A stretch of DNA of 64,000 nt from the IMG/VR virus record IMGVR_UViG_3300033143_002031, positions 120,745-184,744 of that record. One strand, 5' to 3'. The position numbers were made by a program, and so were the translations under genes. The notes beneath the pieces were generated by a model. That model worked only from the letters and a program-made list of their open reading frames with translations, made no database searches and was not told where the DNA came from. Within the stretch, counting starts at the first letter, position 1, and each line of letters opens with the position of its first letter. The stretch comes from a virus. Below, one piece after another: positions 1-64,000 of the stretch.

Positions 1-201
1 GGGACGGAGGCTGCCGAGCGCGACCGGCTCGCCCTTCGAGACTTGGAATTCCCTGGGCGGCCGTTCGACCCTCCAGGCAAGGGTGGGAACACCTTCCGAA
101 TCGAACAGATCGACATCGTTGACCTACCTGGCAAGGGGGACATCGACGCTCGAAAACCCGAGGAAGTGCAGTCACTTCTAGGGCCACGAAATACCGCTTG
201 A
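1..201 (+). CDS. 3' end of a gene cut by the window edge, possibly a primase (TOPRIM C-terminus)
   Basis: Frame 1 is open from base 1 to TGA 199-201 (GTEAAERDRLALRDLEF...IVDLPGKGDIDARKPEEV...). DLPGKGDID resembles the last TOPRIM motif; replication-module context. Confidence 0.35.
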   Translation, partial: GTEAAERDRLALRDLEFPGRPFDPPGKGGNTFRIEQIDIVDLPGKGDIDARKPEEVQSLLGPRNTA

Positions 202-226
202 CAATCGGATCGCTATTAGGTAGTTT
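198..226 (+). promoter_or_regulatory. sigma70-like promoter
   Basis: TTGACA 198-203, 17-nt spacer, TAGTTT 221-226; near-identical element at 5107-5134. Confidence 0.6.
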
Positions 227-275
227 TCGAGTTGCCGTGTAGGCAATTGATGGCCTTGGGCCAGGAGGAAGTAGC

Positions 276-974
276 ATGACTGTCCGGACGAATTCGGTCC
301 AAACCTGCGACCGATGTGAGAAGCCTTTCAACGAAAAGCACCTGAAAGCGGCCGACGTCGTGCCGACTTTCAAACAGCATGGTCTCGTCGTCACGGAGAC
401 CAAGGGGACGAACAAGGACCCGGAGCCGAAGTTCACTGTGGTCATTTCCTTTGACGACATGTGCCCCGACTGCCAGAAGGCGATCGACAACCTGATCGCG
501 AAGATGCGTTTGGACGGGAAGAAGAAGCGCGGCCCGGCGAAGAAGCGCGGCGAGAAGAAGCCCGAGGAGAAGAAGCCTCCGAAGACCCCGGAGTACTCCG
601 AGAACCCGGAGGACGACCCAGCGAAGGCCGAGGGCGAGACCGTGAAGGAGACGGCAGAGAAGGTCGAGAAGGCCGCCGAAAAGGCGACCGAGACCGGAGA
701 GCCGCAGGTTACGGCGGTGCAGGGTGAGGAGGAGCCCGAGAACCCGGAGGAGCCCCCAGCCGATGCGCCCGCCGAAAACTCCGAGCCCGAGGAACCAGAA
801 CTCGCGAATGAGCCAGGCGAGACCTCGGATGGGGACAACGGTGCGGAAGCGACTTCCGAGACCGATGACGGGCTCGTGGAAGACCCCTTGACGGGCGACA
901 GGTACGACCCAGAGACGGGGGAGGTCAAGGTGCGGGGGAACAAGGGACAGAACGGGGAGAAGCACCCCTTCTAG
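276..974 (+). CDS. hypothetical protein, N-terminal Zn ribbon and acidic low-complexity tail
   Basis: CDRC...CPDC pairs, E/P-rich C-terminus, SD AGGAGGA upstream. Confidence 0.75.
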   Translation: MTVRTNSVQTCDRCEKPFNEKHLKAADVVPTFKQHGLVVTETKGTNKDPEPKFTVVISFDDMCPDCQKAIDNLIAKMRLDGKKKRGPAKKRGEKKPEEKKPPKTPEYSENPEDDPAKAEGETVKETAEKVEKAAEKATETGEPQVTAVQGEEEPENPEEPPADAPAENSEPEEPELANEPGETSDGDNGAEATSETDDGLVEDPLTGDRYDPETGEVKVRGNKGQNGEKHPF

Positions 975-1019
975 GCCGGATGGCCACATAACGATCATGT
1001 AGATCGAGAGGAGAGAATC

Positions 1020-1820
1020 ATGGGCGACGGATCATGGTACGACACTGGGTTTGAGGGGATCAGCGGCGAAGAGGCCGCACTCGACGCCGCGCAGGGACCG
1101 CACCGCTTGTGGATTCCCGGTGGGGCATCCAAGGACACCGTGTGGGTTGATGACGAGCCGGTTTGCGTGCACGAGCACAACCCCAAGATGAACGGCAACT
1201 ACCGCAACTGGCTCACCTGTCAGCAGGGAGTTTACGACGAGGTGGTGTGCTGCCAGAAGCTCGGTCCGAGGGGCCGCTACTACGTCGGGTACCTCACGGC
1301 GGTGGACTGCTCCGAGTGGACGGATCAGCGTGGGAACAAGCACCAGTACGAGATGCGGCTGGTGCCGATGAAGCTGCGCTCCCTGAAGAAGTTCCGCCGG
1401 AAGAAGGAAGACCGGGGCTCGATGGTCGGGACGATGTGGAAGATGAACCGCGAGGACGACAACGCGGCGAGCATCGGCGACGACTGGGACTTCCAGCGCG
1501 ATATCGACATGGAGAAGATGTTCGATTTCGTGAACTACCGTGGCACCAAGTTGTCCGAACTCTGGGAGCAGGCCGAGGCCGACCCGGAGGTCATGGCACG
1601 GGTCACGCGGACCTTCCAGGTCAAGCCGGATGAGGAGGGCAAACTCCCTCGTGTCGTCCCGGCGTTCAACTACATGGAGGTCTTGAAGCCGAAGACCCCG
1701 AAGGATCTGCGTCTGCTCCTCGGCGCCGTCCAAGAGGACGACGAAGACAACAAGCGAGGCGCGTCGGGTGGCGGGGGTGGCGGGGGTGGAGCCTCGAAGG
1801 AGGACAAGGTTCCGTTCTAA
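1020..1820 (+). CDS. phage ssDNA-binding protein (gp32-like, Zn-binding)
   Basis: DDEPVCVHEH...C...CC motif, Gly linker and SSB-type C-terminal tail EDKVPF; replication context. Confidence 0.6.
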   Translation: MGDGSWYDTGFEGISGEEAALDAAQGPHRLWIPGGASKDTVWVDDEPVCVHEHNPKMNGNYRNWLTCQQGVYDEVVCCQKLGPRGRYYVGYLTAVDCSEWTDQRGNKHQYEMRLVPMKLRSLKKFRRKKEDRGSMVGTMWKMNREDDNAASIGDDWDFQRDIDMEKMFDFVNYRGTKLSELWEQAEADPEVMARVTRTFQVKPDEEGKLPRVVPAFNYMEVLKPKTPKDLRLLLGAVQEDDEDNKRGASGGGGGGGGASKEDKVPF

Positions 1821-1863
1821 AAGGGTACTTGTAGTCTCGTCGGGAGGGCGCTAGTCTGGTTGC

Positions 1864-2295
1864 ATGGAAGAGCAGAAAACATGCTTCAAGTGCGGCCGGG
1901 CGAGGCCCCTCGACGAGTTCTACCAGCACCCGGAGACGGCCGACGGACGTCTCAACAAGTGTAAGGAGTGCGCGAAGGCTGATGTTCGAGGCAACTACAG
2001 GAAGACTCGTAAGAAGCGGCAGGGGTACGAGCGGAAGCGCGAACAGTCCCCTGAGCGGCGAGCGAAGAAGCGGGAGTACGCCAGGAGAGCCCGGCAAGCT
2101 CACCCTGAGAAGTACAGGGCGAACACAGCCATCAACAATGCAATCCGAGACGGCAAGGTGGTGCGGGGGTCTTGTGAAGCGGAAGGGTGCGAACGACCGG
2201 CCGAGGCACATCATGAGGACTACTCGAAGCCCTTGGAGGTGCGGTGGCTTTGTCGGAAGCACCATCGAGCGGAGCATGGACAGGTAGCGGATTGA
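1864..2295 (+). CDS. HNH-family endonuclease with N-terminal Zn finger
   Basis: CFKC...EFY...CKEC N-domain; EAHHEDYSKPLEVRWLCRKHH is a typical phage HNH core. Confidence 0.8.
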   Translation: MEEQKTCFKCGRARPLDEFYQHPETADGRLNKCKECAKADVRGNYRKTRKKRQGYERKREQSPERRAKKREYARRARQAHPEKYRANTAINNAIRDGKVVRGSCEAEGCERPAEAHHEDYSKPLEVRWLCRKHHRAEHGQVAD

Positions 2296-2513
2296 CGGGC
2301 CTACGCCCCCGGGCCTTCCTCGGTTCGACCATCCGAGGAGAAGCAGGATGCTGTAGGGGGCACTTGATCGGGTTGGAGTCGAGGGCAGGGAACAGTGGTG
2401 GGGCAACCGCGCCATGGAGCGGCCACTCGGCCCCCCTGCTAGCGGCGATCAGTGGGCGACTCCTGCTGCGGGTCCGGGTGGAGGCGCAGCACCCCTAGCG
2501 ACCATTGGTCGCA
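2296..2513 (+). ncRNA. candidate structured RNA or cis-regulatory element (unassigned family)
   Basis: About 220 nt with no convincing ORF and several 6-7 bp complementary pairs plus a GCAA tetraloop hairpin (see findings). Confidence 0.3.
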
Positions 2514-2521
2514 GGAGAATG

Positions 2522-2761
2522 ATGGACGACACGACCCCCAAACTCCGATTCGTCCGGCTCTATCTGGGCAAGAGCAAGATGGATGTTGCTCTGGACGACC
2601 CGCTCTCGGAGAAGCCTCGACTGGTGAAATACAACTGGAAAGCCCTGGAGGCCAAGGACGTGCCTCCGGACATCTGGCACGAGGCTGTGCTCCGGGAGGT
2701 CCAGCACCAGCGGGGGTTGGAGCACAGGCGGCGGACGGGGCGAGCGTTGCCCGGGGAGTAG
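2522..2761 (+). CDS. hypothetical protein
   Basis: SD GCAGGAG then ATG (2519 or 2522); stop abuts the helicase start. Confidence 0.65.
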   Translation: MDDTTPKLRFVRLYLGKSKMDVALDDPLSEKPRLVKYNWKALEAKDVPPDIWHEAVLREVQHQRGLEHRRRTGRALPGE

Positions 2762-2764
2762 ACC

Positions 2765-5110
2765 GTGGATGTGACAGTCACAGGGTGGGCGTGGTTGCCC
2801 AAGGCGGACCTGACGCCAGACCAGATCGTGAACATGGAGCGCATGCTCACGGTTCACCCGCAGAAGATCGGGGACTACCCGGGCGACGAGCCCCTGCCGA
2901 TCCACCTGTATGCGAACGAGAGTGACCGCTTCGGCGTCCCCCGCGAGTTCTTTTTCAGCAATCGGCGTGCGACTCACAACATCGACCTCCAGGTCACAGA
3001 AGGATCTAAGGACTGGTGGCCGGCGGAGTTTGTCGGCCTCCTTCGGACGGAGCAGAAGACCGCTCTGAACGAGGTGGTGGCGATGTTCCGGGCCGGGCGG
3101 ATGGGCGGGATCATCCAAGCCAAGCCGGGCTGGGGGAAGTGCCTGGGTATCGGAACTCCCGTGCTCATGTTCGATGGAGCGATAAAGCCTGTCGAGGACA
3201 TTCAAGATGGCGATCTTCTCATGGGGCCGGACAGCCGACCCCGCCGCGTTTTGTCTACGACACGCGGCACCGGACCGCTATACGAGATCGTTCCGTTGCG
3301 TGGAGAGTCCTGGGTGTGCAACGACGCTCACATCTTGACTCTGGTTCACTCCCTGACAGGAGAAGTACAGGATATTGAGGTGGGGGAGTACCTGAAGCTA
3401 TCGAAGACGGAGCGGCATTACCTCAAGCAGTTTGCTCCGGAGCAAGGGGTCGACTTTCTCTCAGCCGAGCCACTTCTGCTGGACCCGTACTTTTTGGGGG
3501 TGTGGTTCGGGGACGGTACGAAGGGTGCGGACGAGGGGGTCTTGAGGAAGGTAGCGGTCACTAAGCGGGACGAAGAGATCAAGAAGCTGTGCGAGGATGT
3601 GGCGTCGAGGTACGGTCTCCATGTCCGCGTGGAAACTTCTGGAGGTACGCGGTGCCCTACCTACCATCTCACAACTGGCAGGACGGGAGGAGGCCGGAAC
3701 GCGCTTCTCGATCTTTTGCGTCGTGTCGTGGGGGACGCATCTGAGGTCCCTCGTCAGTATCTCACCGCGTCCAGGTCGGATCGAAGGGCACTGCTCGCGG
3801 GTTTTTTGGACTCGGACGGCCACCTCAATAACGGTTATTTCGACATCGTGCAGAAGCGGCGCTCTTATGCGGAGGCCGTCATGTTCCTCGCCCGATCTCT
3901 TGGGTTTCGGGCGAGGGTGTCGGAGAAAATTGTACACGGGGAGGTCTACTGGCGCATGGGTCTGTCCGGCGATTTCTCTACACTTCCCCTGCGTGTGTCC
4001 CGAAAGAAGGCCCCTCCCCGGCGACAGAAAAAGGTGCCTACTCGGACAGGGTTCGATGTTCGTTTTGCGGGGACCGGGGCGTATGCGGGGTTTACGTTGG
4101 ACGGGGACGGGCGGTTCCTCCTCGGAGATTTCACCGTGACTCACAACACGGTCGTGGCGCTGGCTATCGCTGCCGAGCTAGGTGTGCCTACCCTCGTCGT
4201 AGTCCACAAGGAATTTCTGATGGACCAGTGGACGGAGCGGATCGAGAAGTTCCTTCCGGCGGCGAAGATAGGTCGCGTCCAGCAAGACACCTGCGACTTC
4301 CGGGGCAAGACTGTGGTCATGGGCATGGTTCACTCCCTTGGAGGAGAGCAGCCCTACCCTGAAGACCTGTGGGAGTGGCCGGGTTTGGTCATCGTGGACG
4401 AGGTGCACCGTATCGGAGCCCGCACGTGGGCTCCTGTTCCTCCGAGGTTCCAAGCCAAGTACCGCCTCGGATTCACGGCGACGCCCCGGCGCAAGGATGG
4501 CGCCGACGACGTGTTCTGGCAGCACATCGGTCCGATTATCTTCGCGGGGAAAGAGGAGCGATTGAAGCCCGTCGTCAAGCGAGTGTGGACCAAGTTCAAA
4601 CTCGTGAAGACGGACCGCTTCAATCCGAATCTGGCCCCGAAGGCGCTCATCACTCGGTTCCTGGTCAAGAGCCGCTACCGCAACGATCTGATCGCGGAGC
4701 AACTCGTCTCAGCCTTGGAGGCGGGGAGGAAGATCCTTGTGCTGAGTGAGCGCTTGCAGCACCTACAGGACATGGAGTCGCAGCTTCGGAATATGTGGCC
4801 AGCGGTGGCCGGAGACGTTTCGATCGGTCAGTACGTCGGAGGTCGAACCAAGGTCCAACTCGAACGGTCGGCGCAGGCTAAGGTCATCTTCGCCACGTCT
4901 CAGTACGCGGCCGAGGGTCTGGACATCCCGGCGCTGGACACGCTGTTCCTGACCACGCCAATGAGCGACGTGGAGCAGGCGGTGGGTCGTATTCAGAGGC
5001 CGCACCCGGACAAGAAAGATCCTATCGTGGTGGACTTCCGCGATGACTCGATTCCTATGTTCGAGGCGATGGGTAGGAAACGAGAGAAGTTCTACACGAG
5101 GATAGCTTGA
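2765..5110 (+). CDS. SF2 DNA helicase (UvsW/ResIII-like), intein-containing
   Basis: Walker A AKPGWGK|T split by the intein, IVDEVH, FTATP, helicase-C motifs (EGLDIPALD, QAVGRIQR); spliced length 445 aa. Confidence 0.92.
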   Translation: MDVTVTGWAWLPKADLTPDQIVNMERMLTVHPQKIGDYPGDEPLPIHLYANESDRFGVPREFFFSNRRATHNIDLQVTEGSKDWWPAEFVGLLRTEQKTALNEVVAMFRAGRMGGIIQAKPGWGKCLGIGTPVLMFDGAIKPVEDIQDGDLLMGPDSRPRRVLSTTRGTGPLYEIVPLRGESWVCNDAHILTLVHSLTGEVQDIEVGEYLKLSKTERHYLKQFAPEQGVDFLSAEPLLLDPYFLGVWFGDGTKGADEGVLRKVAVTKRDEEIKKLCEDVASRYGLHVRVETSGGTRCPTYHLTTGRTGGGRNALLDLLRRVVGDASEVPRQYLTASRSDRRALLAGFLDSDGHLNNGYFDIVQKRRSYAEAVMFLARSLGFRARVSEKIVHGEVYWRMGLSGDFSTLPLRVSRKKAPPRRQKKVPTRTGFDVRFAGTGAYAGFTLDGDGRFLLGDFTVTHNTVVALAIAAELGVPTLVVVHKEFLMDQWTERIEKFLPAAKIGRVQQDTCDFRGKTVVMGMVHSLGGEQPYPEDLWEWPGLVIVDEVHRIGARTWAPVPPRFQAKYRLGFTATPRRKDGADDVFWQHIGPIIFAGKEERLKPVVKRVWTKFKLVKTDRFNPNLAPKALITRFLVKSRYRNDLIAEQLVSALEAGRKILVLSERLQHLQDMESQLRNMWPAVAGDVSIGQYVGGRTKVQLERSAQAKVIFATSQYAAEGLDIPALDTLFLTTPMSDVEQAVGRIQRPHPDKKDPIVVDFRDDSIPMFEAMGRKREKFYTRIA
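3140..4147 (+). mobile_element. intein with in-frame LAGLIDADG homing endonuclease (336 aa)
   Basis: Starts CLGIGTPV right after Walker A GK, ends FTVTHN before Thr; LAGLIDADG-like blocks YFLGVWFGDG and LLAGFLDSDG. Confidence 0.93.
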
Positions 5111-5134
5111 CAATCGGGGCCTATTTGGTAGAGG
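5107..5134 (+). promoter_or_regulatory. sigma70-like promoter, sister of the element at 198-226
   Basis: TTGACA 5107-5112 overlapping the helicase TGA, 16-nt spacer, TAGAGG; shares TTGACAATCGG...CTATTwGGTAG. Confidence 0.55.
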
Positions 5135-5141
5135 TAGGGGG

Positions 5142-5942
5142 ATGCCCAGAGCCCCGAAAGCTCAGGACTACTTCCAGAAGTGGTATGACGACAATCGAGA
5201 CGATCTGAATGAGCGTCGGCGTGAGAAGTACGCTAGTGACCCTATGTACCGAGCGAAGGTGCAGAAGTGGAACCGGGACGCCAGGGCACGCCGCCGGAAG
5301 GACGTCGAGAAAGAGGGGCTCCGAGCGAAGCGGGCTGTGAAGATGCAGACATCCGGGGCATGGAAGACGGTGCAGGTCGAGGTGGATGGCGTCATGGTAC
5401 GCATGTTCACCATTGGGGCTCTTGCTCGTGCTATCGGAAAAGGCATCTCTACCATCCGCGTCTGGGAGCGCAACGGCACGCTCCCCCAGACCCCCTACAG
5501 GTCAAAGAAGGGGGACAGGCTCTACACCCTGGAGATGGTTGAGTCGATTCAGGTTGCGCTTCGCAAGGCAGGAAAACTCGAAATCGGTGCGCTGAAAGAG
5601 AAGAAGCGTCCGACCTACGTGGAGAAGGATGTCCGGTTCAAACGGCTAAAGACGCCGATCCGGATGAGGCTCTACAAGATCGGAACGCTCGCCAAGGCTG
5701 TGAACAGGACGGTGGTGGCTCTCACGCAGATGGAGAAGCGTGAGGTGCTGCCCAAAACACCGCTCGTGTCGTCCTCCCTGTCGTACCGACTCTATACGCT
5801 CGACATGATCGAGGTCGTGCAAGGGGCGTTCGACAGGAGGGGAGGAGCGATCCGAGGGCAGTCCGAGTGGGAAGATTTCTACGACGAGATCGTGGATGGA
5901 TGGACGAGGTTAGGAGTCATGGACGCGAGGTTGGAAGAATGA
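5142..5942 (+). CDS. tandem MerR-type HTH DNA-binding protein
   Basis: Two repeats: FTIGALARAIGKGISTIRVWERNGTLP...RLYT and YKIGTLAKAVNRTVVALTQMEKREVLP...RLYT. Confidence 0.8.
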   Translation: MPRAPKAQDYFQKWYDDNRDDLNERRREKYASDPMYRAKVQKWNRDARARRRKDVEKEGLRAKRAVKMQTSGAWKTVQVEVDGVMVRMFTIGALARAIGKGISTIRVWERNGTLPQTPYRSKKGDRLYTLEMVESIQVALRKAGKLEIGALKEKKRPTYVEKDVRFKRLKTPIRMRLYKIGTLAKAVNRTVVALTQMEKREVLPKTPLVSSSLSYRLYTLDMIEVVQGAFDRRGGAIRGQSEWEDFYDEIVDGWTRLGVMDARLEE

Positions 5943-6394
5943 AAACGAGTCCAGTCGAGGATGCTCACCCGACCCTTGAAAAGCAGGTCGAGGCGGACAT
6001 GGAGCAGGTCGAGGAGGCCCTGACGGAGACGGTGGAGCCGGGAGGCATCGTCGCCATGAAGCCCATCGTGATGCGAGTGCGCCGGCAGTACAAGGAGAGC
6101 GGTGACCTCGTGATCGACCCTGAAGAGGCGGTGGAGGAGATCCTGGTGCAGGACTTCCACACGGACCCCGCTCACGCGGGTCTGCGTGTGAACCACACGC
6201 TCAACCTCGGCAACTTCTGGTCTCTGTCGGTGCAGGTCTCGCTCGACGTACCGTGCTACCGCGAGGAGTACGCCGAGGCTCTGGAGTTTGTGGCCAAGAC
6301 GGTCGGTGAGCGACTGGCCACGGAGATCGAGACCGGCCAGGAACGTGCTGCCGAGCTACGCAAATCCAAGGGCTCCGGGAAGCATCTGTTTTAG
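5939..6394 (+). CDS. conserved phage hypothetical protein
   Basis: ATGA overlap with the previous gene; TLNLGNFWSLSVQVS resembles a motif common in phage replication modules. Confidence 0.65.
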   Translation: MKTSPVEDAHPTLEKQVEADMEQVEEALTETVEPGGIVAMKPIVMRVRRQYKESGDLVIDPEEAVEEILVQDFHTDPAHAGLRVNHTLNLGNFWSLSVQVSLDVPCYREEYAEALEFVAKTVGERLATEIETGQERAAELRKSKGSGKHLF

Positions 6395-6402
6395 GGGGAC
6401 TC

Positions 6403-7512
6403 ATGGCGAAGTCGAAAGAGGACCGATTCAAAGCGCTTATGGCGAGCGAGTTGATCGCCAAGATCAAGAAGAAGCACGGCAAGAACATCCTCACGCCGGC
6501 CGACGAGTTCCGGATCAAGAAGATCCCGCGCATCCCCACTGGCATCTTTTTCTATGACTACGCCCTCGGGGGCGGGGGTTTCCCCGGGGGGCGGACGAAC
6601 ATCGTCTGGGGGCACAAGAGCACCGGCAAGACGGTTATCTGCCTGCGAGCCATGGGCAATGCTCAGAAGCTATGTGCCAATTGCTACACGTTCCCGGACG
6701 AGGAGACGGGGGAGTGCCAGTGCGGGAAGTTCCGCGAGACCATCTGTTGCTTCCTCGATGTCGAGGGTTCGTGGGATCACGAGTGGGCCAGGCTACACGG
6801 GGTGAACCCTGACCGGGTGCTTCTGTCCGTTCCCGAGTACGCAGAGCAAACTCTGGACATCGCCGAGGCGCTGCTTCGGTCGGGTGACGTGGACTTTCTT
6901 GTCATCGACTCGTTGGCTTTCCTCACGCCCGCGAAGGAGATCGAGGAGAGTGCCGGCAAGGCTCTCCAGGCGGAGCAGGCGCGTGTTCTCGGCCGAGGCA
7001 TCCGCAAGTTCGGCGCGGCTCTAAACCACATGGGCAACGTCACCGGGCGCCGACCCACCTTGCTCTTCACGAACCAGATTCGGATGAAGGTCGGGCTGCT
7101 CTTTGGCAATCCAGAGACGCAACCGGGCGGCTACGCTCCGGGCTTCTCTGCGACGACCGAGACCAAGACCTACGGCGGCAAGTACGTGATGGACGAGGTG
7201 ACCGGGCGACCCCTTCACGTGGATATGTCGTTCCGGGTCGAGAAGAACAAGTCGTCCGGGGCGAAGATCGAAGGGGAGTGGCGGCTCATGCTGGCCGACA
7301 CGACCATCAAAAAGAAGGGCGAGGTCTACGAGGAGCCCCCTATGGTTGACATGGGGATCAAGATCGGGCTCGTCGAGAAGTCTGGGAACGGTTGGACATG
7401 CCTCGGAGAGAAGTACAAGTCGAAATCTCTTCTGGTCACAGCGATGGTGGAGAACGCGGCCCTGAAGAAGCAGTTCGGGGAGACGCTGATGGGCGTGTTG
7501 ACGGCGGCGTAG
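6403..7512 (+). CDS. recA: RecA/UvsX-like recombinase
   Basis: IPTGIFFYDYALGGGGFPGG, Walker A GHKSTGKT, VIDSLA, TNQIRMKVG, NPETQPGG. Confidence 0.92.
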   Translation: MAKSKEDRFKALMASELIAKIKKKHGKNILTPADEFRIKKIPRIPTGIFFYDYALGGGGFPGGRTNIVWGHKSTGKTVICLRAMGNAQKLCANCYTFPDEETGECQCGKFRETICCFLDVEGSWDHEWARLHGVNPDRVLLSVPEYAEQTLDIAEALLRSGDVDFLVIDSLAFLTPAKEIEESAGKALQAEQARVLGRGIRKFGAALNHMGNVTGRRPTLLFTNQIRMKVGLLFGNPETQPGGYAPGFSATTETKTYGGKYVMDEVTGRPLHVDMSFRVEKNKSSGAKIEGEWRLMLADTTIKKKGEVYEEPPMVDMGIKIGLVEKSGNGWTCLGEKYKSKSLLVTAMVENAALKKQFGETLMGVLTAA

Positions 7513-7904
7513 ACGGCCCCAGACCCAAGGCGTTCGATGCCAACTATGACCGGGCGAAGAAGTCCTCTCGGGAAGAGAAGAAGGTCGCCAAGCGACTTGG
7601 AGGGCGCACCCACGCCCGCTCTGGTGGGCTCCCTTGGTCGAAGAGCGACCCCACCACGGTCTGCGGGGACATCACCACCCCCGACCTCCATATAGAGCAC
7701 AAGCGGATTGAGCCCAACACCAAGTCGATCGGTGTCAAGCGCGACTGGCTTCGGAAGGTCACGGTCGGGGCCAAGCGTCGGATGAAGATCCCGGCGATGG
7801 TGTTCCACTACGAGGGGGCGTCAGGCTATGCCGAGGACTGGCTCATGTTGCCGATGGACGTGGCCGAGCGGTTGTTGGCCATGATGCGAGAGGGTGACGA
7901 GTGA
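7392..7904 (+). CDS. Hjc-like PD-(D/E)XK Holliday junction resolvase (start uncertain)
   Basis: EKKVAKRLGGRTHARSG...GDI...IEHK...WLRKV pattern. The only ATGs (7392/7398) overlap recA by about 120 nt. Confidence 0.7.
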   Translation: MDMPRREVQVEISSGHSDGGERGPEEAVRGDADGRVDGGVDGPRPKAFDANYDRAKKSSREEKKVAKRLGGRTHARSGGLPWSKSDPTTVCGDITTPDLHIEHKRIEPNTKSIGVKRDWLRKVTVGAKRRMKIPAMVFHYEGASGYAEDWLMLPMDVAERLLAMMREGDE

Positions 7905-8266
7905 CTGGCAAGCCGATGCTCCTAAAAGACCTCGAACGCATGCGGCCGTATCTCCATGTGTCAGCCTTCGATCGTGTGCGAGTGATCATAGGAAGAGGGG
8001 ACCGCAATCTCCAACTGGACCTGGAGTGCGTCGCCTGTGAAGACCTGCTAGAATGGGACGCCTCTAAGGGCTGGTGGGTCTGTCCAGGCTGCCAGCAAGA
8101 GACGACGGACCGGGAGGGCGCCGACCTGCTCCGGGCCTGCTACAAAGGGCTCGGAGAGGTGCTAGGCGAGACGGATGACGAGGTGGCTCACACCTGCGAG
8201 CCAAAGGACGCTGGAAGGGGTATAGGACGATGGGTACGGAGGCTCACGGGGATCTCAAGCCGCTGA
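7901..8266 (+). CDS. hypothetical Zn-ribbon protein
   Basis: CVAC...WVCPGC; GTGA-coupled start. Confidence 0.65.
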   Translation: MTGKPMLLKDLERMRPYLHVSAFDRVRVIIGRGDRNLQLDLECVACEDLLEWDASKGWWVCPGCQQETTDREGADLLRACYKGLGEVLGETDDEVAHTCEPKDAGRGIGRWVRRLTGISSR

Positions 8267-9120
8267 TTCGTAGCTCCATTCCGGAAGAGCGAGAGAAGCC
8301 GCCACTAACCGAGGACTCGTGGATCAGAGTCTCCGGTCTCGCAATGATGTGTGCTCGGGAGGAGGTGCTCGCTGTCCGGGGCGAGATCATCCGAGCCGAC
8401 AACGTGGGTGCCGACCTCATGCTCATCTTCGAGCACGGTAATGGGCTCCACTGGGACCTCCAGAACCGCATCCTGCCGCAGACGAAAACTCTGTTCGGGC
8501 GCTGGCTCTGCGCGGTGTGCGGAACCCACCACGGAGGTCGGTCGCTATGGGGCGAGCCTGACCCCGAGGAGACGTACCCGATCTTTCCGGACGAGCCCGA
8601 AAGGGACCACACGTTCGAGGATTCTCAGATACTCCGCCCCGAGGTGTGTCCGAAGTGTGGGAGCGTCCTCACGTCCGACAACAGCATCTTCGAGGAGCAG
8701 TGGATCAAGGACCCGGAGTACCGCCTAGCGGGCCACCCAGATGGCTTTCTGCGCTTGGAAGGCATGCCAGGGCTTGGGGTCCTAGAGGTCAAGTCGATCA
8801 GCCCACGAGGGGCCTACGAGGTCCGCACCTGCGCGAAGCTGGACCATGTGACGCAGGCGCAATGCTACATGTGGATGACCGGCTGCCAGTGGGGCAAGGT
8901 GCTCTACTGGGACAAGGGTACGGGCGGTATGAAGGGCCTGATCGAGCACACGGTCGAGTACGACGAGGACCACGTGGAGGCCATGCAGAACCTCGTTCGT
9001 GACATCTGGACCGGCGTCAAGGACGAGACCAGCAAACTCCCCGAGCGCATCTGCGCGTCTTCGGACTGCAAGCGGGCGGACCTCTGTGCCTGCGTCGAGC
9101 CTTGTTTCGAGGCCGACTGA
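8230..9120 (+). CDS. Cas4/RecB-like PD-(D/E)XK exonuclease
   Basis: EHGNGLH, GHPDG, LEVKS, QAQCYM motifs and a C-terminal Cys cluster. Confidence 0.8.
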   Translation: MGTEAHGDLKPLIRSSIPEEREKPPLTEDSWIRVSGLAMMCAREEVLAVRGEIIRADNVGADLMLIFEHGNGLHWDLQNRILPQTKTLFGRWLCAVCGTHHGGRSLWGEPDPEETYPIFPDEPERDHTFEDSQILRPEVCPKCGSVLTSDNSIFEEQWIKDPEYRLAGHPDGFLRLEGMPGLGVLEVKSISPRGAYEVRTCAKLDHVTQAQCYMWMTGCQWGKVLYWDKGTGGMKGLIEHTVEYDEDHVEAMQNLVRDIWTGVKDETSKLPERICASSDCKRADLCACVEPCFEAD

Positions 9121-9554
9121 TGGGGCACGACACGATCATCGACGACCCTGCATTCCTCCAGGTCGCCTCTCCCAAGTTCGTCTTCCTCGATCCAAAGGTG
9201 CTCCGTCCCCTCCCCCAGTCGCTCTGGAACATCTCATGCGAGGAGTGCGACAAGCGCCAGTCGGTCTGGGAACATTTCCCACCGGAACTTCCTTCTGGGG
9301 TTCGGAAGGGTACCCCCGTGTGCTCCCTGTGCTGGCTCTATGAGTCGGCGTGGGGGAAGGAGAACCGGGAGGCTGTCGACTGCATGATTCGCGCCGTGGA
9401 GGTCCAGAAGGAAGAGATCTTCCGCAAGGCGGGCGACGGCTGTCTCTGGTCCTGTAGGGATGCAGATCGTATCCTCGGAGCGATCGGTGTGACGTCAAGG
9501 ATTGCAGAGCACCATGCACGAATGGCGATGTTCGGGGGAGACGATGGATCGTGA
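9120..9554 (+). CDS. hypothetical Cys-containing protein
   Basis: TGATG coupling; CEEC and CSLC pairs. Confidence 0.65.
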   Translation: MGHDTIIDDPAFLQVASPKFVFLDPKVLRPLPQSLWNISCEECDKRQSVWEHFPPELPSGVRKGTPVCSLCWLYESAWGKENREAVDCMIRAVEVQKEEIFRKAGDGCLWSCRDADRILGAIGVTSRIAEHHARMAMFGGDDGS

Positions 9555-10134
9555 AGTTTACATTCTTGGGTTGGACCCCGGGTTTGCATCGTTTGGTTTC
9601 GGGATCGTGCGGCTATCCTCCTCGTCTGAGAAGGTGATGACGACTGATGTCATCCGCACTCAGAAGTCCGAGAAGAAGAAGGGCGTCAAGGCTGCCGACG
9701 ACAATTTTCACAGAGGTCAGGCTATCTCGGCTGTGCTCCATGAAACCGTGAAGGAGTGGAAGCCTATGGCCATTGCAGCGGAGGCTGCATCGTGGCCCCG
9801 GAACGCCGGAGCCGCTACGAAAGTTGCCCTGTCGTGGGGCATCATTATCGACCTCTGCTACATCTACCAGTTGCCGATGGTCCAGGCGAGCCCGCAGGAG
9901 ATCAAGAAAGCTCTCTGCAACAACAAGTCGGCTACGAAAGAGGACGTCCGGCGTGTCCTAGAGGCTCGCTACCCGTGCCAGTTCGACGGGTTCAAGGCAC
10001 GCTTCCCGGCCAGGAAGCCTCCCCAGCCCAACGGTCAGTGGGAGCACGGCTTCGATGCGGTAGGCGCCGTGGTCACATGTCTGGACAGCGACGTCATCCG
10101 CATGGCAAGAGGGATGGCATCATGCGAGGAATAA
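9544..10134 (+). CDS. ruvC: RuvC-like Holliday junction resolvase
   Basis: ILGLDPGFASFGFGIV, AEAAS, PQEIKK...ATKEDV, HGFDAVG; SD GGGGAG. Confidence 0.85.
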   Translation: MDREVYILGLDPGFASFGFGIVRLSSSSEKVMTTDVIRTQKSEKKKGVKAADDNFHRGQAISAVLHETVKEWKPMAIAAEAASWPRNAGAATKVALSWGIIIDLCYIYQLPMVQASPQEIKKALCNNKSATKEDVRRVLEARYPCQFDGFKARFPARKPPQPNGQWEHGFDAVGAVVTCLDSDVIRMARGMASCEE

Positions 10135-10433
10135 ACAAGGTGATCGTCTCGGGCAACGTGTCTCGCGAGATCAACTATGGCACCCTGCCGGACGATTCGC
10201 CGGTCCTATCGTTCACGATGGCGTCGGACCGCGCTGCCAACGGTGCCACCATCACGGCATGGGCGAAGATCAACGTCTACATCGACATCCTGGTTGAGCA
10301 GTGTCGCACGCATCTCTTTTGCGGGGGGTATGTCATCGTGGAGGGCGAACTCATGAACCGTGAGGGGCGCCATGGAAAACTCATGGAGGTGCGAGCGAAG
10401 GAGATCATCTTCGTGAAGGAGGGTAGGAAGTGA
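10122..10433 (+). CDS. ssb: bacterial-type ssDNA-binding protein (OB fold only, no acidic tail)
   Basis: INKVIVSGNV...VIVEGEL pattern. Confidence 0.8.
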   Translation: MRGINKVIVSGNVSREINYGTLPDDSPVLSFTMASDRAANGATITAWAKINVYIDILVEQCRTHLFCGGYVIVEGELMNREGRHGKLMEVRAKEIIFVKEGRK

Positions 10434-11296
10434 GCAACGTGGCGGCGATTGCGGAACTTCCGGGATCGGAAGCGTGGGGCGCGAAGATACGAAAGCGAGC
10501 GCGAGCACTGGTCAAGACCATCGACCAGGGCTATATGGAGTTGGCGGAGATCCTCCATACTGTCTGGGCCACCCCGATCAACAACGAGTCCCACAATGCC
10601 TGCGTCACCGTGGCGTGGGGTTACGAGAGCTACGTCCAGTGGGGCGAGGAGGAGCTAGGTCTCCACAAGCGCAAGATCGAGCGCTTGAAGGCCATATGGC
10701 ACCACTTCCACATCACGCTGGGCGGAAAACTCGATCGCCCGACTCGGAAGAAGATCATCGCGCTCGGATGGACTAAGGTCCGAGAGTTGATCCGCGTCAT
10801 TGACGCGGATAACGCGGAGAAGTGGGTCGAAGTGGCAGAGCACCTGAACTACGACGAGTTGTGTGAGGCCATCCGTCGCGCGCTGGAAGCCCGAGAGAAG
10901 CACGACCAGGCGAGGGCGGTGGGCACCGCCGACGACGAGGACGACGACGAGTTCAAGGGGGCTCCCCCACCGGACGACGCGGACCGCTTCAAAAAGATGT
11001 GGTTCAACCTCACGCCCGAGCAGAAGGCCAACATCGAGATGGCCATCGGGCGCGCGAAGCAACTGGCAAACTCGGACAGGCCGGGGCACTGTCTGGACCT
11101 CATCTGTACCGACTTCCTGAGCACGAACGACTTCCGGAAGGCCGACGACCCCAACAGACACCTTATCTTCCTCGCCAAGTTCGAGCGACTGCTGGGCAAG
11201 AGACTCGTCGTGATCGACGCGGCGACGTGGGTGATCGAGTACGGCATGGATGCCCTGTCGAGGGCTGCCGAGGTCTTGGAGGCGAACGATGAGTGA
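10430..11296 (+). CDS. hypothetical protein, probably DNA-binding
   Basis: GTGA overlap and normal coding composition; YESYVQWGEEELGLHKRKIERL...LGWTKVREL resembles a common phage HTH-like domain. Confidence 0.65.
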   Translation: MSNVAAIAELPGSEAWGAKIRKRARALVKTIDQGYMELAEILHTVWATPINNESHNACVTVAWGYESYVQWGEEELGLHKRKIERLKAIWHHFHITLGGKLDRPTRKKIIALGWTKVRELIRVIDADNAEKWVEVAEHLNYDELCEAIRRALEAREKHDQARAVGTADDEDDDEFKGAPPPDDADRFKKMWFNLTPEQKANIEMAIGRAKQLANSDRPGHCLDLICTDFLSTNDFRKADDPNRHLIFLAKFERLLGKRLVVIDAATWVIEYGMDALSRAAEVLEANDE

Positions 11297-11528
11297 TCTG
11301 AATCTGGTGCTACCCATAACCCCAGACAACCTGCACACCGAGTTGGAGCACATCGAGGCGACCGTCAAGAAGTGGCGGGAGTACATTGGCCAGGGCATTG
11401 TCGGGATCGACAAGCCGGCTCCGGACTCTGACGAGAAGCTGGACGCCTTCCTCCGGCAGTTTACCGGCGAGATGTTCTTTGTCGCTGGCAAGTGCCAGAA
11501 CATGGCTGTCGTGCTGTCCGAGCGATGA
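11289..11528 (+). CDS. hypothetical protein
   Basis: Overlapping starts and stops on both sides. Confidence 0.55.
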   Translation: MSDLNLVLPITPDNLHTELEHIEATVKKWREYIGQGIVGIDKPAPDSDEKLDAFLRQFTGEMFFVAGKCQNMAVVLSER

Positions 11529-12346
11529 CCCATAAGAAGAAGCTAGAAGGCAGAACGATCTTTGAGATGCTGGACCCGACCCTTCTGGACAACAACCCTT
11601 GGAATCCGAACACGCTGGATCAGGACGACTTCAATCGGCTTGTGAGCGAGATCGAGGACGTAGGATTTATAGCTCCTGTGCAGGTCATCCCAGTCGATGG
11701 TGGGAGGTATCGGATCATCGGAGGAGAGCACCGCGTCGCGGCGGCTGTGGACCTACGTCTTCCTTCTATTCCGGCCATGGTGCTCGATGGACCACGCTGG
11801 AAGGATGAAGACCTCCAGAAGCTCGTCACGGTGCGCCTGAATGTCCTGAGAGGGAAGCTCAACCCGGACAAGATGGCGCTGCTCTATCACCAGATGGCGA
11901 AGAGGTACGGAGAGGACGCTCTCCAGAGCCTCTTCGCCTACACGGACACGCACGGCTGGGACAAGTTGGTCAGCGGGATCAAGCAGGGCCTCTCGAAGGC
12001 GGCGCTGCCGAAGGACAAGCAGAAGGAGTTTGCTGAGAAGGCGAAGGAAGCCAAGACCCTGAAAGACCTCGAACGCATCCTCAACGAACTGTGGTCGAGC
12101 TACGGGGACACGGTGCAGCTATCCTTCATGGTCTTCACCTACGGCAAGCGGGAGCACTTCTACATCGCCATGGATAAGAAGACCCGGGAGGCGGTCAGGC
12201 GCATCGGAGACCACTGCAAGGGCCACGCGAAAGACATCAACACCGTCCTCGGTCCGGCACTCCAAGCGCTCGCTGACGTCCTCGACAAGAGCGAGTCGAA
12301 GAAGACCTCCAAGGCGAAGCCCCAGCAAGATGACGTCGGCTTCTGA
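11525..12346 (+). CDS. ParB/Srx-like protein
   Basis: NPWNPN...LVSEIEDVGFIAPV...YRIIGGEHRVAAA. Confidence 0.85.
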   Translation: MTHKKKLEGRTIFEMLDPTLLDNNPWNPNTLDQDDFNRLVSEIEDVGFIAPVQVIPVDGGRYRIIGGEHRVAAAVDLRLPSIPAMVLDGPRWKDEDLQKLVTVRLNVLRGKLNPDKMALLYHQMAKRYGEDALQSLFAYTDTHGWDKLVSGIKQGLSKAALPKDKQKEFAEKAKEAKTLKDLERILNELWSSYGDTVQLSFMVFTYGKREHFYIAMDKKTREAVRRIGDHCKGHAKDINTVLGPALQALADVLDKSESKKTSKAKPQQDDVGF

Positions 12347-12359
12347 CCTGTGGTACTCC
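12345..12359 (+). promoter_or_regulatory. candidate phage late-promoter motif
   Basis: GACCTGTGGTACTCC; GACCGTGGTACTCC recurs at 45011-45024 upstream of the tail tube gene. Confidence 0.4.
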
Positions 12360-12395
12360 TAAACTCGGCCGAGAGATCGGTAGGGGTAGACGACC

Positions 12396-15300
12396 ATGGG
12401 CATGTTGAGCGAGGCCATTCCGCACACTTCAGGGCTCCTCGTAGAGGCCCCGAAGGCGCCGAACCCGGAGAAGTTCGTTCCGGTGTTCTCGTGGACCATG
12501 AAGCGTGTCTGGGTGTGGGTGAAGAAGGGCGGCAAGGTCTTTGGCCCCACAGAGATCCCTCACGGCCAGGTCAAGAAGTACAAGGGAAAGCTCGGGTGGC
12601 TCCCGACAAAGACTGAGTACGTAGCGCTCTTGGACCCGAGCGCCTACACCGGCCCAGACGACCTGTACCCCCCGGGCTGGAAGTACGGGGATTCACTGGA
12701 CACGTCCACGTTCGTGGGCAAGCCTGTGGACATTCCGATCCTGGCGAAATTTGAACCGCTGGTGAAGCCCAAGGCGAAGAAGAAGGCCCCGAAGCTACCA
12801 CCTGAGTTCACCCTCACGGGCAAAAAGGACCCCCATGGATTCCCCACGGTCGACGACGACACCTCCGGAGATGTGTTTTCGATCCTCCCTGACGGACGTG
12901 TCATGGAGTTCGACCCTGACGACGGGCTCTACTACGAGGTGAAGAAGGAGGGAGCCACCTGGTTCACTCAGGCCGCCCCCACCTACTCGCCCGCCGACCT
13001 GAAGCCGGGGCCAGCCATAAAGCCAAAGGCGAAGCCGCAGCCGATGGAGCCTCCGGAGGACTTCGAGCTACCTCCGAACTACACGATCAAGAAAGTCACG
13101 CCGTCGCATGTGGTCGCCATAACGCCGGACGGCACGGACGTGAAGTGGATCAAGGTCACGAACCATTGGGTCCACGCTGACGACCCCACAAAGGACCACG
13201 AGCCCCTTCAGTCCGCGACTCTCAAGACCAAGACCAAGACCAAGGCCAAGGCCAAATCCAAGGCCCAGTCAAAGAACCCGTTCAAGGTCACCACGAAGAA
13301 GAAGCCCGGGGCGCCGTCGAAGAAGTACAGCACCAAGAAGGGCAAGCCCTCCACGAAAGCTCCGGAGCAGGAGAAGGTCGTTGCGCCTCACGCCGAACTG
13401 GCGCCTCACCTCACCAAGTACACGGGTCAGGTCGATGTGAACGGCCTCCCGCTCGTGGACGAAGTGATGGAGGTGGCTTCCGACGATGAGCAGGTGGCGA
13501 AGGGCCTGACGCTCATGCCGGACGACCGTGTGGCCCGATGGCGCCCGGACAGTGGCGTCTACCTGCTCTACGACTACGATCCCTACTACGGGTTTATGTT
13601 CTCGAAGTCGGGGGAGACCGTCTCCCCGGACGAGGCCAAGAAACTCATGACGGTCTTGTCCCTGACGGTCAAGAACGGCCGCTATCACCAGTTCCAGAAC
13701 GTGGGGGCGGACAAGGCCCAGCCGTCCACCTACAGCGTGCCCTTGCCGAACGACTGCAAGTCGATCTCGCAGAAGGACACGAACGGCCTTCCCATGGTGG
13801 AGTCGATCCCAACCGACGATATGGACGACAACCACAAGTTGACGCTCCTCCCCGACAGCCGCCTGGCCAGGTGGGACCCGCTGTCGATTCAGTACCTCGT
13901 GTGGGAATGGAGGGACATCCTCGGGGACTACAACTACTACCCGACCCACCCGACCGTGTACGTCACCTTGAAGGAGGTCAAGAAACTCCAGGCTCAGGTG
14001 CCCTCTGTGCCCGTCAGCACCCCCGTGGAGCCTCCGGAGTGGAAGCCCAAGGCGAAGCCCAAGGCGAAGCCCAAGGCGAAGCCTACGGGCGCCCTGGAGC
14101 CCGCAAACGCCAAGGACCCCAGGGGCTACCCTGTCGGGCTGTACAAGGGCAGCACGTATGCCATTCTGCCGGACGGCAAGGTCGGCGTCTGGTCCAAAGC
14201 GAACGGCGCCTACGTGCTCCACCAGTATGACGCGCTCGGGGACAGCTACTACAACTCGGGCTACATGTGGACTCCCCCGGGGATGCACCAAGCCCTGGCC
14301 CCGGACCACGGTACTTTCAGTGCTACCTTGGCCCATGTCGTGGACCACGACGGGAAGTCGGTCCTGGTGCTCCCGAACGGGAAGTTTGCCGAGCACAAGT
14401 ACATCGACGGCAAGTCCAAGATCGTCATCTACAAGGCCGACCCGGCGCAGGGGAAGAAGTTCGTTCCGACCGGAGAGATACTCGACCCATCGGACCTGAA
14501 GGACGTGATAGGGGAGCCTGACTACAAGACCCTGAAGCCCACGGGTGAGGTGGATGACAACGGCCTCCCAACCTACAAGGTTGTGCAGGGAGACTCCAAG
14601 CACCTGAAGCCCTTGGCGATGCTCCCGAACGGCTCCATGGCGGCGTGGAACCCCAAGGCGAAGACATACCGCCTGATGGAGTTTGACCCGCAGTTCGCGG
14701 TGTGGGAATTGTCCTTCCCGAAGGAGACATTCGATCTCAGCGACATCGACGCGATGTATCTGAAGTCCGGGGTCACCCCGATATCTGAGCCGCCGGCCCC
14801 CGCGAAGGCGATGACCCCTCTGGTGCCGGCGAAGGCAGTGAAGTCGGACGAGCCCGAGGCACCAAAGAAGCCCCCGAAGATGCCGGCAGCGGCGGCGTTC
14901 GTCACTCCGCAGGCCGACCTCCCCGACCCCGACACGCTGGAGGACATCGGGTCGGCCGGGATGAAGGGTGCCGGAGCCAAGACGCGACTCAAGGACCCGG
15001 ACACAGGCAAGCTCTATCTGTTCAAGCCGTCGATACCGAAGAGCGGCCCGAAGAAGACGCAGGCGTTCCGCGCCAAGTCGCAGGAGGGTTTCGCCGCCGT
15101 GGCGGCCGTAGCTCGCCCGGATGCCTATGTCCCTGTCGAGACGGTGAAGTACAAGGGGCAACTCGGGACGCTCCAACCGATGTTGGACCTGGACCCGAAT
15201 CAGGAAGACCTCGCGGGCGTGGCGCCCGAGGAGTTGACGGAGCAGCAGAAGCAGGACGTCGCCGAAGAGCACCTGCTCGATTGGCTCATGTCCCAGCACG

Positions 15301-17459
15301 ATTCCTTCGCCGCAAACTTCGTCATCACGAAGGAGGGCCGCGTCGTCGGGATCGACAAGGAACAGGGCTGGAAGTACGTCGGTCACAAGTCCCACCCCGA
15401 CGAGTTGAGTACGGAGTACCGACCCAACAGCGACCTCTACGGCGAGCAGGAGCCCTACTACAACAAGTTCTGGCGGGCGTTCGGCGGCGGCACGATGGAC
15501 TTCGATCCGAAGTCCATGAACAGCGCCCTCAAAAAGCTGGAACAGATGCCCGTCGAGACCTTGACCAAGGCCCTGGAGGGGTACGCGGCCACGAACAAAA
15601 AGATGCTCGGAGCGGACAAGGAATACGAGCGCTACGCTTTCGTGAAGAAGATGGTCTCTCGCCGGGCGACGCTGCGTCGGGACTTCGAGGAGTTCATCAC
15701 GGAGAAGTACGTGAAGCGCGAGGGCGAGACCGGGAAGTTTACGTTCGCGGCGGGGTGGGTGAGCGACGCCTCGGAGGCGGCCGGGCCGCAGTCCACATTC
15801 CAGGAGGTCTCGGACACCCTCCGAGGGCTCATCCTGAAGCATCTCGGCTCGAACGCCCTGAAGCCGCACAAGTCGGACCCGGACCTCACGGTCGTGCGTG
15901 TCCAGAATATGGAGCCGATCACAAAGGTCACGGAGTACCTCCAAGAACTAGGTGTCGAGGTGGTGGGAGAGCCGAAGATGGGCTCGAACTACAACATGGT
16001 GTTCGTGAAGAGCGGTGACCTCGACAAGACGATCACCAAGACGATCGAGATCAAGTCCGAACCAGGGCAGAAGTACCAGGACTTCAAGGGCTCCCCGACG
16101 TACCAGTCTGAGGCGTTCGCGCCCCAAGAGGCTCCTGCCAACATCGACGAGATCATCACGGTCGAGCAGGACCACCTGGGCCACGTCGGGAAGCAGTTCA
16201 CCCTGGACGGCAAGGCTGTGGAAGGGCAGTCAGCTAGCATTCAGAGGGTCATCCTCACGAACGGGAAGAAGGCCCACGTCGTCCACTTCAAACTCCGGAA
16301 GCCCTACTGGAAGGACATCACCGGGGGCGAGCCTGGCGAGTACAAGTGGCACCTCGGCGCCTACGACGAGGGCGAGGACGCGGTGCGTTACTCGTCGAGC
16401 GGGGGGCACTCTGAGAAGGCGCTCGTCTTCAAGGGGCCGAAAGGTTCGGAGATGTTCGTGCTCGGGCCGAAGGTGGACCACTCACACTACGGCAACAAAG
16501 CCAGTTACTCCTTCCAGGGGTCGGTGTACGCGATCATCCCTGAAGGGGCTGGGAAGGTGAAGACGGTTCTGAAGAAGCTGCTCGATGAGATCGGACTCGC
16601 GAAGGAGGTTCTGAAGAAGCCGAGCAAGTCGGACGTCGAACTGTTCCATCTATCGCAGGCGCTCTGGTCGGTCTCCCCGAAGGTCCACGACAAACTCATC
16701 GAGGATGACGTTGAGTTGACGATCCCCCTTCTGAAGAAGAAGCTGAAGGGCAAGTTGAAGAAGGACGAGATCGAGGCCATTCGCACAGTCCAAGGCCCAC
16801 TCGGAAGGGCGTCGGCGATCATCCCAGGTCGGTGGAAGACGCTCGGAGGCGGGACCGAGGACGACCCGGTGGTCCGGTTCCCGTTCTGGCAGGTGGACAA
16901 CCCTAGCAAGGTGGCCAACATACTCAAGACCGGAGGCGTAGGCGCTCACGAGCGGATGCGGATGGGGCTTGGTACTGGGGGCTCGTCGGTCCACTCCGAC
17001 ATGGAGACCGGCGGCTCGGACAACGTGACCACGCGGATCGCGATGAAGGACCACTACGGCTCGATGGACCAGGGAAATGTCCAGGGCGCTATCAAACTCG
17101 TCATCGCACCGGAACTCCTGGACCGGCTTGACGTTCACCTTGCGCGGGGGGACTCCTACGGGGCCACCAAGCCTGGGCATTCGTCGTTCTACGACAACCG
17201 GAAGGGGCTGAGCAGCGCGGTCAAGGCGGAGAACGCAAGCAAGCACTCGAACACGGAACTGGTCTTGCGGCGTGGGTTCCCGGCCTCCATGATCAAGCGC
17301 ATTGCGACGGGGGGCGAGAGCACGCGGAAGAAGGTTCTGGCAGCCCTGGATAACGCCGGCATCACCGAGCACAATGGGGTGCCCATCGAGGATTTCGTGG
17401 TCGTTGAAACGGATCAGAAGGCTATGTACACCAAGTACCTGAAGCCGCTGGGGTACTGA
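12396..17459 (+). CDS. 1687-aa multidomain protein: N-terminal repeats, HipA/PI3K-like kinase domain, C-terminal ADP-ribosyltransferase-like domain
   Basis: 5-6 repeats D-x-x-G-x-P...LP[DN]G-x-x-x-x-W; kinase motifs GSAGMKGAG, LYLFKP, DWLMSQHDSFAANF, GIDKEQ; C-terminal NILKTGG...GGSDNVTTR...NTELVLR (ART call weaker). Confidence 0.7.
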   Translation: MGMLSEAIPHTSGLLVEAPKAPNPEKFVPVFSWTMKRVWVWVKKGGKVFGPTEIPHGQVKKYKGKLGWLPTKTEYVALLDPSAYTGPDDLYPPGWKYGDSLDTSTFVGKPVDIPILAKFEPLVKPKAKKKAPKLPPEFTLTGKKDPHGFPTVDDDTSGDVFSILPDGRVMEFDPDDGLYYEVKKEGATWFTQAAPTYSPADLKPGPAIKPKAKPQPMEPPEDFELPPNYTIKKVTPSHVVAITPDGTDVKWIKVTNHWVHADDPTKDHEPLQSATLKTKTKTKAKAKSKAQSKNPFKVTTKKKPGAPSKKYSTKKGKPSTKAPEQEKVVAPHAELAPHLTKYTGQVDVNGLPLVDEVMEVASDDEQVAKGLTLMPDDRVARWRPDSGVYLLYDYDPYYGFMFSKSGETVSPDEAKKLMTVLSLTVKNGRYHQFQNVGADKAQPSTYSVPLPNDCKSISQKDTNGLPMVESIPTDDMDDNHKLTLLPDSRLARWDPLSIQYLVWEWRDILGDYNYYPTHPTVYVTLKEVKKLQAQVPSVPVSTPVEPPEWKPKAKPKAKPKAKPTGALEPANAKDPRGYPVGLYKGSTYAILPDGKVGVWSKANGAYVLHQYDALGDSYYNSGYMWTPPGMHQALAPDHGTFSATLAHVVDHDGKSVLVLPNGKFAEHKYIDGKSKIVIYKADPAQGKKFVPTGEILDPSDLKDVIGEPDYKTLKPTGEVDDNGLPTYKVVQGDSKHLKPLAMLPNGSMAAWNPKAKTYRLMEFDPQFAVWELSFPKETFDLSDIDAMYLKSGVTPISEPPAPAKAMTPLVPAKAVKSDEPEAPKKPPKMPAAAAFVTPQADLPDPDTLEDIGSAGMKGAGAKTRLKDPDTGKLYLFKPSIPKSGPKKTQAFRAKSQEGFAAVAAVARPDAYVPVETVKYKGQLGTLQPMLDLDPNQEDLAGVAPEELTEQQKQDVAEEHLLDWLMSQHDSFAANFVITKEGRVVGIDKEQGWKYVGHKSHPDELSTEYRPNSDLYGEQEPYYNKFWRAFGGGTMDFDPKSMNSALKKLEQMPVETLTKALEGYAATNKKMLGADKEYERYAFVKKMVSRRATLRRDFEEFITEKYVKREGETGKFTFAAGWVSDASEAAGPQSTFQEVSDTLRGLILKHLGSNALKPHKSDPDLTVVRVQNMEPITKVTEYLQELGVEVVGEPKMGSNYNMVFVKSGDLDKTITKTIEIKSEPGQKYQDFKGSPTYQSEAFAPQEAPANIDEIITVEQDHLGHVGKQFTLDGKAVEGQSASIQRVILTNGKKAHVVHFKLRKPYWKDITGGEPGEYKWHLGAYDEGEDAVRYSSSGGHSEKALVFKGPKGSEMFVLGPKVDHSHYGNKASYSFQGSVYAIIPEGAGKVKTVLKKLLDEIGLAKEVLKKPSKSDVELFHLSQALWSVSPKVHDKLIEDDVELTIPLLKKKLKGKLKKDEIEAIRTVQGPLGRASAIIPGRWKTLGGGTEDDPVVRFPFWQVDNPSKVANILKTGGVGAHERMRMGLGTGGSSVHSDMETGGSDNVTTRIAMKDHYGSMDQGNVQGAIKLVIAPELLDRLDVHLARGDSYGATKPGHSSFYDNRKGLSSAVKAENASKHSNTELVLRRGFPASMIKRIATGGESTRKKVLAALDNAGITEHNGVPIEDFVVVETDQKAMYTKYLKPLGY
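14043..14083 (+). repeat. coding 12-bp tandem repeat (AAGCCCAAGGCG x3, KPKA linker)
   Basis: Three exact copies plus a partial fourth. Confidence 0.9.
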
Positions 17460-17460
17460 C

Positions 17461-18654
17461 ATGTCACTGGACTTCAACACCGTCTACAAACTCAGGCTCG
17501 GGAGCGACCCGGCTCACCCCGAGATCGTCATGGCTCCTGTGCCGCTCCCTGCGGGGAAGGGGTGGTGGGTCCGTCGCACCTCTCCAGACCATCCGGAACG
17601 CATCCTCCGAGGCGACACGTTCGAGGGGGAGGGTGGGAAGGTCGTCGTGGTGACTAAGGACGGCCCAGCCACCTTCGAGCCTCTGACGCTGGACCTGTGG
17701 AAGGGGATGAACCCTTCCGATTCCTCCCACCTGCCGTTCGACTCGGATGGCGATTTGCAGGAGTTTTACTGGCACGATTGGATGACGGCCTCGGAGGAGA
17801 CCGGGGTGGGGGACATCGACTCGATCTCCAAGGCCCTCGCCATTCAGTACGGGGCTGAGATACAGGAGGGCCGTAAAGCCAAGCCTGGCGAGGTCCACCA
17901 GTGGAGCGACGGCTCCTACCTGAAGCTGCGCGATGGCACCTGGCAGAAGATACCCGGCACGGAGCCCGCCGCCGAGGGCGCGGAGATAATGGCCGAGACG
18001 ATCACGCGACTGAATGGGATGGTCGGAAGCGGCGAGTTGGCTCCCGGGATGGACATTCAGGACCACATCGACCAGGCCCGTGGCGTCGTGGACGCGCATA
18101 GGAAGGGTGTGGTCGCGTTCGGCGCGAAGCTGGAGGAGATGGCCGGGGGTGGCGCGAATGTCCAGGGCCGGGTGAAAACTCTCGGCTCGGTCCTCGGGAA
18201 GATCGCTACCAAGCCGCACTGGTTCAAAAAGGCGGATGACGTGCAGGACGGCACAGGCTACCGGATCATCCACGACAGCCTAGACGACGTGACGCGCTCC
18301 GTCGGGAAGATCAAGAAACAGTTCAAGGTGAAGGCGGAGCGGGACTACATCTCGAACCCGCAGGGCAGCTACCGATCGCACCACCTGATCGTGGAGGACG
18401 AAGACGGCCTGGAGAAAGAGATCCAGGTCCGGACGCGCCGGCAGCACGAGATGGCGGAGTGGTCGCACGACGTGTTCAAGCCACGGACGTCAGAGCAGAA
18501 GAAGAAGGTCGACGCCAACCGCAAAGAGATCGAGAAGACCCAGGCGAAGATTGCCGAGTGGGCATACGAGAAAGACAAGGGCAAGGACCCCGGCCCCCAG
18601 CCGGAGTGCCCCGAGCAGGTGTCCAACGCAGTCGGGTGCCGATCACTAGGGTGA
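17461..18654 (+). CDS. RelA/SpoT-family small alarmone synthetase with N-terminal extension
   Basis: All synthetase motifs present: GRVKTLGSVLGK, DGTGYRII, DYISNPQGSYRSHH, EIQVRT, QHEMAEWSH; no hydrolase domain. Confidence 0.9.
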   Translation: MSLDFNTVYKLRLGSDPAHPEIVMAPVPLPAGKGWWVRRTSPDHPERILRGDTFEGEGGKVVVVTKDGPATFEPLTLDLWKGMNPSDSSHLPFDSDGDLQEFYWHDWMTASEETGVGDIDSISKALAIQYGAEIQEGRKAKPGEVHQWSDGSYLKLRDGTWQKIPGTEPAAEGAEIMAETITRLNGMVGSGELAPGMDIQDHIDQARGVVDAHRKGVVAFGAKLEEMAGGGANVQGRVKTLGSVLGKIATKPHWFKKADDVQDGTGYRIIHDSLDDVTRSVGKIKKQFKVKAERDYISNPQGSYRSHHLIVEDEDGLEKEIQVRTRRQHEMAEWSHDVFKPRTSEQKKKVDANRKEIEKTQAKIAEWAYEKDKGKDPGPQPECPEQVSNAVGCRSLG

Positions 18655-18659
18655 GGACG

Positions 18660-18884
18660 ATGGCGAAGAAGACAGACATGGAGAAGCGGCTCGAAGCGAA
18701 GGCGAAGATGATCCCGAAGGAGGGGTTCAACCTCGTCGGGTTCGACGACTTCGAGGAGCCTGGAGATGAGCTACACCTGGCGGCGCGATTCGACACGCAC
18801 GAAGAGGCCGACGCCGCCATGAAGAAGCGGATGAAAGACGACCCGAGCCAGCGCTTCTTCATCTACGGCCCCGACGACCACTAG
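18660..18884 (+). CDS. small hypothetical protein (candidate antitoxin/regulator of the synthetase)
   Basis: SD GAGGA, ATG 5 nt after the synthetase stop; 74 aa. Function inferred from position only. Confidence 0.65.
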   Translation: MAKKTDMEKRLEAKAKMIPKEGFNLVGFDDFEEPGDELHLAARFDTHEEADAAMKKRMKDDPSQRFFIYGPDDH

Positions 18885-19130
18885 CCATGCCTGGCACGTC
18901 CGTGTTGGCTGCGATCGTCCCTCCTCGCGTGTGGCTGCGACGGAGTTTGTGACCGCCCTCACCGACAACGGTATCGAGGCTCGCGTCGTCGGGCTGTGGG
19001 CTGCCAAAGTGATGACTCCGCTGGGGCGTGAGAGCAGGGTTGCGGGTGCGCTCGTAGCTGCTATTCTGTCGGTCGATCTGAGGCGTACTCGCGCGCACGC
19101 GAAACTGCTCGGGGTGCGCCTGCTAGCCCT

Positions 19131-19203
19131 TGAAATAAACGGATGCCCTTCAAGAGCAAACGTGGTATAGTCCCAACTATGGATGTTGGGAGCGATCACT
19201 CCC
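19131..19203 (+). promoter_or_regulatory. extended -10 promoter flanked by inverted repeats
   Basis: TGGTATAGT 19163-19171; TCCCAAC/GTTGGGA 19171-19191; TTGAA/TTCAA 19131-19153. Confidence 0.5.
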
Positions 19204-19223
19204 AAGGATAAGGAGATCGGACG

Positions 19224-19685
19224 ATGGCTGATTCAAAAGTCGCAGGTGTCGCCGCAGCCGTGAAGAAGGCCAAGGGGAAGCCAGTGAAGAAGCGCGGCGA
19301 GGCAAAGGCGAAGCCCCACAAGGTGACCAAGCCGAGGAAGAAGAAGGCCGCCGCGAAGAAGGCGCCCCCGAAGAAGACTGCTGAGAAGAAGACCCCGACG
19401 AGCGGTCAGAGCGCTCCGTCCATAGAGCTTTCCACGGACGGTCTCAACACGAAGGAGGACAAGGTCTTCGCCGCGCTCAACGGCCCCGGTTCGGGCGTGC
19501 GGACGATCCTGACCATCGCGGAACTGTCGGAGACGTGCTTCAAGTCGCGCGGGAGGCGGCAGGCCAACTCGTGGACCCGGAACTCGCTTCGGCGCCTCGT
19601 GCAGGCCGGGCTCGTGGAGAAGGTCGCACGTGGCAAGTACCGCGTGTCGGAAGCCGGCCGTAAGAAGCTGGCCCGCGCCGCGTAG
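19224..19685 (+). CDS. Lys/Ala-rich (histone H1-like) N-terminus plus winged-helix DNA-binding protein
   Basis: KKAKGKPVKK...KKAAAKKAPPKK then LNTKEDKVFAAL...NSLRRLVQAGLVEKVARGKYRVSEAG; SD AAGGAG. Confidence 0.75.
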   Translation: MADSKVAGVAAAVKKAKGKPVKKRGEAKAKPHKVTKPRKKKAAAKKAPPKKTAEKKTPTSGQSAPSIELSTDGLNTKEDKVFAALNGPGSGVRTILTIAELSETCFKSRGRRQANSWTRNSLRRLVQAGLVEKVARGKYRVSEAGRKKLARAA

Positions 19686-19687
19686 TC

Positions 19688-21484
19688 GTGCTGGACTACG
19701 ACTTCATCACGCGAGCGGACGACCTGAACCGCGTCGCGCAGGACGTCCTACAGGCCGACGTCCTCGGCCTTGATATCGAGACCACCTCCCTAGACCCTCG
19801 CTACGGAGACATCCGTCTGGTCCAGTTGGTCGTGCCCGGGGTGGAGAACGACGGGCGCGGTCGCATCTACGTCATCGACCTCTTTCAGACCAAGACTCTC
19901 GGCCCTGTGCTCGAAGCCATGCGGGAGACCTCCGCAATCTTCGTGATCCACAACGCCAAGTTCGAGCAGAAGTGGATGTGGTGGAAGTTCCGCCTTCGCA
20001 TCTGGCCGGTGTTCTGCACGTTCCGGTCGAGCGCGATCACGTACAACGGGAAGAAGGGGCTCAGGCACAACCTTGACTCCGTGATCATCCGCGAGTTGGA
20101 CGAGCACCCGGTGAACGTCGGGCAAGGGAAGTCGAACTGGTCCGGGACGCTCAACCAACAGCAGAAGGACTACGCAGCCGAGGATGTTTTGCGTTTGCTC
20201 CCCCTTCGGGTGGCTCTGAAGAAGAAGCTGACGGAGTACGGGCTGCTCACCACCGCGCTTGTGGAGTTTGGCGTGGTGTTCGCGGAGTGCCGGACCGAGT
20301 TGAATGGCTTCGCCCTCGATGAGGAGAAGTGGACCACCCTCGCGAAAGCCAACGCGGCAGCGCGATTCAAGTCCCGCGAGGAGCTACTCTACGAGCTACC
20401 GCACCCGAAGGACCAGATGGCGCTGCCGGGGATGAGCGGGCAGTGGAACGTGGACTCGCCGCAGCAGATGCTCGCTTCCCTGAAACGGCTCGGCCTGAAG
20501 ATCGAGAACACGCCGGAGATCGTCCTCGCGCAGCACGCGGGTAAGTATCCCCTCGTGAAGAAGGTGCTCGACTACCGCCACATCGCACAGCGCGTCAAGA
20601 CGTTCGGAATGACCTTCTTGCGCCATCTAGACGAGGACTCCCGTGTCCACACGGAGTACTTCGGGCTGCTCATTACGGGCCGCTACAGCGCGAACAAGAG
20701 CATGCACCAGATCCCACGGGCGCTGGAGTTCCGGGACTGCTTCGAGGCGCCAGAGGGGCGTAGGCTCACGGGAGCGGACTACTCAGGGATCGAGATGCGC
20801 CTGTGTGCTGAAATCTCCGGGGACCCAGCGCTGACGCAGGTGTTCATCAACGGGGAGGACGCGCACAGGGCGACAGCGGCAGTCATCATGGACATGGACC
20901 CCGACAAGGTGTCCAAGGCCCAGCGGCAGAACGCGAAGCCAGTGAACTTCGGGTTCATCTACGGAATGATGCCAGACAAGTTGGTCCTCTACGCCATGTC
21001 GAACTACGGTGTGGCGTTGACGCCCTACCAGGCGAAGACCTACCGCAAGCGTTACTTCGAGCGCTACGCAGGGGTCGAGCAGTGGCACCGACGAGTGCTA
21101 CGAGACGGGCAGCGCAACGGCTTCTCTCGGACGCTCTGTGGGCGCATCCGCTACCTGGACCCGCATGAGGCGTTCAATGAGTTCTACAACACCCCGGTGC
21201 AGGGCTCCGGAGCAGACGCCCTGAAGACCTCGCTGGCGATCGTGCAGGACGCCATCGACAAGCGCTTTGGGGTCACCTCACCGGAAACTCCTGATGGTCC
21301 CGTGAAGATCGTCCACCACGTCCACGATGAGATCATCCTGGAAACGGACGACACCCATGAGATGGTCGCGGAGGCCGAGAGCCTGCTCAGTGAGGGCATG
21401 GTCGAGGGCATGGAGAAGTTCGTTCACCACGTGCCTGTGGTCGTAGACGCCTCCAACGGAAAGTCATGGGCAGACATTCACTGA
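19688..21484 (+). CDS. polA: family A DNA polymerase with 3'-5' exonuclease, no 5'-3' exonuclease
   Basis: LDIETT, HNAKFE, YAAEDV; motif A ADYSGIEMR, motif B RQNAKPVNFGFIYG, motif C VHDEI. Confidence 0.95.
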   Translation: MLDYDFITRADDLNRVAQDVLQADVLGLDIETTSLDPRYGDIRLVQLVVPGVENDGRGRIYVIDLFQTKTLGPVLEAMRETSAIFVIHNAKFEQKWMWWKFRLRIWPVFCTFRSSAITYNGKKGLRHNLDSVIIRELDEHPVNVGQGKSNWSGTLNQQQKDYAAEDVLRLLPLRVALKKKLTEYGLLTTALVEFGVVFAECRTELNGFALDEEKWTTLAKANAAARFKSREELLYELPHPKDQMALPGMSGQWNVDSPQQMLASLKRLGLKIENTPEIVLAQHAGKYPLVKKVLDYRHIAQRVKTFGMTFLRHLDEDSRVHTEYFGLLITGRYSANKSMHQIPRALEFRDCFEAPEGRRLTGADYSGIEMRLCAEISGDPALTQVFINGEDAHRATAAVIMDMDPDKVSKAQRQNAKPVNFGFIYGMMPDKLVLYAMSNYGVALTPYQAKTYRKRYFERYAGVEQWHRRVLRDGQRNGFSRTLCGRIRYLDPHEAFNEFYNTPVQGSGADALKTSLAIVQDAIDKRFGVTSPETPDGPVKIVHHVHDEIILETDDTHEMVAEAESLLSEGMVEGMEKFVHHVPVVVDASNGKSWADIH

Positions 21485-21499
21485 CCAGGAAGTTTGCCA

Positions 21500-21528
21500 T
21501 TGACTATCCTCCACCTTGCTGGTAGTGT
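21500..21528 (+). promoter_or_regulatory. sigma70-like promoter for the thyX-rpsU cluster
   Basis: TTGACT, 17 nt, TAGTGT with TGG immediately upstream of the -10. Confidence 0.6.
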
Positions 21529-21548
21529 CGCGTGCTTGGGAGGGAAAC

Positions 21549-22196
21549 ATGCCTGAGTTGATTGCCCCGCAATACGTCATCCTGGAGTACCCCGAGGACG
21601 CGCACTTGCGAATCGAGCGAGCGGCGCGCATCTGCTACAAGTCCGAGGACAAGATCACGGAAGGGTCGGCCGAGAAGCTGACGCGCGGGCTCATTGAACG
21701 ACGGCACTACGCGATGGTCGAGTTCGGTGGCTGGATCGTGGTCAAGTTCTTCTCCAACCGGGGCTTCACCCACGAACTGGTTCGGCACCGGCTATCCTCG
21801 CTGGCGCAGGAGTCAACGCGCTACTGCAACTACTCGAAGGGGAAGTTTTCCGGAGCGATCACCTGTGTCGATCCCTCGGCCATGCTGGAGATGAAGGTCT
21901 CCGATCCAGGGAAGCGGGCTGAGTTCAAGGCCGACATGATAGAGTCCTGGGCTCAGTGCGAAGCGAAGTACATGAGCATGGTCGAGTGTGGGTGCCCGGC
22001 GGAGATCGCGCGAGAGGTGCTCCCCATCGGCTTGAAGGCGGAGATCGTCATCGGCGCCAACGTGCGCGAGTGGCGGCACATCTTCTCGCTACGGTGCTCG
22101 AAGAAGGCCCACCCCCGCATGCGCGAACTGATGCTCCCGCTCCGTGAGGAGCTACAGAGCCTCGTCCCCGTTGTGTTCGATGACCTCGGAGAATAG
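21549..22196 (+). CDS. thyX: flavin-dependent thymidylate synthase
   Basis: IERAARICYKS, HELVRHRLSSLAQESTRY (RHRx7S), NVREWRHIFSLR. Confidence 0.95.
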   Translation: MPELIAPQYVILEYPEDAHLRIERAARICYKSEDKITEGSAEKLTRGLIERRHYAMVEFGGWIVVKFFSNRGFTHELVRHRLSSLAQESTRYCNYSKGKFSGAITCVDPSAMLEMKVSDPGKRAEFKADMIESWAQCEAKYMSMVECGCPAEIAREVLPIGLKAEIVIGANVREWRHIFSLRCSKKAHPRMRELMLPLREELQSLVPVVFDDLGE

Positions 22197-22478
22197 ATGA
22201 GTTACGACGATCAGTACCCCCGTGCGGTTCGAGAACCATCTCCACCCCACGGCGAGCGCGATCCTGTCATCCTGAAGCCGGTGGAGGTGCTGGTCACTGA
22301 CGGCAAGTTGGACAAGGCCCTCCGCAAACTCACGAAGAAGATGGCTGCCGAGGGGGTCCTGAAGGAACTGAAGAAGCGCCGCCGGGCTACCAAGCCAAGC
22401 GATCGGAAGCGGCGCAAGCGAGTGGACGCGGCTCGACGACGCAGGAAGCGCGCACGGGCTGCTGAGAAGAAGGGGTAA
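22197..22478 (+). CDS. rpsU: phage-encoded ribosomal protein bS21 with N-terminal extension
   Basis: VEVLVTDGKLDKALRKLTKKMAAEGVLKELKKRR...KPSDRKRRKR...ARRR matches the bS21 pattern. Confidence 0.85.
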   Translation: MSYDDQYPRAVREPSPPHGERDPVILKPVEVLVTDGKLDKALRKLTKKMAAEGVLKELKKRRRATKPSDRKRRKRVDAARRRRKRARAAEKKG

Positions 22479-22484
22479 GTCGCG

Positions 22485-22964
22485 ATGGATAACGACAGGA
22501 AGGGCAACGACAGGCCGCGCAATCCCATCGACCACTGGGAGACGGTGGAGATGTTGCACAGCGATCTCCAGAACGTGGGTAAGGATGCCCTTGGACTCGT
22601 GATCGAGGTCCAGCGACCTGTGTTCGAGGGCGGACGCACGGGTCACGTGGCGATGGGTGTCGTCCTGAAGCGGGGAGAGCGCATGCTGCGGTTGAAGTGT
22701 CATGGCGGAGAGACCACGGAAATCTCCGCTCTCCGCGAGATGCTCAACCGCCTGGACGACGCGAAGCTGGACGAGACCAAGGATCGCTTTGCGGAACTGC
22801 GGAAGGAGCACGACCCGCCCCCGCGCCCGCAGCGACAGGAACGAGGTTCCGGGCCGAGTAGGGTGGGCGGCGGGGCCGGCGGTCTCGGCCAGTTCTCGGC
22901 GCCTGGCAAGACGGCGCGGAAGCGCGAGAACAAGGCGAAGCGGGCCAGGGGCGAGACGGTATGA
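22485..22964 (+). CDS. hypothetical protein
   Basis: Fills the gap; ATGA coupling to the next gene. Confidence 0.65.
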   Translation: MDNDRKGNDRPRNPIDHWETVEMLHSDLQNVGKDALGLVIEVQRPVFEGGRTGHVAMGVVLKRGERMLRLKCHGGETTEISALREMLNRLDDAKLDETKDRFAELRKEHDPPPRPQRQERGSGPSRVGGGAGGLGQFSAPGKTARKRENKAKRARGETV

Positions 22965-23254
22965 AGGAGCACGACCTCAAGACCTGGCCCCGGGAGTTTG
23001 CTGCCGTCGCTGGCTGCGCCAAGCGGTTCGAGTATCGGAAGGACGACCGAGGCTTCGAGGTCGAGGACGTGCTCATCTTGCACGAGTGGGATCCAGCCGC
23101 CGGGGCGCAGTTCGGTACTGGCGGCGAGTACACCGGGAGGGTTCTGCGAGCGCACGTGACCTACATTCTCCATGGTCCGGACTTCGGTGTACCTACGGGC
23201 TACGTGGTCATGTCCATCCTGCCTGACCCGCTGGGGGAGCCGTGGGTAACATAG
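22961..23254 (+). CDS. DUF3850/ASCH-like protein
   Basis: HDLKTWPREFAAV...KRFEYRKDDRGFEVEDVLILHEW...YTGR...VTYIL. Confidence 0.85.
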   Translation: MKEHDLKTWPREFAAVAGCAKRFEYRKDDRGFEVEDVLILHEWDPAAGAQFGTGGEYTGRVLRAHVTYILHGPDFGVPTGYVVMSILPDPLGEPWVT

Positions 23255-23484
23255 GCGAGGACGTCACTCTGGCTGAGATGCACCGCCAGCACGCCGACGC
23301 CCTCCGGATCATTGCCGAGCTACGTGAGCGTGCGGAGAGGGCCGAGCGCAAGGCGGCACGCTGGAAGGAACTGTACGAATCCTCTCTGGCGATCGTCCGC
23401 TGCTACCAGGCCGAGCGGGAGAGTTTGCTGGCTCGCGTGCAGGCCGCGCTCCTCGGAATCGCCTCCGCCTCCGACTCTGACTGA
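23242..23484 (+). CDS. small coiled-coil hypothetical protein
   Basis: GTG start overlapping the previous gene; heptad-like sequence. Confidence 0.55.
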   Translation: MGNIGEDVTLAEMHRQHADALRIIAELRERAERAERKAARWKELYESSLAIVRCYQAERESLLARVQAALLGIASASDSD

Positions 23485-23538
23485 CACCTACACTTCTCCA
23501 CAAATCGACAGAGCGCCGATCTTTTTTCACGTTTGCTC

Positions 23539-23567
23539 TTGACGCCGTCGGCTGGCTCGTGCATGAT
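23539..23567 (+). promoter_or_regulatory. sigma70-like promoter
   Basis: TTGACG, 17 nt, CATGAT, following a T-rich tract at 23522-23527. Confidence 0.5.
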
Positions 23568-23611
23568 GGGGTTATCAGGTCGCGGTTGCTACCGCGAAGG
23601 AGGAAGCGCAG

Positions 23612-24286
23612 ATGAGTCTCAGTAACTACACCGCTCTCAAGAACGTCGACATCCACGCCGCGCCCCCGTGGGCAGCCCTCATGTTGGGGGCGATCCCGCG
23701 CATCGAGGCCGACGCGAAACGCTGGCGCCAGGCCGCGCACGACGTGGCAGTCGCGAACGGTGTCGGCCCGAATGACTCCGTGTGCAGACCCTACTTCAAG
23801 CGTGCGGGTCGGCTCGACAAGCGTGCGAGCATGTTGGCCATGGGCGCGGCTCTCGAAATCGCCGGGCGCGACGTGGCGAACCTGGACGCGGAGATCCTGT
23901 CCTGCTTCACCAAGAAGGGGCGCCACAAGAGCGAGACGATCATACGGCGCCTCTTCAAGGTGTCTTGCTGGCTCGAATATGAATGGGAGCGCACGATCGA
24001 GAAGCGCCTCCGTCGTCTGGTGAACGAGGGTCGGCTCTGGACGGACTACGGCCGCACGAGCGACACCCTTTACCTGCTTCCGACTCCCGAGCGCGTCGCG
24101 GCGGAGGCGGCGGAGAAGGCGACCCATGCGAAGCACGACGCACTCGTGAAGGTGCGCAAGGCCAGGCAGGCGGCCGTGATCGATCTGCTCAAGTCGAAGG
24201 GCTGCGAGAGCCCGACGAAGCACCGCTACGACGACGAGCGCGTGACCATGAGCGTGAGCGACCTGGAGAAATTGCTGGGCCTGTAG
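23612..24286 (+). CDS. hypothetical protein
   Basis: SD AAGGAGG; typical codon usage. Confidence 0.7.
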   Translation: MSLSNYTALKNVDIHAAPPWAALMLGAIPRIEADAKRWRQAAHDVAVANGVGPNDSVCRPYFKRAGRLDKRASMLAMGAALEIAGRDVANLDAEILSCFTKKGRHKSETIIRRLFKVSCWLEYEWERTIEKRLRRLVNEGRLWTDYGRTSDTLYLLPTPERVAAEAAEKATHAKHDALVKVRKARQAAVIDLLKSKGCESPTKHRYDDERVTMSVSDLEKLLGL

Positions 24287-24298
24287 AAGGAGGGTAGG

Positions 24299-24976
24299 AT
24301 GCCGAGAGTCAACCAAGTGAAGCGGAGCCAGAAGGACCAGGGGGCGTGCGGGCGCTGCGGGAAGGCGCTTCCGAAGGGCTCGCCCTACGTGTGGATCAAG
24401 TTCCGCCACGGTGGCCGGCGTATCCGCTGCACCGACTCGGCCTGCCGGTTCCGTCCGAGCGACCTCACGCAGTCGAAGATGAGCGGTGTCTACGCGGCGC
24501 AGGAGAACGCCGAGGACAGCATCGGCGACCTGTGCAGCGTCGAGGGTATCAAGGGCCTCGCCGAAGAGACGGCCGACTCGATCGTGGAGGTCGCCGAGGA
24601 GTACCAGGAGAGCGCGGACAGCATTCACGACTCCTTCTCCGAGTCGACCACGGCGGATGAGTGTGAAGAGAAGGCCGAGGGCTTGAATGACTGGGCCGAG
24701 ACGATCCGCGACTCCGTGAGCGACTTCGCGGACGAGTTCGAGCCCACCAACAGCTTCAATGCGGATGGGGACCGCGTGTGCTCCGAGTGCGGCAGCGAGG
24801 TCGAGGCGGACGCCACTTATTGGATGTGCTGCGACACCATAGGGTGCGGCGCGCACGACGACATCGACCCGAACGAGGACACGGAGCCGCGCGACGACGA
24901 GGAGCGCACCCACGAGGAGTGGGTCGAGGCCGCGCGGGATGCCCTCAACGACACCCTCGGCGAGTGCCCCTGCTAG
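24299..24976 (+). CDS. hypothetical protein with Zn ribbons and an acidic helical region
   Basis: SD AGGAGG; CGRC and CSEC pairs. Confidence 0.7.
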   Translation: MPRVNQVKRSQKDQGACGRCGKALPKGSPYVWIKFRHGGRRIRCTDSACRFRPSDLTQSKMSGVYAAQENAEDSIGDLCSVEGIKGLAEETADSIVEVAEEYQESADSIHDSFSESTTADECEEKAEGLNDWAETIRDSVSDFADEFEPTNSFNADGDRVCSECGSEVEADATYWMCCDTIGCGAHDDIDPNEDTEPRDDEERTHEEWVEAARDALNDTLGECPC

Positions 24977-25095
24977 CCCCTCCCCCGCGCGCCCGCGCAA
25001 CCCCCTCTCCCTGACCCCCTGACAGCCCCTCTAAGCCCCGCAAGCCCGGACAGCCCCTTGGTAGGGCCGGAGCCCTACGAGGCCCCGGAGCCCCT
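24975..25095. repeat. C-rich, ~9-nt-periodic AGCCC(C) repeat tract upstream of terS
   Basis: AGCCC at 24975, 25024, 25034, 25043, 25052, 25071, 25089 plus variants; strong C/G strand asymmetry. Confidence 0.7.
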
Positions 25096-25134
25096 CAGAG
25101 CGCTGCTAGCTGGCTCTCCCTGCCAGGTTGCCCT

Positions 25135-25812
25135 ATGATGGTCAAGATGGGTAGAAAACGATCCAGCGGGAAGCCCCCCGGCCGGAGCACCCGATTCAAG
25201 AAGCTGCGAGCCCTCGCGTGCTACCAAGAGGTCTACGAGCGCATTTGCGCTGGGTGGCCTCTCGCGCAGGTGGCGCGGTTCGTCCAGGAGGAGCGGCGCG
25301 AGTACACCGCAATCTCTTGCCACGGGCTCGAACAGCAGTTGGCCGAGTTCCGGAAGGAGATGCCTCCAGGGGACCTTGTGCAGAAGCGGTTTCCGGAGGT
25401 CTTCGACGAGGCGAAGAAGAAGGTCGAAGAGGGCATCGACGAACTGGTCGAACTGGAGGAGCTATACCGAATCCAGATGCACCGTGTTGGAGTGGACTTC
25501 GCCACTGAGAAGGGGATCGGAAAACTCATGCCGTCGATGACGGGAGAGATCCGAGAGGCCCGGAACATCTTGAAGGACATGGCCGACCTGAAGCTGGAGA
25601 TGGGCGTCCTCGGTCGTGCGCCTCGGGGTGTGGATGTCAACGTCGGTGTCGAGGTGGAGGCTACGCTCTCCGAGAGCGTCCTAGCCAAGTTCGGTGACGG
25701 GGCTGTCGCGAAGGTGTTGGAGGACCCCGAATCACGCCGGAAGGTCATGGGGGTCATGGAGCGGTTTCTGCGGTTGCCAGAGGGCACCAAGCCTCCCGAA
25801 GGGTCCAACTAG
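25135..25812 (+). CDS. terS: probable terminase small subunit
   Basis: Directly upstream of terL; N-terminal HTH-like segment followed by helical region. Assignment mainly positional. Confidence 0.6.
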   Translation: MMVKMGRKRSSGKPPGRSTRFKKLRALACYQEVYERICAGWPLAQVARFVQEERREYTAISCHGLEQQLAEFRKEMPPGDLVQKRFPEVFDEAKKKVEEGIDELVELEELYRIQMHRVGVDFATEKGIGKLMPSMTGEIREARNILKDMADLKLEMGVLGRAPRGVDVNVGVEVEATLSESVLAKFGDGAVAKVLEDPESRRKVMGVMERFLRLPEGTKPPEGSN

Positions 25813-25821
25813 GACCACCGC

Positions 25822-28800
25822 ATGATCGAGTACGAGAATGGCCACTGGCGGTCAGTGCGGACGCCGCAGGAGGGGACCGGGCTCCTGGAGAGAGACCTGG
25901 AGACCCTCACCTCCGAGGAGCGCGAGACGATCGGGGTTCTCATGGCCGAGCTAGCGGACCCCGCCGCGTCTGCCGGGCTCCTCCAGACCATCGGCAACCT
26001 GGAGTGGCTACGCACCCCGGTGGACATGCAAACTTTCTGCATGGACCCGTACTACCTCGGGAACACCTGCGACAACCTGTACCCGAGGCTCCTGGAGGAC
26101 ATCACCGCGCTGTTCGAGGAGGGCTATCGGGAGGCGGTCCTCACGGGCGCGATCGGGTGGGGGAAGACCTTCGCTGCGTCCATCGGCATCTGCCGGCTTC
26201 TGTACATCCTGAGTTGCATGCGGGACCCCCACCGTTCTTTCGGAATCGCAGCCAACTCGAACATCTCGATCGTCTGCCTCTCGGTCAACGAGATCCTGGC
26301 CACCAAGGTCGCCTACGAGAACATCGCTACCAAGATCGAGGCGAGCCCCTACTTTCAGGAAAACTTCCCGTTCGAGAAGACAAAGAAGGAACTTCGCTTC
26401 CCACGCAAGGTGTGGGTGGCCGCGCGTGCGAGCAACGACGGCTCGGTCTTGGGGCTAAATGTTATTGGAGGCTTGCTGGATGAATGTGTGCCAGTCGGGT
26501 CGCTGGTGCTGCTCGGGGATGGTAAACAGGCTCGTGTGGAGACGTTGGTCGGTCGGACCGATGTGGTGGTCGAGACGTTCGACTTCGAGCTAGGTCACGC
26601 TGTGCCAGCACAGGCGTTCGTGAAATGGTCGTCGGAGCAGCCGTGTTACGAGTTGGAGTTGGATAACGGTGGAGTGATGCGCGGGTCGGCCGATCACCCT
26701 GTTGCAGTTCGACAGGTTGACGGCACCTTCACTTTCAACGTAATGGGCGCTATCCTGGACGGGCAGGAGGTTGTGGTTCATGCCCCGATGGACGGAGGAG
26801 CGCCGGAAAGCTCATTCGGAGCGGATGAAGGCTCTGTGGGCGGAGGGACGATACAAGGACCGGGAGATGTCACCCGAGGGTCGCGAGAGGCAGGTTTCGG
26901 CGGTGCGGCAGATGCACGCGGAGGGACGGGGCTTTGTTCCGCCTCCGATGGAGGGGACCGACAACCCGATGTATGGGAAGCGGCTCTCCGACTCGCAGAA
27001 AGAGCGCATAGGCGAAGTGAGCAGAGGCAGGCGGTGGTCGGACGAGGACCGCAAGCGCATGTCCGAGCAGCGGACCGGGAAGCCGGTCCACTCACAAGAG
27101 TTCAAGGACGCGCTGGCCGAACGCAACCGGGAGCGCAAGGGCAAGTTCAAGCACACCGAGGAGACCAAACAGAAGATCTCCGAATCGAACATCTGGAAAC
27201 TCCGCAAGGGGGACTTCCGCTACTTGGGTTGGGCGCAGACGACCAAGGCAGGGCGTGTCGGTTTCCGCAGTCTGTACGAATTGAGAGCCATCGAGTTGTT
27301 GGAGGCGGACTCCTCTGTGACGCGGTTCGAGTACGAGAAGCTGGCGGTCTCCTACTCGTTGAACGGGACGACCCGCCGCACGGTGCCGGACTTTCGAGTC
27401 TGGGGCGACAGGGATCGTGTGATCGAGGTCAAGCCCCGGGGCTTCACCTACCATTGGAAGGAGAAGCTCAAGATGGGTGCCGCGCGGCGCTACTGCGAGG
27501 AGCACGGCTTGGAGTACGTAGTCTGGGACGAGAGCTTTCTGTGGCCCGCGTCGTGTCCAAGAGAGACGTGGGAGTGCAGCCTACCTACGACGTTTCGGTC
27601 CCAGGGTACGAGTGCTTCGTCGTAGACGGGGTTCTCGTCCACAACACCAACTTCATGCCCAAGGCGAGCAAGGGGCAGGACCCGAGGTTCAACCTTCAGG
27701 ACCGGGCCGAGGTGCTGTACAACGCCATGCAGCGCCGGATGAAGTCCAGGTTCGAGCGCAAGGGACGGCTGCCCGGCATTCTGTTCGTCGTCTCCTCGAA
27801 GCAGACCAACGATGACTTCACGGCCAAGCGGGTCAAAGAGTCGATTCTCGACCCGACAGTGTTCGTGCGGGATTACGCTCTTTGGGACGTCAAGCCGGAC
27901 ATCTACTACTCTGACGACTGGTTCCATGTGGTGGTGGGGAACGAGCAAGCTCCCAGTCGAATCATCGAGGTCGATGAAGACCTCGATGAGGTGAGGGTGC
28001 TGCTCCCCGAGGACTGCGTTGTGATCGAAGTTCCGGAGGACTTCCGAGTAGACTTCGAGAAAGACTTGGAAGGGGCCATCCGGGACCTTGCGGGCGTGGC
28101 CACCGTCTCCGTGAGCCCCTACATCCAACGCCGTACCAAGATCGTTGAAGCCATCCGTCCGGGCATGAAGCACCCTTTCAGCGTGGAGGTGTACGACCCC
28201 TCGCAGCCGGGGAGGTTCTACTGGCACAAGATGCTGCGGGCTGCTTCGGACGCCGAGGGCGGCAACAGGCCCATCCTGAGCCCCTACGCTCCCCGACACA
28301 TCCACATCGACCCGTCGATGACAGGCGACTCCACAGGCTTCGCCATGGGGCACATCTCAGGCTGGCGTGAGGTCGTCCGGAGGGACGACGAGGGGAACAA
28401 GTACCCCGAGCGTGCTCCGGAGATCACGTTCGACGTGCTCTTGAAGATCGTCCCGCCTATCGGAGGGGAGATCGTCCTCGGCGAGATACGAAAACTCGTC
28501 TACCAGTTGAGCAAGCACGGGTACATGATCACCTGCGTGTCGATCGACTCGTGGAACTCCGCCGACGCGATCCAGAAGTTGAATCAGCGAGGCTTCAACG
28601 CGATCCAGTTGTCGATCGACAGGACGATGGGACCCTACGACCTTCTGAAGACGGGCCTCTACGAGGACCGCATCTACTACTACGAATACGAGCCTCTCCT
28701 TCGGGAGCTACGCGAGGTCGAGCACGACCGCATGAAGCACAAGGTGGACCACCCGCTGCGTGGCTCGAAGGATATTTCAGACGCAGCGGCCGGGGTCATG

Positions 28801-28998
28801 TGGACGCTCACTGAAAACTCCTCCGCACTGCCTCTCCCCATCCTCCGCAGCGTTCCGCAGAACGGGGATGCGTGGATGCAGGAGCACCAGCAAGCGGCGA
28901 TGGCGAGGAGCTACGGGAGCGAGGACACCTCGGATATGTCGGAGAGTACGGCTTTGCCTCCGTTTCTGGTAGGCTCTGGAAGCGATTGGGGCGACTGA
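25822..28998 (+). CDS. terL: terminase large subunit, intein-containing
   Basis: Walker A TGAIGWGKT, Walker B GLLDE followed by the intein, VVSS, nuclease motifs HIDPSMTGD, SIDSWN, KDISDA; spliced length 671 aa. Confidence 0.92.
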   Translation: MIEYENGHWRSVRTPQEGTGLLERDLETLTSEERETIGVLMAELADPAASAGLLQTIGNLEWLRTPVDMQTFCMDPYYLGNTCDNLYPRLLEDITALFEEGYREAVLTGAIGWGKTFAASIGICRLLYILSCMRDPHRSFGIAANSNISIVCLSVNEILATKVAYENIATKIEASPYFQENFPFEKTKKELRFPRKVWVAARASNDGSVLGLNVIGGLLDECVPVGSLVLLGDGKQARVETLVGRTDVVVETFDFELGHAVPAQAFVKWSSEQPCYELELDNGGVMRGSADHPVAVRQVDGTFTFNVMGAILDGQEVVVHAPMDGGAPESSFGADEGSVGGGTIQGPGDVTRGSREAGFGGAADARGGTGLCSASDGGDRQPDVWEAALRLAERAHRRSEQRQAVVGRGPQAHVRAADREAGPLTRVQGRAGRTQPGAQGQVQAHRGDQTEDLRIEHLETPQGGLPLLGLGADDQGRACRFPQSVRIESHRVVGGGLLCDAVRVREAGGLLLVERDDPPHGAGLSSLGRQGSCDRGQAPGLHLPLEGEAQDGCRAALLRGARLGVRSLGRELSVARVVSKRDVGVQPTYDVSVPGYECFVVDGVLVHNTNFMPKASKGQDPRFNLQDRAEVLYNAMQRRMKSRFERKGRLPGILFVVSSKQTNDDFTAKRVKESILDPTVFVRDYALWDVKPDIYYSDDWFHVVVGNEQAPSRIIEVDEDLDEVRVLLPEDCVVIEVPEDFRVDFEKDLEGAIRDLAGVATVSVSPYIQRRTKIVEAIRPGMKHPFSVEVYDPSQPGRFYWHKMLRAASDAEGGNRPILSPYAPRHIHIDPSMTGDSTGFAMGHISGWREVVRRDDEGNKYPERAPEITFDVLLKIVPPIGGEIVLGEIRKLVYQLSKHGYMITCVSIDSWNSADAIQKLNQRGFNAIQLSIDRTMGPYDLLKTGLYEDRIYYYEYEPLLRELREVEHDRMKHKVDHPLRGSKDISDAAAGVMWTLTENSSALPLPILRSVPQNGDAWMQEHQQAAMARSYGSEDTSDMSESTALPPFLVGSGSDWGD
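26485..27645 (+). mobile_element. intein (387 aa) whose endonuclease is encoded in a different reading frame
   Basis: CVPVGSLV start, block B GSADHP, end YDVSV...FVVDGVLVHN then Thr; the central part in this frame has no endonuclease motifs. Confidence 0.92.
26780..27625 (+). CDS. nested +1-frame homing endonuclease: NUMOD3 repeats plus TnsA-like PD-(D/E)XK domain (281 aa)
   Basis: SD AGGAGG 26765-26770, ATG 26780; NPMYGKRLSDSQKERI, HTEETKQKISES; FRSLYE...YEKLAVSY...TVPDF...IEVKP. Confidence 0.88.
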   Translation: MPRWTEERRKAHSERMKALWAEGRYKDREMSPEGRERQVSAVRQMHAEGRGFVPPPMEGTDNPMYGKRLSDSQKERIGEVSRGRRWSDEDRKRMSEQRTGKPVHSQEFKDALAERNRERKGKFKHTEETKQKISESNIWKLRKGDFRYLGWAQTTKAGRVGFRSLYELRAIELLEADSSVTRFEYEKLAVSYSLNGTTRRTVPDFRVWGDRDRVIEVKPRGFTYHWKEKLKMGAARRYCEEHGLEYVVWDESFLWPASCPRETWECSLPTTFRSQGTSASS

Positions 28999-29037
28999 TC
29001 GGTTTCCACGCTCGGTCGCACGTGGTATTAGAGCAGC

Positions 29038-29379
29038 ATGGACAGCGAACTCAGGCGGCAACTGGAGGAGATCTTCGGAGGCGACATGAACGTCGCACCC
29101 GGGGGTACAGGAGCCGTGCTCATTCGCCCATCGAAGTTGTCTTTGGAGGTCGCGCAGCAAGCCGTCAGGGCTATGCCGATAGACGGGTTGTATCGAGACG
29201 TAGGTGCTGTCGCAGCGCGTGTCCTAGCGGATGAACTGGAGAGGCAGTCTCTCCGGCCGGCGGACTACGCTAACCTCCCCGATCTTCCGAAGGCAGCAGC
29301 GAAGCGAATCGTTGGCTACCTTCTCCGGTCGGAGGAGTTTGCTCGGTCGTTCTCCGAGCACCTGGCCGCGAGGGGATAG
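29038..29379 (+). CDS. hypothetical protein
   Basis: Preceded by TGGTATTAG; stop overlaps the portal GTG. Confidence 0.65.
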   Translation: MDSELRRQLEEIFGGDMNVAPGGTGAVLIRPSKLSLEVAQQAVRAMPIDGLYRDVGAVAARVLADELERQSLRPADYANLPDLPKAAAKRIVGYLLRSEEFARSFSEHLAARG

Positions 29380-31175
29380 TGGGCGCTGTACAGAATGTTG
29401 TTGATCGCCTGCGTGGTGCGTTTGTCTCGGATAAGGAACGGGGAGGGCAACTACTCGCCAAGGGCAGCACCTCTCCAACGTATCCGGACTCTGGGTACGA
29501 CCTGCTTCAAGCCTACGGCTACGATGCTCTGTCGGACTATCTCCGGTTGGAGCACGATCTCCTCAGTCGCTATGTCGACTACGAGGAGATGGACGACTAC
29601 CCCGAGGTCTCGTCGGCCATCGACATCTACGCGGACGACGCCTCACAGCCGGACACGCAACTCCAGCGCACCGTGTGGGTGTCCAGTCCGGACAAGACCC
29701 TTCAGGGCGTGCTCGACGATCTGTTCCATAAGCGGCTCCGCCTGGACGAGGAAATCTGGGAAATCGTGCGCTCCCTGGTGAAGTACGGGAACGACTACGA
29801 AGAGTTGCTCGTCAATCAGGATGGCGTGGTCGGCTTGAACTTCCTTCCGGCGCCGACTGTGCGCCGGGTGGAAGGCCCTCGTGGGGAACTGTACGGGTTC
29901 GTCCAGGACTTCAAAGGCCGGTTCGGCTACTCTCCGCAGGAGTTTCAGAAGATCCTAACCCAGCGCACGGACGCTATCCGTCAGGTCACGCAGCCGGGCG
30001 CCGCTCGACCCCCGGGCAACATGCTACAGCGCGTCTCTGCGCTGGAGCCTTGGGAGGTGTCGCACTTCCGCTTGCGCGGGAAGCACCGCCGGAGCGTGTA
30101 CGGCTACTCGGTCCTCGAATCGTCACGGTGGATATGGAAGCGGCTCATGCTGCTCGAAGATGCCGCGATGATTTATCGACTCCAGCGAGCGCCCGAGCGC
30201 TTCGCCTTCTATGTCGACGTCGGCGATCTACCTCCGGCCGAGGCGTTGGCGTTCGTCAACAAGATCCGGCAGCAGCACAAGAAGAAGCGGTTCGTCAACC
30301 CGTCTACCGGCAAACTCGATATGAAATTCGAGCCGCTGTCCCAGGATGACGACTTCTGGGTTCCGGTGCGTAAGGGTGTGGAGGGTACGCGGATCGAGGT
30401 ACTCGGCGGCCCGTCCTGGCAGCACATGGACGACGTAGAGTATTTCCAGACGAAGCTGTTCACCGCAATGAAGGTGCCCAAGGCGTACCTGGCTCAGGAC
30501 GACAACACGGCAAGAGCGGTCCTCTCTAGCGAGGATGTCCGGTTCGCACGGTCTGTCTTGCGAGTCCAGCGGGAGGTCCGCAACGGTCTTCGCAAGGTGG
30601 CCCGGACGCACCTGGCGGCGCTCAATATCGACCCCTACGCGAGCGACTACACCATCCACATGACCGTGCCTTCGGCCATCTTCGAGTTGGCTCAGTTGGA
30701 GGTACGGAACGCGCGGGCTGACTTGGCTTCGCGTATGCGCGAGCATGTCTCGCTGCGGTGGGTGTTGGAGAACATCTACCAGCTATCGGACGAGGACATC
30801 AAACTCATCATTCAAGAGCGGTCCGAGGATGTGATCCGAGAGGGCAAGGCTCAGGCCGAGGTCGAGAAGATGAGCGCCATGGCGCAGGCTTCGGTAGAGC
30901 AGGCATCGGGTGGAGGTGGAGGTGGTGGCGGTGGCGTGGAGTCGCTCGCAGCCCCTTCGGGTATGCGGAGGCTCGAACGCAAGATCGCTGCGATACCCCG
31001 TCAGTTGCGTGGGGCTATCACCGAGAAGGAGCTTCTAAGAGGGAATCGCGAGGCCGAGAAGCGGGCCGAGGGAAAGTTGGACAGCATCCTCCGGTCGAAC
31101 AGTGCGAACAGCCAACGCTTGCGGGAGAGCGTGGCGCTTCTCCGAGAGGTCGTGGCAGCGGCGCATGGCCGCTGA
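29379..31175 (+). CDS. portal protein (T4 gp20-like)
   Basis: YEEMDDYPEVSSAIDIYADDA, YRLQRAPERFAFYVDVGDLP, EDFW-like DDDFWVPVR...GTRIEVL, DVEYFQTKLFTAMKVPKAYL, EDVRF. Confidence 0.92.
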   Translation: MGAVQNVVDRLRGAFVSDKERGGQLLAKGSTSPTYPDSGYDLLQAYGYDALSDYLRLEHDLLSRYVDYEEMDDYPEVSSAIDIYADDASQPDTQLQRTVWVSSPDKTLQGVLDDLFHKRLRLDEEIWEIVRSLVKYGNDYEELLVNQDGVVGLNFLPAPTVRRVEGPRGELYGFVQDFKGRFGYSPQEFQKILTQRTDAIRQVTQPGAARPPGNMLQRVSALEPWEVSHFRLRGKHRRSVYGYSVLESSRWIWKRLMLLEDAAMIYRLQRAPERFAFYVDVGDLPPAEALAFVNKIRQQHKKKRFVNPSTGKLDMKFEPLSQDDDFWVPVRKGVEGTRIEVLGGPSWQHMDDVEYFQTKLFTAMKVPKAYLAQDDNTARAVLSSEDVRFARSVLRVQREVRNGLRKVARTHLAALNIDPYASDYTIHMTVPSAIFELAQLEVRNARADLASRMREHVSLRWVLENIYQLSDEDIKLIIQERSEDVIREGKAQAEVEKMSAMAQASVEQASGGGGGGGGGVESLAAPSGMRRLERKIAAIPRQLRGAITEKELLRGNREAEKRAEGKLDSILRSNSANSQRLRESVALLREVVAAAHGR

Positions 31176-31214
31176 GTCTACCTTTCGTTTGACAGACGGT
31201 TCGAGGAACAGCTA

Positions 31215-32108
31215 GTGTCGCCCAAGATGATCGAGAGCCCCAACAAACTCCTACCGGATGCCGAATTGCGGCGTCTTCGGTCAGGGAGCTACGAGGTAAA
31301 GATCGAGGAGGTCGCCCGAGCGGTCCGTGCGGGCCTTGGGGACGTTCCTTTCGAGGTGGTGGCGACGCAGGAGTACGGGGCTGTGGTGTACTCCGGTGGG
31401 AAGTACGTTCGCGTGGAGTTGACCGAGGATGGCCCGACGCTCTCGGACCTCGATGTCGAGGTATTCGACATGACAAGCATGCACGGTTTCGTGGGGAGGG
31501 AGGCCGGCGTTGTTGTCGACCTGTTCCTTCGTGGCGAGATGAAATCCGCTGTGTCCCGATTGGAGAATCTAGTTCCGAAGACCCGTGTCTCGGGCGGCAA
31601 GGTTGCAAAGATCGAGGGCATGATAGCGGCCCCGCGACCGTGGAGGCGGCTCTTCGAGGCGCGTGAGGACCACATTCTCGGCTTCATCGAGGGCGATGTG
31701 GAGGCTCTCGAAGAAGGCCGGTTGCGCCAGAAGTTCGGTAAGTTGTATGATGGGGCGATCGAAGAGGGCAAACTCAGTGCCTACGAGGATCGCGTGACAG
31801 AAGGTCTGAGGATCGTGATTGACAGGCTGGGTCAGATTCGAGACGAGGTAGGGACAGCGTTGGCAGTAGCGACCACTACCCTTTCCGAGTCCACCGGGCC
31901 TATCGCTGATATGTTTGCTCGATTTGCTGACGATCTGTTCGCCGACCTCTGTGCGATCCATGAATCAGGCTCCCACGCAATTGAGGCGGTAGACGATATC
32001 CGCTCCCGTGGTAGACTCTGCGACACGCTCGTCGGAGGGTTGCACGATCGGGAGGTCGCTGGCCGCTTCGTCGTGGTGGTGGCCAATAGAATGGTCGAGG
32101 CCAGCTAG
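31215..32108 (+). CDS. hypothetical head-module protein
   Basis: SD GAGGAA before GTG; lies between portal and scaffold. TTGACA-18-TAGTGT at 31189-31218 would favour ATG 31227 instead. Confidence 0.65.
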   Translation: MSPKMIESPNKLLPDAELRRLRSGSYEVKIEEVARAVRAGLGDVPFEVVATQEYGAVVYSGGKYVRVELTEDGPTLSDLDVEVFDMTSMHGFVGREAGVVVDLFLRGEMKSAVSRLENLVPKTRVSGGKVAKIEGMIAAPRPWRRLFEAREDHILGFIEGDVEALEEGRLRQKFGKLYDGAIEEGKLSAYEDRVTEGLRIVIDRLGQIRDEVGTALAVATTTLSESTGPIADMFARFADDLFADLCAIHESGSHAIEAVDDIRSRGRLCDTLVGGLHDREVAGRFVVVVANRMVEAS

Positions 32109-32118
32109 GAGGAATGGT

Positions 32119-33030
32119 ATGACTTTGCTCAGGCACGCGGTGGTAATCACCTCCCTGGAGGAGGACTTCCGGCGCATTGGCCTCATCAAGGAAGATCACC
32201 CCGGCGAGGGAGAGGACGTCCTTGCGGAGTCCGAGTCCGAGGAGACCGACGAGTCCGATTACGACGTGGACTTCGACGACGACGAGGACGAGGCAATCTC
32301 CAAGGCCCGCCCCGACTCCGACGAGGCCGACGAGGCCGACGAGGCCGACGAGTCCGACGAGTCCGACGAGGATGTCGCTATGGCCGAGGCCGTTGCTTTC
32401 CACGAGAGTGCGAAGGCGATGTGGCAGGAGTTCGGTGAGGATGGCATCGAGACGATCGATCTCGACTCGGGGCAGATGTCCGCTCTGGAGGGCATGGGGG
32501 ATACCACCACGCTCCCCGGCGGTGTCATCGACGAGACCATCGACGCTGACGACGAGGACGAGGCCATCGACGAGGACGACGACGAGGATGAGGGCGAAGA
32601 CGCCCCCAACCCGTTCGAGTCCGTGTCCGAGGCCATGAGCGCCATCGAGGCCATCCTGGACGAGGACGCGCGGCCGACCGACTCTCTGGAGGAGGCCACC
32701 CCAGCGTTCGCCAACCTCGCGCTCATCTCGGAGAAGCTGTACGGTTTCTTCACCGAGACCGCCGAGGCTCAGGACGATGCCGAGTACGCGGAGATTGCCG
32801 AGGCGTACAAGAGCATCGCGCAGTACTCGGCAGCGATCGTGGACACGCTCAAGACCGAGAGTGCCGACACGATCAACTTCGAGGCCCTCACGGAGACGTT
32901 CCAGGACTACCTGGCGACGGTCCTCCAGGGCTTGGAGACCTTCGCCATCCTCCGGGAGGCCGATGAGGACGAGGACGAGGACGAGGACGACGGTGAGGAG
33001 CAGGACGAGGGCGATGAGGGAAACGGGTAA
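32119..33030 (+). CDS. highly acidic prohead core/scaffolding protein (303 aa)
   Basis: SD AGGAGG; very D/E-rich with 9-bp DEA coding repeats near 32319-32370; located before the protease as in T4-like head modules. Confidence 0.7.
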   Translation: MTLLRHAVVITSLEEDFRRIGLIKEDHPGEGEDVLAESESEETDESDYDVDFDDDEDEAISKARPDSDEADEADEADESDESDEDVAMAEAVAFHESAKAMWQEFGEDGIETIDLDSGQMSALEGMGDTTTLPGGVIDETIDADDEDEAIDEDDDEDEGEDAPNPFESVSEAMSAIEAILDEDARPTDSLEEATPAFANLALISEKLYGFFTETAEAQDDAEYAEIAEAYKSIAQYSAAIVDTLKTESADTINFEALTETFQDYLATVLQGLETFAILREADEDEDEDEDDGEEQDEGDEGNG

Positions 33031-33086
33031 GGCGACGACTCCGCGCGCTGGCCCTCCGTAAGGGGCGTACAACACGGCGTCGTCGC
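33018..33086 (+). promoter_or_regulatory. candidate -1 programmed frameshift signal
   Basis: G GGA AAC in the scaffold frame (33018-33024), 7-nt spacer, stem GCGACGAC 33032-33039 / GTCGTCGC 33079-33086. Confidence 0.72.
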
Positions 33087-33278
33087 ACAGCGTATTCCTC
33101 GGGGAGACGGGAAGTGGTAGGGATGGAGAAGAGTCCAGTGAAGCGTCAGACTCGAAGCGTAGGAGGATCGCGTTCGGGGCTGGATTTCACTGTCGACCTT
33201 CCCAAGACGAGCATACGGTCCGACGCCAGTCTGGACCGTGGGCCGTTCCGGTCCAACTTCCGCTGGAAGGTGTCATGA
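33018..33278 (+). CDS. -1 frame extension of the scaffold (Arg/Lys-rich, about 85 aa)
   Basis: Frame opens exactly at the slippery site (TGA 33015-33017 precedes it) and its TGA overlaps the protease ATG (ATGA 33275-33278). Absent from the ORF track. Confidence 0.7.
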   Translation, partial: GKRVRRRLRALALRKGRTTRRRRTAYSSGRREVVGMEKSPVKRQTRSVGGSRSGLDFTVDLPKTSIRSDASLDRGPFRSNFRWKVS

Positions 33279-34978
33279 TGGGACAATTGACTGCGACTTC
33301 CCCATCCACCGAGAACCAGTTGATCGACGAGCAGGTTCACCCCTGCAAGCTCGAACTGGTCGAGGGGGAAGGCGAGAAGAAGGGCCGCGTGTTTGCACGT
33401 GGGGAGTTCGGCCATGCGGTCAACCCCACAGCGAACGGACGCCGATACCGGCACAACATCTGGGAGAACAATTTCTCTCGCCTCCAGTCGAACCTGGAGT
33501 CCAAAAAGGTGCTGGGCGAACTCGACCACCCCACGGATGGGCGCACGGCACTGCAACGCGCTTCGCACGTTATCACCGGCCTCCGCTTGGAGGACGACAA
33601 GGTGATGGGTGAGGCCGAGATCCTCGACACGGCCAAGGGCCGAGACCTGAAGGCGATCCTCGCGGCGGGTGTTCCGGTGGGCATCAGTTCCCGTGGTTTC
33701 GGGAGCACCAAGCCGGGCAAGGACGGCATCGAGGAAGTCCAGGAGGACTACAAACTCGTCACCTTCGATTTCGTGGCTGAACCAGCCGACCCGTCGGCCT
33801 ATCCCGAGGTGGTCTTCGAGAGCGCCGAAGAGGGCGCGGCCATGATGTTCGAGGGTGTGGCCTTCGAGACGGCCGAGCCGGAAGGTGCTTCTGAGGGTGA
33901 GGACGAGGGCGATGACGAAAACGTCGCTCCTGTCGTAGGTTCAGCACCTCCGGGCGAGGCAGAGATGGCCAAGCGCTTCGGAGAGAAGGTGGCTGCCGAG
34001 GCTGCCGCTGCGCCGAAGTCCGCCGAGGCAGAGATGGCCGCGCGGTTCGCCGCGAAGGTTCTGTCCGACGCCGAGGGAAACGATGTCTCGGTCGAAGACC
34101 TCCGGCAGGAGTTTGCGGACCAGATCGTAGATCGTATCGCTGCCCTCCGGGGTGACGTCGAGAAGCAGGTTCGCGCTGAGATGGCAGCGGACCCCGCAGT
34201 TGCAGGTGCGAGAGCGGCCTTGGAAGACGTGCAGCGGGCGTTGCTCCCGTTCGCCCTGACCGAGGATGCCCACGCGCTGGTCGCAGAGCGCGACGATGAG
34301 ATACACGCGCTCCGGTCCAAGCTCGAAGAGGTGGAGCAGACGATCGAGCAGCACGAGACGCTGATCGAAACGCTCACCGAGGCGGCTCGGGAGGCAGGCT
34401 ACAGGTACCACCTGGAGTGCTTGCTCCATGAGGATGACGCAGAGATCGAGCGGCTTCGCGTGATCGTTGGGGATGTCTCGCAGTACGACTCCCCGGATGC
34501 GCTTCGCACTCGTGTCGAAGAGGCGTATCAGGAGATGCAGACGTTCCGTATCGAAGAGGAGCGTGTGCAGCAACAACGGTCGGAGGAATCTGATCGTCTA
34601 CGCGGCAAGAACCAGGCATTGGCGGAGGGGCTGGAGAAAGCCCTCGTCGCCAACCGGGACCTGGCTCTACAGGTCTACGCATCCAAGAGGTTGCAAACTC
34701 ACCCTCAAGGTGCGAAGATCCTCCGCATGCTCGAACGATCAGGGCTTCAGTCCCAGGAGCAAGTGGATGCACTGATCGAGGACTTCCGTGAGCCGAAGCG
34801 CGACGCGGACGACCTCGAAGCAGTGCGTGCTCGCGTTCGTGCTCAACTGCATGGTGGGGCGGAGTATCTCGAAGAAGACACGCAACCCTCTGGGCCGCGT
34901 GGTAGTGGATCGAAGGACTACAATGGTCTCGGAGCGTCCCTGGCTGACTTGAAACACCTGGCAGGACTGCGAGACTGA
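33275..34978 (+). CDS. prohead protease (T4 gp21-like) fused to a coiled-coil scaffold
   Basis: NGRRY, LGELDHP, ASHVIT, GISSRGFGS, FDFVAEPA, then about 380 aa of acidic coiled coil. Confidence 0.9.
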   Translation: MMGQLTATSPSTENQLIDEQVHPCKLELVEGEGEKKGRVFARGEFGHAVNPTANGRRYRHNIWENNFSRLQSNLESKKVLGELDHPTDGRTALQRASHVITGLRLEDDKVMGEAEILDTAKGRDLKAILAAGVPVGISSRGFGSTKPGKDGIEEVQEDYKLVTFDFVAEPADPSAYPEVVFESAEEGAAMMFEGVAFETAEPEGASEGEDEGDDENVAPVVGSAPPGEAEMAKRFGEKVAAEAAAAPKSAEAEMAARFAAKVLSDAEGNDVSVEDLRQEFADQIVDRIAALRGDVEKQVRAEMAADPAVAGARAALEDVQRALLPFALTEDAHALVAERDDEIHALRSKLEEVEQTIEQHETLIETLTEAAREAGYRYHLECLLHEDDAEIERLRVIVGDVSQYDSPDALRTRVEEAYQEMQTFRIEEERVQQQRSEESDRLRGKNQALAEGLEKALVANRDLALQVYASKRLQTHPQGAKILRMLERSGLQSQEQVDALIEDFREPKRDADDLEAVRARVRAQLHGGAEYLEEDTQPSGPRGSGSKDYNGLGASLADLKHLAGLRD

Positions 34979-35036
34979 GAAAGAACTTCTGGCGGGCGAC
35001 GACGATCCGCCGTGGGAAAGACTAAGGAGGCAAGCC

Positions 35037-36545
35037 GTGGAAGCTCGACAGATGCTTCAGGAAGAGGGTCGTCGAACGATCGCCGACCAGAGCTACGTCG
35101 GGGCCTTGATCCGGAAGTGGGGAGACTTCCTGGAGGGCCTCGCCGATCGATCCGAGCAGGACAGGTACATCCTCGGATGCACCGCCATGCTCATGGAGAA
35201 CGAGAGCCTCTGGCTCCAGTCTCTCACGGAGGAGACGCGCACGGTGAACGTCGGTTCGTTCACCAAGTTCATCTTCCCCGTTTTGAGGCGAGTTTTCCCG
35301 AACCTCATCGCCAACGAGATCGTCTCGGTCCAGCCGATGACGGCCCCGATCGGTGCTGTCTTCTTCCTCGACTACGTGTACGGTTCGACCAAGGGCGGCA
35401 CGACCGAGGGGAACGTGTTCCCACGTGACTTCGATCGTGACTACTCCAGCGAGTACGTCAACGGCGAGTCGATGGTGACCGGCGATGGCGTCAACTTCGG
35501 TGGTGGTGGTGGTGCGCTCGACCTCACCGGGACCCTCGCGTGGACCCCGGTTCGGCCCCTCGATGCTGCTCGTGAGTTCTCGTGCGCCATCCGGGAGGTT
35601 TCGGCGGCGGACGGGTCGACCGTGCAGGAGGCCGTCGACGATGGGGCGGGCGGCTTCACGTTCACCCCGGCCGGTGGACTCACTTCAGGCTCGATCAACT
35701 ACGCGAACGGCGCGGTGACTGGGTTCCAGTTCCAGAACATCCCCGCCCTCGGGAACCAGGTCAAGGCGTACTACTACTTCGACGGGGAACTCAACACCAA
35801 GGTTCCCGAGATCAAGCTCGACATCAAGAAGGCGCCGGTCGAGGCCAAGCCGCGTCGACTCAAGGCCCTGTGGTCGAGCGAGGCGGCGGAAGACCTCCGT
35901 GCGTTCCACGGTCTCGACGCCGAGACCGAGATCGTGTCGATCATCGCTCAGGAGATCGCGCTGGAGATCGACCGCGAGATCATCAACGACCTCTTCCTGG
36001 CTTCGACGGGGACCACCGGCACGTTCGACCGCATCCCGCCCGGTGGCATCTCGGAGATCGACCACATCCGAGCGCTGATCACGCAGATCAGCACCGTCTC
36101 GAACCTCATCCACAAGAAAACCCTCCGCGCCCCGGCGAACTGGATCATCACGAGCCCCGAAATCTCGGCGCTCCTGACCCAGTTGACCACGCACGGCGAC
36201 TTCAAGCCGATCTGGTCGTCGGACATGAACCCGAACTCGCCGACCGACGTACCTCGGCCGCGCACGGCGCATGGGCAGTTCTCGATCTACAAGACCGGGA
36301 CGCTCATGAACAAGTGGGTCGTCTACGAAGATCCCTTCTTCACGACCAACAAGATGATGGTCGGTCTGAAGGGCGGCAGCTTCCTGGAGTCCGGCTACTG
36401 CTGGGCGCCCTACGTGCCCCTCCAGGTCACGCCGACCTTCCTCGATCCGAGCGACTTCAGCTTCCGCAAGGGCCTCCGGACCCGCTACGCGAAGAAGCTG
36501 CTTCGCCCGGACTTCTACGGCCAGTTGACGATCAACAACCTGTAG
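35037..36545 (+). CDS. major capsid protein (T4 gp23-like)
   Basis: PVLRRVFPNLIANEIVSVQPMTAPIG, RRLKALWSSEAAEDLRAFHGLDAETEI, YCWAPYVPL, GLRTRYA; SD AAGGAGG. Confidence 0.95.
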   Translation: MEARQMLQEEGRRTIADQSYVGALIRKWGDFLEGLADRSEQDRYILGCTAMLMENESLWLQSLTEETRTVNVGSFTKFIFPVLRRVFPNLIANEIVSVQPMTAPIGAVFFLDYVYGSTKGGTTEGNVFPRDFDRDYSSEYVNGESMVTGDGVNFGGGGGALDLTGTLAWTPVRPLDAAREFSCAIREVSAADGSTVQEAVDDGAGGFTFTPAGGLTSGSINYANGAVTGFQFQNIPALGNQVKAYYYFDGELNTKVPEIKLDIKKAPVEAKPRRLKALWSSEAAEDLRAFHGLDAETEIVSIIAQEIALEIDREIINDLFLASTGTTGTFDRIPPGGISEIDHIRALITQISTVSNLIHKKTLRAPANWIITSPEISALLTQLTTHGDFKPIWSSDMNPNSPTDVPRPRTAHGQFSIYKTGTLMNKWVVYEDPFFTTNKMMVGLKGGSFLESGYCWAPYVPLQVTPTFLDPSDFSFRKGLRTRYAKKLLRPDFYGQLTINNL

Positions 36546-36593
36546 GCGTACCGCCTGCGGCGCTGGTCTGAGACTGACCCCGGTTCGTTCATG

Positions 36594-36633
36594 ACGGCCG
36601 CTGGCTCCCAAGGGGCCGGCGGCCGTTTGCTTT
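36594..36633 (+). terminator. intrinsic terminator after the capsid gene
   Basis: ACGGCCGCTGGCTCC-CAA-GGGGCCGGCGGCCGT followed by TTGCTTT. Confidence 0.75.
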
Positions 36634-36640
36634 GAGAGGC

Positions 36641-36666
36641 TGCGACCAATGGTCGCACCTGGTAAG
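36641..36666 (+). promoter_or_regulatory. palindromic operator-like site abutting TGGTAAGGT
   Basis: TGCGACC-AAT-GGTCGCA perfect inverted repeat; sister site GCGACC-ATT-GGTCGC at 2498-2512. Confidence 0.55.
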
Positions 36667-36676
36667 GTAGAGGACG

Positions 36677-36871
36677 ATGGCGAAGACGAGCACGGACGAT
36701 GTGTTGGCCGACTTGAAGCGAGTCGGCGCGGTTGGGGGCGCCCTGAAAGCTCCTATACTCCCTGAGAGTGTGGTCACCGAGGTGGAGGTCGAGCAGGGGC
36801 CTCCAAGCGTGGTCCTTCGGGACCTCCGAGGGACGAAGGCAGCCGAGGCCATAGATGACGCGGTGCGCTAA
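36677..36871 (+). CDS. small hypothetical protein
   Basis: SD GAGGA; follows the terminator. Confidence 0.55.
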   Translation: MAKTSTDDVLADLKRVGAVGGALKAPILPESVVTEVEVEQGPPSVVLRDLRGTKAAEAIDDAVR

Positions 36872-36883
36872 ACAGACGACGCC

Positions 36884-37294
36884 GTGAGGGCGTTCGAGGG
36901 ACTCCGGGAGGCGCTGACGCGACTCCGAGAGGTCTGGGCGCCTGTCGATGACGTCGATGAGGGGCTGGAGACAGTCCTGGAGACGCCTGAGACGCCTCTG
37001 GAGAGCGCAGAAGCGACGGAAGCACCTTCCACACCCCTGAGCCCCCCGAAGCCGTCAGAGGGCACCCAGGAGCCTCCGATTCCTGACGAGGAGGCCCTAG
37101 CCCGCGCCCGAGAGGCCGCGCGAAGGAAGATCCTCGGAGAGGACATCCCCGAAGGAGAGCGCGAGGGAGACGAAGCAGAAGAGAACGTCCCGTTCGTCGG
37201 GATGGAGCGGGCGATGCCACCGGGGCAGGAGCCCGAGGAGATAACGATCGGTACGGTCGGCAAGATCAAGCCGAGTTTTCCAGCGGAGGGATGA
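36884..37294 (+). CDS. acidic hypothetical protein
   Basis: E/P-rich ORF filling the gap. Confidence 0.6.
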   Translation: MRAFEGLREALTRLREVWAPVDDVDEGLETVLETPETPLESAEATEAPSTPLSPPKPSEGTQEPPIPDEEALARAREAARRKILGEDIPEGEREGDEAEENVPFVGMERAMPPGQEPEEITIGTVGKIKPSFPAEG

Positions 37295-37295
37295 T

Positions 37296-37676
37296 ATGGC
37301 ACGTAGGTTCAGGAAGAAGGCAGGACTGGGGGCTTTGTGCCTCCCTGGTGTCGGTGGCATCGGCAACGACTCGATCGTGGAGGGCGACGAATACGCCCGC
37401 TTCTGCCCGGCCGTACTCGAAGAGGTCTTCGACGAGGCCCCTGTCGTGCCCAAGCCAGTCGCGAAGAAGGTAGCGGCGACACCGCCACCGCCTCCTCCTC
37501 CGGCTCCTCCGGCCGATGACGAAGAGCCCGAAGGCGAGGATGAGGAGCCCGAGCCCCCGAACATGGACTGGCTCAAGTCTGAACTCGTCGAGTATGCCAG
37601 GGGGCTCGACCTCGATGTGGACGGGATGACCAAGCGGCAGATCCTCGGTGCAATCGAGGAAGAAGAGGGAGAGTGA
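37296..37676 (+). CDS. hypothetical protein with C-terminal HeH/LEM-like domain
   Basis: WLKSELVEYARGLDLDVDGMTKRQILGAIEE after a Pro/Glu linker. Confidence 0.65.
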   Translation: MARRFRKKAGLGALCLPGVGGIGNDSIVEGDEYARFCPAVLEEVFDEAPVVPKPVAKKVAATPPPPPPPAPPADDEEPEGEDEEPEPPNMDWLKSELVEYARGLDLDVDGMTKRQILGAIEEEEGE

Positions 37677-37677
37677 T

Positions 37678-37842
37678 ATGGACTGCCCAAAGTGTGGGAG
37701 CCCAGAAGCCCTTGTCGAAAGCAAGCCGAACGGGGACAGGCGCGTGAAGTGTGAGAAGTGCGGCCTGGACGAGGTTAGGGACAGCCAGGGACGAAAACTG
37801 CTCCTCGATACTGTGGGTGGTGGCGACGTCCTGCTATCCTGA
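37678..37842 (+). CDS. small Zn-ribbon protein
   Basis: CPKCG...CEKCG. Confidence 0.6.
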   Translation: MDCPKCGSPEALVESKPNGDRRVKCEKCGLDEVRDSQGRKLLLDTVGGGDVLLS

Positions 37843-37852
37843 TCAGTGAGAG

Positions 37853-38599
37853 GTGACGCCGATGGCCCGTCCGCCTGGAAACAAACTGATGAACCGGGAG
37901 GAGTTGGGGGAGTGGATTCTCCGCCGCCTCGGCGCCCCTTTCTGGGACATCGAACTCTGCAAAGACCACGTCAAGGATGCGGTGGAGAACTCCGTTCGGT
38001 GGTTCGCTGGGAAGAAGGGCGTCATGAAGCTCTTCCCGATCCAGGCGCAGTCTGGCGTTGTAGAGTACCAACTCGACTCGGAGATCGACCGCGTGATCGA
38101 CGTGGCCTACGAGACGAACAAGTTGGACCTCTCCCTCATCTTTTCGCCCTTCACACTGCTCGAAGAGAAGATCCCGTATGACGTGTTCGCCTCGGGGGGT
38201 TCGGGCGGTCTCTATTCCAGCTACGTCCAGGCTCTCCAGTACATCGAGACGGCGAAGCGGATTTTGAGCGCCGAGTTCGAGTGGACTGAGATCAATGACA
38301 AGCTCTTCATCGCCCCTCCGCCAGCGAACTCTCGCCGCATCATTATCCTGGCCAAGATCAACTTCACGCAGATCGAAGACCTGGAGGAGCGCGACCACGA
38401 ACTGATCAAGCGGTACGCCCTGGCAAAGGCCCGGGAAGACCTCGCGTGGGTGCGAGGGAAGTACGGCGACTACCCGAGCGCGCAGGGGTCCACGACCTTG
38501 AACTGGGACCGGCTGCTCGACGCAGCAACTACTGAGATCGAGAAGCTCGAAGAGGAGATCATGGGCGCTGGCTATCCAATGGGATTTTGCTCCGGGTAG
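37853..38599 (+). CDS. neck/head-tail adaptor (T4 gp13-like)
   Basis: RRLGAPFWDIEL...DAV..., LIKRYALAKAREDLAWVRGKY...TLNWDRLLDAATTEIEKLEEE. Confidence 0.8.
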   Translation: MTPMARPPGNKLMNREELGEWILRRLGAPFWDIELCKDHVKDAVENSVRWFAGKKGVMKLFPIQAQSGVVEYQLDSEIDRVIDVAYETNKLDLSLIFSPFTLLEEKIPYDVFASGGSGGLYSSYVQALQYIETAKRILSAEFEWTEINDKLFIAPPPANSRRIIILAKINFTQIEDLEERDHELIKRYALAKAREDLAWVRGKYGDYPSAQGSTTLNWDRLLDAATTEIEKLEEEIMGAGYPMGFCSG

Positions 38600-38614
38600 C
38601 CAGGGAGGTGTGGA

Positions 38615-39199
38615 GTGCCTATCACGAAGAAGTGCGATGGCATCGTCAGTTGCGAGTTTGCTCGACTGGAGAAGAGTGGCCCGCAGACGTGCGGACCGTT
38701 CGAGTTGGATGGCCGCGATGCAGCCATGTATGACCACTTCGCGCAGGAGCACGTGGATGCAGTCGGCACAGACATGCTGCTCTGGCACCAGAACCTCGAA
38801 GAGACCCTCCGCGACCCGCTCTACGACGAGCCCATCGACCGTGAGTGGCTCGGGCCGTTCAAATTCAAGGCGTTCGTGGAGTACATCGCCGGGACGCCTC
38901 AGATGACCGAGAACGGGATGACGGTCCGCTGGCAGGGGAGCCTCTGGGTCGCTCGGAAGACCTTGGAGGACGCTGGAGTGCCGGCTCCTCTCGAAGGGGA
39001 CGTGATCAAGTACTGGGACAACAAATTCTTCGCGGAGCACGGCGTCAACGCGGAGCACGGCGTCCACGGAGGCTACTACTACGACGTGATCAACGTGGAC
39101 GATGAGGGGCACGTACAGGACTCAGGCCATTTCGTAGGTCTCACGATCAATATCCTCCGCCGCACGGAGTTTACGCCTGAGCGACGCCTCAACGGCTAA
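38615..39199 (+). CDS. neck/head closure protein (gp14-like)
   Basis: EHVDAVGTDM...DPLYDEP...EGDVI; follows the gp13-like gene. Confidence 0.6.
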   Translation: MPITKKCDGIVSCEFARLEKSGPQTCGPFELDGRDAAMYDHFAQEHVDAVGTDMLLWHQNLEETLRDPLYDEPIDREWLGPFKFKAFVEYIAGTPQMTENGMTVRWQGSLWVARKTLEDAGVPAPLEGDVIKYWDNKFFAEHGVNAEHGVHGGYYYDVINVDDEGHVQDSGHFVGLTINILRRTEFTPERRLNG

Positions 39200-39216
39200 C
39201 GGACAAGGGTGAGGAC

Positions 39217-39675
39217 ATGGACTTGGTGAAGATCGGGCTCGCTGTGAAGAGCGGCGTGTCCATCGTGTGTGCGACCTGCTCTCGGTACTGGGAAGGTCGA
39301 GAGCAGGGGCTTCCGGAACCGAAGTGTACCGTGGTGAGGCCCTGCGGCTCCCCATTCGCCTCGCTCACGTTTCCGGAGTACGCCGGACCCATTACGGACT
39401 TCACGCGGTTCTGCTTCGTGTGCGGGGCTCTAGCGACCAAGGGGGTGAAGGTCCGCGAGGAGCCACGGGTCATCGGCATGTGCGATGCCCACGTGCAGAT
39501 GCTCGGGAAGATCGAGCCTATCGGTCTGAAGCTCAACGGGGAGGCCGTAGCTGACATCATAGACCACCACATGGGTCGCGTATCCCAACAGCAGTTCTTC
39601 GGGAAGCCGAAGAAAACTCTCGTTCAGACCATGGTCGAGACGGAAGCCGAGTGGGCTGACGAGGAGAAGCGTTGA
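39217..39675 (+). CDS. Cys-rich hypothetical protein
   Basis: CATC, CFVCG, CDAH and further Cys; SD GAGGA. Confidence 0.65.
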   Translation: MDLVKIGLAVKSGVSIVCATCSRYWEGREQGLPEPKCTVVRPCGSPFASLTFPEYAGPITDFTRFCFVCGALATKGVKVREEPRVIGMCDAHVQMLGKIEPIGLKLNGEAVADIIDHHMGRVSQQQFFGKPKKTLVQTMVETEAEWADEEKR

Positions 39676-40496
39676 AGATCGAGTTCGACACCAATTTCAG
39701 CGAAGTTCGTGCGCTGGTCGCGGAGTGGCAGAGACGCGCCATCGCGGTCAGAAGGCAGTTCCTATTCCTAGCCGTGGCGGGGGTCTACGACGACGTTATC
39801 GGCCTTCTACCTTCGGACAGGAAGCAGCTTCGGCGCTCTCTGAAGATGCAGCAGATACGAGGGCTCCCTGATTCAGTGGACGGCTACGTCATCCGGTCCA
39901 TTCCGATGGGCCGCGCAGTGTCTAAGTCCGAGAGCGACACGACGGTTGTTTACGTGGCGGCGAAGACTGGCCTCATGAGGTCCATCCCAAAGGAGACAGT
40001 GCTCCTCGAACAGTACAGCCCGTGGACGACGGAAACTCTTCCTTACGCCCCTGACCCCAAGACAGCCGACGTCATCACCAGACGTGTGAGCCCGAGGGAG
40101 GTGGTGCGGGTCCGTTTGCTACGGAAGCGGGACAAGGTGAAGTGGAAGCGCCAGATGATCGAGGAGGGTATCAAGGCGGCTGGTATCGGGCTGGAACCGC
40201 AGGCTCGTGAGACCTTGGCAATCCCAGACACGGCGTTTGAGTCTCTGAGGCTGGAGTTCGGTCTTGGGGGAGCCCCAGCAAAGCCTCACTGGCGCAAGGC
40301 GATCACCAAGTTGGCTCTGCGGGGTGGAACTGGTATGATCGCCAGAAAACGAGAGTTTACAAGGGCGATGACCGACCTATCCTTCAAGTCTTGGGAGCGA
40401 TGGCCGCGACGTACCGCTGGCTTCGCGACGGTGGCGGAAGCCAAGCGCTACGTGCCGTTCCAGAAGAGGCTTGGCCTACGATTGGCGCGACCATGA
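39672..40496 (+). CDS. basic hypothetical protein, possibly tail completion
   Basis: TTGA-coupled start; position in the neck-tail region. Confidence 0.55.
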   Translation: MKIEFDTNFSEVRALVAEWQRRAIAVRRQFLFLAVAGVYDDVIGLLPSDRKQLRRSLKMQQIRGLPDSVDGYVIRSIPMGRAVSKSESDTTVVYVAAKTGLMRSIPKETVLLEQYSPWTTETLPYAPDPKTADVITRRVSPREVVRVRLLRKRDKVKWKRQMIEEGIKAAGIGLEPQARETLAIPDTAFESLRLEFGLGGAPAKPHWRKAITKLALRGGTGMIARKREFTRAMTDLSFKSWERWPRRTAGFATVAEAKRYVPFQKRLGLRLARP

Positions 40497-40783
40497 GGCC
40501 GGCTGCTCGTAGGCGAGCGCGCGAGGGGCGCAGGCGCGAGGGGTTGGTCCAGGCGGCGTTTGAGGGCTACCTGGACATCACGGTAGCTCGCCTCGGAGAG
40601 GTGGGGGTTGAGGGTCCGGTGGCGATGGACGCCGTATTCAACACTGTGGAGTACCTCGGAGGGGAAGGCATTCTTCCCGCGTTCCCTGAAGGGGAAGTCA
40701 GCTACCAGGCGATGGGGAGGTGGCTCATCGCGGCCGTAGACTTCGGGTTCACGGACTTCATGGTAGAGGCAGCGCAAGAATGA
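40493..40783 (+). CDS. hypothetical protein
   Basis: ATGA coupling at both ends. Confidence 0.6.
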   Translation: MRPAARRRAREGRRREGLVQAAFEGYLDITVARLGEVGVEGPVAMDAVFNTVEYLGGEGILPAFPEGEVSYQAMGRWLIAAVDFGFTDFMVEAAQE

Positions 40784-41604
40784 CGCACGACCCACAGATC
40801 GCGGTAGGGGACGTTGAATCGCGTGAGGCTGGTACGGCTCCGTCCGGAATCGTCGGGCTTCGGAACTTCGATGCAGGGGTCGTGGAAACTCTGGGTGCCG
40901 AGGTCCACGAGGTGAGCACCGGCAAGGGGCCGCACTCGAACTACTACATCCTCCCGAGCGCGACCTTCCCTGTCGAGCCTGCACCGGGCCTCCCTGGCAT
41001 CCCGGTCACGTTCTCGCACCCCGAGGACATCTACGCCAGGTACCGTCAGCCCGTGATCGTCGTTCGCCGGGACGACATCTCACCGGCCATGAACCGCTGG
41101 CACCCGGGACAGAAGTCGTGGAAAGCTCCGGCCCAGACAGCGAGGCCGGTCTCGGTCACATTCGATCCAGGTACGTTCGGAGAGACCACAGTCCACGGGT
41201 TCGATCGCTACGAGACCAAGGACACCGGGGTACCCTTCGACATCACCTACTCGATCCAGATCTTCGCGAGGCATCGCGGCAAGGGACCGCTCCCGAAGAA
41301 GGGTGTCCCTACAGGATTCACTGGGGCGGCAGGCTCGCCTCGTAACCAGGTGAACGCGGTTCTGGACTACGTTCTGCGACGGTACGCGCCCTACTGCCAG
41401 GTCATCCTGGAGGACAGTCTCGGGGACAAGCGCAAATACTCGGCCTTCATGGAAGCAGTTTCTCATTTAGATGAGGTTCCCGAAGTCACCGAGCGTGTGC
41501 TAGGATTCGCCGTGACACTACGGGTGGAAGCAGAACTCGATCTGTCTGATCCTGTGGTACAGCGCGCGGCTACGGCATTGACGCTTAGGACTGAAGTGCT
41601 GTAA
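40780..41604 (+). CDS. tail terminator/sheath stabiliser (gp15-like)
   Basis: VPFDITYSIQIFAR...FAVTLRVEAEL; position before the sheath. Confidence 0.6.
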   Translation: MTHDPQIAVGDVESREAGTAPSGIVGLRNFDAGVVETLGAEVHEVSTGKGPHSNYYILPSATFPVEPAPGLPGIPVTFSHPEDIYARYRQPVIVVRRDDISPAMNRWHPGQKSWKAPAQTARPVSVTFDPGTFGETTVHGFDRYETKDTGVPFDITYSIQIFARHRGKGPLPKKGVPTGFTGAAGSPRNQVNAVLDYVLRRYAPYCQVILEDSLGDKRKYSAFMEAVSHLDEVPEVTERVLGFAVTLRVEAELDLSDPVVQRAATALTLRTEVL

Positions 41605-41617
41605 AGGATGGTGGAAT

Positions 41618-41977
41618 ATGGCTAGCTATTTCAATAAAACTCGTGGCCTGGTCACCGTCTCTCTCAAAGACGGGGCGTCGTCGGTCGTCGGACCGAAGCA
41701 GACGATGATCGTCTCGCCGGAACAGGACGGGTCGGCTAGCCTCCACGCGATGGTGCGCCGGGGACTGCTCATTCGGCTCAAGGAAAAGCCCCCGAAGGTC
41801 GTTCTCGCGCCCGAGCCGGCACCCGCCCCGAAGCCTTTGGTCTCCGAGGAGCCGGAAGTACCTTCCCTGAAGTGGAGCAAACCCCAACTGATGGATCACT
41901 CCGAAGCCATGGGCTTGGAAGTTCCGTCTAGCTGGACTAAGGTGGAGATCCTGGAGGCGATCGAGGAGGCGGGTTGA
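41618..41977 (+). CDS. hypothetical protein with C-terminal HeH/LEM-like domain
   Basis: KWSKPQLMDHSEAMGLEVPSSWTKVEILEAIEE, similar to the end of 37296-37676. Confidence 0.65.
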   Translation: MASYFNKTRGLVTVSLKDGASSVVGPKQTMIVSPEQDGSASLHAMVRRGLLIRLKEKPPKVVLAPEPAPAPKPLVSEEPEVPSLKWSKPQLMDHSEAMGLEVPSSWTKVEILEAIEEAG

Positions 41978-42039
41978 TGACGATCACGATCAAGAAAACT
42001 TCGAGGCGCAACGGTCGCCAACAGAGGAGGAACTAGGCC

Positions 42040-44631
42040 ATGGCTGAAATTCTGTCGCCAGGCGTGTTCATCGAGGAGGTTCCGAGCGCCGTTCAGGTCG
42101 TGCAGCCGGTCTCCACGTCGAACATGGGTATCGTCGGTGCGACTCAGAGAGGCCCCACGGATGAGGCGACTCTGGTCACGTCGTTCGCGCAGTTCACACG
42201 TGTCTTTGGCGAGTTGATCGCCTATTCGAGGACCGGCCTCTCCATGGCCGCGTACTTCTCGAACGGTGGTCGGAGGGCCTACGTCGTTCGGGTCATGCCC
42301 GGCGATGCTGTCGAAGCCGGAACGGATCAGTCCGCTCCCTCGGCCTACGACAAGGGCCAGGTCACGAGTGCTCGGAGAGATTTCCAGTGCAACATCGGCG
42401 ATGGCGTTACGGCGGCGGTCACCGAACTGGTGCTCACCCCGACCGCGCTCATCACCGACCTCGTGGCGGAGCCCGGCGTGGCCGGGATCACCTTCCGGTG
42501 GCGCTCGGATGACGTCCCCGTCGTGGCAGAGCCCCTGTTCGATCGAGACGGCATCACTCCTCTCATACAGGATACGATCGGCCACCCGGACGATGCGGTC
42601 CCGTCGTCGCACTACGAGGGCCTTGTCGTCACGTCCATGCCGACTGACGGGGTGGACTCCGCACTGCCGAGCATTTCACCGCAGGGCACGATCACGCTCA
42701 ACTGGTTGAATCAGGTCAGTGGGGCGGTGACCCTGACCCTGTTGCAGGTAGGTACGACGATGCGTGCGACGGGTGCGACGGGGGCTGGATCGACTGCATA
42801 CCTGGACCTCGTGACAGGCTTCCTCACCATGACGTTCGTCGGGGCGGACCGGCCCATCGTGGGTGACGACGGGAACCCGATCACCCTCGACTTCACGCCC
42901 GAGACGGTCGTGCGGTCAATCTCCGATGACGGCAGCGGGACCATCCTGGACACCGGGGCGATCCTCACGGCGGCCGGTTCGGTCGATTACGTCGGCGTGA
43001 CGGCGGGGGCCTATGCCTTCACCGCAGACGCCGGCTACGAGCCCGGGGATGGTTGCCCGATCCTCTGCAACTACGATGTCCAGGCGTGGGATGTTAGCCC
43101 GGTGTCGGTCGGGACGTGGGCCAACGACATGCTCGTGGAGTGCATCGGCAACGATGACTACTACGACGTCCTGACGGACACGTACACCCGCTACAACGTC
43201 AACATCCGTCTCCTCAACTCCTCGACTGGCCTCTACGACATCGTGGAGACCTACGAGGAGATTACCTTCACCGATGCCACGTCGGCGCAGTACTTCCCCG
43301 ACGTGCTCAACGACCTGTCCGACCTCATCGACGTCGTGGAGCCCGCGCTCAACGGCGAGGGGCCGACGCAACTCGACGGTGAAGCGCGGAGTCAGGTCGT
43401 CGCAGGCGGCGACAACCTCATCAGCAACAGGTACATCGGCACCGTGCTCCTGGACGTCCCGGTCGTGCCCCGCTCCTTCCAGTTGGACTGGACGGACGAC
43501 ACGAGTACGGCCCGGAGAATCACAGATGACGGTGCAGGAAACCTCATCGGCGATGTGGACGGTGCGGGCAACAACACCATCACCTACGCCACGGGTGTGA
43601 TCGATGTTCTGCTCTCGAATCCGATCGCACAGTACCAACTTGTGTCGGCGGTGTTCCGGACGACCTCCGAAGAGGACAGCCACCTTGACGGGTTCGCTGG
43701 CGGAACGGACGGCACGTTCGATGCCACGAACTACGGCCGGAGCCAGTTCACGTCGATCATCCTGGAACCAAACTTCCAGGGTCTCTACGCTCTGAACAAG
43801 ATCGAGGAACTGATGCAGGTCTGCATCCCGGACTTCGCCGGGGACGTGCAGATCACGAAAGACCTGATCGACTACGTGGACAGCCGCGAGGTGCTGCCTT
43901 CGGGCGGCGACCGCTTCGCTCTCCTCATGGTCCCGCAGGGCTCCTCGGCGCAAGAGGCGGTGGACTTCCTGCGGATCGACGTCGGGCAGTACTCGAAGTT
44001 CGCGGCCATGTACTGGCCGTGGGTCAAGGTCGCCGATCCGCTCGCGGACAACCGCCCGGTCGTCTTCCCGCCCCTCGGTCACCTCGCGGGCATCTACGCG
44101 AGGACGGATTCGACTCGCAACGTGGGCAAGGTCCCGGCTGGCACCGTGGACGGCGCTCTGAGTTTCCTCGTCGGGCTGGAGATCGACTCGATCAGCCAGG
44201 GCGAGCGCGATGTCGTGTACCCGGCGCGGATCAACCCGCTGGTGTCCGGCCCGCAGACCGGCCTCGCCGTGTGGGGTGCCAGGACGATCTCTCTCCAGTC
44301 GGAGTGGAGGTACATCAACGCCCGGCGGCTCTTCATGTTCGTGGAGAAGTCGGTCTACAACGCCACGCACTGGATCGTCTTCGAGAACAACGGTCCGGGA
44401 CTGTGGGCGAGGGTCAAGGCCCAGATTCAGGGCTTCCTCACCAATCTCTTCAACGATGGGCTCTTCGCGGGTACCACGCCTTCGCAGGCATTCTTCGTCA
44501 CCGTGGACGAGTCGAACAACGACGCCGCCTCGATCGACGCGGGTCAGGTGATCATCGACGTAGGGATCGCGCCGAACAAGCCCGCCGAGTTCGTCCGGTT
44601 CCGCTTCCAGCAGAAGACGCTGGATAGCTAG
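42040..44631 (+). CDS. tail sheath protein
   Basis: LSPGVFIEEV, GPTDEATLVTSFAQFTRVFG, AAMYWPWVKV, PPLGHLAGIYARTD, WRYINARRL, IGIAP-like VGIAPNKPAEFVRFRF. Confidence 0.96.
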   Translation: MAEILSPGVFIEEVPSAVQVVQPVSTSNMGIVGATQRGPTDEATLVTSFAQFTRVFGELIAYSRTGLSMAAYFSNGGRRAYVVRVMPGDAVEAGTDQSAPSAYDKGQVTSARRDFQCNIGDGVTAAVTELVLTPTALITDLVAEPGVAGITFRWRSDDVPVVAEPLFDRDGITPLIQDTIGHPDDAVPSSHYEGLVVTSMPTDGVDSALPSISPQGTITLNWLNQVSGAVTLTLLQVGTTMRATGATGAGSTAYLDLVTGFLTMTFVGADRPIVGDDGNPITLDFTPETVVRSISDDGSGTILDTGAILTAAGSVDYVGVTAGAYAFTADAGYEPGDGCPILCNYDVQAWDVSPVSVGTWANDMLVECIGNDDYYDVLTDTYTRYNVNIRLLNSSTGLYDIVETYEEITFTDATSAQYFPDVLNDLSDLIDVVEPALNGEGPTQLDGEARSQVVAGGDNLISNRYIGTVLLDVPVVPRSFQLDWTDDTSTARRITDDGAGNLIGDVDGAGNNTITYATGVIDVLLSNPIAQYQLVSAVFRTTSEEDSHLDGFAGGTDGTFDATNYGRSQFTSIILEPNFQGLYALNKIEELMQVCIPDFAGDVQITKDLIDYVDSREVLPSGGDRFALLMVPQGSSAQEAVDFLRIDVGQYSKFAAMYWPWVKVADPLADNRPVVFPPLGHLAGIYARTDSTRNVGKVPAGTVDGALSFLVGLEIDSISQGERDVVYPARINPLVSGPQTGLAVWGARTISLQSEWRYINARRLFMFVEKSVYNATHWIVFENNGPGLWARVKAQIQGFLTNLFNDGLFAGTTPSQAFFVTVDESNNDAASIDAGQVIIDVGIAPNKPAEFVRFRFQQKTLDS

Positions 44632-44651
44632 GAGTACGAGGGAGGAATCCG

Positions 44652-44999
44652 ATGCTGGTAACTTTCACGAACGCAGGCACCGAGGAAATCTTCATCAGCC
44701 TGCTCTACAAGCAACTCGCGGTTGGCGAGGCTGTCACGGTCTCCAAGTCCAGGTCGGAACTCGACCAGGAGCAACCCCTGAAGTCGCTGATCCAGGCTGG
44801 CACGATCGTCCTCGCCTTCACGGAGGAGGACGGCGACGATGCGCAGGTCGGCACCGAGCCGAACCCGGAGTTCTCGGACGCATCGCGGCCGGCGGCGACG
44901 GCGTGGCCGATCTTCGCGGCCATCTGGAACACGTCGGACAACGCGCTCAACTGGTCCGACGGGGCTGCGTGGCGCGACGCGGCTGGCGTCATCACCTGA
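44652..44999 (+). CDS. hypothetical structural protein between sheath and tube
   Basis: SD GGAGG; ends RPAATAW...IWNTSDNALNWSDGAAWRDAAG. Confidence 0.65.
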   Translation: MLVTFTNAGTEEIFISLLYKQLAVGEAVTVSKSRSELDQEQPLKSLIQAGTIVLAFTEEDGDDAQVGTEPNPEFSDASRPAATAWPIFAAIWNTSDNALNWSDGAAWRDAAGVIT

Positions 45000-45101
45000 T
45001 AGGTGAGGACGACCGTGGTACTCCCTGCCGGTAGGTCGTGAAAACTCGACTGGACCAACAGGGGGATCGTACTGTAGGTTTGAGGTAAGGGAGGCTGTCA
45101 C

Positions 45102-45632
45102 ATGGCGCGGCCAGTTGCAGAAGACTTTCTCCACTCGATGCGGTTTCACGTCGAGGTTGTCGACGGGTCCCGGCCGGACGCGAGCTTCGGTCCCCCGGAG
45201 GCCGGCTTCTCCATGTGCTCGGTTCCCGAGGCCACTGCGGAAGCGGTCGAGTACAAGGAAGGCACGTACATCTACACCAGGAAGCAGCCGGGCAACACCA
45301 CGTTTGCGGACATCTCGATGTCCCGTGGCGTGGCGATCACCGACTCCGCCTTCTGGCAGTGGATGAAGATCGTCATCGAGGGCGCAGGGGAGTACCGGCA
45401 GGACATCCGGATCAAGCACTATCACCGGGAGGAGGCACTCACCGGGGATGTGGCAGGGAACTTGACGGCGATCCCGATCGAACGTGAGGCGGCGCGTACC
45501 TACGTGATCTTCAACGCCTTCCCGTCCCGTCACAAGGTGGCTGGTGATCTCGACGCCACGGCGTCCGAAATCTCCATCATGGAACTCGATCTGGCGTTCG
45601 AGTACTACAACCTGGTCATCCACACCGGCTAG
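45102..45632 (+). CDS. tail tube protein (T4 gp19-like)
   Basis: RFHVEV...GFSMCS...EYKEG...KQPG...DISMSRG...FWQW...AFP...LDAT. Confidence 0.92.
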   Translation: MARPVAEDFLHSMRFHVEVVDGSRPDASFGPPEAGFSMCSVPEATAEAVEYKEGTYIYTRKQPGNTTFADISMSRGVAITDSAFWQWMKIVIEGAGEYRQDIRIKHYHREEALTGDVAGNLTAIPIEREAARTYVIFNAFPSRHKVAGDLDATASEISIMELDLAFEYYNLVIHTG

Positions 45633-45638
45633 TAGAGA

Positions 45639-45676
45639 GGCCGTGGTGCCGCTTCGGCGGGGCTGCGGCCTTTTCT
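45639..45676 (+). terminator. intrinsic terminator after the tube gene
   Basis: GGCCGTGG...CCGC-TTCG-GCGG...CTGCGGCC followed by TTTT. Confidence 0.75.
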
Positions 45677-45704
45677 GCGTAGGGGCTTACCTAAGAGTTG
45701 ACAG

Positions 45705-46499
45705 ATGACGCGATCGAACCTGACCGACTATTTGCAGAACTACCCGTTCTGGCTTATGGACATCGCGCCGATCGAGCCCCTTTCGTATCCTCTCTTCACG
45801 CCCCTGCTCGGTTTTTCTGCGATCACGGCACCTGAGATCAACGTCGAGATACAGGACATCACCGAGGCAAACTGGTTCTTCAAGCGCAAGGTGGTCAAGG
45901 GTGGCGACGTCTCCAACATGACCCTCATGCGCGCCTCGAAGTGGTACGACGGGGACTTCTACAAGTGGGTGCTGGCGGCCCTCGCTGGGAACACGGGCGG
46001 CCGAGGGGCCATTCACGCGCTGGCGGTGGGTGGAGCTACCCCCCGTCGTGACCTGCTCTTGGTTCACTTCATGTCCAGGAGCCCTCTTCCGGCGGGGGCG
46101 GCCGTCTCATCGGTAGCGGCTGCTGGCGTGCTGGCGCTACAAGGCACCTCTACGGCCCTTACCGCCGGGGGCGCCTCGTCCTTACTGTCTGGGGCTGCTA
46201 TCGGTGGAGCAGCCGCCATAGCAAGCTCTATCGCGTCTTCTGGGGTAGGTGCCCCGCTCGGTCCCTTCGAGTTCGCTCCTCGTGTCCCAGCCAAGGCGTG
46301 GGTGCTCTACGGGTGCGTACCGGCCCGCTACAAGGCCGCAGGGGACTTCGATGCTACAGACGGCGGCATCTCGCTTCAGGAGTTGGAGATTGCCGTGGAG
46401 TCCTGGGATGAACTATCGCTCGGTAGCGACGTGACTACCGCTGCCGTTGCCATGGGCGTTGCGATTGCGGATGCGGTGCGAACGCCGAGGGCGGAGTAG
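45705..46499 (+). CDS. second gp19-like tube/tube-initiator protein with Gly/Ala-rich insertion
   Basis: GFSAITAP...ITE..., NMTLMRA...FYKW, W.LYGC.PARYKA.GDFDAT...LQELEI. Confidence 0.8.
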   Translation: MTRSNLTDYLQNYPFWLMDIAPIEPLSYPLFTPLLGFSAITAPEINVEIQDITEANWFFKRKVVKGGDVSNMTLMRASKWYDGDFYKWVLAALAGNTGGRGAIHALAVGGATPRRDLLLVHFMSRSPLPAGAAVSSVAAAGVLALQGTSTALTAGGASSLLSGAAIGGAAAIASSIASSGVGAPLGPFEFAPRVPAKAWVLYGCVPARYKAAGDFDATDGGISLQELEIAVESWDELSLGSDVTTAAVAMGVAIADAVRTPRAE

Positions 46500-46502
46500 A
46501 CC

Positions 46503-46694
46503 ATGGGCAACGACTGGGAAGACCTGGACACTGAGAAGCTACTTCGCAAGAACCGGGAGCAGCGCGAGCAGACCACCTCGGGCGGCGTGGGAGGCTACGA
46601 GAGGCCGCTCGGAGGCCCGCTCCGTCCCGCTGTCCCTGTACCGCCCTACGAGCCCGTCGAGACACTGAAGAAGAAGAAGGCGAAGAAGCGGTAG
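46503..46694 (+). CDS. small hypothetical protein (T4-like small head protein pattern)
   Basis: EQTTSGGVGGYERPLG motif and a basic C-terminus. Confidence 0.55.
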   Translation: MGNDWEDLDTEKLLRKNREQREQTTSGGVGGYERPLGGPLRPAVPVPPYEPVETLKKKKAKKR

Positions 46695-46763
46695 GGGCCG
46701 AGGGCCTTGCGCTGAGAGTTTGATGCGATTGGCTTTACATCAAATATGCAGTAAAAGGAGTGC

Positions 46764-47348
46764 ATGATGGACGATAGAGCGGAGATCCTGAAGGCGACGG
46801 CGGCTGACAGGGAGGAGGCGTGGGCCACGCGGGTGCATGATGCCTGCGGAGGTCACTGCTCCAACTGCGGCTCGACCGAGCGCCTGAAGGTGGGGATGAT
46901 CGTTCCGAAGGAGTCTGGAGGGCGGGAGGTCGTGAGCAACGGGACGCTCCTTTGCCGGACGTGTGAGTTGGCCCGGGAGATCAGCCTGAAGGTTCCCCAG
47001 CCCGCGTCAGGGGAGCACACGAGGCCGATCAACTTTTTCGTAAGCCAGGAACTCCACGCGAAACTCCAGAACGGGCTGGCCACCGACTACGGGTTCCGTA
47101 GCGTGTCGGCGCTGGTGCGCTTTCTGATGGCGAAGTTCGTGGGGGACGCTGACCAGTTCGATGACCTCGGCCTCTACCAGGACGGCGGCTCGGACGTGAA
47201 GGTCAACGTCTGGGTAGGGCGCGACGTGTACGCCTCCTTCAAGGCGATCACGGATAGGAACGGGATGACGGTGACAGAGACCCTGAAGGGCCTTATCCGG
47301 ATGTACGAGTCGGAGGCCCGGAGCATCGTAGGGAGGACGAGAGCATGA
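46764..47348 (+). CDS. degenerate HNH/Zn-finger fused to tandem ribbon-helix-helix domains
   Basis: CSNCGST.RL.VGMIVP..SGG....N...LCRTCE; RHH-like PINFFVSQELHAKL...SVSALVRFLM and VNVWVGRDVYASFK...TVTETLKGLI; SD AAGGAG. Confidence 0.7.
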   Translation: MMDDRAEILKATAADREEAWATRVHDACGGHCSNCGSTERLKVGMIVPKESGGREVVSNGTLLCRTCELAREISLKVPQPASGEHTRPINFFVSQELHAKLQNGLATDYGFRSVSALVRFLMAKFVGDADQFDDLGLYQDGGSDVKVNVWVGRDVYASFKAITDRNGMTVTETLKGLIRMYESEARSIVGRTRA

Positions 47349-48199
47349 GCGGCGAAGAGCATCTCCAAGACGAACTCGACGACGAGCCCCCGCAAGCTCC
47401 GGTAGGTGGTGCGATCGAGCGCATCCACACCGTGAACCAGATGGAGACCGCGAAGGGCTCGAACGGCATCTTCGAGTTGCCTTGTGGCTACCTCGATCCT
47501 CGAACGCAGGAACTCCACACCGAAGTGCAGGTCCAGGAGATCACGGGTAACGAGGAGGACATGCTGGCCTCTCAGCAAGTGCCCTCGGCTCTGAAGATCT
47601 CGAACCTGCTCGCTGGGTGTGTGGTGCGTATCGGAACCGAGACGGACAAGGGACTCATCTCCGGCATGGTGCAGAACCTCACGGTAGGGGATCGAGTTTT
47701 CCTCGTCTTCGCCATCCGTCGTGTGACGCTCGGCGACGAACTGCCGGTCCGGGAGAAGTGTCCCGAGTGCAAGACCACGACGCTCTTCATGGTGGACCTC
47801 GCCGAAGACCTCACCTCGCGGCCCATGAAGGACCCGACCAAGCGTATCTTCGACGTCACGCTTCCCTCGGGCACGCCGGCCAGGTTCCGCGTCTCGACAG
47901 GGCACGACGAGGCGGCCCTCGCGAAGCTCGTGAAGCGGCAGAAGCACAAGTCCGACGCGCTGTCGCAGTCGCTCCTCATGAGGCTGGAGATGCTGGGGGA
48001 TGAAAAGCCCACCCTCAAGATGGTAAAGTCCCTGGGGATGCGAGATCGGAACTTCCTCCGAGACCAGTTCCAGGAGGTGGAGGGAGGCGTAGACACGGCG
48101 TTGGAGTTGGAGTGCCCGTCGTGTGGACACGAGTGGGAGAAAGATCTGGACCTGAGCGCGGCAAATTTTTTCTTCCCTGGGGGTCGGCGGAAGCCTTAG
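47345..48199 (+). CDS. tail/baseplate assembly chaperone (gp26-like)
   Basis: LPCG...EITGNEEDML...RRVTLG...CPEC...CPSCG; two genes before the tape measure. Confidence 0.78.
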   Translation: MSGEEHLQDELDDEPPQAPVGGAIERIHTVNQMETAKGSNGIFELPCGYLDPRTQELHTEVQVQEITGNEEDMLASQQVPSALKISNLLAGCVVRIGTETDKGLISGMVQNLTVGDRVFLVFAIRRVTLGDELPVREKCPECKTTTLFMVDLAEDLTSRPMKDPTKRIFDVTLPSGTPARFRVSTGHDEAALAKLVKRQKHKSDALSQSLLMRLEMLGDEKPTLKMVKSLGMRDRNFLRDQFQEVEGGVDTALELECPSCGHEWEKDLDLSAANFFFPGGRRKP

Positions 48200-48378
48200 A
48201 GAAGGAAATCTTCTTTCTGATGGAGTGCTGGACAGGTCTCTCCTACGAGTCGATCATGGGTATGCCGGTGACCCGGCGCCACCGCCTCATGCTCGAAAAG
48301 AGCAACTTGGAGCGGAGGCGGCAGCAGGACCACCAGGCAGCGATGCAACGGGCGAAGTCGCGGTCCCGTCGCAGGTAG
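48166..48378 (+). CDS. -1 frameshift extension of the chaperone (G/GT-type)
   Basis: T TTT TTC at 48166-48172 in the chaperone frame; -1 frame reads LPWGSAEALEKEIFFLMECWTGLSYESIMGMPVTRRHRL. Confidence 0.72.
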   Translation, partial: FFLPWGSAEALEKEIFFLMECWTGLSYESIMGMPVTRRHRLMLEKSNLERRRQQDHQAAMQRAKSRSRRR

Positions 48379-48408
48379 GAGGGCGCAGTGGGCTTGAACT
48401 GGGCAGTG

Positions 48409-49107
48409 CTACTCGTGGTTGCGGAACTTACCGCGAACCCAGTTCAGGATGGTTACGTCCGACACTTGGAACTCCTCGGCCAGGGCTCGGCTGCTCTCAC
48501 CGTTTCTGTGTCGTTGGATGACGTGTTGAACGGCGTCGTCTCCGATGCGCCTCAGAACGTCGTTCCTGGTCTGGTGGTAGGTCTGAGAAGGGGTGATCGG
48601 CCCTCCAGCGTGTTTCCATGTCTTCCCTGTGCATACGGACGAGATGCAGGTGGGTGTAACACCGTGCTCTTTTGCCAGCGTCGTCAGGTGCTCTCCTTCG
48701 GCCCGGTGTTTTCGGATACTGACGACGTCTTCGGCGCAGAGCTTTTCTCCCGGCCTGGTGCGTCCGAGGGTCTGGAAAGCGTGGAGGGTGTTTTCCCGAC
48801 AGGTGATGGCCTCCAGGTTTTCCAGGTGGTTGTCGTCCTTGATCCCGTTGATGTGGTTGATTACGTATCCTGTTGGGATAGGCCCCTCGAAGGCTTCCCA
48901 AACGAGTCGATGAACGCGGCGTCCTATGGGATTGGTGCCTGGTCGCGACAACCCTACTTGGTGGTACCCGTCCCTGGAGTGGGTGAGTTTCAAGAGTCGC
49001 CCTGCTTTGGTTCGAGTGACCGAGGTGAGGCGGCGCACACGCCCTCGATCGGAGACCTCGTAGGTGTCAGGCAACTCAGGAACGGGCTTCCAGGTCTCTG
49101 TAGTCAT
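48409..49107 (-). mobile_element. free-standing NUMOD4-HNH homing endonuclease gene, antisense to the tail operon
   Basis: ETWKPV...YEVSDRGRV, VHRLV.EAF.G.IP....INHINGIKDDNHLENLE, two C-terminal HTH repeats; start ATG 49107 (or TTG 49125). Confidence 0.9.
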
Positions 49108-49142
49108 GAGCCCAGTGTATCGCAAAACAGAAAGGGATGCAC

Positions 49143-52100
49143 ATGGGTTTGAACTTCTTAGGCCTTGGATTTTCGTTCGGCGCCAAGGATGCCGGGCTCG
49201 ATGCAGCCCTGTCCGGCGTCAACAACCAGTTCAAGCAACTGGACGACTCGGTCAAGAGTTTCCAAGCCACGGCCGCCGAAGGACTCTCCCCTGCCGAAGG
49301 GATCGCCGACTCCCTTCAAAGCCAACTCGAAGACCTTCAAGCCGGAGCTACCGAGGGCATAGACCTATCGGACGCCATCGACCTTGGTGGCGCCGAGTCG
49401 GACGCTGAGAAGGCTGCGAGTGGCCTTGCCGACGCTCTCGACCTTGGTGGGGCAGGAGAGAAGGCGGAGGAAGAGGTTGGGGGTCTCGGGAACGCAGTAG
49501 CCGGTATGGCGAGTGAGGCAGCGCTCGGTGGAACTGGCTTTGGTCGGATGGCAAACTCGGTCCTCGGCGGTGCCGGGAAGATCACCGGAGCCATGGGGTG
49601 GGTTGGGCTTGCCCTCGGGCCGGTCATTTCGGGCTTCGGTCAGGCGGCTGAGTCGGCTGGAGGTATGGTCGATGCTGTCACTGGGCTCCCTCGGCGCGCA
49701 GGGGATGCGATCCATCGTATTGCTACCGAAGGGGTCAATCTCAGCCACAGCCTCGAAGATGAGGCACTCGCCCTGAGCGTGACGGCCCGGCAGGTCGGCG
49801 CGAACATGGGCTACGTCGGTGCGGAACTCAATCGGTTCGTCGGGCGCTCGACCGGCATGGCGATGGGGTTGAATATCGGTGCAGACGAGGCGGCCCGCGC
49901 TGTCCGTGGGGCGACAGAGGCGGCGAGTGAGCTAGCGGCTATGGGCCTCGAAAGCGCTCGTGACGTGGCTCGGTTCTCGGCAGGCTTCGGGGTGAATGCG
50001 GACCTCCTTCGTAACGCTGGCCTCGGCATGCGACGCGAACTCGGGATGGCGGACGAGCAGATCGGCCAGCTTACGTCCAGCATCGTCGACATGGGGCAGG
50101 AGACAGGCGACGTCGCAGGGGCTCTGAACGAGCTTCCCCAGGTCATGGCGCTCCTGCGTCGGCGTAGGGCTCTTGGTGACACGCCAGAGCAGCTACAGCA
50201 GTTTGCGTCGGACACGGCAGCGGCGGCGCGTGGGATGTTCATGTTCGGTGAGGACTCGGACCTCGCACGAAGCACTTCGGCGGCACTCGCCCAGCAGTTG
50301 ACTGAGAGCCGCGAGACGTTCCGGAACATGTTCTCAGGTGTAGGGGCAGAGCTACCTGGCCTTGTGACGGAGATTTCGATCGTTAGTGGCAGCGTAGACC
50401 AGGCGTTCGAGGCGATGACGCAGGGGCCTGGTCAGTTCATGGAGGCCATGGGCGGGATCGTTCAACAGGTGCGTGACGCGGAAGGGGACGTGGGAGGGAC
50501 GCTGGAGTTTATGCGTGCTCGTCTCCAGGAAACCTTCGGCGTCGACCAAACGGCGTCGATGATCAACTTCTGGCGTGGTATGGACGACGAAACCCGCACG
50601 GCCATGCAGGCTGTCCGTGGGGCTAGGGAGGATCTTGGGGCACTCGGAGAGATGACCCACCGCACAGGGCGGTCGATGAGTGAGGTCATGGATCGGATGC
50701 GAGGGGCCTTCCAAGTTCGGATGCGCCGAGGCGGGAGGGGGTCTGTCGGGCAGTTGCTCCAGAACACCCGAGAGAGTCTTGACGCTGTTGGCGACACGAT
50801 GCAGCGGATGGCCAGGTCGGAAGGACCCCTCCGAGGTGTGATGGGTGTGCTCTCGGACACTCAGGTTCTAGGAGCGTTGGCGCTTTTGCCTGCGGGTATG
50901 CGGGGGTCGGCTATAGCGGCGGACGAGCTTCAGCAGCAGCTAAGACCGCTGGTGGATGCTTTCACCTCGTGGGGAGGGGTGCTCGATACTGCTTTGGTAG
51001 GTGTGTCGTTGTTCGCTACGGAGGTAATGGCGGAACTCGACACGATAGCAGAGGAGGTCGGTGAGGAGGACTTCAACCTGTTCGAGTCGCTCGGGCCTGC
51101 GATCGACCGTGTAGCTGATCGGTGGGCTACGGAGCTTGGCGACTTGCTCAAAAACATCGAGGGGTGGGTAGTCGCGGTTGCAAACACTTTCGCTGAACTC
51201 GATTTCAGCACTCTCTTCGCGACGACTGGGGAAGGCGAAGAGGCCACTGGTGTCATGGGGGCCATCCGTCGCATCGCTGACCAGATCGGTAACATTGATT
51301 GGGACACCATCTGGAACGGCTTCCGGGACGGGTTCAACCACCTCTTCGAGGCTCTGCGGCCCTGGCTCGAAGAGAAGATGACGCAGATTCGAGATGTCAT
51401 CTACAACCGTGTGAACGACTGGTGGAACAGCATCGACTGGGGCGAGGTTTTCAGCACGGTTAGGGGCATGGGTGCGGCACTGTGGGGGGTCTTTAGGCCC
51501 GCCCTAGTCGAACTCGGGAGCCTGATCGGTGACTGGTTCTCAGAGCACTGGGAAGAGGTACTAGGGGGGTCTGTTCTGGCCTTGGGTGTTGTTGGCCTAA
51601 TTCTAGGCGCAGCCCTGATCGTTGGCTTCCTCGCGGCTTTTGTTCTCTTGCCTATAGCTCTCGGGGTGATAATAGGTGGCGTTATCATCCTTATCATCGA
51701 GTACTTCATAAGTCTCGGACCAGCGATTGCTGAGATCTGGCAGTTCGTTGTCAACTCGGTGAAGGATAAGTGGGATGACTTCACCGAGTGGTTTAGAACT
51801 TCACTGGTAACGGTCAGGAGTTTTTTCACTACGGCGTGGGGGCGCATGATCGGGTGGCTCCGGACTCAATGGGATAACTTCAGATCATGGCTTGATCGTA
51901 TGTGGGATCGCGTTACTGGGCGCGTGAACCAGGTTATCGAGGACTGGCAGACGATCTTCTCAGCTATCGCTGGGATCGCTACTACTTTGGGGCAGCGCAT
52001 CCGGACCGCTATCGGTGATGCTATTGCGTGGATTAGTGGCAGGTGGGAGGTTTTCCGGGAGGGCCTGAGCGGGATATGGGAACGGCTATCTTCGGGATGG

Positions 52101-53018
52101 GATACGTTCCTAGAGGGCGCCGAAGAGGTGTGGGAAAACATTGTTGGTATACCGGCTCGCATTGAGACGGCGTGGGGCAATATCATAGCGTTCTTCCGTG
52201 GAATTTTTGCAGGCATCCGCGAGGCTGTCGGCGACGACCTGGAGTCCGCAGGGCAGTTTTTCGAGCGTTTGGCCGAGGCAGGGAGTCGGCTACTCCGATC
52301 GATCGGCCTAACAGGCGACGAGGTATTCGGTAATTCAATCCACACCGTTATCGGCGAGGACATGGCGCAGGCCGAAGCGATCATGACAGAGGCGGCTCTG
52401 CGGATCTCGGAGGTTATGCAGACGGTCCTCCACGACGCGACCGTCCGGGCGATCGTCACGGGCTTCGCGGAGGGCTTCGCTGCGGTCGTGGAGAATATGG
52501 ACGAGTTCTCTGCCGACATGGTTGGAGCCTTCACCACTATGGCCGACAGCATCTCGGAGATCATGACGGAACTCTTCGTCTCGGTCATCGCGCAGGCGGA
52601 AATCTCCATGCTGGCGGCGGAGACGGCAGTAGAGGGGATCATCGGGCGACTGCGAACGATCACGGAAGCGCAGACCGCGCTCGCGTCGGCCCGTTCGGAG
52701 GCTGTCGCTGGGCTCGCTAGGCCACAAGATGAGGAAGCCATGCGGCGCCGGCTGGCGCAGCTAGGCAGCAATGAGGTGCTCCGGGCCATCCACTACCCGG
52801 ACTGGTACAGGGGAGGCGCAGGGATCTCAGGAGGCGGGTACAGAGCGCTATTTGTTGCTCACATGACGGAGCTAAAGCGTGCCATTGACGCGCTTGGAGT
52901 GGCCCCCGCTTCAGGTTCGGTGGAGGCACGACGCCAGGCGATTCGAGAGGCGAGCGCAGCGGTCACGCGGGCGAGAGTCGGCGGCCATGCTGGCGTGCCC
53001 GGCGGAGCGGGGAGGTAG
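49143..53018 (+). CDS. tape measure protein
   Basis: About 1290 aa, helical and Ala/Gly-rich with periodic W/F repeats and hydrophobic segments; follows the chaperone. Confidence 0.9.
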   Translation: MGLNFLGLGFSFGAKDAGLDAALSGVNNQFKQLDDSVKSFQATAAEGLSPAEGIADSLQSQLEDLQAGATEGIDLSDAIDLGGAESDAEKAASGLADALDLGGAGEKAEEEVGGLGNAVAGMASEAALGGTGFGRMANSVLGGAGKITGAMGWVGLALGPVISGFGQAAESAGGMVDAVTGLPRRAGDAIHRIATEGVNLSHSLEDEALALSVTARQVGANMGYVGAELNRFVGRSTGMAMGLNIGADEAARAVRGATEAASELAAMGLESARDVARFSAGFGVNADLLRNAGLGMRRELGMADEQIGQLTSSIVDMGQETGDVAGALNELPQVMALLRRRRALGDTPEQLQQFASDTAAAARGMFMFGEDSDLARSTSAALAQQLTESRETFRNMFSGVGAELPGLVTEISIVSGSVDQAFEAMTQGPGQFMEAMGGIVQQVRDAEGDVGGTLEFMRARLQETFGVDQTASMINFWRGMDDETRTAMQAVRGAREDLGALGEMTHRTGRSMSEVMDRMRGAFQVRMRRGGRGSVGQLLQNTRESLDAVGDTMQRMARSEGPLRGVMGVLSDTQVLGALALLPAGMRGSAIAADELQQQLRPLVDAFTSWGGVLDTALVGVSLFATEVMAELDTIAEEVGEEDFNLFESLGPAIDRVADRWATELGDLLKNIEGWVVAVANTFAELDFSTLFATTGEGEEATGVMGAIRRIADQIGNIDWDTIWNGFRDGFNHLFEALRPWLEEKMTQIRDVIYNRVNDWWNSIDWGEVFSTVRGMGAALWGVFRPALVELGSLIGDWFSEHWEEVLGGSVLALGVVGLILGAALIVGFLAAFVLLPIALGVIIGGVIILIIEYFISLGPAIAEIWQFVVNSVKDKWDDFTEWFRTSLVTVRSFFTTAWGRMIGWLRTQWDNFRSWLDRMWDRVTGRVNQVIEDWQTIFSAIAGIATTLGQRIRTAIGDAIAWISGRWEVFREGLSGIWERLSSGWDTFLEGAEEVWENIVGIPARIETAWGNIIAFFRGIFAGIREAVGDDLESAGQFFERLAEAGSRLLRSIGLTGDEVFGNSIHTVIGEDMAQAEAIMTEAALRISEVMQTVLHDATVRAIVTGFAEGFAAVVENMDEFSADMVGAFTTMADSISEIMTELFVSVIAQAEISMLAAETAVEGIIGRLRTITEAQTALASARSEAVAGLARPQDEEAMRRRLAQLGSNEVLRAIHYPDWYRGGAGISGGGYRALFVAHMTELKRAIDALGVAPASGSVEARRQAIREASAAVTRARVGGHAGVPGGAGR

Positions 53019-53021
53019 CCT

Positions 53022-53342
53022 GTGACAGTCCAGGTGCAAAGGGGTAGCCGGCTCCGATTCGGCAAGTTGACCACGGTCGACGGAGTGGAGTTTTGGGAGG
53101 TGCTGGACATCCCGGGCATTCCGACCCAGCGCGATGACCTCATCCACAGGGTCATGGGGCCGGATAGGATGGACCTGCTTGCGCACCGTTTCTACAGGGA
53201 CGCGAGGCTGTGGTGGGTCATCGCAGTCGCCAATGACATGGAGGAGCTACCCACGGCGTTGAACGTAGGGGATGACATCCGCATACCCTCCCCTCGCTAC
53301 GTCACGCAGGTGCTCTTCAAGAAAGCGACAGTGCAGAGGTAG
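53022..53342 (+). CDS. tail protein X/LysM-like baseplate protein
   Basis: DRMDLLAHRFYRDARLWWVIAVAN...GDDIRIP. Confidence 0.85.
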   Translation: MTVQVQRGSRLRFGKLTTVDGVEFWEVLDIPGIPTQRDDLIHRVMGPDRMDLLAHRFYRDARLWWVIAVANDMEELPTALNVGDDIRIPSPRYVTQVLFKKATVQR

Positions 53343-53346
53343 CAAC

Positions 53347-54792
53347 GTGGCGGCCTACGACTTTTCAGCGCCATTTGTGGCAGCCCGGATCGTGCTCCCC
53401 AACGGGGATGCGTATCCCCTGTGGACGAACGTTGGCGGGGCGGAGACGGTGCGGCCTACCATTCCTGGTCAGGAAGACCTGCAAGCTCTGTGTTTCGTGC
53501 AGGAGGTCCAGGTCCAGTTGGGCTTGGCTGGTCTCCCGCAACTCTCTGTCCAACTGAGTCCTCCTTTCGAGGATGGGGTCAAGTTCTTGGACTCTCCTCT
53601 CGCGGACGGTCTCCGGACTAACCGGCTCGAAGTCCAACTGGGTTACGCAGGGGGAACTGGCGACGCTGGGGCAGTCCTCACGGCGCCTTTTGTGGCTGCC
53701 CTCACGGCTCCCGAGGTGACGGTCGATGTTGAGGTGCAGATCAACCTGAAGGGCCAAGGTCTCGGCCAAAGCGCACAGCTAGAAGGTGGGCGTGTCACAG
53801 GGTGGCCCCACGAGAACCGGGAGGACATCATTCGTCGGCTGGCAGCCGGACGGCTAGGGACCAGGCGCACCTTGGAGGTGGACTTTAGTACGGCGCTGGC
53901 GAACGCCGAGTCACGCCGGCTATTGAAAGAGTCCGCAGCGGAGTACGTGCAGGGGAATCGGACGGACTGGCTGGCCCTGTGGGAGCTTGCTCAGACGACT
54001 CACTGCATCATGAACATCGTTGGGCCAACAGATGACGGCACGGCGTCGCGGCTCCTGTGGATGCCTAGAAGATCGGAGCCCTTCGCAGCTTCGGCCCCTA
54101 CTCGGCGCTATCGGCTCTACCACTACCCGGGTGGCCAGCTTCACGGAACGAGCGGGACACCTGGAATAGTTGGAGGCGCTTACGGGGCAGAGCTTCCCTT
54201 GCTGTCCTTCTCCTGCAACACAGAGGCGATCTGGAACGCCGTCACGTATCAAGACGTCATGAACAGCGGGGTAGAGCTAACGGGTGTCGATGCCGACGCT
54301 GTTGTAGCTGCCGAGACGACAGTGACCTTGGAGGAGCAGGCGGAGGCGGTAGACGGCGGAGAGGGCGCTCAGACCATCGAGGCGAGTGATACCGAGGACG
54401 CTCCCGCCGCGTCTATGAGCCTTCCCGGCGATACGGACAGCGAGGAGGCTGTAGATCGAGCCAGGACGGAGGTGTCATCTGGCGCGGCGATGACCCTACG
54501 GTGCGAGATTGAAACCATCGGGGACCCGGGCGTACTTCCTGGTGACGCTATCGCCCTGGCTGGGCTCGGAAGACGCTTCGACAACCGTGTCTACCACGTC
54601 TTGGAGTTGACGCATTCGATCGGGGTCGGAGGCTACTCCACGAACCTGGTCATTCAGTCGAATATCGACCCCGTGAGGACCGGCCGCCAGCCGACAGGTC
54701 CGAGGGCCACAGTCGACCTCCAGCAAAGGGCGGTCGGCGAGGGGTACACCGCTCGACCTCCTATCCCTCTCCAAGGGTCGAGGGGGTTCTGA
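53347..54792 (+). CDS. baseplate hub (GPD/gp27/gp44-like)
   Basis: TIGDPGVLPGDAIALAGLGRRF...YHVLELTHSIGVGGYST. Confidence 0.8.
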   Translation: MAAYDFSAPFVAARIVLPNGDAYPLWTNVGGAETVRPTIPGQEDLQALCFVQEVQVQLGLAGLPQLSVQLSPPFEDGVKFLDSPLADGLRTNRLEVQLGYAGGTGDAGAVLTAPFVAALTAPEVTVDVEVQINLKGQGLGQSAQLEGGRVTGWPHENREDIIRRLAAGRLGTRRTLEVDFSTALANAESRRLLKESAAEYVQGNRTDWLALWELAQTTHCIMNIVGPTDDGTASRLLWMPRRSEPFAASAPTRRYRLYHYPGGQLHGTSGTPGIVGGAYGAELPLLSFSCNTEAIWNAVTYQDVMNSGVELTGVDADAVVAAETTVTLEEQAEAVDGGEGAQTIEASDTEDAPAASMSLPGDTDSEEAVDRARTEVSSGAAMTLRCEIETIGDPGVLPGDAIALAGLGRRFDNRVYHVLELTHSIGVGGYSTNLVIQSNIDPVRTGRQPTGPRATVDLQQRAVGEGYTARPPIPLQGSRGF

Positions 54793-54793
54793 G

Positions 54794-55663
54794 ATGCCCA
54801 TCACTGCCGAAGACATCCTCGACAACATCACTCGCTACGGGATCGAGTTTTACCGGGTGTACCCTGGGATCTACCGAGGGATCGTGGAGGCCAACGATGA
54901 TCCTCAGAAGCAGGGGCGCGTGAAGGTGCACGTACCCACCATGCAGGAGCATGCCCCGAACATCTGGGTCAAGGCCGCCATGCAAGGGTCCGGGGACGGC
55001 CGAGGGGTCTTCTGGCCCCCCGAGGTGGGGGACCCGGTGTACGTTTCCTTTGCGCAGGGGCAGCCTAGCCGGCCGGAGTGCTACTTTGGCGGCTGGTACG
55101 GTCGCCGCGACAACACCTCCGACGTACCCGAAGACCTCGGCTACTCAGGGGACCACCCTGATATCCGAGGCATGGTCACCAGGATGGGCCACAAACTCAT
55201 CTTCAGCGACGCTCCCGGTGACGAACGTGTCGAGGTCCACTGGAACAAGGCGAACGCAGAAGACGCTGCGAAGCAGGACCGGACCAAGACGGCTGGAGAA
55301 GGCGACAACACGCAGGGTGGTGGCAAGGCGTCGCTCAAGTTCACACCGGACGGCTCGATCGAGATCACGGACAACGCGAACCCGAACCAGACGATCAAGA
55401 TGAACGCCACGCAGGGCACGATCGAGGTCGCCGACAAGAGCGGGAACAAGGTCGTGCTCAGTTCCGCAGGGGCGCGGATCGAGTCCCCTTCTATCGACTT
55501 AGGGGGCAGCGCGACGAGCCCGTCGACAGAGCCAGGTGTGAAGGGGACGGCGTGGTTCAGGTGGGCCGTCGCTCACACGCATCCGACATCTATGGGGCCT
55601 TCAGGGGTGGCCGTACCACCTCCGACTCCGGACATCCTCTCTACGGTGATGAGGATGAAATGA
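54794..55663 (+). CDS. baseplate spike (gp5/VgrG-like OB fold)
   Basis: YRGIV..NDDP..QGRVKV.VP, GVFWPPEVGDPVYVSF..G.P..P, TRMGHKLIFSD. Confidence 0.9.
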   Translation: MPITAEDILDNITRYGIEFYRVYPGIYRGIVEANDDPQKQGRVKVHVPTMQEHAPNIWVKAAMQGSGDGRGVFWPPEVGDPVYVSFAQGQPSRPECYFGGWYGRRDNTSDVPEDLGYSGDHPDIRGMVTRMGHKLIFSDAPGDERVEVHWNKANAEDAAKQDRTKTAGEGDNTQGGGKASLKFTPDGSIEITDNANPNQTIKMNATQGTIEVADKSGNKVVLSSAGARIESPSIDLGGSATSPSTEPGVKGTAWFRWAVAHTHPTSMGPSGVAVPPPTPDILSTVMRMK

Positions 55664-56229
55664 GCCTCGACGCTGGAAAGCTCTATCGCGAGTTCATCTC
55701 GTGGTTCACGGTGCCTGGGGATATCAGCACTCACCCACAGGCCGAAGCCAGGCTCGCCCGGGTCTACCACGTCTACGCACAGGACGCGGAAGACGTGTCC
55801 GGGGAGAAGCCGAACAATCTGGTCTCAAGCAAGTTCCGAACGCCGCTCTCGTTTCAGCGCAGCAAGACGGCCCAGCAGTTCGCTAGGCGGATCGAAGCGG
55901 CTTTTGTTGCGTACTGGACCGGAGTGACGTTTCCGATCCTTGTGGTGCCTCCTCCTGTCCCTCCCTGTCCGAGCGTAGGCGGGACGACTATATTTGCTTC
56001 GGAGACGACTTCGCTGGTGCTCTCAGTGACGCCGGGAGTGATGTACTCTGCAATCTTGCCGATCGTTTCGACGTGGCGTGGCACGGCGCAGTTGAAAGCG
56101 AGGCAATTGGCGGAGGCGATGGACGGAGCGACGAAAAGCGCGGTGACGGTGCTCATCACAGGGCTCGACACAACACCCGGCGGGAGTGGTGGACCGTTGC
56201 CCATAACCAACACGTGCACGGTGTTCTAA
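55660..56229 (+). CDS. hypothetical baseplate-region protein
   Basis: Coupled start and stop between spike and gp25-like genes. Confidence 0.65.
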   Translation: MSLDAGKLYREFISWFTVPGDISTHPQAEARLARVYHVYAQDAEDVSGEKPNNLVSSKFRTPLSFQRSKTAQQFARRIEAAFVAYWTGVTFPILVVPPPVPPCPSVGGTTIFASETTSLVLSVTPGVMYSAILPIVSTWRGTAQLKARQLAEAMDGATKSAVTVLITGLDTTPGGSGGPLPITNTCTVF

Positions 56230-56606
56230 TGGCTGCTCCGATCGTATACAACGGGATCAGGTTCCCGTTCCAGAAGGGCGGAACCTCCTTCCCAGATGGG
56301 GCGACCAACGACGACCTCATCCGGGACTCGCTGCTTCAGTTGGTCATGACGATGAACGGAGAGCGCATCATGCGCCCGACCTTCGGGACCAACGCCATGA
56401 CGTTCGTCTTCGAGAACAACAACGAGGCGCTCAGTAATCTCCTCCGGGCGGAGGTCCAGGGTGCAATAGCGAAGTTCGAGCCGAGGATTCAGATGTCGGA
56501 CCTGGTGGTCGAGCAGCGTGGGGACGAGGTCATATTGACGATCGTGTACATTGTGCTTGCGACTCGGAAGGCAGGCGCCGCTACAATCGCGATCCCGCTT
56601 CCGTGA
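56229..56606 (+). CDS. baseplate wedge/sheath initiator (gp25-like)
   Basis: GIRFPF...IRDSLLQLVMT..GERIMRPTFG...AI.KFEPRI. Confidence 0.92.
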   Translation: MAAPIVYNGIRFPFQKGGTSFPDGATNDDLIRDSLLQLVMTMNGERIMRPTFGTNAMTFVFENNNEALSNLLRAEVQGAIAKFEPRIQMSDLVVEQRGDEVILTIVYIVLATRKAGAATIAIPLP

Positions 56607-56616
56607 GAGGTTAGCT

Positions 56617-58779
56617 ATGGCAGAACTCGCACTAGGGTCTTTGAACCGCGCTCGGTACGCTGGGCTCGACTTCGACACCCACAATGACGATCTCTTGGCC
56701 CGGTTGCAGGTGAAGTACGCGGCCGACTTCAACGACTTCGCAATCTCCAGTCTCGGCATCATGCTGTTGGACCTGACGGCCTACGGACTGGACACACTCA
56801 GCTTCTACCTCGATCGCCGGGCCACGGACACGTACCTCGCGACTGCTAGGACGCGCAAGAGCGTGTCGCGCACGAGCCGGCAACTCGGGTACAAGATGGG
56901 TGGCGCTGTGGCGTCGTCTGTGGACATCAAAACTACGGTGAACGAGGTCTTCTCGTTCAATGTGTCGGTTCCGGCTCGGTTCCAGTTCAACGGGCCGGAC
57001 GGTCTCATTTTCGAGGCAGCCGAGGAGGTACTCTTCACGATCGCAGAGCAGGGGATCGGGAACTTCAAGTTCATCCCGGCCTACGAGGGCGAGACCTTGG
57101 CGGAGAACTTTGTCTCGGACGGCACTCCGGTACAGGTGTTCGAGCTACGTCAGGTCCCAGACGATAAGTTTGTCGTCCAGGGCACGGTGGAGGTCACAGT
57201 AGACGGGGCTGCCTGGGATGTTGTGGACCTTTTGGAATACGGGGCCACGGATCAGTTCGAGGTCGGGTTCAACGACGAGCCCTCTACTCTGCGCTTCGGG
57301 GACGGCATCGCTGGAAACATCCCAACGGCCGGAGCGTCGATCGAGGTGACCTACGTAGCCTCTCGGGGGAAGGCAGGGCAGGTATCGTCCGGCACGATCC
57401 AGGAGGAGGCGACTGGGCTCGTCGTAGCGTTCACGGAGATCCCGCTCACGATCAGCAATCCGGAAGGTTCTTCTGGCGGAGATGACCGGGAGACGTTGGC
57501 CAGTGCCAAGGCGTTCGCCCCGCAGGTGTGGAAGTCGGCAGGCAAGGCCGTGACGGGGGAGGACTACTCCGGGCTCTCAGGTTCCTATGCGGACCCGCTC
57601 TTTGGCCGGGTAGCTGTGGCCAAGGCAATCTCTTCTAGGACGGCTGGTGGGGACCTCACGGTCCAGAACTACCTGACGGACATCTTGAACGGCGTGTTGG
57701 GCTTGAACACGGCCCTCGCGCTGTCGGTGACCAACCTCACGGTGGCGATGGATGCGGCCGATGTGGCTCTTCTGGCGCTCGGAACGGCGGAGGTGAAAGT
57801 CGCGACCGAGACGGCTAAGATCGAGACGAGCGCGACTGCCGCTCTTGCCGCTGCTAGGGCGATCAAGAACAACACTGGAGAGATTGCTGTTGATTCAGGG
57901 GACATCGCGGCCTACGTGGCAGCGGGCGTAGTTCTCGTGAACGCCTCCGGGGCTTCTGCCCCAGAGAAAACGGCCATCAATCAGCAGTTCAACTTGATCG
58001 ACGACGAGGCGGGCACCATAGGCGGGGCAGCGGCCAGTGCTGGGGCCTCGGCTGATACCGTGGTGGAGGAGTCGAACGCGATCCTCACATCGGTGGGTCT
58101 CATAGGGACTGACGGTGTGACGCCCGACACGTACCTGAATGACGTCGTGAACGAATTGGCGGTTCTCGTCACGCAGGGGCTCGTCATTCGTGCCGAGATC
58201 GACAGCATCGACACGGACAATGCCGATCTGCTAGATCTTGTGGATACGTCCATCACGGAGATCAACGCGCACCTCGACAGGGTGCTGGCGTCCGACTGCA
58301 AGGCGAACCTCGTGACGGTGCCCATCCTGTCCCGGGACAAGGGCGGCTTCTATACGGCCCCTTCGACCGGGCTCATCGACTCCCTCCAGAGCTACCTGGA
58401 CGCTCGGAAGGAGGTCACGCAGTCGGTCGCGGTCACCTCTGGCGAAAACTCTCTCATCCCGGCTGTCATTCGGGCGCGCGTCGGCGTTTTCAGTGGGTAC
58501 TCCGAGTCGGTGGTGAAGACCGCAGTGGAGGCGGCGATTGAAGGCGTGCTTCGGGATCGGAAGTTCGGGGTCGCTCTCTACGAGTCGGACCTGGACGATG
58601 TGATTCTGGAGGTGGAGGGAGTCGCTTTCATAAACGCAAGGATCGACGGGCACTTGGAGTCGGACGGGGTTACGATCTCGATCACAGGGCTCGACGCTGA
58701 CGGGAACCTGATTATCTCGGACAGCGAGGTCATCACCCTCGGTACCACCACGATCACCACAGAGGTCGCTACCACATAG
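56617..58779 (+). CDS. baseplate J/gp6-like wedge protein with a long helical insertion
   Basis: LDRRATDTYLATA..RKSV...LGYK, LRFGDGIAG.IP, VTY..SRG..G.V, GGDDRET, KAVTGEDY. Confidence 0.88.
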   Translation: MAELALGSLNRARYAGLDFDTHNDDLLARLQVKYAADFNDFAISSLGIMLLDLTAYGLDTLSFYLDRRATDTYLATARTRKSVSRTSRQLGYKMGGAVASSVDIKTTVNEVFSFNVSVPARFQFNGPDGLIFEAAEEVLFTIAEQGIGNFKFIPAYEGETLAENFVSDGTPVQVFELRQVPDDKFVVQGTVEVTVDGAAWDVVDLLEYGATDQFEVGFNDEPSTLRFGDGIAGNIPTAGASIEVTYVASRGKAGQVSSGTIQEEATGLVVAFTEIPLTISNPEGSSGGDDRETLASAKAFAPQVWKSAGKAVTGEDYSGLSGSYADPLFGRVAVAKAISSRTAGGDLTVQNYLTDILNGVLGLNTALALSVTNLTVAMDAADVALLALGTAEVKVATETAKIETSATAALAAARAIKNNTGEIAVDSGDIAAYVAAGVVLVNASGASAPEKTAINQQFNLIDDEAGTIGGAAASAGASADTVVEESNAILTSVGLIGTDGVTPDTYLNDVVNELAVLVTQGLVIRAEIDSIDTDNADLLDLVDTSITEINAHLDRVLASDCKANLVTVPILSRDKGGFYTAPSTGLIDSLQSYLDARKEVTQSVAVTSGENSLIPAVIRARVGVFSGYSESVVKTAVEAAIEGVLRDRKFGVALYESDLDDVILEVEGVAFINARIDGHLESDGVTISITGLDADGNLIISDSEVITLGTTTITTEVATT

Positions 58780-58888
58780 TCGCGTGATTGCTAATGAATT
58801 TCAAGGTGATCGAGTAGCGTTGCTCGCTATCGTGGTGGTACACTGAGTCAAGTTTTCGACCATTCCGCTGCGGGGGAGGAGAGGGTAC

Positions 58889-60871
58889 ATGACTCGCACA
58901 GCAATTCGGCAAGACGAGCAAGTCCAACCATCTGAGGTCTATGACGACACCGTAGCGCCCTCGCTCGCGAACTTCGAGACGAACACGGCCAACGCGGAGG
59001 ACGACTTCAACAACCTGCGTTCGCAGGTGAGCAACCTGAAGGACGTCCAGACCGGCAACTGGTACGACGACCTGGCTGTGCCAGCCACCTTCACGGGCGA
59101 GGGTGAGGTCAAGCGGGGCGTGGACAACGTCAACTTGGACCTCCACGAGTTGGAGCGCAAGCGCATCCTGCGGCGGCGTCAGGTCGTGGGTGCGGACGTC
59201 ACGGTCCCGGCCGCCGTCAAGGCGACGGGCAATCTCCTGATCAACTCGACTCCCGGCGCTGGTGAGACGGTCACCATCGACTCCAAGGTCTACACGTTCA
59301 CGTCGCCTGTTGGAGCGGTTGATGGGGACGTGTTCATTGGTGTGAGCGCCACGGCTGCGAGGGACAACCTCGTCAAGGCCATCATGCTGTCGGGGGTGGC
59401 TGGTGTGGACTATGCCGCCGCCACGACGCTCCACCCCACTGTAGCGGCAGCGAACGGTGCCGGTACTTCCCTGGATGCAACGGCCAAGGCATTCGGAACC
59501 GTGGGCAATCTCATCGCCACCACGGAAACCATCGTGGACGTGCTCTCGATCTGGGGCGCTGCGACCTTGACGGGTGGCGCTGGAGACGTGGTGATTCTCG
59601 ACGGTGGGGCGAACGAGCTTCCCGGCAACACCACGGCGGCTGTCGGAGCAGTCACGACTCGGGGTACGGTTGTCGCGGCTGTTGTAGCTACATTCGGCAA
59701 GGCGACGGACACGGAGGTTGCGGGTGGGGACGCCATGACCCCCAAGAACCTCTGTAAGATCGCGGACACTGCGACAGGCGACGCCATCTTGGATGCCACA
59801 GGCCGAGAGATCCACGCGCTGATTCAATCCGAGTTCGCGGCCGACGGTACGACGATCACGCTCATCACCCCGAACAGGGTGCAGCTTTCGTTCGTCGTGC
59901 ACAACGCGACCAACGACAATCTCATTCTCGCAGACGCTCAGTACATCGGTGGCCAGAGCATCGACTACTCCGCCGTCGAGCGATACGCCTTCGATGACAT
60001 GCCGGAGCACGCTTGGCTCGGTGACGACTTCATCGACGCCGGAGCCGCGACCACGAACCGGCAAGCGGTCTACGACAATCAGGGGGTCATCCCGGTCGAC
60101 CTCATCACCCACGCCTACCTCGATCTGGAGGGGGCTGGGCTCACCTGGGCGATCAGGGACGATTTGGAGGCGATCCTTTTCCGAGTCATCGAGGGGTCGG
60201 CCGGAGGCACCTCGGAGATCGAGTTCGGGACTGATGTCGATGTCTTCGACAACGATGCTGTCACGAGCGACTTCGCCAACGAACTGAAGGTGGACACGGG
60301 CGGAACGCCGATCCACATCGGTGTGACGGCGGGGCACGTCGAGACCACGGGCGCGGACGACCTGCATCTCCAGGCCGCGAACGAGATGTACCTGGACGAC
60401 GGGAACCAGACGGGTTCCACGTGGGCTCAGACGGACGGTATCAAACTCTCCGAGACCACGGCAGAGTGGGATGCCTTCGAGGCTGAGTTCGGCGAGGTGA
60501 GCCTGCTCAACGCCATCGTGCAAGCGGCTGGCAGCGGGACGACTCGTTGCAAGGCTGTGGCGCATGTGATCGTGGCGGACATCGGGTCCAACACGCTGAT
60601 CGAGGGTGCGAGCGGTCCTGGTGCTGCGAATATCTCGGCGGACCTGTGTGACTACAGGGCGCTCACGTTCGTGGACGACGTGGACATCTTCATCAACGGT
60701 CTCCTCCAGCGCAATGGCGCGGACGCGGCTGCCAACCACGACGTCTACCCGAGCGCAGTGGCAGTGGAGCGCCAGTTCGGCTGTTTCTACGCGGAGTACG
60801 AACTGAAGTTCCGGGCTGGCGTCCGACCCGACGTCATCACGATGCTCGTGTGGGGCGACCCGGTTCCGTGA
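58889..60871 (+). CDS. structural/tail-associated protein (fibre or whisker-like)
   Basis: Beta-rich, Gly/Ala/Thr/Asp-rich composition; SD GGAGG; follows the baseplate. Confidence 0.6.
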   Translation: MTRTAIRQDEQVQPSEVYDDTVAPSLANFETNTANAEDDFNNLRSQVSNLKDVQTGNWYDDLAVPATFTGEGEVKRGVDNVNLDLHELERKRILRRRQVVGADVTVPAAVKATGNLLINSTPGAGETVTIDSKVYTFTSPVGAVDGDVFIGVSATAARDNLVKAIMLSGVAGVDYAAATTLHPTVAAANGAGTSLDATAKAFGTVGNLIATTETIVDVLSIWGAATLTGGAGDVVILDGGANELPGNTTAAVGAVTTRGTVVAAVVATFGKATDTEVAGGDAMTPKNLCKIADTATGDAILDATGREIHALIQSEFAADGTTITLITPNRVQLSFVVHNATNDNLILADAQYIGGQSIDYSAVERYAFDDMPEHAWLGDDFIDAGAATTNRQAVYDNQGVIPVDLITHAYLDLEGAGLTWAIRDDLEAILFRVIEGSAGGTSEIEFGTDVDVFDNDAVTSDFANELKVDTGGTPIHIGVTAGHVETTGADDLHLQAANEMYLDDGNQTGSTWAQTDGIKLSETTAEWDAFEAEFGEVSLLNAIVQAAGSGTTRCKAVAHVIVADIGSNTLIEGASGPGAANISADLCDYRALTFVDDVDIFINGLLQRNGADAAANHDVYPSAVAVERQFGCFYAEYELKFRAGVRPDVITMLVWGDPVP

Positions 60872-60913
60872 TAGTTTTCTGATCTTCCAACGGACGAAAG
60901 GTGAGTAACTCGG

Positions 60914-61549
60914 ATGAATGTTGGGAAATCCATGGTGAAGGTGGACCTGGCGAAGACGCTAGGGTCGCAGTACTCGGAGATGGTGAGAGCGGCTGAGAAG
61001 GACCAGCTTCGTCAGGAAGGGGCCAGGGACGCTCTCAAACTCGCGGCTCGGCGCGTCGGGGACCTCGGGCTCCACGTGGACAAAGACCTCGAAGAGGGGA
61101 AGCTGTCTGCGTCGGACATGAAAGACCCGAAGAAGGTCGAGGAGTTCATAAAGAGGTTCATCAAACGTGCTGTAGGTGTCCTCGACAACTTGGCCACGAC
61201 AGCGGAAGTTGCCCGGACGGTCGCGAACGGCCGAGCGAAGGGGCTTCAGGCGGCCGAGGAGGTCGTCAAGAACATGGGGGAGGGCGAGGTCAAGAAGCTG
61301 GCCGAGCTACAACGACAGATCGAGTCCGGAGAGGTCTCGATCGAGGAGGCCACGAATCGTGAGGCCCCTCCTTCCCTGAAACACCAGCGCGAGGACGAGG
61401 AAGCAGCCGAAGTTGTAGAGGCGGAAGCTACTTCCGAGCCCGCTTCCAAGGGGACCAAGCCCCCGGTGAAGAAATCGGCGGCGAAAGCTCCGAAGAAGCG
61501 GCCGAAGAGGAAGCCGACCCCAAAGAAGGGGTCGTCGAAGAAGGGATAG
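60914..61549 (+). CDS. hypothetical coiled-coil protein with Lys-rich tail
   Basis: Helical composition; basic C-terminus. Confidence 0.65.
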   Translation: MNVGKSMVKVDLAKTLGSQYSEMVRAAEKDQLRQEGARDALKLAARRVGDLGLHVDKDLEEGKLSASDMKDPKKVEEFIKRFIKRAVGVLDNLATTAEVARTVANGRAKGLQAAEEVVKNMGEGEVKKLAELQRQIESGEVSIEEATNREAPPSLKHQREDEEAAEVVEAEATSEPASKGTKPPVKKSAAKAPKKRPKRKPTPKKGSSKKG

Positions 61550-61550
61550 G

Positions 61551-62360
61551 ATGGGCCGCACCCCGGATGCCTATGATGGGCCAAGGATCGATGAAGCGAT
61601 CATCTGGGAGGAGCAGCCCTCCGACCCAACAGAAGAGAGAACTACGCAGTTCGTCCAGAACAAGGGCCTTCTCACCCTCCTGCACGGTGTAACTCGGCCT
61701 ATTGGAGAGACCCCGAATTCCATCTGGCAGACCGAGGTGGACGACGTGTTCGTGGACACGCCGCCCGCCGGTCCAATCACAGGGTACCGTCTCATCGTCG
61801 GCCCGACCCCTGCCGGGGCGTTCGTCGGGCATGAGGGCGAGATCGCGGAGTGGGACGGCACCGCGTGGTGGTTTACGACTCCGAGGCAGGGGACTGCCAC
61901 GATGGTCCGGGCTGTGGGTGTGGAGACGCCCTACGTTCAGTCCGCTATGTCCCTGCCGTGGGTATGGGACAAACTCAACCCTGGCGGCTACTTCGGCTCG
62001 GAACTCCACTACGAGGTGGATAACACCCCTTCGACCACTTCGAGTACATCCTGGCAAACCAAGCTGACGTTGAACACGGACCCGCTGCCGCTGGGCGACT
62101 ATTTCGGGATCGCGGTTGCCGTGGTCGTTGGGTCGGTGGTCGGAACTGAGGTTGCCTCTCAGCTTCTTTTCGATGGGAGCGACCGAGGGGCCGTTCTCGT
62201 CAAGCCAGGTGTCGCGAATGGTGAAGCGTCATTCACACCGTTTTTCATCGAAGCGAATGTCTCCGGCTCTCACACCCTTTCGCTTCAGTGGCGAAAGGCG
62301 GGAGGTGGTGGCAGCGCAACGATCCGGGGCACTCGGATCGCGTGGTGGAGGCTAAAGTAG
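61551..62360 (+). CDS. tail fibre-associated protein
   Basis: TPPAGPITGYRLIVG.TP.GAF.GHEGEIAEWDGTAWWF.P pattern common in phage tail proteins. Confidence 0.65.
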   Translation: MGRTPDAYDGPRIDEAIIWEEQPSDPTEERTTQFVQNKGLLTLLHGVTRPIGETPNSIWQTEVDDVFVDTPPAGPITGYRLIVGPTPAGAFVGHEGEIAEWDGTAWWFTTPRQGTATMVRAVGVETPYVQSAMSLPWVWDKLNPGGYFGSELHYEVDNTPSTTSSTSWQTKLTLNTDPLPLGDYFGIAVAVVVGSVVGTEVASQLLFDGSDRGAVLVKPGVANGEASFTPFFIEANVSGSHTLSLQWRKAGGGGSATIRGTRIAWWRLK

Positions 62361-62849
62361 ATGGCCGACACCCCCTACGAGTACGACGTGCTCAACGACT
62401 TCCCGAACCAGATTGTCGCTCTTGACGCCTTGGAGCAGGAGATTGCGGGCGCGGTGCCTCCGATCACCTCGGCCGCGTTTGTATCCCTCGTGACCTCGTG
62501 GATAGGGGCTCCGGCCAGGGATACGTGCACCATCACGTTCGATGACCCGCTGTCTCCGGGGGACCAGGCGACTCTCGACACTGTGGTCGCCGACCACCAA
62601 GGGATTCCCCTCCCGTCGTACAACGGGCTCGTCGGGCGGCAGGCTCTCCAGACCGAGACGGAGAAGGACACCGACGTCTACTTGGAGCGTGACGGGGCAG
62701 GGAACCTAATGTTCGGAGATCAGGCGACTACCCCGAAGACGCTTGCGGAGCTTGCCACGGCGGGGCAGCCAGACCTGTCGAAGGTGCTTCTGGAGGAGTC
62801 GGGGTCGCTCGTCTACACTGGAGATGGCGACGTCACGACGGTGGAGTAG
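62361..62849 (+). CDS. hypothetical structural protein
   Basis: Abuts both neighbours; acidic beta-rich composition. Confidence 0.6.
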   Translation: MADTPYEYDVLNDFPNQIVALDALEQEIAGAVPPITSAAFVSLVTSWIGAPARDTCTITFDDPLSPGDQATLDTVVADHQGIPLPSYNGLVGRQALQTETEKDTDVYLERDGAGNLMFGDQATTPKTLAELATAGQPDLSKVLLEESGSLVYTGDGDVTTVE

Positions 62850-62852
62850 AGC

Positions 62853-63920
62853 ATGGGCTTGCACAAGAACATCACGGGCACCGATCAGCACTGGACCTAC
62901 GCGGACCAGACAGCGCGATTGGCGGCGACCGGCTTCGCTGCGGCGGACGTTGGGAAGTCGGCGTACCAGGAGTCCGACAGGACGTGGTGGCTGCTGACGA
63001 ATCACTCTCCAATCGCTTGGGTGGACATCACGGCCGGTGGTTCATCTGGAAACGACGAGAAGGTCAAGGTCAGCGGCGACGACACTGTGGCTGGCTTCCT
63101 CACCGAGAAGCTCACGGCAGCGGCACCCATCACGCTCACCGAGGTCAACCCTGGTGGTGACGAAGACCTCCAGATTGGCCTCGGAGCCATCGATCACGAC
63201 AGCCTTGGTGACGTTACTGCGGACCAGCACCACGACCAGGCTCACGCTATCGACGGGTCTGACCATACGGGGTCGCTTGCTCACTCCGCACTGTCTGGGG
63301 TAGAGGCCGACGACCATCACGCTCACACGAACAAGACCGAGATTGACCTCGTGACGGATGGTGACCACGACGTTCGCACTGATAATCCGCATGGAGTGAC
63401 GGCGGGGCAGGCTGGGGCGGCATCCTCGCCACACGCCATTGACGGCGCTGAACATACGGGCACGCTGGACCACGGTGACCTCGCAGGGCTCGCTGACGAC
63501 GACCACCCAGGGTATCTGCCACTGACCGGCGTCAGGGCCATGACGGGGGACCTGGCCCTCGGGGACCACACTCTGTCTGGGGTAAAGCAAGCTCGTTAGC
63601 AAGCTCGTTTCCAGACCGAGGAGAACAACGGGGATTCTGGGGCCGCGAAGACCATCGACTGGACGCAGGGGAACAAGCAACGGCTCACGCTGACGGCAGC
63701 CTGCATCCTCACCTTCACGGCCCCTGGCGGCCCCGCGAACCTCATGTTCAAGCTCATCCAGGATGCGACGGGTTCGAGGACGGTGACGTGGCCTGCGGCA
63801 GTCCTGTGGCCCGGTGGGACGGCTCCGACGCTATCAACCGGGGCAAATGCTGTCGATCTCGTGGCGCTGTACTACGACGGCACGAATTACTACGGAGTAG
63901 CGAGCCTCGCGTTCGCATAG
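62853..63920 (+). pseudogene. His-rich tail fibre-like gene interrupted by an in-frame TAG (63597-63599)
   Basis: H..L.G...D.H repeats. After the TAG the frame continues 106 codons (TIDWTQGN...LIQDATGSRTVTWPAAVLWPGG.APTLST...DL...YDGTNYYG) to TAG 63918-63920. Confidence 0.75.
63586..63609 (+). repeat. 12-bp perfect tandem duplication AGCAAGCTCGTT x2
   Basis: Read directly; the junction creates the TAG. Confidence 0.95.
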
Positions 63921-63932
63921 GAGGAGTTCGAG

Positions 63933-64000
63933 ATGTCGATGACAATCTACGCAGTGCTGATGCTTCCGAACGGCGACCTTCTCAAGCGGGAGTCGTCCCT
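63933..64000 (+). CDS. 5' end of a gene cut by the window edge
   Basis: SD GGAGGAG, then MSMTIYAVLMLPNGDLLKRESS. Confidence 0.55.
   Translation, partial: MSMTIYAVLMLPNGDLLKRESS

Follow-up and report, generated by a model that had tools for sequence, protein, structure and literature searches.

What does a giant gene of an uncultured ~185-kb T4-like phage encode, and what might its product do in infection? The gene lies in the 64,000-nucleotide stretch of DNA analysed here (the window), in a genome that is 88%-complete. Phages use kinases (T7 gp0.7) and ADP-ribosyltransferases, or ARTs (T4 Alt and Mod), for host takeover and anti-defence, and a sequence-only reading of the window had described a 1687-aa open reading frame combining both kinds of enzyme with an array of repeats. 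The reading frame is present as described, and the observation of a giant protein with repeats, kinase motifs and an ART-like stretch is confirmed; structure models support the two-enzyme reading at the level of predicted fold (Table 1).

Table 1. Features of the giant protein and its neighbouring genes; nucleotide positions are those of the window.
Feature	Position (nt)	Strand	Position (aa)	Details
Upstream ParB_N gene (ParB/Srx-type nuclease/NTPase-like)	11492..12346	+		PF02195 E 1.6e-9; phrog_26387 5e-54
Giant ORF	12396..17459	+		1687 aa; ATG to stop
N-terminal leader, candidate propeptide or capsid-targeting sequence	12396..12449	+		Two L-x-E|A motifs
Conserved N-terminal domain	12450..12755	+	19-120	Conserved in 22 homologues
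Repeat array	12816..14735	+	141-780	5 full and 2 partial copies of a ~60-aa repeat
Full repeat copies			141-198, 343-410, 457-522, 570-627, 716-780	
Partial repeat copies			around 236-270 and 646-690	
Predicted atypical protein-kinase-like domain	14907..15761	+	838-1122	Model, fold search, conservation
Kinase residues	15024-15026; 15300-15302; 15354-15356		K877; D969; D987	Also F971, N974
Small alpha/beta domain	15762..16115	+	1123-1240	Confidently modelled
Beta-rich domain	16179..16550	+	1262-1385	Conserved E1276, K1299, R1301
Helical linker region	16557..16781	+	1388-1462	Model
Predicted DarT-like ADP-ribosyltransferase domain	16782..17456	+	1463-1687	Aligned to DarT over aa 1479-1674
ART residues, invariant or nearly	16953-16955; 17256-17258		R1520; E1621	Also F1495, D1576-R1577, D1586
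Downstream gene with RelA/SpoT synthetase domain	17461..18654	+	236-337 (domain)	PF04607 E 1.4e-18

The family is invisible to Pfam (no match of the giant protein at E≤1), to NCBIfam (no match) and to PHROG function labels, the sole PHROG match, at E 0.004, being to a function-less entry. Sequence and profile searches of the PDB (phmmer and three family profiles) returned low-complexity or chance rows only, and megablast of the nucleotides found no match among phage records. The 850-aa kinase and ART module nevertheless belongs to a large, metagenome-only family of 1387 clusters (50% identity) at E≤1e-3, or 168 at E≤1e-30, and roughly the first hundred clusters among the matches listed span both enzyme parts. 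Near-full-length homologues number 22. Among 50,697 phage records none has the full protein, and the kinase part alone matches, in five Mycobacterium prophage records. Stand-alone C-terminal proteins were not trusted as separate genes: one of them, P0119, lies on a 1,059-bp contig, and a search for shorter C-terminal homologues returned just one 154-aa fragment.

The HipA/PI3K-like kinase motifs seen by eye in the sequence-only reading fall within a region (aa 835-1240) that is modelled with a pLDDT of 92.6 as a bilobal, atypical kinase fold. Foldseek places at least 500 kinase chains at E≤1e-3, and the best VIA matches are PI4KIIalpha (Z 14.8; 236 residues aligned, 3.9 Å) and CtkA (Z 13.9), followed by LepB (Z 11.8) and HipA (Z 10.3). 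A Gly-rich loop at aa 856-862 has the consensus L-G-G-A-G-x-K, and the catalytic loop, H-D969-S-F971-A-A-N974, precedes the motif I-D987-K-E-Q. Conservation was counted for both enzymes over 56-61 homologues of 25-73% identity; among 61 relatives, K877 is kept in 60, D969 in all, N974 in 55 and D987 in 60. The earlier remark that DSFAAN stands where D-x-H-x-x-N is usual was correct, since position 971, a Phe in the giant protein, is His in 41 of the relatives, Phe in 16 and Tyr in 4. The model and the conserved residues show an atypical kinase fold of the PI4KII/CtkA/HipA group with its set of ATP-binding and phosphotransfer residues intact.

The kinase-like domain shares its fold, Gly-rich loop and β3 lysine with PI4KIIalpha/beta, CtkA, HipA/HipT, LepB and MavQ, and has the D-x-[H]-x-x-N loop and downstream aspartate in common with the PI3K/PI4K-HipA group. 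It departs from that group in the Phe that replaces the loop His in its clade, and in a signature of its own: GTLQP, EH..DW..SQHD, IDKEQ, YxPN and PYYN. Sequence profiles see little of the likeness. The giant protein has no match to Pfam PI3_PI4_kinase or HipA_C at E≤1, and its relatives come closest at E 0.0043 and 0.16, respectively, both below the cut-offs; hhalign against E. coli HipA aligns the catalytic loop only, on HipA D309-G-H-A-K-N, a motif-level match with a probability of 2.8%. An ESM-Atlas feature search of the kinase part, taken as a lead only, returned PI3_PI4_kinase, HipA_2, LepB_N and actin-fragmin kinase clusters.

The C-terminal region, aa 1241-1687, was modelled with a pLDDT of 93.3 and ends in the fold of an ADP-ribosyltransferase, and the three segments from which an ART-like layout had been proposed (NILKTGG, GGSDNVTTR and NTEL) all lie inside the stretch that aligns with DarT. 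The fold proposed from sequence therefore stands, at the level of the model; the comparison with Alt/Mod-type enzymes made at the same time seems not to, the nearest structures in the match lists being DarTs. All of the top eight Foldseek matches are DarT, and VIA aligns the domain with DarT structures (PDB 8baq, 7omv, 7omu and 7yk3) at Z 10.1-13.0 and 10-13% identity. An exhaustive VIA comparison with 48,161 chains gave Z≥8 for four DarTs only, at Z 10.8-13.0 over 156-164 residues and 3.1-3.7 Å, with the next chain at 7.1, and toxins of the R-S-E type (cholera, pertussis, Scabin, pierisin) score well below DarT at Z 3.7-5.8. ESM-Atlas DarT clusters match the model at TM 0.74; an ESM-Atlas feature search of the C-terminus was uninformative. 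The DarT Pfam HMM PF14487 finds nothing in the genome even at E≤10, and the kinship of the domain with DarT consequently rests on predicted structure.

Conservation is consistent with this assignment. Among 56 homologues, E1621 is invariant and R1520 is kept in 55. The former would lie on the strand that corresponds to that of DarT1 E152, and F1495, an aromatic residue on β1, and R1520, in a loop, would be the equivalents of DarT1 F18 and R52, all three positions being estimated from aligned ranges. The invariant D1576-R1577-x-D1579 and D1586 are additional and have no assigned DarT counterpart. The model and these residues show the fold of an ADP-ribosyltransferase, with DarTs as its only close relatives of solved structure. 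The setting of the domain is different: DarT is a bacterial toxin of ~200 aa, and the domain described here forms the C-terminus of a 1687-aa phage protein. DarT is the DNA-base ART of DarTG and stops phages by ADP-ribosylating their DNA. Judging from the model, a type of DNA-modifying enzyme known from bacterial anti-phage defence thus seems to be used here by a phage, in a core gene conserved throughout a lineage of ~150-200-kb phages.

The same residues bear on the suggestion that the protein is largely structural, for instance an internal head protein or a DNA-associated scaffold, in which the kinase-like and ART-like domains serve for binding, as pseudoenzymes. Such a role would accommodate the Phe in place of the catalytic-loop His, the huge and variable repeat array and the lack of sequence-level membership in any enzyme family, but the invariance or near-invariance of K877, D969, D987, R1520 and E1621 is the pattern expected of active enzymes, and we regard this as very unlikely.

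Between the N-terminal domain and the kinase-like domain, the repeat modules and Lys/Pro linkers noted by eye proved to be real. The core [LIVMT]-P-[DN]-[GDS]-[RKST]-x3-4-[WFHY] occurs seven times in aa 1-835, at aa 164, 243, 374, 485, 591, 659 and 743, against 0.03 expected from shuffled sequences, and the upstream D-x-x-G-x-P is also present in five copies. Homologues searched with an HMM of the five full copies contain from 4 to ~24 repeats. The Lys/Pro-rich linkers are basic (pI 9.3-10.4) and the repeats mostly acidic, and the array may serve as a spacer of variable length and as a binding platform, possibly along DNA. Besides the two enzymes, the family adds three further domains and this new, expanding repeat. 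Match lists for the aa 835-1240 model are filled by the kinase domain and not by the small alpha/beta domain that follows it. The matches of the beta-rich domain to T3SS-chaperone-like folds (Z 3.7-4.3) and CYTH (Z 3.2-3.8) are too weak to name its fold, and those to START and Med18, within Z 3.2-4.3, likewise. Over 46 aa, the helical linker resembles the DNA-binding domain of KorB in a helix-turn-helix-like manner, but weakly (Z 4.7).

We favour, though with no more than even confidence, the explanation that this is a phage enzyme of the polyvalent-effector kind: one very large polypeptide of many domains that carries two catalytic modules C-terminal to a variable array of repeats, is packaged in the head and is injected. 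HipA and T7 gp0.7 phosphorylate host proteins, and the kinase may do the same to one or more proteins of the host. The DarT-like domain would use NAD+ to ADP-ribosylate a nucleic acid, the likeliest target being the bases of single-stranded host DNA, and so stall host replication. Points against this explanation include the Phe in the catalytic loop, the lack of a match to the DarT HMM, the lack of a Macro or NADAR reversal enzyme in the 88%-complete genome, and the position of the gene in a replication module.

That position is conserved. The giant gene lies within a replication and recombination module (RecA, RuvC, SSB, ParB_N, giant gene, PolA, ThyA) in every locus seen, the ThyA-like gene of the window being at 21516-22196, and ParB_N is directly upstream in 5/5 informative homologue loci, all of which keep the order ParB_N, giant gene, small ORF and PolA, down to ~32% identity. 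The synteny invites a different reading, in which the protein is an unpackaged enzyme of the replication factory, made early or in mid-infection with the ParB-like nuclease, SSB, RecA, RuvC and PolA. It would act on DNA in the infected cell, either marking or blocking host single-stranded DNA or reversibly modifying phage DNA or its ends as protection, with the kinase regulating replication and repair proteins and the basic linkers tethering the enzyme to DNA. The nearest solved ART relatives act on single-stranded DNA, the basic linkers and the weak KorB-like helical match fit such tethering, and a protein of Bacillus phage CP-51 annotated as ParB_N-containing resembles an ART in structure, though weakly (E 0.023, prob 0.89). 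Against this reading, a gene order shared by phages of one lineage may be due to vertical descent only; ADP-ribosylated template bases block replication in known DarT systems (PMC11543638), and no reversal enzyme was found; and the position-specific L-x-E|A motif at the N-terminus is left unexplained. We consider this reading unlikely.

On the 3' side, the neighbouring gene starts 1 nt after the stop of the giant gene. The N-terminal ~130 aa of its product, encoded at 17461-17850, form a partner domain that is conserved across loci, being homologous to ORFs of 97-155 aa found 3' of the giant gene in every locus examined, and that is fused here to the RelA/SpoT domain; close homologues of the downstream protein number only two. 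The conserved ORF belongs to no known family and carries no Macro or NADAR signature. DarT is the toxin of a toxin-antitoxin system (PMC11543638). Neither the Macro (DarG) nor the NADAR antitoxin expected beside a DarT toxin is present here, the Macro and NADAR HMMs finding no match in the 88%-complete genome. The arrangement raises the prospect of a toxin-antidote or exclusion module, a DarT-like toxin restrained by the small downstream protein and directed at co-infecting phages or serving retention, not takeover. The constant companion ORF, the 1-nt gap and the adjoining RelA/SpoT domain would all suit it. Yet the companion lacks an antitoxin signature of the DarT kind, the giant gene sits among replication genes and belongs to the conserved core of a T4-like lineage that looks lytic, and toxins of toxin-antitoxin systems are not normally 1000-4400 aa long with a kinase and repeat arrays. 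This seems to us rather improbable. Under the favoured explanation of an injected effector, the small conserved downstream protein may instead regulate or neutralise the giant protein inside the cell that produces it.

A hint of packaging comes from the N-terminus. The leader contains the motifs LSE|A at aa 4-7 and LVE|A at aa 15-18, so that two of the four such sites in the protein fall within its first 18 aa. Of 97 homologues, 77% have [LIVM]xE[AGS] in their first 45 aa; in later windows of the same length the figure is 1-10%. The phage also has T4-type head genes, namely a Peptidase_S77 (gp21-type) protease, Gp23 and a gp20 portal. The same motif abounds in two ORFs that lie between the genes for the portal and the protease and may encode core or scaffold proteins. 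In T4, gp21 cleaves after L/I-X-E, and Alt, from which a 7-aa propeptide is removed at a site of this kind, is packaged and ejected (PMC9026906). The conserved N-terminal motif and the protease, both read from sequence, suggest that the giant protein is packaged in the head: the prohead protease would cut at L-x-E|A, and the protein, like Alt, would be loaded, ejected with the DNA and active at the start of infection. Alternatively, L-x-E-A might be no more than the point where conservation of the N-terminal domain begins. The giant gene is not beside head genes in any locus seen, which was counted against packaging, and an HMM search for MuF found no match in the genome.

Like T4 Alt, the giant protein belongs to a T4-type phage and carries a predicted ART, and it too has, a few residues from its start, an N-terminal motif of the L/I-x-E cleavage type. 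The enzymes themselves seem to differ. Alt and Mod, which modify proteins, have been placed in the Alt/VIP2 family (PMC9503650); the ART of the giant protein is nearest to DarT, and no Alt structure appears in its match lists. The most far-reaching version of the favoured reading holds that large uncultured phages of a widespread T4-like lineage turn a DarT-type ART to offence. Coupled on its repeat scaffold to a PI4K/HipA-type kinase, the enzyme would enter the capsid by means of a gp21-type propeptide and, once injected, would ADP-ribosylate host DNA (or DNA ends) while the kinase phosphorylates host factors, all in the first moment of infection, mirroring DarTG defence. In this full form we hold the proposal to be unlikely. 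If it were true, the pairing of a DarT-like domain with a kinase would mean that DarT chemistry has been turned against the host or rival phages.

A role in host takeover or anti-defence is inferred from relatives, in which the same kinase domain occurs in MuF/ART polyvalent proteins. Polyvalent proteins likewise combine several effector domains within a single phage polypeptide (Iyer et al. 2017, PMC5512222), and the kinase-like domain is common to the giant protein and to those with MuF, ART, InPase, PBECR5 or NUDIX domains. ParB-type and RelA/SpoT domains, which the survey's passages on them give as typical polyvalent companions (PMC5512222), are encoded here by the neighbouring genes. The giant protein differs from polyvalent proteins in having neither MuF, a processing metallopeptidase nor any Pfam-recognised polyvalent domain, and in the place of its gene in a replication module. 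The 2017 survey says of its kinase, in the passage devoted to it, that the whole C-terminal lobe is missing (PMC5512222), whereas the model of the giant protein keeps a helical C-lobe. A DarT-like ART and a ~60-aa repeat are not met in that survey's passages on the kinase, ParB, RelA and alarmones (PMC5512222).

An ART-type domain (ADPrib_exo_Tox, SopF-like DUF3626, ART-PolyVal or DRAT-like) is also present in 8 of 20 shorter relatives with the kinase domain, and others carry MuF, InPase, PBECR5 or NUDIX. The recurrent pairing with four ART families hints at a functional coupling of kinase and ART. The kinase domain is also contained in gp54 of the Mycobacterium prophage McProf, annotated as a 'minor capsid and ADP-ribosyltransferase fusion', and one further relative adjoins a 3397-aa MuF/ART polyvalent protein.

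The giant ORF is present as the sequence-only reading described it. It is real and strongly conserved, and it belongs to a large, unannotated and phage-restricted family with fixed synteny. The encoded protein combines a new repeat with a kinase-like domain and an ADP-ribosyltransferase (ART) domain resembling DarT, the DNA-base ART of DarTG toxin–antitoxin systems. It has no sequence relatives in Pfam, NCBIfam or the PDB. The repeat module noticed at first reading proves genuine: its core motif occurs seven times versus 0.03 expected in shuffles, accompanied in five copies by an upstream D-x-x-G-x-P. An HMM built from the five full copies recovers those copies at E 1e-23 to 1e-30 and detects 4 to ~24 copies in homologues, which range from 959 to more than 4000 aa. 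N-terminal length differences among homologues are thus largely a matter of repeat number. The repeats are mostly acidic (pI 4.1–5.6), with two neutral copies (pI 7.0–7.1), and the Lys/Pro linkers separating them are basic (pI 9.3–10.4). Near-full-length homologues number 22. A search with residues 835–1687 reaches 1387 clusters (50% identity) at E≤1e-3, 168 of them at E≤1e-30, all metagenomic; both enzyme halves are covered in roughly the first hundred clusters listed, whose proteins run from 959 to 4180 aa. Phage records yield only five matches, all in Mycobacterium prophages and to the kinase part alone.

Coordinates of the giant protein's parts and of genes discussed with it
Feature	Position	Remarks
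Giant ORF	window 12396-17459 (+)	1687 aa
Repeat array	aa 141-780
Kinase-like domain	aa 838-1122
Small alpha/beta part	aa 1123-1240	confidently modelled
Beta-rich part	aa 1262-1385	confidently modelled; conserved E1276, K1299, R1301
Helical part	aa 1388-1462	confidently modelled
DarT-like ART domain	aa 1463-1687
Downstream protein	window 17461-18654	397 aa; starts 1 nt after the giant ORF's stop
Small ORF	window 18660-18884	74 aa
Lys/Ala-rich protein	window 19224-19685	153 aa
Thymidylate-synthase-like gene	window 21516-22196	226 aa
First motif-rich ORF	window 31215-32108	8 [LIVM]xE[AGS] motifs
Second motif-rich ORF	window 32008-33030	6 [LIVM]xE[AGS] motifs
Major capsid protein	window 35037-36545	Gp23 profile begins at residue 73

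The kinase-like domain has a fold of the PI4K/HipA group, with a catalytic set intact apart from a His-to-Phe substitution. Both the kinase motifs and this catalytic-loop substitution, first picked out by eye, are borne out by an alignment of 61 sequences. Conservation extends across the Gly-rich loop, K877 (60/61), Q896, GTLQP, D969 (61/61), N974 (55/61), G981, D987 (60/61), and E989 and Q990 (61/61), and the Phe marks 16 sequences that form the clade of the giant protein. The AlphaFold2 model of aa 835–1240, built from 61 sequences (pLDDT 92.6), matches kinase chains in Foldseek, at least 500 of them with E≤1e-3. VIA-align ranks PI4KIIalpha and beta highest (Z 14.7–14.8, 226–236 residues, 3.8–4.0 Å), followed by H. 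pylori CtkA (13.5–13.9), LepB (11.8), Fam20A (11.6) and MavQ (11.2), and then by Vps34 and ATR (11.1), actin-fragmin kinase (11.0) and HipA/HipT (9.3–10.3). Weaker, independent pointers agree with this fold: one relative matches Pfam PI3_PI4_kinase over the catalytic-loop region (E 0.004), hhalign sets the giant protein's loop on that of HipA, and ESM-Atlas feature neighbours are PI3_PI4_kinase, HipA_2, LepB_N and actin-fragmin kinase clusters. On this evidence the kinase fold can be taken as established, and a kinase active site is likely present. The domain may act as a kinase, with host proteins as its targets.

The C-terminal domain adopts an ART fold resembling that of DarT and contains an invariant glutamate. 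The ART-like strings spotted in the sequence fall inside this domain in the model of aa 1241–1687 (56 sequences, pLDDT 93.3, pTM 0.91). The top eight Foldseek matches in the PDB are all DarT, at modest E values (1.2e-3 to 2.3e-2), and the best VIA-align match is E. coli C7 DarT1 (Z 13.0, 164 aligned, 3.1 Å), spanning model residues 239–434 (aa 1479–1674); the remaining DarT entries score Z 10.1–12.1. Of 48,161 representative chains compared exhaustively, only four reach Z≥8, all DarTs (13.0, 12.2, 11.1, 10.8), followed by other ARTs: CopC (7.1), OspC3 (7.0), Tpt1 (6.8), SopF (6.4), CteC (6.1), KptA (5.8) and Scabin (5.8). An ESM-Atlas shape search likewise returns DarT clusters (PF14487; TM 0.74 over 182 residues, rmsd 3.0). 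PF14487 itself has no match in the genome at E≤10, and by sequence the domain falls outside the DarT family.

Invariant or nearly invariant residues among the 56 sequences are F1495, R1520, G1524, G1529, S1531, D1535, G1539, D1542, R1547, P1572, D1576, R1577, D1579, D1586, R1602, E1621, R1625, R1635, R1644 and N1660. In DarT1, E152 is the catalytic Glu, R52 is the NAD+-loop Arg paired with D54, and F18, in β1, stacks on nicotinamide (PMC11543638). By offset within the aligned ranges, and so approximately, E152 corresponds to E1621, the sole acidic residue of its strand, and F18 to F1495, with R1520 the best candidate for R52. The domain may act as an ART on a nucleic acid, probably ssDNA. The three parts between the kinase-like and ART domains give no convincing fold match (best Z 4.7 or lower).

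Similar folds are scattered in BFVD among uncharacterised proteins of phages and large eukaryotic viruses. The C-terminal model matches A0A127AWP1 of Bacillus phage SP-15 clearly (763 aa, E 9e-4, prob 1.0) and A0A068EUD1 of Bacillus phage CP-51 weakly (932 aa, E 0.023, prob 0.89), and a Mycobacterium phage Larenn protein also has such a fold. SP-15 and CP-51 are cultured phages, both matching proteins are uncharacterised, and that of CP-51 is annotated as ParB_N-containing, echoing the ParB_N gene adjoining the giant gene.

The kinase domain also recurs without the rest of the giant protein, in shorter or differently built proteins. ART-type domains occur in 8 of 20 scanned relatives and belong to four families (ADPrib_exo_Tox, SopF-like DUF3626, ART-PolyVal and DRAT-like); other relatives bear MuF, InPase, PBECR5, NUDIX or mCpol. 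DUF3626 is presumably the SopF family, and SopF is an ART. The solved Salmonella effector–NAD–ARF1 complex 7dn9, which we take to be SopF, matches the C-terminal model as an ART (Z 6.4). A paper on SopF, a Salmonella effector, mentions DUF3626 (PMC6682159). One more distant relative (P0129, L010:7001-13426) is a clear polyvalent protein with NUDIX, DUF3626, kinase and PBECR5 domains, and another, combining the kinase domain with ADPrib_exo_Tox, adjoins a 3397-aa MuF/ART/2H polyvalent protein (L012:1-10890). McProf gp54, whose gene lies between those for portal and scaffold, carries the annotation of a minor-capsid/ART fusion. These relatives are polyvalent or MuF-delivered effectors of the kind set out by Iyer et al. 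2017, whose network repeatedly features ART, kinase, ParB-type and RelA/SpoT domains (PMC5512222). The kinase domain is thus part of the phage effector toolkit, habitually together with an ART.

The source IMG/VR virus record (184,744 bp, estimated 88% complete), of which the window covers bases 120745–184744, derives from a phage with a contractile tail and a T4-type head. Its head genes encode a Gp23 major capsid protein, a portal of the gp20 type and a prohead protease of the gp21 type (Peptidase_S77); sheath, tape measure and baseplate wedge are encoded as well. The capsid protein is just 26–37% identical to its best matches among 50,697 phage records; in it, provided translation begins at the GTG, an L63-T-E65 motif coincides with the T4 gp23 cleavage position, which follows residue 65. 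In the window, nearly all long ORFs lie on the plus strand, and GC is about 0.60–0.65.

T4 gp21 cleaves after L/I-X-E, and the N-terminal propeptides that it takes off head-retained proteins range from 7 residues (Alt) to 65 (gp23); Alt itself enters the host by ejection (PMC9026906). Giant-protein homologues typically begin with a variable leader of ~6–35 residues, then h-x-E-[AGS], usually L-x-E-A, with conserved sequence starting just after. This arrangement is seen in 12 of 13 relatives keeping the F-V-P-V-F-x-W box and in most remoter ones; the motif falls in the first 45 aa of 77% of 97 homologues, versus 1–10% per later 45-aa window. The giant protein has two sites, LSE↓A (aa 4–7) and LVE↓A (aa 15–18), out of just four such motifs in its full length. 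The conserved motif is consistent with head packaging, perhaps via a gp21-type propeptide. Against packaging speaks the location of the gene, which has replication genes around it. Two ORFs lying between those for portal and protease are motif-rich (1.8–2.7 per 100 aa vs 0.1–0.5 in most other proteins) and possibly encode core or scaffold proteins, for which such density is expected if the prohead protease degrades them. As listed, they overlap by ~100 nt, and their starts are provisional.

The giant ORF lies in a replication/recombination block ordered helicase, UvsX/RecA, Cas4-like exonuclease, RuvC, SSB, ParB_N, giant ORF, RelA/SpoT protein, DNA polymerase A and ThyA-like gene. It is directly 3' of the ParB_N gene in all five homologue loci with enough flank, down to ~32% identity, and one to three small genes separate it from DNA polymerase A in the same five. 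The ORF immediately downstream is conserved across loci. In three other loci it encodes mutually homologous proteins of 97–155 aa (E down to 5e-23), and the N-terminal ~130 aa of the window's downstream protein are homologous to these at a weaker level (E about 1e-3). The latter carries a RelA/SpoT synthetase domain (aa 236–337, PF04607, E 1.4e-18) and no hydrolase match. The partner domain is fused to a synthetase here and in the phage's nearest relative, and stands alone in other loci; it may have a regulatory role. No Macro, NADAR or MuF domain turned up in the 88% complete genome.

Several neighbouring genes are also conserved. The 74-aa ORF after the RelA/SpoT gene is 71% identical to its counterpart on a TARA contig (L002). 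The 153-aa protein encoded just 5' of DNA polymerase A is Lys/Ala-rich at its N-terminus, gives a winged-helix match (AbiEi_4 / Mrr_N) in its C-terminal part and shares 71–72% identity with its L002 and L003 counterparts. Every related locus has the thymidylate-synthase-like gene 3' of DNA polymerase A; if it encodes a pyrimidine hydroxymethylase rather than a true ThyA, modified phage DNA would be implied. DNA polymerase A itself is about twice as long in two relatives (L002:15780-19361, 1193 aa; L009:18263-21382, 1039 aa) as in the window (598 aa), and a LAGLIDADG_2 match in the L009 enzyme probably reflects an intein or homing-endonuclease insertion.

Follow-up and report, generated by a model that had tools for sequence, protein, structure and literature searches.

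A stand-alone RelP/RelQ-like alarmone synthetase and a predicted active-site partner in a T4-like, lytic-type phage

The 64,000-nt window analysed here, part of the 184.7-kb virus record IMGVR_UViG_3300033143_002031, belongs to an uncultured T4-like, lytic-type phage and carries a gene for a small alarmone synthetase (P0001), followed directly by the gene for a 74-residue protein (P0002) that is predicted to occupy the catalytic cleft of the enzyme. Judged by its sequence, P0001 is a free-standing enzyme from an effector clade of the RelA/SpoT family that is restricted to phages. The explanation that fits best, which taken as a whole we put at about an even chance, is that P0001 is a (p)ppGpp synthetase effector, blocked by P0002 during its production and either delivered to the host or acting very early in infection.

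The locus and its surroundings

The four genes of immediate interest, with the two upstream ones given for context, are arranged as follows.

11492 to 12346, plus strand: gene for a protein with a ParB N-domain, upstream of the giant gene
12396 to 17459, plus strand: giant upstream gene, encoding a 1687-aa protein
17461 to 18654, plus strand: synthetase gene P0001, 397 aa, ATG start; a hydrolase-less RelA/SpoT-family small alarmone synthetase by open reading frame, Pfam and fold
18660 to 18884, plus strand: partner gene P0002, 74 aa, acidic; predicted active-site occluder, immunity- or antitoxin-like

The tight spacing in the original prediction is confirmed: the giant ORF ends with a TGA at 17457-17459, a single base (17460) separates it from the P0001 start at 17461, and the 74-aa ORF begins 5 nt past the synthetase stop, which is overlapped by a GAGGA-like Shine-Dalgarno sequence. 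From the ParB gene through the putative kinase (the giant protein) and the synthetase to the small partner, the sequence of parts matches that of the related locus L017, where a single 1654-aa polyvalent protein is accompanied by a partner gene. The C-terminal half of the giant protein is conserved, again upstream of the synthetase, in the relatives L002 and L003, and its N-terminus contains LSE|A and LVE|A; a Pfam search of the giant protein found no domain, and BLASTP shows no similarity between it and the PI3/4-kinase protein of L006.

The gene after P0002 codes for a basic winged-helix protein, and the surroundings of the cassette are replication genes (ParB, PolA, ThyX), outside the head module. 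The T4 late-promoter motif TATAAATA is absent from the window, no sigma-70-like site was found in 11000-19800, and the scan of that same region gave one plus-strand terminator-like hairpin, a weak one, at 19038-19059. Rfam has no match within 11000-20000, no tRNAs were found, and the folding of the 339-nt gap that follows P0002 is no stronger than that of shuffled sequences (z -0.30). This placement among replication genes, with no promoter or timing signal found in the scanned region, is an observation that counts against the explanation preferred here. The phage is T4-like and described here as lytic-type; no lysogeny genes were seen among the annotated ones. No near-identical DNA is found among GenBank phages, and the best match to an annotated phage protein is in the Nitrososphaera provirus Pro-Nvie1, at 29% identity.

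The synthetase domain and its probable product

Pfam RelA_SpoT (PF04607) matches residues 236-337 of P0001 (nt 18166-18471) and scores 67.7 bits there (curated cut-off 27; E 1.4e-18), and with its catalytic motifs intact this bears out the complete RelA/SpoT core that had been placed at about 18150-18480. It is the sole domain found by Pfam, which shows no HD hydrolase domain in P0001; the hydrolase HD_4 (PF13328) likewise has no match anywhere in the 184.7-kb virus record, in agreement with the hydrolase-less type of enzyme first proposed. The protein divides into four parts.

17461 to 17868, plus strand: residues 1-136, the N-domain, acidic (pI about 4.6) and lineage-specific, ending I134-Q-E136
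17869 to 18150, plus strand: residues 137-230, a small beta-hairpin module (PGEVHQW..GSYLKLRDGTW) and the synthetase fold's pair of long N-terminal helices
18151 to 18480, plus strand: residues 231-340, the catalytic core, defined by the Pfam envelope, alignments to Rel/RelQ chains and invariant columns
18481 to 18651, plus strand: residues 341-397, C-terminal helices and the tail G..P.P.CP..V...GC, clade-specific, with pLDDT 84-95

The core has R237, K239, K247 and K251 for the ATP site, D263 and E320 for Mg, G266/R268, the G-loop P300..Y304, S306/H308, and Q322/R324/T325 of the E-x-Q-x-R-T motif. With Y304 standing for the G-loop, all of these have counterparts in the aligned chains of Rel, RelA and RelQ, and the catalytic residues are invariant across 59 and 75 further members of the clade. 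On its motifs the enzyme is catalytically intact, and we propose that it is an active pyrophosphokinase of the RelA/SpoT family.

The AF2 model has pLDDT 84-98 across residues 181-390 and a Foldseek match at E 3e-8. Its fold is closest to RelP (Z 15.6, rmsd 2.5, 168 residues aligned) and RelQ (Z 15.0), followed by CapRel (Z 14.4, 201 aligned) and by Tas1 (Z 11.4), the lowest among the RSH folds compared. A profile search of the PDB ranks RelP at 6.6e-20, RelQ at about 1e-18, CapRel at 8.7e-7 and FaRel2 at 1.5e-3, with no match to Tas1 at E<=1. The syn2-4 motifs of P0001, G-Y-R, S-H-H (S-x-H) and V-R, are of the guanosine/RSH type, and Pro300 of the G-loop lies four residues ahead of Tyr304; RelP, too, has a G-loop proline, which is reported to give it a rigid loop and constant activity (PMC5794853). 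With RelP and RelQ, its best matches in both profile and fold, P0001 thus shares the ATP, Mg and G-loop residues; it is unlike them in being only 22-26% identical and in having residues 1-136, the beta-module, a Cys-containing clade tail, a dedicated predicted inhibitor and a phage context. Taken together, sequence motifs and fold lean towards the (p)ppGpp makers RelP and RelQ and away from Tas1 and Apk2.

That lean has to be weighed against the alternative that survives best, an unlikely one in our estimation, in which the same enzyme-inhibitor pair has a different product: either pyrophosphorylation of the tRNA 3'-CCA end, as by CapRel, FaRel2 and PhRel2-like enzymes, with a stop to translation, or (p)ppApp, as by Tas1, Apk2 and FaRel-like enzymes, with a drain on ATP. 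CapRel, a tRNA pyrophosphokinase, nearly ties RelP and RelQ in fold, the alignment spanning residues 177-397 and so the C-terminal extension, and this near equality speaks against a (p)ppGpp product; the profile search, on the other hand, places RelP and RelQ at least 13 orders of magnitude above CapRel, with FaRel2 weaker still. The net charge of the core is about +3 and P0001 as a whole is acidic, with no hint of a tRNA-binding surface. As to (p)ppApp, the RSH toxins linked to phage heads that have been characterised (Apk2) make this product, while Tas1 is without a sequence match, the genome has no Aph1/SAH-type (p)ppApp/(p)ppGpp hydrolase, and the syn2/3/4 motifs of Apk2 are RYT, GxN and YH (PMC12226406) rather than the RSH-type ones of P0001. 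Motif swaps failed to turn Apk2 into a ppGpp maker (PMC12226406), so that such motifs are weak predictors of substrate. Finally, RelP and RelQ are not toxic in E. coli (PMC7229694) and tight protein inhibitors are typical of the toxic toxSAS or Apk types, so that an enzyme requiring its own plug may be one whose activity does more harm.

A phage clade with virion-protein fusions

The clade of P0001 comprises 215 phage or metagenome representatives at E<=1e-30. Y.S.H is present in 129 of 150 of them, E.Q.RT in 134 of 150 and the tail P.CP...GC in 71 of 150, and the conserved columns in or near the C-terminal part are K340, P341, G374, P381 and P384. The synthetase domain often forms the C-terminus of a larger protein, of the portal, MuF, InPase, Zeta-kinase or ParB "polyvalent" kind. 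Among 59 long members the fusions are to Phage_portal_3 (9), InPase (4), a Zeta-type kinase (3), MuF (2), LPD1 (1) and ddrB-ParB (1), with further fused members at L006, L004, L011 and L017, and portal fusions occur at five or more places in the synthetase-domain tree. P0001 itself stands alone, with no portal, MuF or polyvalent-type fusion and, by Pfam, no MuF domain. A single pattern scan, run across the genomes of 185,579 species, gave no cellular or prophage copies, a weak indication that the clade is absent from cellular genomes. The only PADLOC match, to the generic RelA/SpoT-containing candidate model PDC-S33, is uninformative.

The original prediction placed the gene in the frame of a toxin with a neighbouring antitoxin. 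Since fusions to portal, MuF and polyvalent domains recur within the clade, a phage-delivered effector with its immunity protein, of the Apk2/IapK kind, is the better frame than a toxin-antitoxin pair of chromosomal style. A classical type II toxSAS system, serving superinfection exclusion, abortive infection or cassette addiction instead of delivery or early takeover, would account for the tight bicistronic layout, the small acidic partner and the location of the P0001 gene outside the head-gene block, and it has a phage precedent in gp29/gp30 of mycobacteriophage Phrann (PMC7229694). We nevertheless hold it to be improbable, given the virion-protein and polyvalent-domain fusions, the T4-like phage with no lysogeny genes among its annotated ones, the negative scan for cellular or prophage copies, and a tblastn search against 50,697 phage records in which no toxSAS of a Mycobacterium or Bacillus phage matched at E<=1. 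The toxSAS enzymes (CapRel, PhRel including Phrann gp29/gp30, PhRel2 and FaRel2; PMC7229694) are like P0001 in being hydrolase-less, in having a tightly linked small partner, in being phage-borne in some cases and, for CapRel, in the high fold score; they differ in a profile similarity (CapRel and FaRel2) far weaker than that of RelP and RelQ, in partners unrelated by sequence to the P0002 family, and in the occurrence of the P0001 clade on contigs of viral and metagenomic origin and in fusions to virion proteins.

The closer parallels for a delivered effector are found among phage cargo proteins. In the Apk2-IapK(Tis1-like)-Aph1 modules of MuF polymorphic toxins, known from prophages of Bacteroides caccae, S. 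pneumoniae and M. haemolytica (PMC10083569, PMC12226406), a synthetase of the RSH family is linked to proteins of the phage head, and the small protein encoded after it occludes the active site, as is predicted for P0002; the proposed logic is also the same, a head-loaded toxin with immunity guarding the producing cell, and some members of the P0001 clade are fused to MuF and portal proteins. The differences are that P0001 is a separate protein with no N-terminal MuF domain, encoded by a T4-like phage of lytic type, that P0002 has no clear match among solved structures, and that the genome has no Aph1/SAH hydrolase, a component that is variable even in Apk2 loci. RelA/SpoT domains have also been described in phage polyvalent and MuF proteins that are thought to be injected (PMC5512222, PMC5576092). 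The polyvalent proteins of Iyer et al. 2017 (PMC5512222) share with the P0001 clade the companions InPase, ddrB-ParB, LPD1, MuF and portal, and have a proposed role in an alarmone-like shut-down at invasion; the portion of that study drawn on here makes no mention of the small partner family or of a fusion between portal and RelA/SpoT. Unlike them, the present phage encodes the ParB-like protein, the giant protein, the synthetase and the partner as separate genes and not as one polypeptide.

The small partner protein

P0002 has no family in Pfam, PHROG, NCBIfam or PADLOC and, on this sequence evidence, is a new protein family. Across 19 IMG/VR contigs and the present one its genes keep company with the synthetase: a homologue lies directly after the synthetase in nine of the ten IMG/VR loci found with the synthetase, and in all 13 found with P0002 alone it adjoins a synthetase of the clade, the two genes being separated, or overlapping, by a few nucleotides. 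The exceptions are L011, a MuF-HAD-synthetase without a detectable partner, and L007/L013, where the partner gene is convergent. Within the family D29, P34 and L38 are invariant and E32 is near-invariant.

The complex predicted for P0001 and P0002 scored 0.89, the best of three controls scoring 0.00; 58 of 80 solved complexes, against 2 of 110 mismatched pairs, attain that mark, figures that are approximate here because our own alignments were used. The runs share at least 88% of their contacts, with partner pLDDT of at least 90. The predicted interface covers P0001 residues 235-240, 246-247, 250-251, 263, 266, 268, 304, 320 and 322, together with the first C-terminal helix, and E31 of P0002 is placed on residues 266, 320 and 322. 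The model supports direct binding of P0002 to P0001, with the invariant acidic loop predicted to sit in the catalytic cleft; an interface over the ATP-, Mg- and acceptor-binding residues would be incompatible with catalysis. The suggestion that the 74-aa protein restrains the enzyme has thus become credible through strict synteny and a predicted complex that covers the active site. As a constant companion and a predicted active-site plug, P0002 would make the pair a new version of the known phage cargo of toxin plus antidote.

P0002 might, rather than inhibiting, be an adaptor, a chaperone or an activating subunit, which might, for instance, anchor the synthetase on other effectors or on the capsid. 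A P0002-like domain does stand at the N-terminus of longer proteins at L006 (694 aa, with a PI3/PI4-kinase domain), L020 (458 aa), L019 (267 aa) and L017 (144 aa), and structure searches found no clear match among solved chains, RSH antitoxins and immunity proteins included; the predicted occluding interface, the conservation of the loop and strand that make the contacts, and the fact that occlusion of the active site is the established mode of Tis1/IapK make such a role improbable. The fusion of this domain to longer proteins, one of them PI3/4-kinase-like, is unusual for an immunity protein and is to be noted against the preferred explanation.

The P0002 model itself has pLDDT 90.6. Foldseek gives no match at E<=0.001 (best E 0.62), and the best Z of a wide VIA search is 4.6. 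The C-terminal part of CapRel (Z 3.9) and ATfaRel2 (Z 3.3) both score within the noise, so that no relation to known antitoxins is claimed.

The N-terminal half and possible packaging

The original prediction of about 230 residues of unrelated sequence ahead of the core stands for residues 1-136, which are lineage-specific, and fails for residues about 137-230, which are conserved in the clade. In the model the latter form strands (145-164) and two helices (174-190 and 199-228); the helices, 174-228, belong to the synthetase fold and align to RelP, RelQ and CapRel, and the closest homologues retain the KPGEVHQW...GTWQK module, with W161 present in 14 of 15 rows. Residues 1-136 are common to P0001 and one 59%-identical relative (P0004) only; no other homologue was found among 166 fetched proteins and the ORFs of the loci, and there is no paralogue in the phage genome. 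The model of the N-domain is beta-rich and of low confidence, and an Atlas structure search gave only matches of TM about 0.5 to proteins without names. A 128-aa ORF in the same position in L002 and L003 was considered as a homologue and rejected (BLASTP E 11; hhalign probability 0.4%, shuffle z 0.9-2.0). For the proposal that the N-domain restrains the enzyme no evidence was found.

The N-domain ends in IQE136|G, which by motif and position is an (L/I)xE site of the T4 prohead-protease type. An [LIM]xE occupies the corresponding alignment position in 13 of the 15 closest homologues, in several of them just 9-16 residues from the N-terminus, and likewise in L012, L015 and L021; a T4-type prohead protease (Peptidase_S77) is encoded by this phage and by four of five large relatives. 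The conserved site and the proteases in relatives suggest that P0001 may be packaged into the capsid and processed, and the N-domain may be a capsid-targeting or pro-domain removed at head maturation. P0001 has five motifs of the (L/I)xE type, and conservation of this one could reflect structural reasons instead.

The internal proteins of T4 and its Alt protein have a capsid-targeting sequence, which the gp21 prohead protease cleaves at (L/I)xE. The nearest stand-alone homologues of P0001 resemble these in a short N-terminal leader with a terminal (L/I)xE, as P0001 does in IQE136|G and in the T4-type prohead protease gene of its phage; unlike them, its "leader" is a folded-looking domain of 136 aa, and its packaging and cleavage are putative.

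Proposed mode of action

In the explanation we prefer, P0001 would take the beta-gamma pyrophosphate from ATP and attach it to the 3'-OH of the most likely acceptors, GDP or GTP, and the resulting (p)ppGpp would bring about a stringent-like shut-down of the newly infected cell, presumably when the enzyme enters along with the DNA, or else at a very early stage of infection. Co-translated P0002 would bind and block new copies of P0001 inside the infected cell, its loop D29-x-x-E32-x-P34 being predicted to cover the cleft for ATP, Mg and acceptor. The N-domain, ending at IQE136|G, would possibly be packaged with the enzyme and cut off at head maturation.

A wider and more tentative proposal, for which we see a lesser though real chance, is that T4-like lytic phages of about 185-200 kb package their own RelP/RelQ-like (p)ppGpp synthetase, targeted to the capsid, matured at (L/I)xE and released with the DNA, so that a stringent-like state would be set up at infection, the 74-residue plug serving during synthesis.

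Significance

The RSH enzymes known to be borne by phages are those of prophage toxSAS systems and the (p)ppApp toxins fused to MuF. The present locus is a compact case in a lytic-type, T4-like phage, in which the enzyme has more the look of a (p)ppGpp synthetase than of a toxin like Tas1. Alarmone signalling is suppressed by the T7 portal protein and by alarmone hydrolases of phages (PMC13483052). If the proposal is true, phages, in contrast to these suppressors, would also impose alarmone signalling on their hosts, and this phage would be turning the stringent response on rather than off; P0002 would then be a new inhibitor family and scaffold for RelA/SpoT (RSH) enzymes.

Gene layout and anatomy of the synthetase

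The window spans positions 120745-184744 of an IMG/VR virus record 184.7 kb long. Its G+C content is about 62%, and all of its large ORFs are on the + strand. The gene set is T4-like, with a portal of the T4 gp20 type, a prohead protease of family Peptidase_S77, RecA/UvsX, a family-A DNA polymerase and ThyX, as well as intein-bearing helicase and terminase-like genes; the helicase intein, which has Hint and LAGLIDADG homing-endonuclease domains, splits a ResIII-type helicase ORF of 781 aa (window 2765-5110). The genes around the synthetase are as follows:

12396-17459, + strand: giant protein gene, a 1687-aa ORF with its stop one base before the synthetase gene
17461-18654, + strand: synthetase gene (P0001), an ORF of 397 aa
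18660-18884, + strand: partner gene (P0002), a 74-aa ORF lying 5 nt 3' of the synthetase gene
19224-19685: lysine-rich 153-aa protein whose C-terminal part has a winged-helix match (AbiEi_4/Mrr_N-like), the last ORF before the family-A DNA polymerase

The spacing originally predicted, with the synthetase starting 1 nt after the giant gene's stop and a 74-aa ORF 5 nt later, is exact. A Shine-Dalgarno-like GAGGA of the partner gene overlaps the synthetase stop. Between the partner and the 153-aa protein gene lie 339 nt in which Rfam matched nothing and folding was unremarkable. In two related loci (L002/L003) the synthetase is likewise preceded by sequence conserved with the C-terminal half of the giant protein and followed by a family-A polymerase.

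Pfam RelA_SpoT matches residues 236-337 of P0001 at 67.7 bits (cut-off 27), while NCBIfam gives partial RelA/SpoT/RelQ matches only. The ATP-, Mg- and acceptor-binding residues of solved enzymes of the RelA/SpoT superfamily (RSH) are all present (R237, K239, K247, K251, D263, G266/R268, along with Y304, S306/H308, E320, Q322, R324 and T325) and vary little or not at all in further sets of 59 and 75 clade members, bearing out the complete synthetase core that had been proposed. The enzyme was also rightly called hydrolase-less: no hydrolase domain was found in P0001 with Pfam or in the search of the whole genome.

In an alignment of 15 proteins from a word-indexed search, residues 1-136, which are acidic (pI about 4.6), are common only to P0001 and P0004 (59% identical, on a 201.6-kb contig); the genome holds no paralogue of them, and no relative was recognised elsewhere. 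All relatives align from about residue 137 on, sharing a small beta module with the peptide KPGEVHQW...GTWQK (W161 in 14 of the 15 rows), two long helices (174-228), the catalytic core (231-340) and a clade-specific C-terminal extension with the terminus P.CP..V...GC. The AlphaFold model has a pLDDT of 84-98 from about residue 180 to the end and is poor before; residues from about 195 to 376 align structurally onto RelP and RelQ, and 177-397 onto the toxSAS enzyme CapRel, so the two helices belong to the synthetase fold. The N-terminal part unrelated to it is thus just 136 residues plus the 30-residue module, and the earlier figure of about 230 aa is too large.

A clade with phage fusion partners

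P0001 is the free-standing version of a clade of putative phage effectors that elsewhere come attached to portal, MuF and polyvalent proteins. A full HMMER scan over 1.84 billion representatives, with E<=1e-30 and a match through the C-terminal tail, returned 215 clusters; among the best 150 of these, 89 are of <=340 aa and 31 of >480 aa, the latter with the synthetase C-terminal. Pfam scans of the longer members (n=59) and of IMG/VR loci revealed fusions to Phage_portal_3 in 9 of the 59, InPase in 4, a Zeta-toxin-type kinase in 3 and Phage_Mu_F in 2, additional partners being LPD1, ddrB-ParB, HAD phosphatase and dual-specificity phosphatase. Such domains are hallmarks of what Iyer et al. call phage 'polyvalent proteins'; those authors had recorded RelA/SpoT domains in polyvalent proteins and MuF fusions before, and suggested that polyvalent proteins are packaged and injected (PMC5512222); Jamet et al. 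likewise proposed this for MuF toxins.

One 108-kb phage contig encodes a 988-aa Phage_portal_3 portal with a clade synthetase at its C-terminus (L006:3679-6645). The fusion of a polyvalent-type InPase (PF18823) to a clade synthetase recurs (L004:22-1749; clade proteins P0077, P0088 and P0089), in some cases with MuF or a Zeta-type kinase added, and the protein of locus L011 combines MuF, HAD phosphatase and synthetase; pairing of phosphohydrolase and synthetase may be a functional unit.

When 159 clade domains were placed in a tree, the portal fusions lay scattered among stand-alone proteins, at 5 or more positions. P0001 pairs with P0004 at high support (SH-aLRT 100), and the two lie, less firmly (88), in a group whose stand-alone members are 281-313 aa long. 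One pattern scan found no clade copy in the genomes of 185,579 species, and GenBank phages hold distant relatives only. At locus L017 a 1654-aa polyvalent protein (L017:27-4991) joins ddrB-ParB, a Zeta-type kinase and a clade synthetase, and is followed by a 144-aa protein with a P0002-like domain (L017:5001-5435). The window has ParB-like, giant protein, synthetase and partner as separate genes in this same order, so its local context fits the polyvalent frame.

Possible packaging and processing

In T4, the internal proteins and Alt have a short leader that targets them to the capsid and is cut off by gp21 at (L/I)xE. Among the 15 closest homologues, 13 align with an [L/I/M]xE in register, 23-25 residues before W161; in several stand-alone proteins only 9-16 residues separate it from the N-terminus. 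It occurs also in L012, L015 and L021, and portal and polyvalent fusions lack the stretch or cannot be aligned over it. The P0001 site, I134-Q-E136/G137, falls exactly where the unique N-domain meets the conserved part. A T4-type prohead protease is present in this phage and in four of five large relatives (129-198 kb) with the stand-alone pair, the Peptidase_S77 search finding no match in the L005 contig. The giant protein begins MGMLSE/A...LLVE/A (window 12396-12460), with two (L/I)xE sites in its first 17 residues, resembling the T4 leaders. P0001 itself has five (L/I)xE-type tripeptides, and the motif could be kept for structural reasons; the aligned site together with the protease fits the T4 scheme, and packaging of P0001 with processing at (L/I)xE is plausible.

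Enzyme type and likely product

The family profile best matches RelP (6.6e-20) and RelQ (about 1e-18), followed by long Rel/RelA (1e-14 to 1e-10), CapRel (8.7e-7) and FaRel2, another toxSAS (1.5e-3); Tas1 was unmatched at E<=1. Fold scores give the same ranking but closer: RelP Z 15.6, RelQ 15.0, CapRel 14.4 and Tas1 11.4. According to Paulet et al., syn2-4 are RYT, GxN and YH in Apk2, a MuF-fused (p)ppApp synthetase toxin, vs. AVR-like, SxH and IR in guanosine-type RSH (PMC12226406). P0001 has G-Y-R, S-H-H and V-R, and among the best 150 of the 215 clade representatives Y.S.H is found in 129 and E.Q.RT in 134. Its G-loop has Pro300 four residues before Tyr304; a G-loop proline is found in RelP too, where it stiffens the loop and keeps the enzyme active at all times (PMC5794853). 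Because of the profile and fold rankings, the guanosine-type motifs and this proline, we lean towards a (p)ppGpp-type product, a lean limited by the failure of motif swaps to convert specificity (PMC12226406), the almost equal closeness of the CapRel fold and the non-toxicity of RelP and RelQ in E. coli (PMC7229694).

The 74-aa partner

P0002 has no match in Pfam, PHROG, NCBIfam or PADLOC, and just three close homologues in the word-indexed search. In 9 of the 10 IMG/VR loci that the synthetase had retrieved, tblastn and an HMM located a homologue directly behind it; L011 has no partner. The reverse search, with the P0002 alignment alone, is the stronger synteny test; it gave 13 loci, 9 on new contigs, and a clade synthetase adjoins the homologue in all 13, in most cases with just a few bases of overlap or spacing. 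In only one locus can the pair not be co-transcribed (L007:5710-6845, = L013, on a 54-kb contig): there the P0002-like gene is convergent, on the opposite strand, and overlaps the synthetase 3' end by 4 nt. A 171-kb phage has tandem clade synthetases (319 and 291 aa), a 202-aa ORF and then the P0002-like gene (L005:5785-7607, = L023). Four loci have the domain at the N-terminus of a longer protein, once with a PI3/PI4-kinase domain; the 694-aa protein two genes downstream of the L006 portal fusion (L006:7232-9316) has a P0002-like start and a PI3/PI4-kinase-like end.

P19, D29, P34, L38 and A50 are invariant in the family alignment, and G22, V26 and E32 nearly so. The model (pLDDT 90.6) is helix-strand-strand-helix-strand, with no clear structural relative found (Foldseek best E 0.62, VIA best Z 4.6). 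Complex prediction with synthetase residues 140-397 and P0002 scored 0.89, vs. 0.00 for the best of 3 controls, though this score may reflect the predictor's memory of solved RSH-inhibitor complexes, to none of which P0002 has detectable likeness. Of 80 solved complexes 58 attain the score mark, as do 2 of 110 mismatched pairs; these counts are rough because our own alignments were used. At least 88% of contacts agree between runs, with partner pLDDT >=90, and the prediction supports binding of P0001 by P0002. The modelled interface comprises synthetase residues 235-240, 246-247, 250-251, 263, 266, 268, 304, 320, 322 and 332-358, with E31 of the conserved DDFEEPG loop of P0002 contacting 266, 320 and 322; from this geometry P0002 is predicted to occlude the active site, which is the established mode of Tis1/IapK, IapK being the Tis1-like immunity protein of Apk2.

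The synteny and the predicted occlusion uphold the core of the original prediction, an intact phage synthetase with a cognate restraining partner, and P0002 would represent a new family of small inhibitors. The better frame, for a clade otherwise carried on portal, MuF and polyvalent proteins, appears to be that of Apk2 and IapK, where a small partner blocks the active site of the synthetase: the logic of the P0001-P0002 pair would be Apk2/IapK-like rather than that of a chromosomal toxin-antitoxin pair.

Follow-up and report, generated by a model that had tools for sequence, protein, structure and literature searches.

A NUMOD3 and TnsA-like nuclease gene overprinted in a predicted terminase intein of uncultured phages

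Among the closest described counterparts of the locus reported here are actinobacteriophage inteins with non-canonical endonucleases, many of which are found in the terminase large subunit and which are proposed to have arisen when a free-standing endonuclease gene invaded an intein (Gosselin, Arsenault and Gogarten, preprint, bioRxiv 10.1101/2025.01.02.630785). An out-of-frame LAGLIDADG gene in a cyanobacterial dnaX intein is described in Gorbalenya 1998 (as cited in later work) and in a 2026 preprint by Phillips et al. (bioRxiv 10.64898/2026.09.14.751524). In fractured phage genes, terminase included, a free-standing endonuclease lies between the halves of a split intein; these endonucleases are GIY-YIG or Vsr-like (the latter a relative of the PD-(D/E)xK fold), and their 3′ overlap amounts to 6–69 bp (Dassa et al. 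2009, PMC2677866). Finally, a phage methylase of the ShiLan type contains a hidden out-of-frame HNH endonuclease, with no stops in the host frame (PMC11855218). A scheme in which splicing came first and the endonuclease invaded later predicts, as intermediates, inteins with a nuclease in a different frame, and few families of them have been documented.

Here we analyse a locus of this architecture in a 64,000-nucleotide stretch of viral DNA (positions 120,745 to 184,744 of IMG/VR record IMGVR_UViG_3300033143_002031), referred to below as the window. An earlier, sequence-only reading of the window had proposed the arrangement and had left its novelty to a literature check. As the works cited above indicate, the architecture itself is published, although for other nuclease families, so the novelty is lower than that reading implied and lies in the nuclease family, the phage clade and the clarity of the ribosome-binding site.

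A predicted intein in a terminase-like gene

The terL-like gene and the parts of its insert are as follows.

25822–28998, + strand: terL-like precursor ORF of 1058 aa, comprising N-extein, intein and C-extein in a single open frame
25822–26484, + strand: N-extein, 221 aa, with Walker A (GAIGWGKT) and Walker B (GGLLDE)
26485–27645, + strand: predicted intein, 387 aa (1161 nt), bounded by Cys1 and His-Asn, with Thr+1 as the next residue
26485–26779, + strand: N-terminal HINT lobe with blocks A and B (block B, SADHP); single-coded, beta-rich in the AlphaFold2 model
26780–27528, + strand: intein-frame filler of about 250 codons; hydrophilic, without a predicted fold and stop-free
27529–27645, + strand: C-terminal HINT lobe with blocks F and G (...LSVARVVSKR...VLVHN); constraint falls here on the intein frame
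27646–28998, + strand: C-extein, 450 aa

In the terL-like ORF, the insertion point directly follows the Walker B glutamate, and the junctions (marked here by slashes) read ...GGLLDE/CVPVGS...GVLVHN/TNFMPK. Intein-less TerL alleles of 668–676 aa, the C-exteins of which are 89–91% identical, have an intact site (LLDE/TNFMPKAS) and, judged against them, the intein is a precise in-frame insertion. A predicted intein of 387 aa at 26485–27645 that splits TerL after Walker B, as the sequence-only reading had it, is confirmed. That the host ORF is a large terminase is a probable assignment made from synteny and motifs only: a T4-type portal gene is located immediately downstream, and the Walker A and B motifs align weakly with those of T4 gp17 (hhalign E of 0.14). 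PHROG, NCBIfam and PDB sequence searches returned no hit, and neither a PDB profile search nor the ESM Atlas assigned the protein to a named family; PF27249 is the sole domain carried by its homologues. Searches of GenBank phages by blastn and tblastn returned no match.

The insert exhibits the class 1 HINT hallmarks (C1, block B His71 in SADHP, VLVHN387 and T+1), all of which are invariant in the four aligned inteins. The Pfam Intein_splicing profile matches across both lobes (residues 10–387) with 27.4 bits and an E value of 3.4e-6, a score that does not reach the gathering score of 35.8. The AlphaFold2 model of the intein frame was built on a shallow alignment of 4 rows and has a mean pLDDT of 39; values are 52–81 in 10-residue blocks of the N-terminal lobe and about 25–35 for residues 99–360, a result that supports an unfolded middle, not an assembled HINT domain. 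A Pfam search of this middle section found no domain, in agreement with the earlier remark that it contains no nuclease motif. These observations suggest that the 387-aa insert is a class-1-type intein that would be removed by protein splicing. At the corresponding position, canonical inteins have an endonuclease domain that is in frame. One of these is present in the same window, in the helicase at 2765–5110, the intein of which has an in-frame LAGLIDADG domain, as had been recognized from the sequence.

Dual coding of the nuclease and intein frames

In place of an in-frame endonuclease domain, the intein contains a second gene, which is read in the +1 frame.

26765–26770, + strand: Shine–Dalgarno sequence AGGAGG, 9 nt 5′ of the nuclease ATG, inside the intein codons G-Q-E-V
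26780–27625, + strand: nuclease gene, 281 aa, +1 frame (ATG at 26780, TAG at 27623–27625); putative free-standing-type homing endonuclease
26780–27214, + strand: N-terminal helical region of the nuclease with NUMOD3-type repeats (Pfam NUMOD3, AlphaFold2 helices)
27227–27544, + strand: TnsA-like PD-(D/E)xK catalytic core, about residues 150–255 (Pfam, invariant columns, AlphaFold2 and Foldseek)

The translation of the +1 ORF matches Pfam Tn7_TnsA-like_N (PF08722) with 34.2 bits against a gathering threshold of 26.5, and NUMOD3 (PF07460) with 33.0 bits against 20.4; both domains named in the sequence-only reading are therefore found above threshold. The profile of the nuclease family also matches the DNA-binding domain of I-TevI (1i3j, E of 0.0024), and the N-terminal region is presumed to be the DNA-binding part. 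The catalytic core is modelled by AlphaFold2 with pLDDT of 81–97 in 10-residue blocks, and Foldseek aligns the model with TnsA (1t0f_A) with an E value of 2.9e-6 and an rmsd of 2.7 over 126 columns, the N-domain alone being aligned. Residues E167/E172, D204, E216 and K218 are invariant in nine sequences and, by analogy, would have the catalytic roles of an E...D...ExK motif.

A Tn7-type TnsA transposase subunit was considered as an identity for this protein and rejected: the TnsA C-terminal domain is missing, TnsB and TnsC are absent and the NCBIfam TnsA_like score is 32.7 against a cut-off of 110. The context, an intein within a phage packaging gene, also disfavours it. Free-standing relatives of the nuclease with the same domains sit between phage tail genes, where the −1 frame is closed.

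Start signals occupy the corresponding position in every lineage. The perfect Shine–Dalgarno sequence that had been noted inside the intein codons of the window is kept in three related loci (L001, L005 and L008); in L003 and L010, GGAGG lies 6 nt upstream of ATG, and in L002, L004 and L007 a GAGG or a looser purine-rich run lies 9 nt upstream of TTG. The conservation of a Shine–Dalgarno sequence and a start codon fits a nuclease that is translated separately. A 5-bp hairpin at 26753–26768 overlaps the Shine–Dalgarno sequence in the window and, on reading the sequence, is absent from L001.

Synonymous shuffles were used to assess the state of the intein frame. In the nuclease ORF of the window, 7.4 intein-frame stops are expected (5.7 in the core) and none is observed (P ≤ 0.0005). 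Seven related loci give the same result: across loci, 6–14 stops are expected and 0 observed, with P from <1/2000 to <1/5000 per locus. The stop count of the third frame matches the chance expectation. The intein frame is held stop-free by selection.

The pattern of divergence also depends on the frame. In the nuclease core, differences at position 3 of the nuclease codons amount to 0.42–0.67 versus 0.18–0.51 at positions 1 and 2, and amino acid identity is 0.39–0.73 in the nuclease frame versus 0.20–0.46 in the intein frame. Over blocks F and G, which the last ~29 nuclease codons overlap, both patterns are reversed: the intein frame is constrained and the nuclease tail is its off-frame reading, much as had been proposed for the final codons. 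The nuclease of L006 terminates upstream of this overlap. In every lineage, the nuclease frame shows purifying selection. Together, the shuffles and the frame-specific comparison that the sequence-only reading had suggested uphold its claim of about 846 dual-coded nucleotides with a stop-free intein frame; this dual coding is real and conserved. The hydropathy of the filler falls below the synonymous-shuffle expectation in four of eight loci (P of 0.001–0.025; 0.80 in the window), and its hydrophilicity is mostly a by-product of the Lys-, Glu- and Arg-rich nuclease sequence.

The arrangement has a consequence for annotation: gene callers routinely split such terminase genes in two at the nuclease ORF, and the second gene that they predict often starts within the tail of the nuclease.

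Distribution, decay and the proposed cycle

An identical +1 offset, again with the intein frame open, occurs in L001, L002/L007, L003/L010/L011, L004, L005, L006 and L008/L009, the nucleases of which are 43–71% identical to that of the window. It is shared by eight or more independent assemblies, metagenomic or viral, from different samples, and is implied also for P0013, P0024, P0039, P0054, P0082, P0089, P0102 and P0115. Throughout the TerL tree, intein-less alleles are the closest relatives of intein-bearing ones. In a tree of 121 rows, the 13 intein-bearing rows require 13 changes, and several of them have intein-less sisters with support of at least 95.

Exchange of modules is apparent when the window is compared with L005. 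Their shared parts have amino acid identities of 97% (blocks F and G) and 91% (C-extein), their unshared parts 47% (N-terminal HINT lobe) and 43–51% (nuclease), and a recombination breakpoint lies near 27510–27540. Decay is also evident, with inteins of 304, 262, 184 and 142 aa at the same TerL site. The nuclease of L015 retains both ends, although deletions in multiples of three have removed ~140 of its codons. The intein frame of L003 is interrupted by a TAA, at a position where the near-identical L010 and L011 have GAA. P0132, a frameshift fusion, ends with the stop codon of the nuclease, and its TerL is broken. These two broken single contigs indicate that not every copy is functional. An in-frame fused nuclease–intein form was not found among longer proteins, for which the P0132 fusion is the sole candidate.

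We propose that these features reflect the cycle of an intein with an overprinted nuclease, a reading to which we assign a probability of roughly 80%. The host is an environmental phage of ~185 kb, and an intein would interrupt its large terminase gene, following the glutamate of Walker B. A complete free-standing-type homing endonuclease gene, with its own Shine–Dalgarno sequence and ATG, would fill the canonical endonuclease slot in the +1 frame. Ribosomes translating terL would stay in the intein frame as they traverse the nuclease gene, producing a ~250-aa hydrophilic, unstructured linker between the HINT lobes, and self-excision of the intein would yield a 671-aa TerL, the same size as the products of intein-less alleles. 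Other ribosomes would initiate at the internal Shine–Dalgarno sequence and ATG to produce the 281-aa NUMOD3 and TnsA-like PD-(D/E)xK protein. This nuclease would cut the intein-less terL alleles of co-infecting phages, after which repair would copy intein and nuclease jointly (homing). Membership in a homing-endonuclease class is supported indirectly by the sporadic distribution, the module exchange and the free-standing relatives. A 250-aa unstructured insert might slow cis-splicing, and internal initiation within a translated ORF may be inefficient.

Alternatively, the nuclease gene of the window could be a silent or inactive relic within a vertically inherited intein, its open frames reflecting only recent ancestry. 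Decay forms are common at the TerL site, and the homing cycle itself predicts such stages. However, the window copy is full-length, with an intact Shine–Dalgarno sequence and ATG and every invariant catalytic residue; the nuclease frame is under purifying selection in all lineages; and the sporadic distribution and module exchange favour continuing mobility within the clade. We consider a relic unlikely.

The nuclease could also be produced by programmed ribosomal frameshifting off the terL frame, either as a fusion of N-extein, N-terminal intein lobe and nuclease or, with a shift back, as part of a canonical intein. Both ORFs lie on the same strand and on one mRNA, and P0132 shows that such a fusion can be encoded, but every lineage conserves the strong Shine–Dalgarno sequence and start codon precisely where the ORF begins, and reading the junction sequences by eye revealed no conserved slippery motif. 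Moreover, two shifts would leave no selection expected on an open intein frame of 250 codons, yet this selection is strong. Frameshifting is therefore very improbable.

Still harder to credit is an assembly of TerL in trans, in which the gene would be fractured, the intein split, translation of the N-terminal part terminated or given up in the filler and the C-terminal part initiated internally before block F. Fractured genes are known in phage metagenomes (PMC2677866), the filler of L003 contains a stop and gene callers start a downstream gene in the nuclease tail. The frame of the window, however, is open from 25822 to 28998 and not broken into two ORFs; the filler is without a stop in seven other lineages as well, the strong stop avoidance would be needless in a split arrangement and the TAA of L003 is replaced by GAA in L010 and L011.

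An assembly or sequencing artefact, in which two compensating indel errors displaced a nuclease that is really in frame (the refutation named in the sequence-only reading), can be dismissed: indels do occur in metagenome assemblies, and P0132 and L003 are single contigs with frame lesions, but the same offset recurs at both junctions in the independent assemblies with their diverged nucleases, such errors would not yield an intein frame stop-free far beyond chance and the in-frame version is missing among the longer proteins.

We lean slightly towards a broader reading. NUMOD3 and TnsA-like proteins may constitute an unrecognized homing endonuclease family, one lineage of which would have been overprinted in a cis-splicing terminase intein for long enough to diverge to ~40% identity. 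The out-of-frame state would then be stable and not a brief intermediate, and the host frame would be a tolerated, stop-free spacer of 250 aa.

Comparison with known systems

The terL intein family adds a nuclease class (TnsA-like PD-(D/E)xK with NUMOD3) and an unambiguous internal ribosome-binding site to the documented cases, and its many diverged members allow stop avoidance in the host frame to be shown with clean statistics. A life cycle is visible at one site: empty alleles occur beside full elements, internal deletions and a mini-intein, and broken or split-like variants occur singly. The locus also suggests that unstructured filler of ~250 residues can be accommodated in a cis-splicing intein, a tolerance of practical interest for intein engineering.

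The two parts of the nuclease resemble different known proteins: the catalytic core folds as the N-terminal domain of TnsA (Foldseek, Pfam), and the N-terminal repeats match NUMOD3 and the DNA-binding domain of I-TevI. Unlike that of TnsA, its context would be homing and not transposition. As in the ShiLan case, an out-of-frame homing-type nuclease lies in a stop-free insert of an essential frame; ShiLan, however, is without a splicing domain or a detectable ribosome-binding site, whereas here HINT blocks flank the insert and the Shine–Dalgarno sequence is strong. With fractured genes the locus shares a free-standing-type nuclease at the intein endonuclease site and a nuclease 3′ end that overlaps the downstream intein part. 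By contrast, fractured genes comprise two trans-splicing host genes, and here the host frame is open under selection, with a stop only in L003.

The dnaX intein is similar in its sense-strand overlapping ORF, its constrained nuclease frame and relaxed intein frame, its sporadic distribution, its mini-intein relatives and the proposed secondary invasion of a mini-intein. It differs in that a bacterial chromosomal gene carries a LAGLIDADG nuclease in a +2 ORF, whereas here a phage terminase gene carries a PD-(D/E)xK nuclease in a +1 ORF. The inteins of Gosselin et al. (10.1101/2025.01.02.630785) likewise have a nuclease in a frame other than that of intein and extein, and an intein-frame middle without a recognizable fold. 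Their sense-strand case is endonuclease VII-like and in frame 3, in contrast to the NUMOD3 and TnsA-like nuclease in frame 2 (+1) described here, and their other cases (LAGLIDADG and VSR-like) are antisense, whereas the window nuclease lies on the sense strand. The text of that preprint mentions neither TnsA nor NUMOD. Its hosts are cultured actinophages; those considered here are uncultured phages of ~110–185 kb with a T4-type portal. A clear, conserved Shine–Dalgarno sequence distinguishes the terL intein described here from those cases.

An intein and an overprinted nuclease gene in a terminase-like host gene

The junction sequences of the terminase-like (TerL) precursor in the window read ...VIGGLLDE|CVPVGS...DGVLVHN|TNFMPKAS and therefore place an insert at 26485-27645. 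This confirms the 387-aa intein that the sequence-only reading had described directly after the Walker B Glu (LLDE|C...HN|T). The features concerned are:

25822-28998, + strand: terL-like precursor ORF, a single open frame of 1058 aa
26485-27645, + strand: intein, 387 aa, bounds from the junction reading
ATG 26780 to TAG 27623-27625, + strand: nuclease ORF, 281 aa, one base out of step with the intein

The intein begins with Cys1, has its block-B His in SADHP, ends in His-Asn and is followed by a Thr at +1; across four aligned inteins of this kind, none of these positions varies. Pfam Intein_splicing aligns to both of its ends at 27.4 bits, below the gathering score of 35.8. Residues 99-360 of the intein frame, encoded by DNA shared with the nuclease gene, are modelled by AlphaFold2 at a pLDDT of about 25-35; this stretch, also less conserved than the nuclease frame, does read like off-frame text, as had been proposed. 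The canonical in-frame intein previously noticed in a helicase gene was also recovered, with matches to Hom_end_hint, Hom_end and LAGLIDADG_3 in a ResIII-type helicase at 2765-5110 (+).

The 281-aa nuclease passed the Pfam thresholds for both domains predicted from its sequence, NUMOD3 and the TnsA-like endonuclease N-terminal domain. Its core is modelled confidently by AlphaFold2 (10-residue blocks over residues 151-270 at pLDDT 81-97), and the top structural match of the model is TnsA (1t0f_A, E 2.9e-6). Residues E167/E172, D204, E216 and K218 are invariant, the N-terminal helical repeats are similar to the I-TevI DNA-binding domain, and homologues were found in the protein collection at 34-71% identity.

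Searches of PHROG, NCBIfam and PDB sequences gave no significant profile match of the host protein to any named terminase family; the terminase-like family (about 670 aa; 683 matches, abundant in viral metagenomes) carries PF27249 only. The host gene lies directly upstream of a T4-type portal gene. In a weak hhalign match to T4 gp17 (E 0.14), the host GWGKT pairs with Walker A and the host LLDE with Walker B/catalytic Glu. Portal adjacency, fitting length and this alignment suggest that the host gene encodes the terminase large subunit. The overprinting argument is independent of that name, because the host frame is demonstrably selected to stay open.

Constraint on the two frames and the start of the nuclease

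Contig DNA was compared from nine relatives (L001-L006 and L007-L011). On all of these contigs, the nuclease ORF is at +1 to a frame that has the intein N-blocks upstream and blocks F/G plus the C-extein downstream. The intein frame is stop-free through the whole nuclease, except for one stop in L003, and the third frame is rich in stops. At a GC of just 54-60%, these loci would not be expected to contain long off-frame ORFs. When synonymous codons were shuffled inside each nuclease ORF, 6-14 intein-frame stops were expected, versus 0 observed (1 in L003; P below 1/2000 to 1/5000 per locus), and third-frame counts agreed with expectation. The lone stop, a TAA in the filler at L003:881-883, is replaced by GAA in L010 and L011, two viral contigs nearly identical to L003; in the metagenome contig L003 the stop reflects either an assembly error or an allele that was split or inactivated very recently. 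Judged by these sequence comparisons, the +1 offset is neither an assembly error nor chance, and selection demonstrably keeps the intein frame open, in line with the earlier expectation that it must stay stop-free. P0132 (a 1045-aa protein from an ENA contig) starts with the TerL N-extein and N-HINT lobe, reads roughly 60 codons of filler and then continues in the nuclease frame to the nuclease stop, a fusion that a one-base indel would produce, leaving TerL broken.

Over the nuclease core, pairwise differences are highest at nuclease codon position 3 (0.42-0.67 versus 0.18-0.51 at positions 1 and 2), and the nuclease frame retains much higher amino-acid identity (0.39-0.73) than the intein frame does (0.20-0.46). 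The pattern reverses in the last ~29 nuclease codons, which overlap blocks F/G: here the intein frame is better conserved, bearing out the view that the nuclease end is an off-frame reading of the C-terminal splicing blocks. The L006 nuclease terminates just ahead of this overlap, and the nuclease tail is therefore dispensable read-through. These comparisons demonstrate dual coding and selection acting on it.

The AGGAGG previously noted within intein codons lies at 26765-26770, 9 nt upstream of the ATG at 26780, and is spelled by codons Q-E-V. (G)AGGAGG stands 9 nt ahead of ATG in the window, L001, L005 and L008; L003 and L010 have AAAGGAGG 6 nt ahead of ATG. At the homologous place, L002 and L007 have GAGG 9 nt ahead of TTG, and L004 has a TTG preceded by a looser purine-rich run. 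A functional nuclease made by frameshifting is disfavoured: such an origin would leave the strong selection for an open intein frame without purpose, and start signals occur at the homologous place across the window, L001-L005, L007, L008 and L010. Their conservation favours independent initiation as the probable route. A 5-bp hairpin at 26753-26768 (+), with its 3' arm overlapping the nuclease SD, is probably fortuitous because it is not conserved in L001. Overall, the sequence-only observation holds in each of its elements, and the reading of the locus as an intein with an overprinted nuclease gene is supported.

Empty alleles, exchange and decay

Several comparisons point to a mobile element. 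TerL relatives are abundant, mostly 668-700 aa with LLDE|TNFMPK at the site. Intein-less alleles include those of viral contigs L016, L025 and L017, which are 89-91% identical to the window C-extein. In a tree of 121 TerL sequences, from which the intein at the post-Walker B site was first excised, the 13 intein-bearing sequences require 13 state changes, and several of them have an intein-less sister at support >=95 (P0115/P0065, P0082/P0067, P0102/P0079, P0039/P0034 and P0077/P0087). Occupied alleles are under-counted in this tree because gene callers often split them, which also makes terminases look truncated in protein databases. On L001-L006, the callers annotate the nuclease ORF and then let terL begin anew from an internal codon that lies 30-80 nt upstream of the nuclease stop.

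The window and L005 are 97% alike in blocks F/G and 91% in the C-extein; their N-HINT lobes are 47% and their nucleases 43-51% alike. DNA identity climbs sharply at about 27510-27540, the end of the nuclease core, from 0.4-0.7 to 0.97-1.00, so that the N-HINT-plus-nuclease and F/G-plus-C-extein parts have different histories. This breakpoint indicates recombination, with exchange of an N-lobe-plus-nuclease module.

Shorter inteins of 304, 262, 184 and 142 aa occupy the same terL site. In the +1 frame of the 262-aa intein (contig L015), residues 1-24 remain, as does the catalytic core; about 140 codons, the NUMOD3 repeats among them, are gone, a loss that is a multiple of three. Free-standing relatives with both domains occur in low-GC phage contigs, one of them between tail sheath and tail tube genes, with its -1 frame closed. 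A free-standing NUMOD3 + TnsA-like gene at L012:1762-2514 has an N-terminal Cys/His-rich segment. In a 48-kb viral contig, the terL homologue (L007:3714-9098) is a single ORF of >1794 aa with four or more inteins:

P-loop (GWGK|C): LAGLIDADG-type intein
after Walker B: intein with out-of-frame nuclease
DLEG|C: HNH-type intein
HPPGG|C: fourth intein, start only

Proposed homing cycle and known systems

We infer splicing, expression, cleavage and homing as follows. In-frame terL translation would yield a precursor with two HINT lobes linked by a hydrophilic ~250-aa spacer, and cis-splicing would release a 671-aa TerL. Internal initiation would supply free nuclease. Where a co-infecting genome has an empty allele, this nuclease would cut it close to the Walker B codons, and the ensuing repair would copy the entire intein + nuclease unit.

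The sequence-only reading had left to the literature whether out-of-frame cases were already published. Such an architecture has been reported before. Actinophage inteins, many in TerL, with out-of-frame nucleases were described by Gosselin, Arsenault and Gogarten (bioRxiv 10.1101/2025.01.02.630785); these nucleases are either endonuclease VII-like in frame 3 or antisense LAGLIDADG/VSR-like, and the authors proposed that free-standing endonucleases invade inteins. Phillips et al. (bioRxiv 10.64898/2026.09.14.751524) described a cyanobacterial dnaX intein with a +2 LAGLIDADG ORF and frame-dependent selection; they attribute the first proposal to Gorbalenya 1998. A split version was reported by Dassa et al. 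2009 (PMC2677866). The ShiLan element (PMC11855218) likewise has an out-of-frame gene, of the HNH type, but lacks an intein and a ribosome-binding site. In the literature, no paper was found that links TnsA-like nucleases to inteins or TnsA to NUMOD3. The novelty of the present case is thus moderate and lies in the nuclease family, the frame, the clear SD, the uncultured large-phage clade and the unusually strong comparative evidence.
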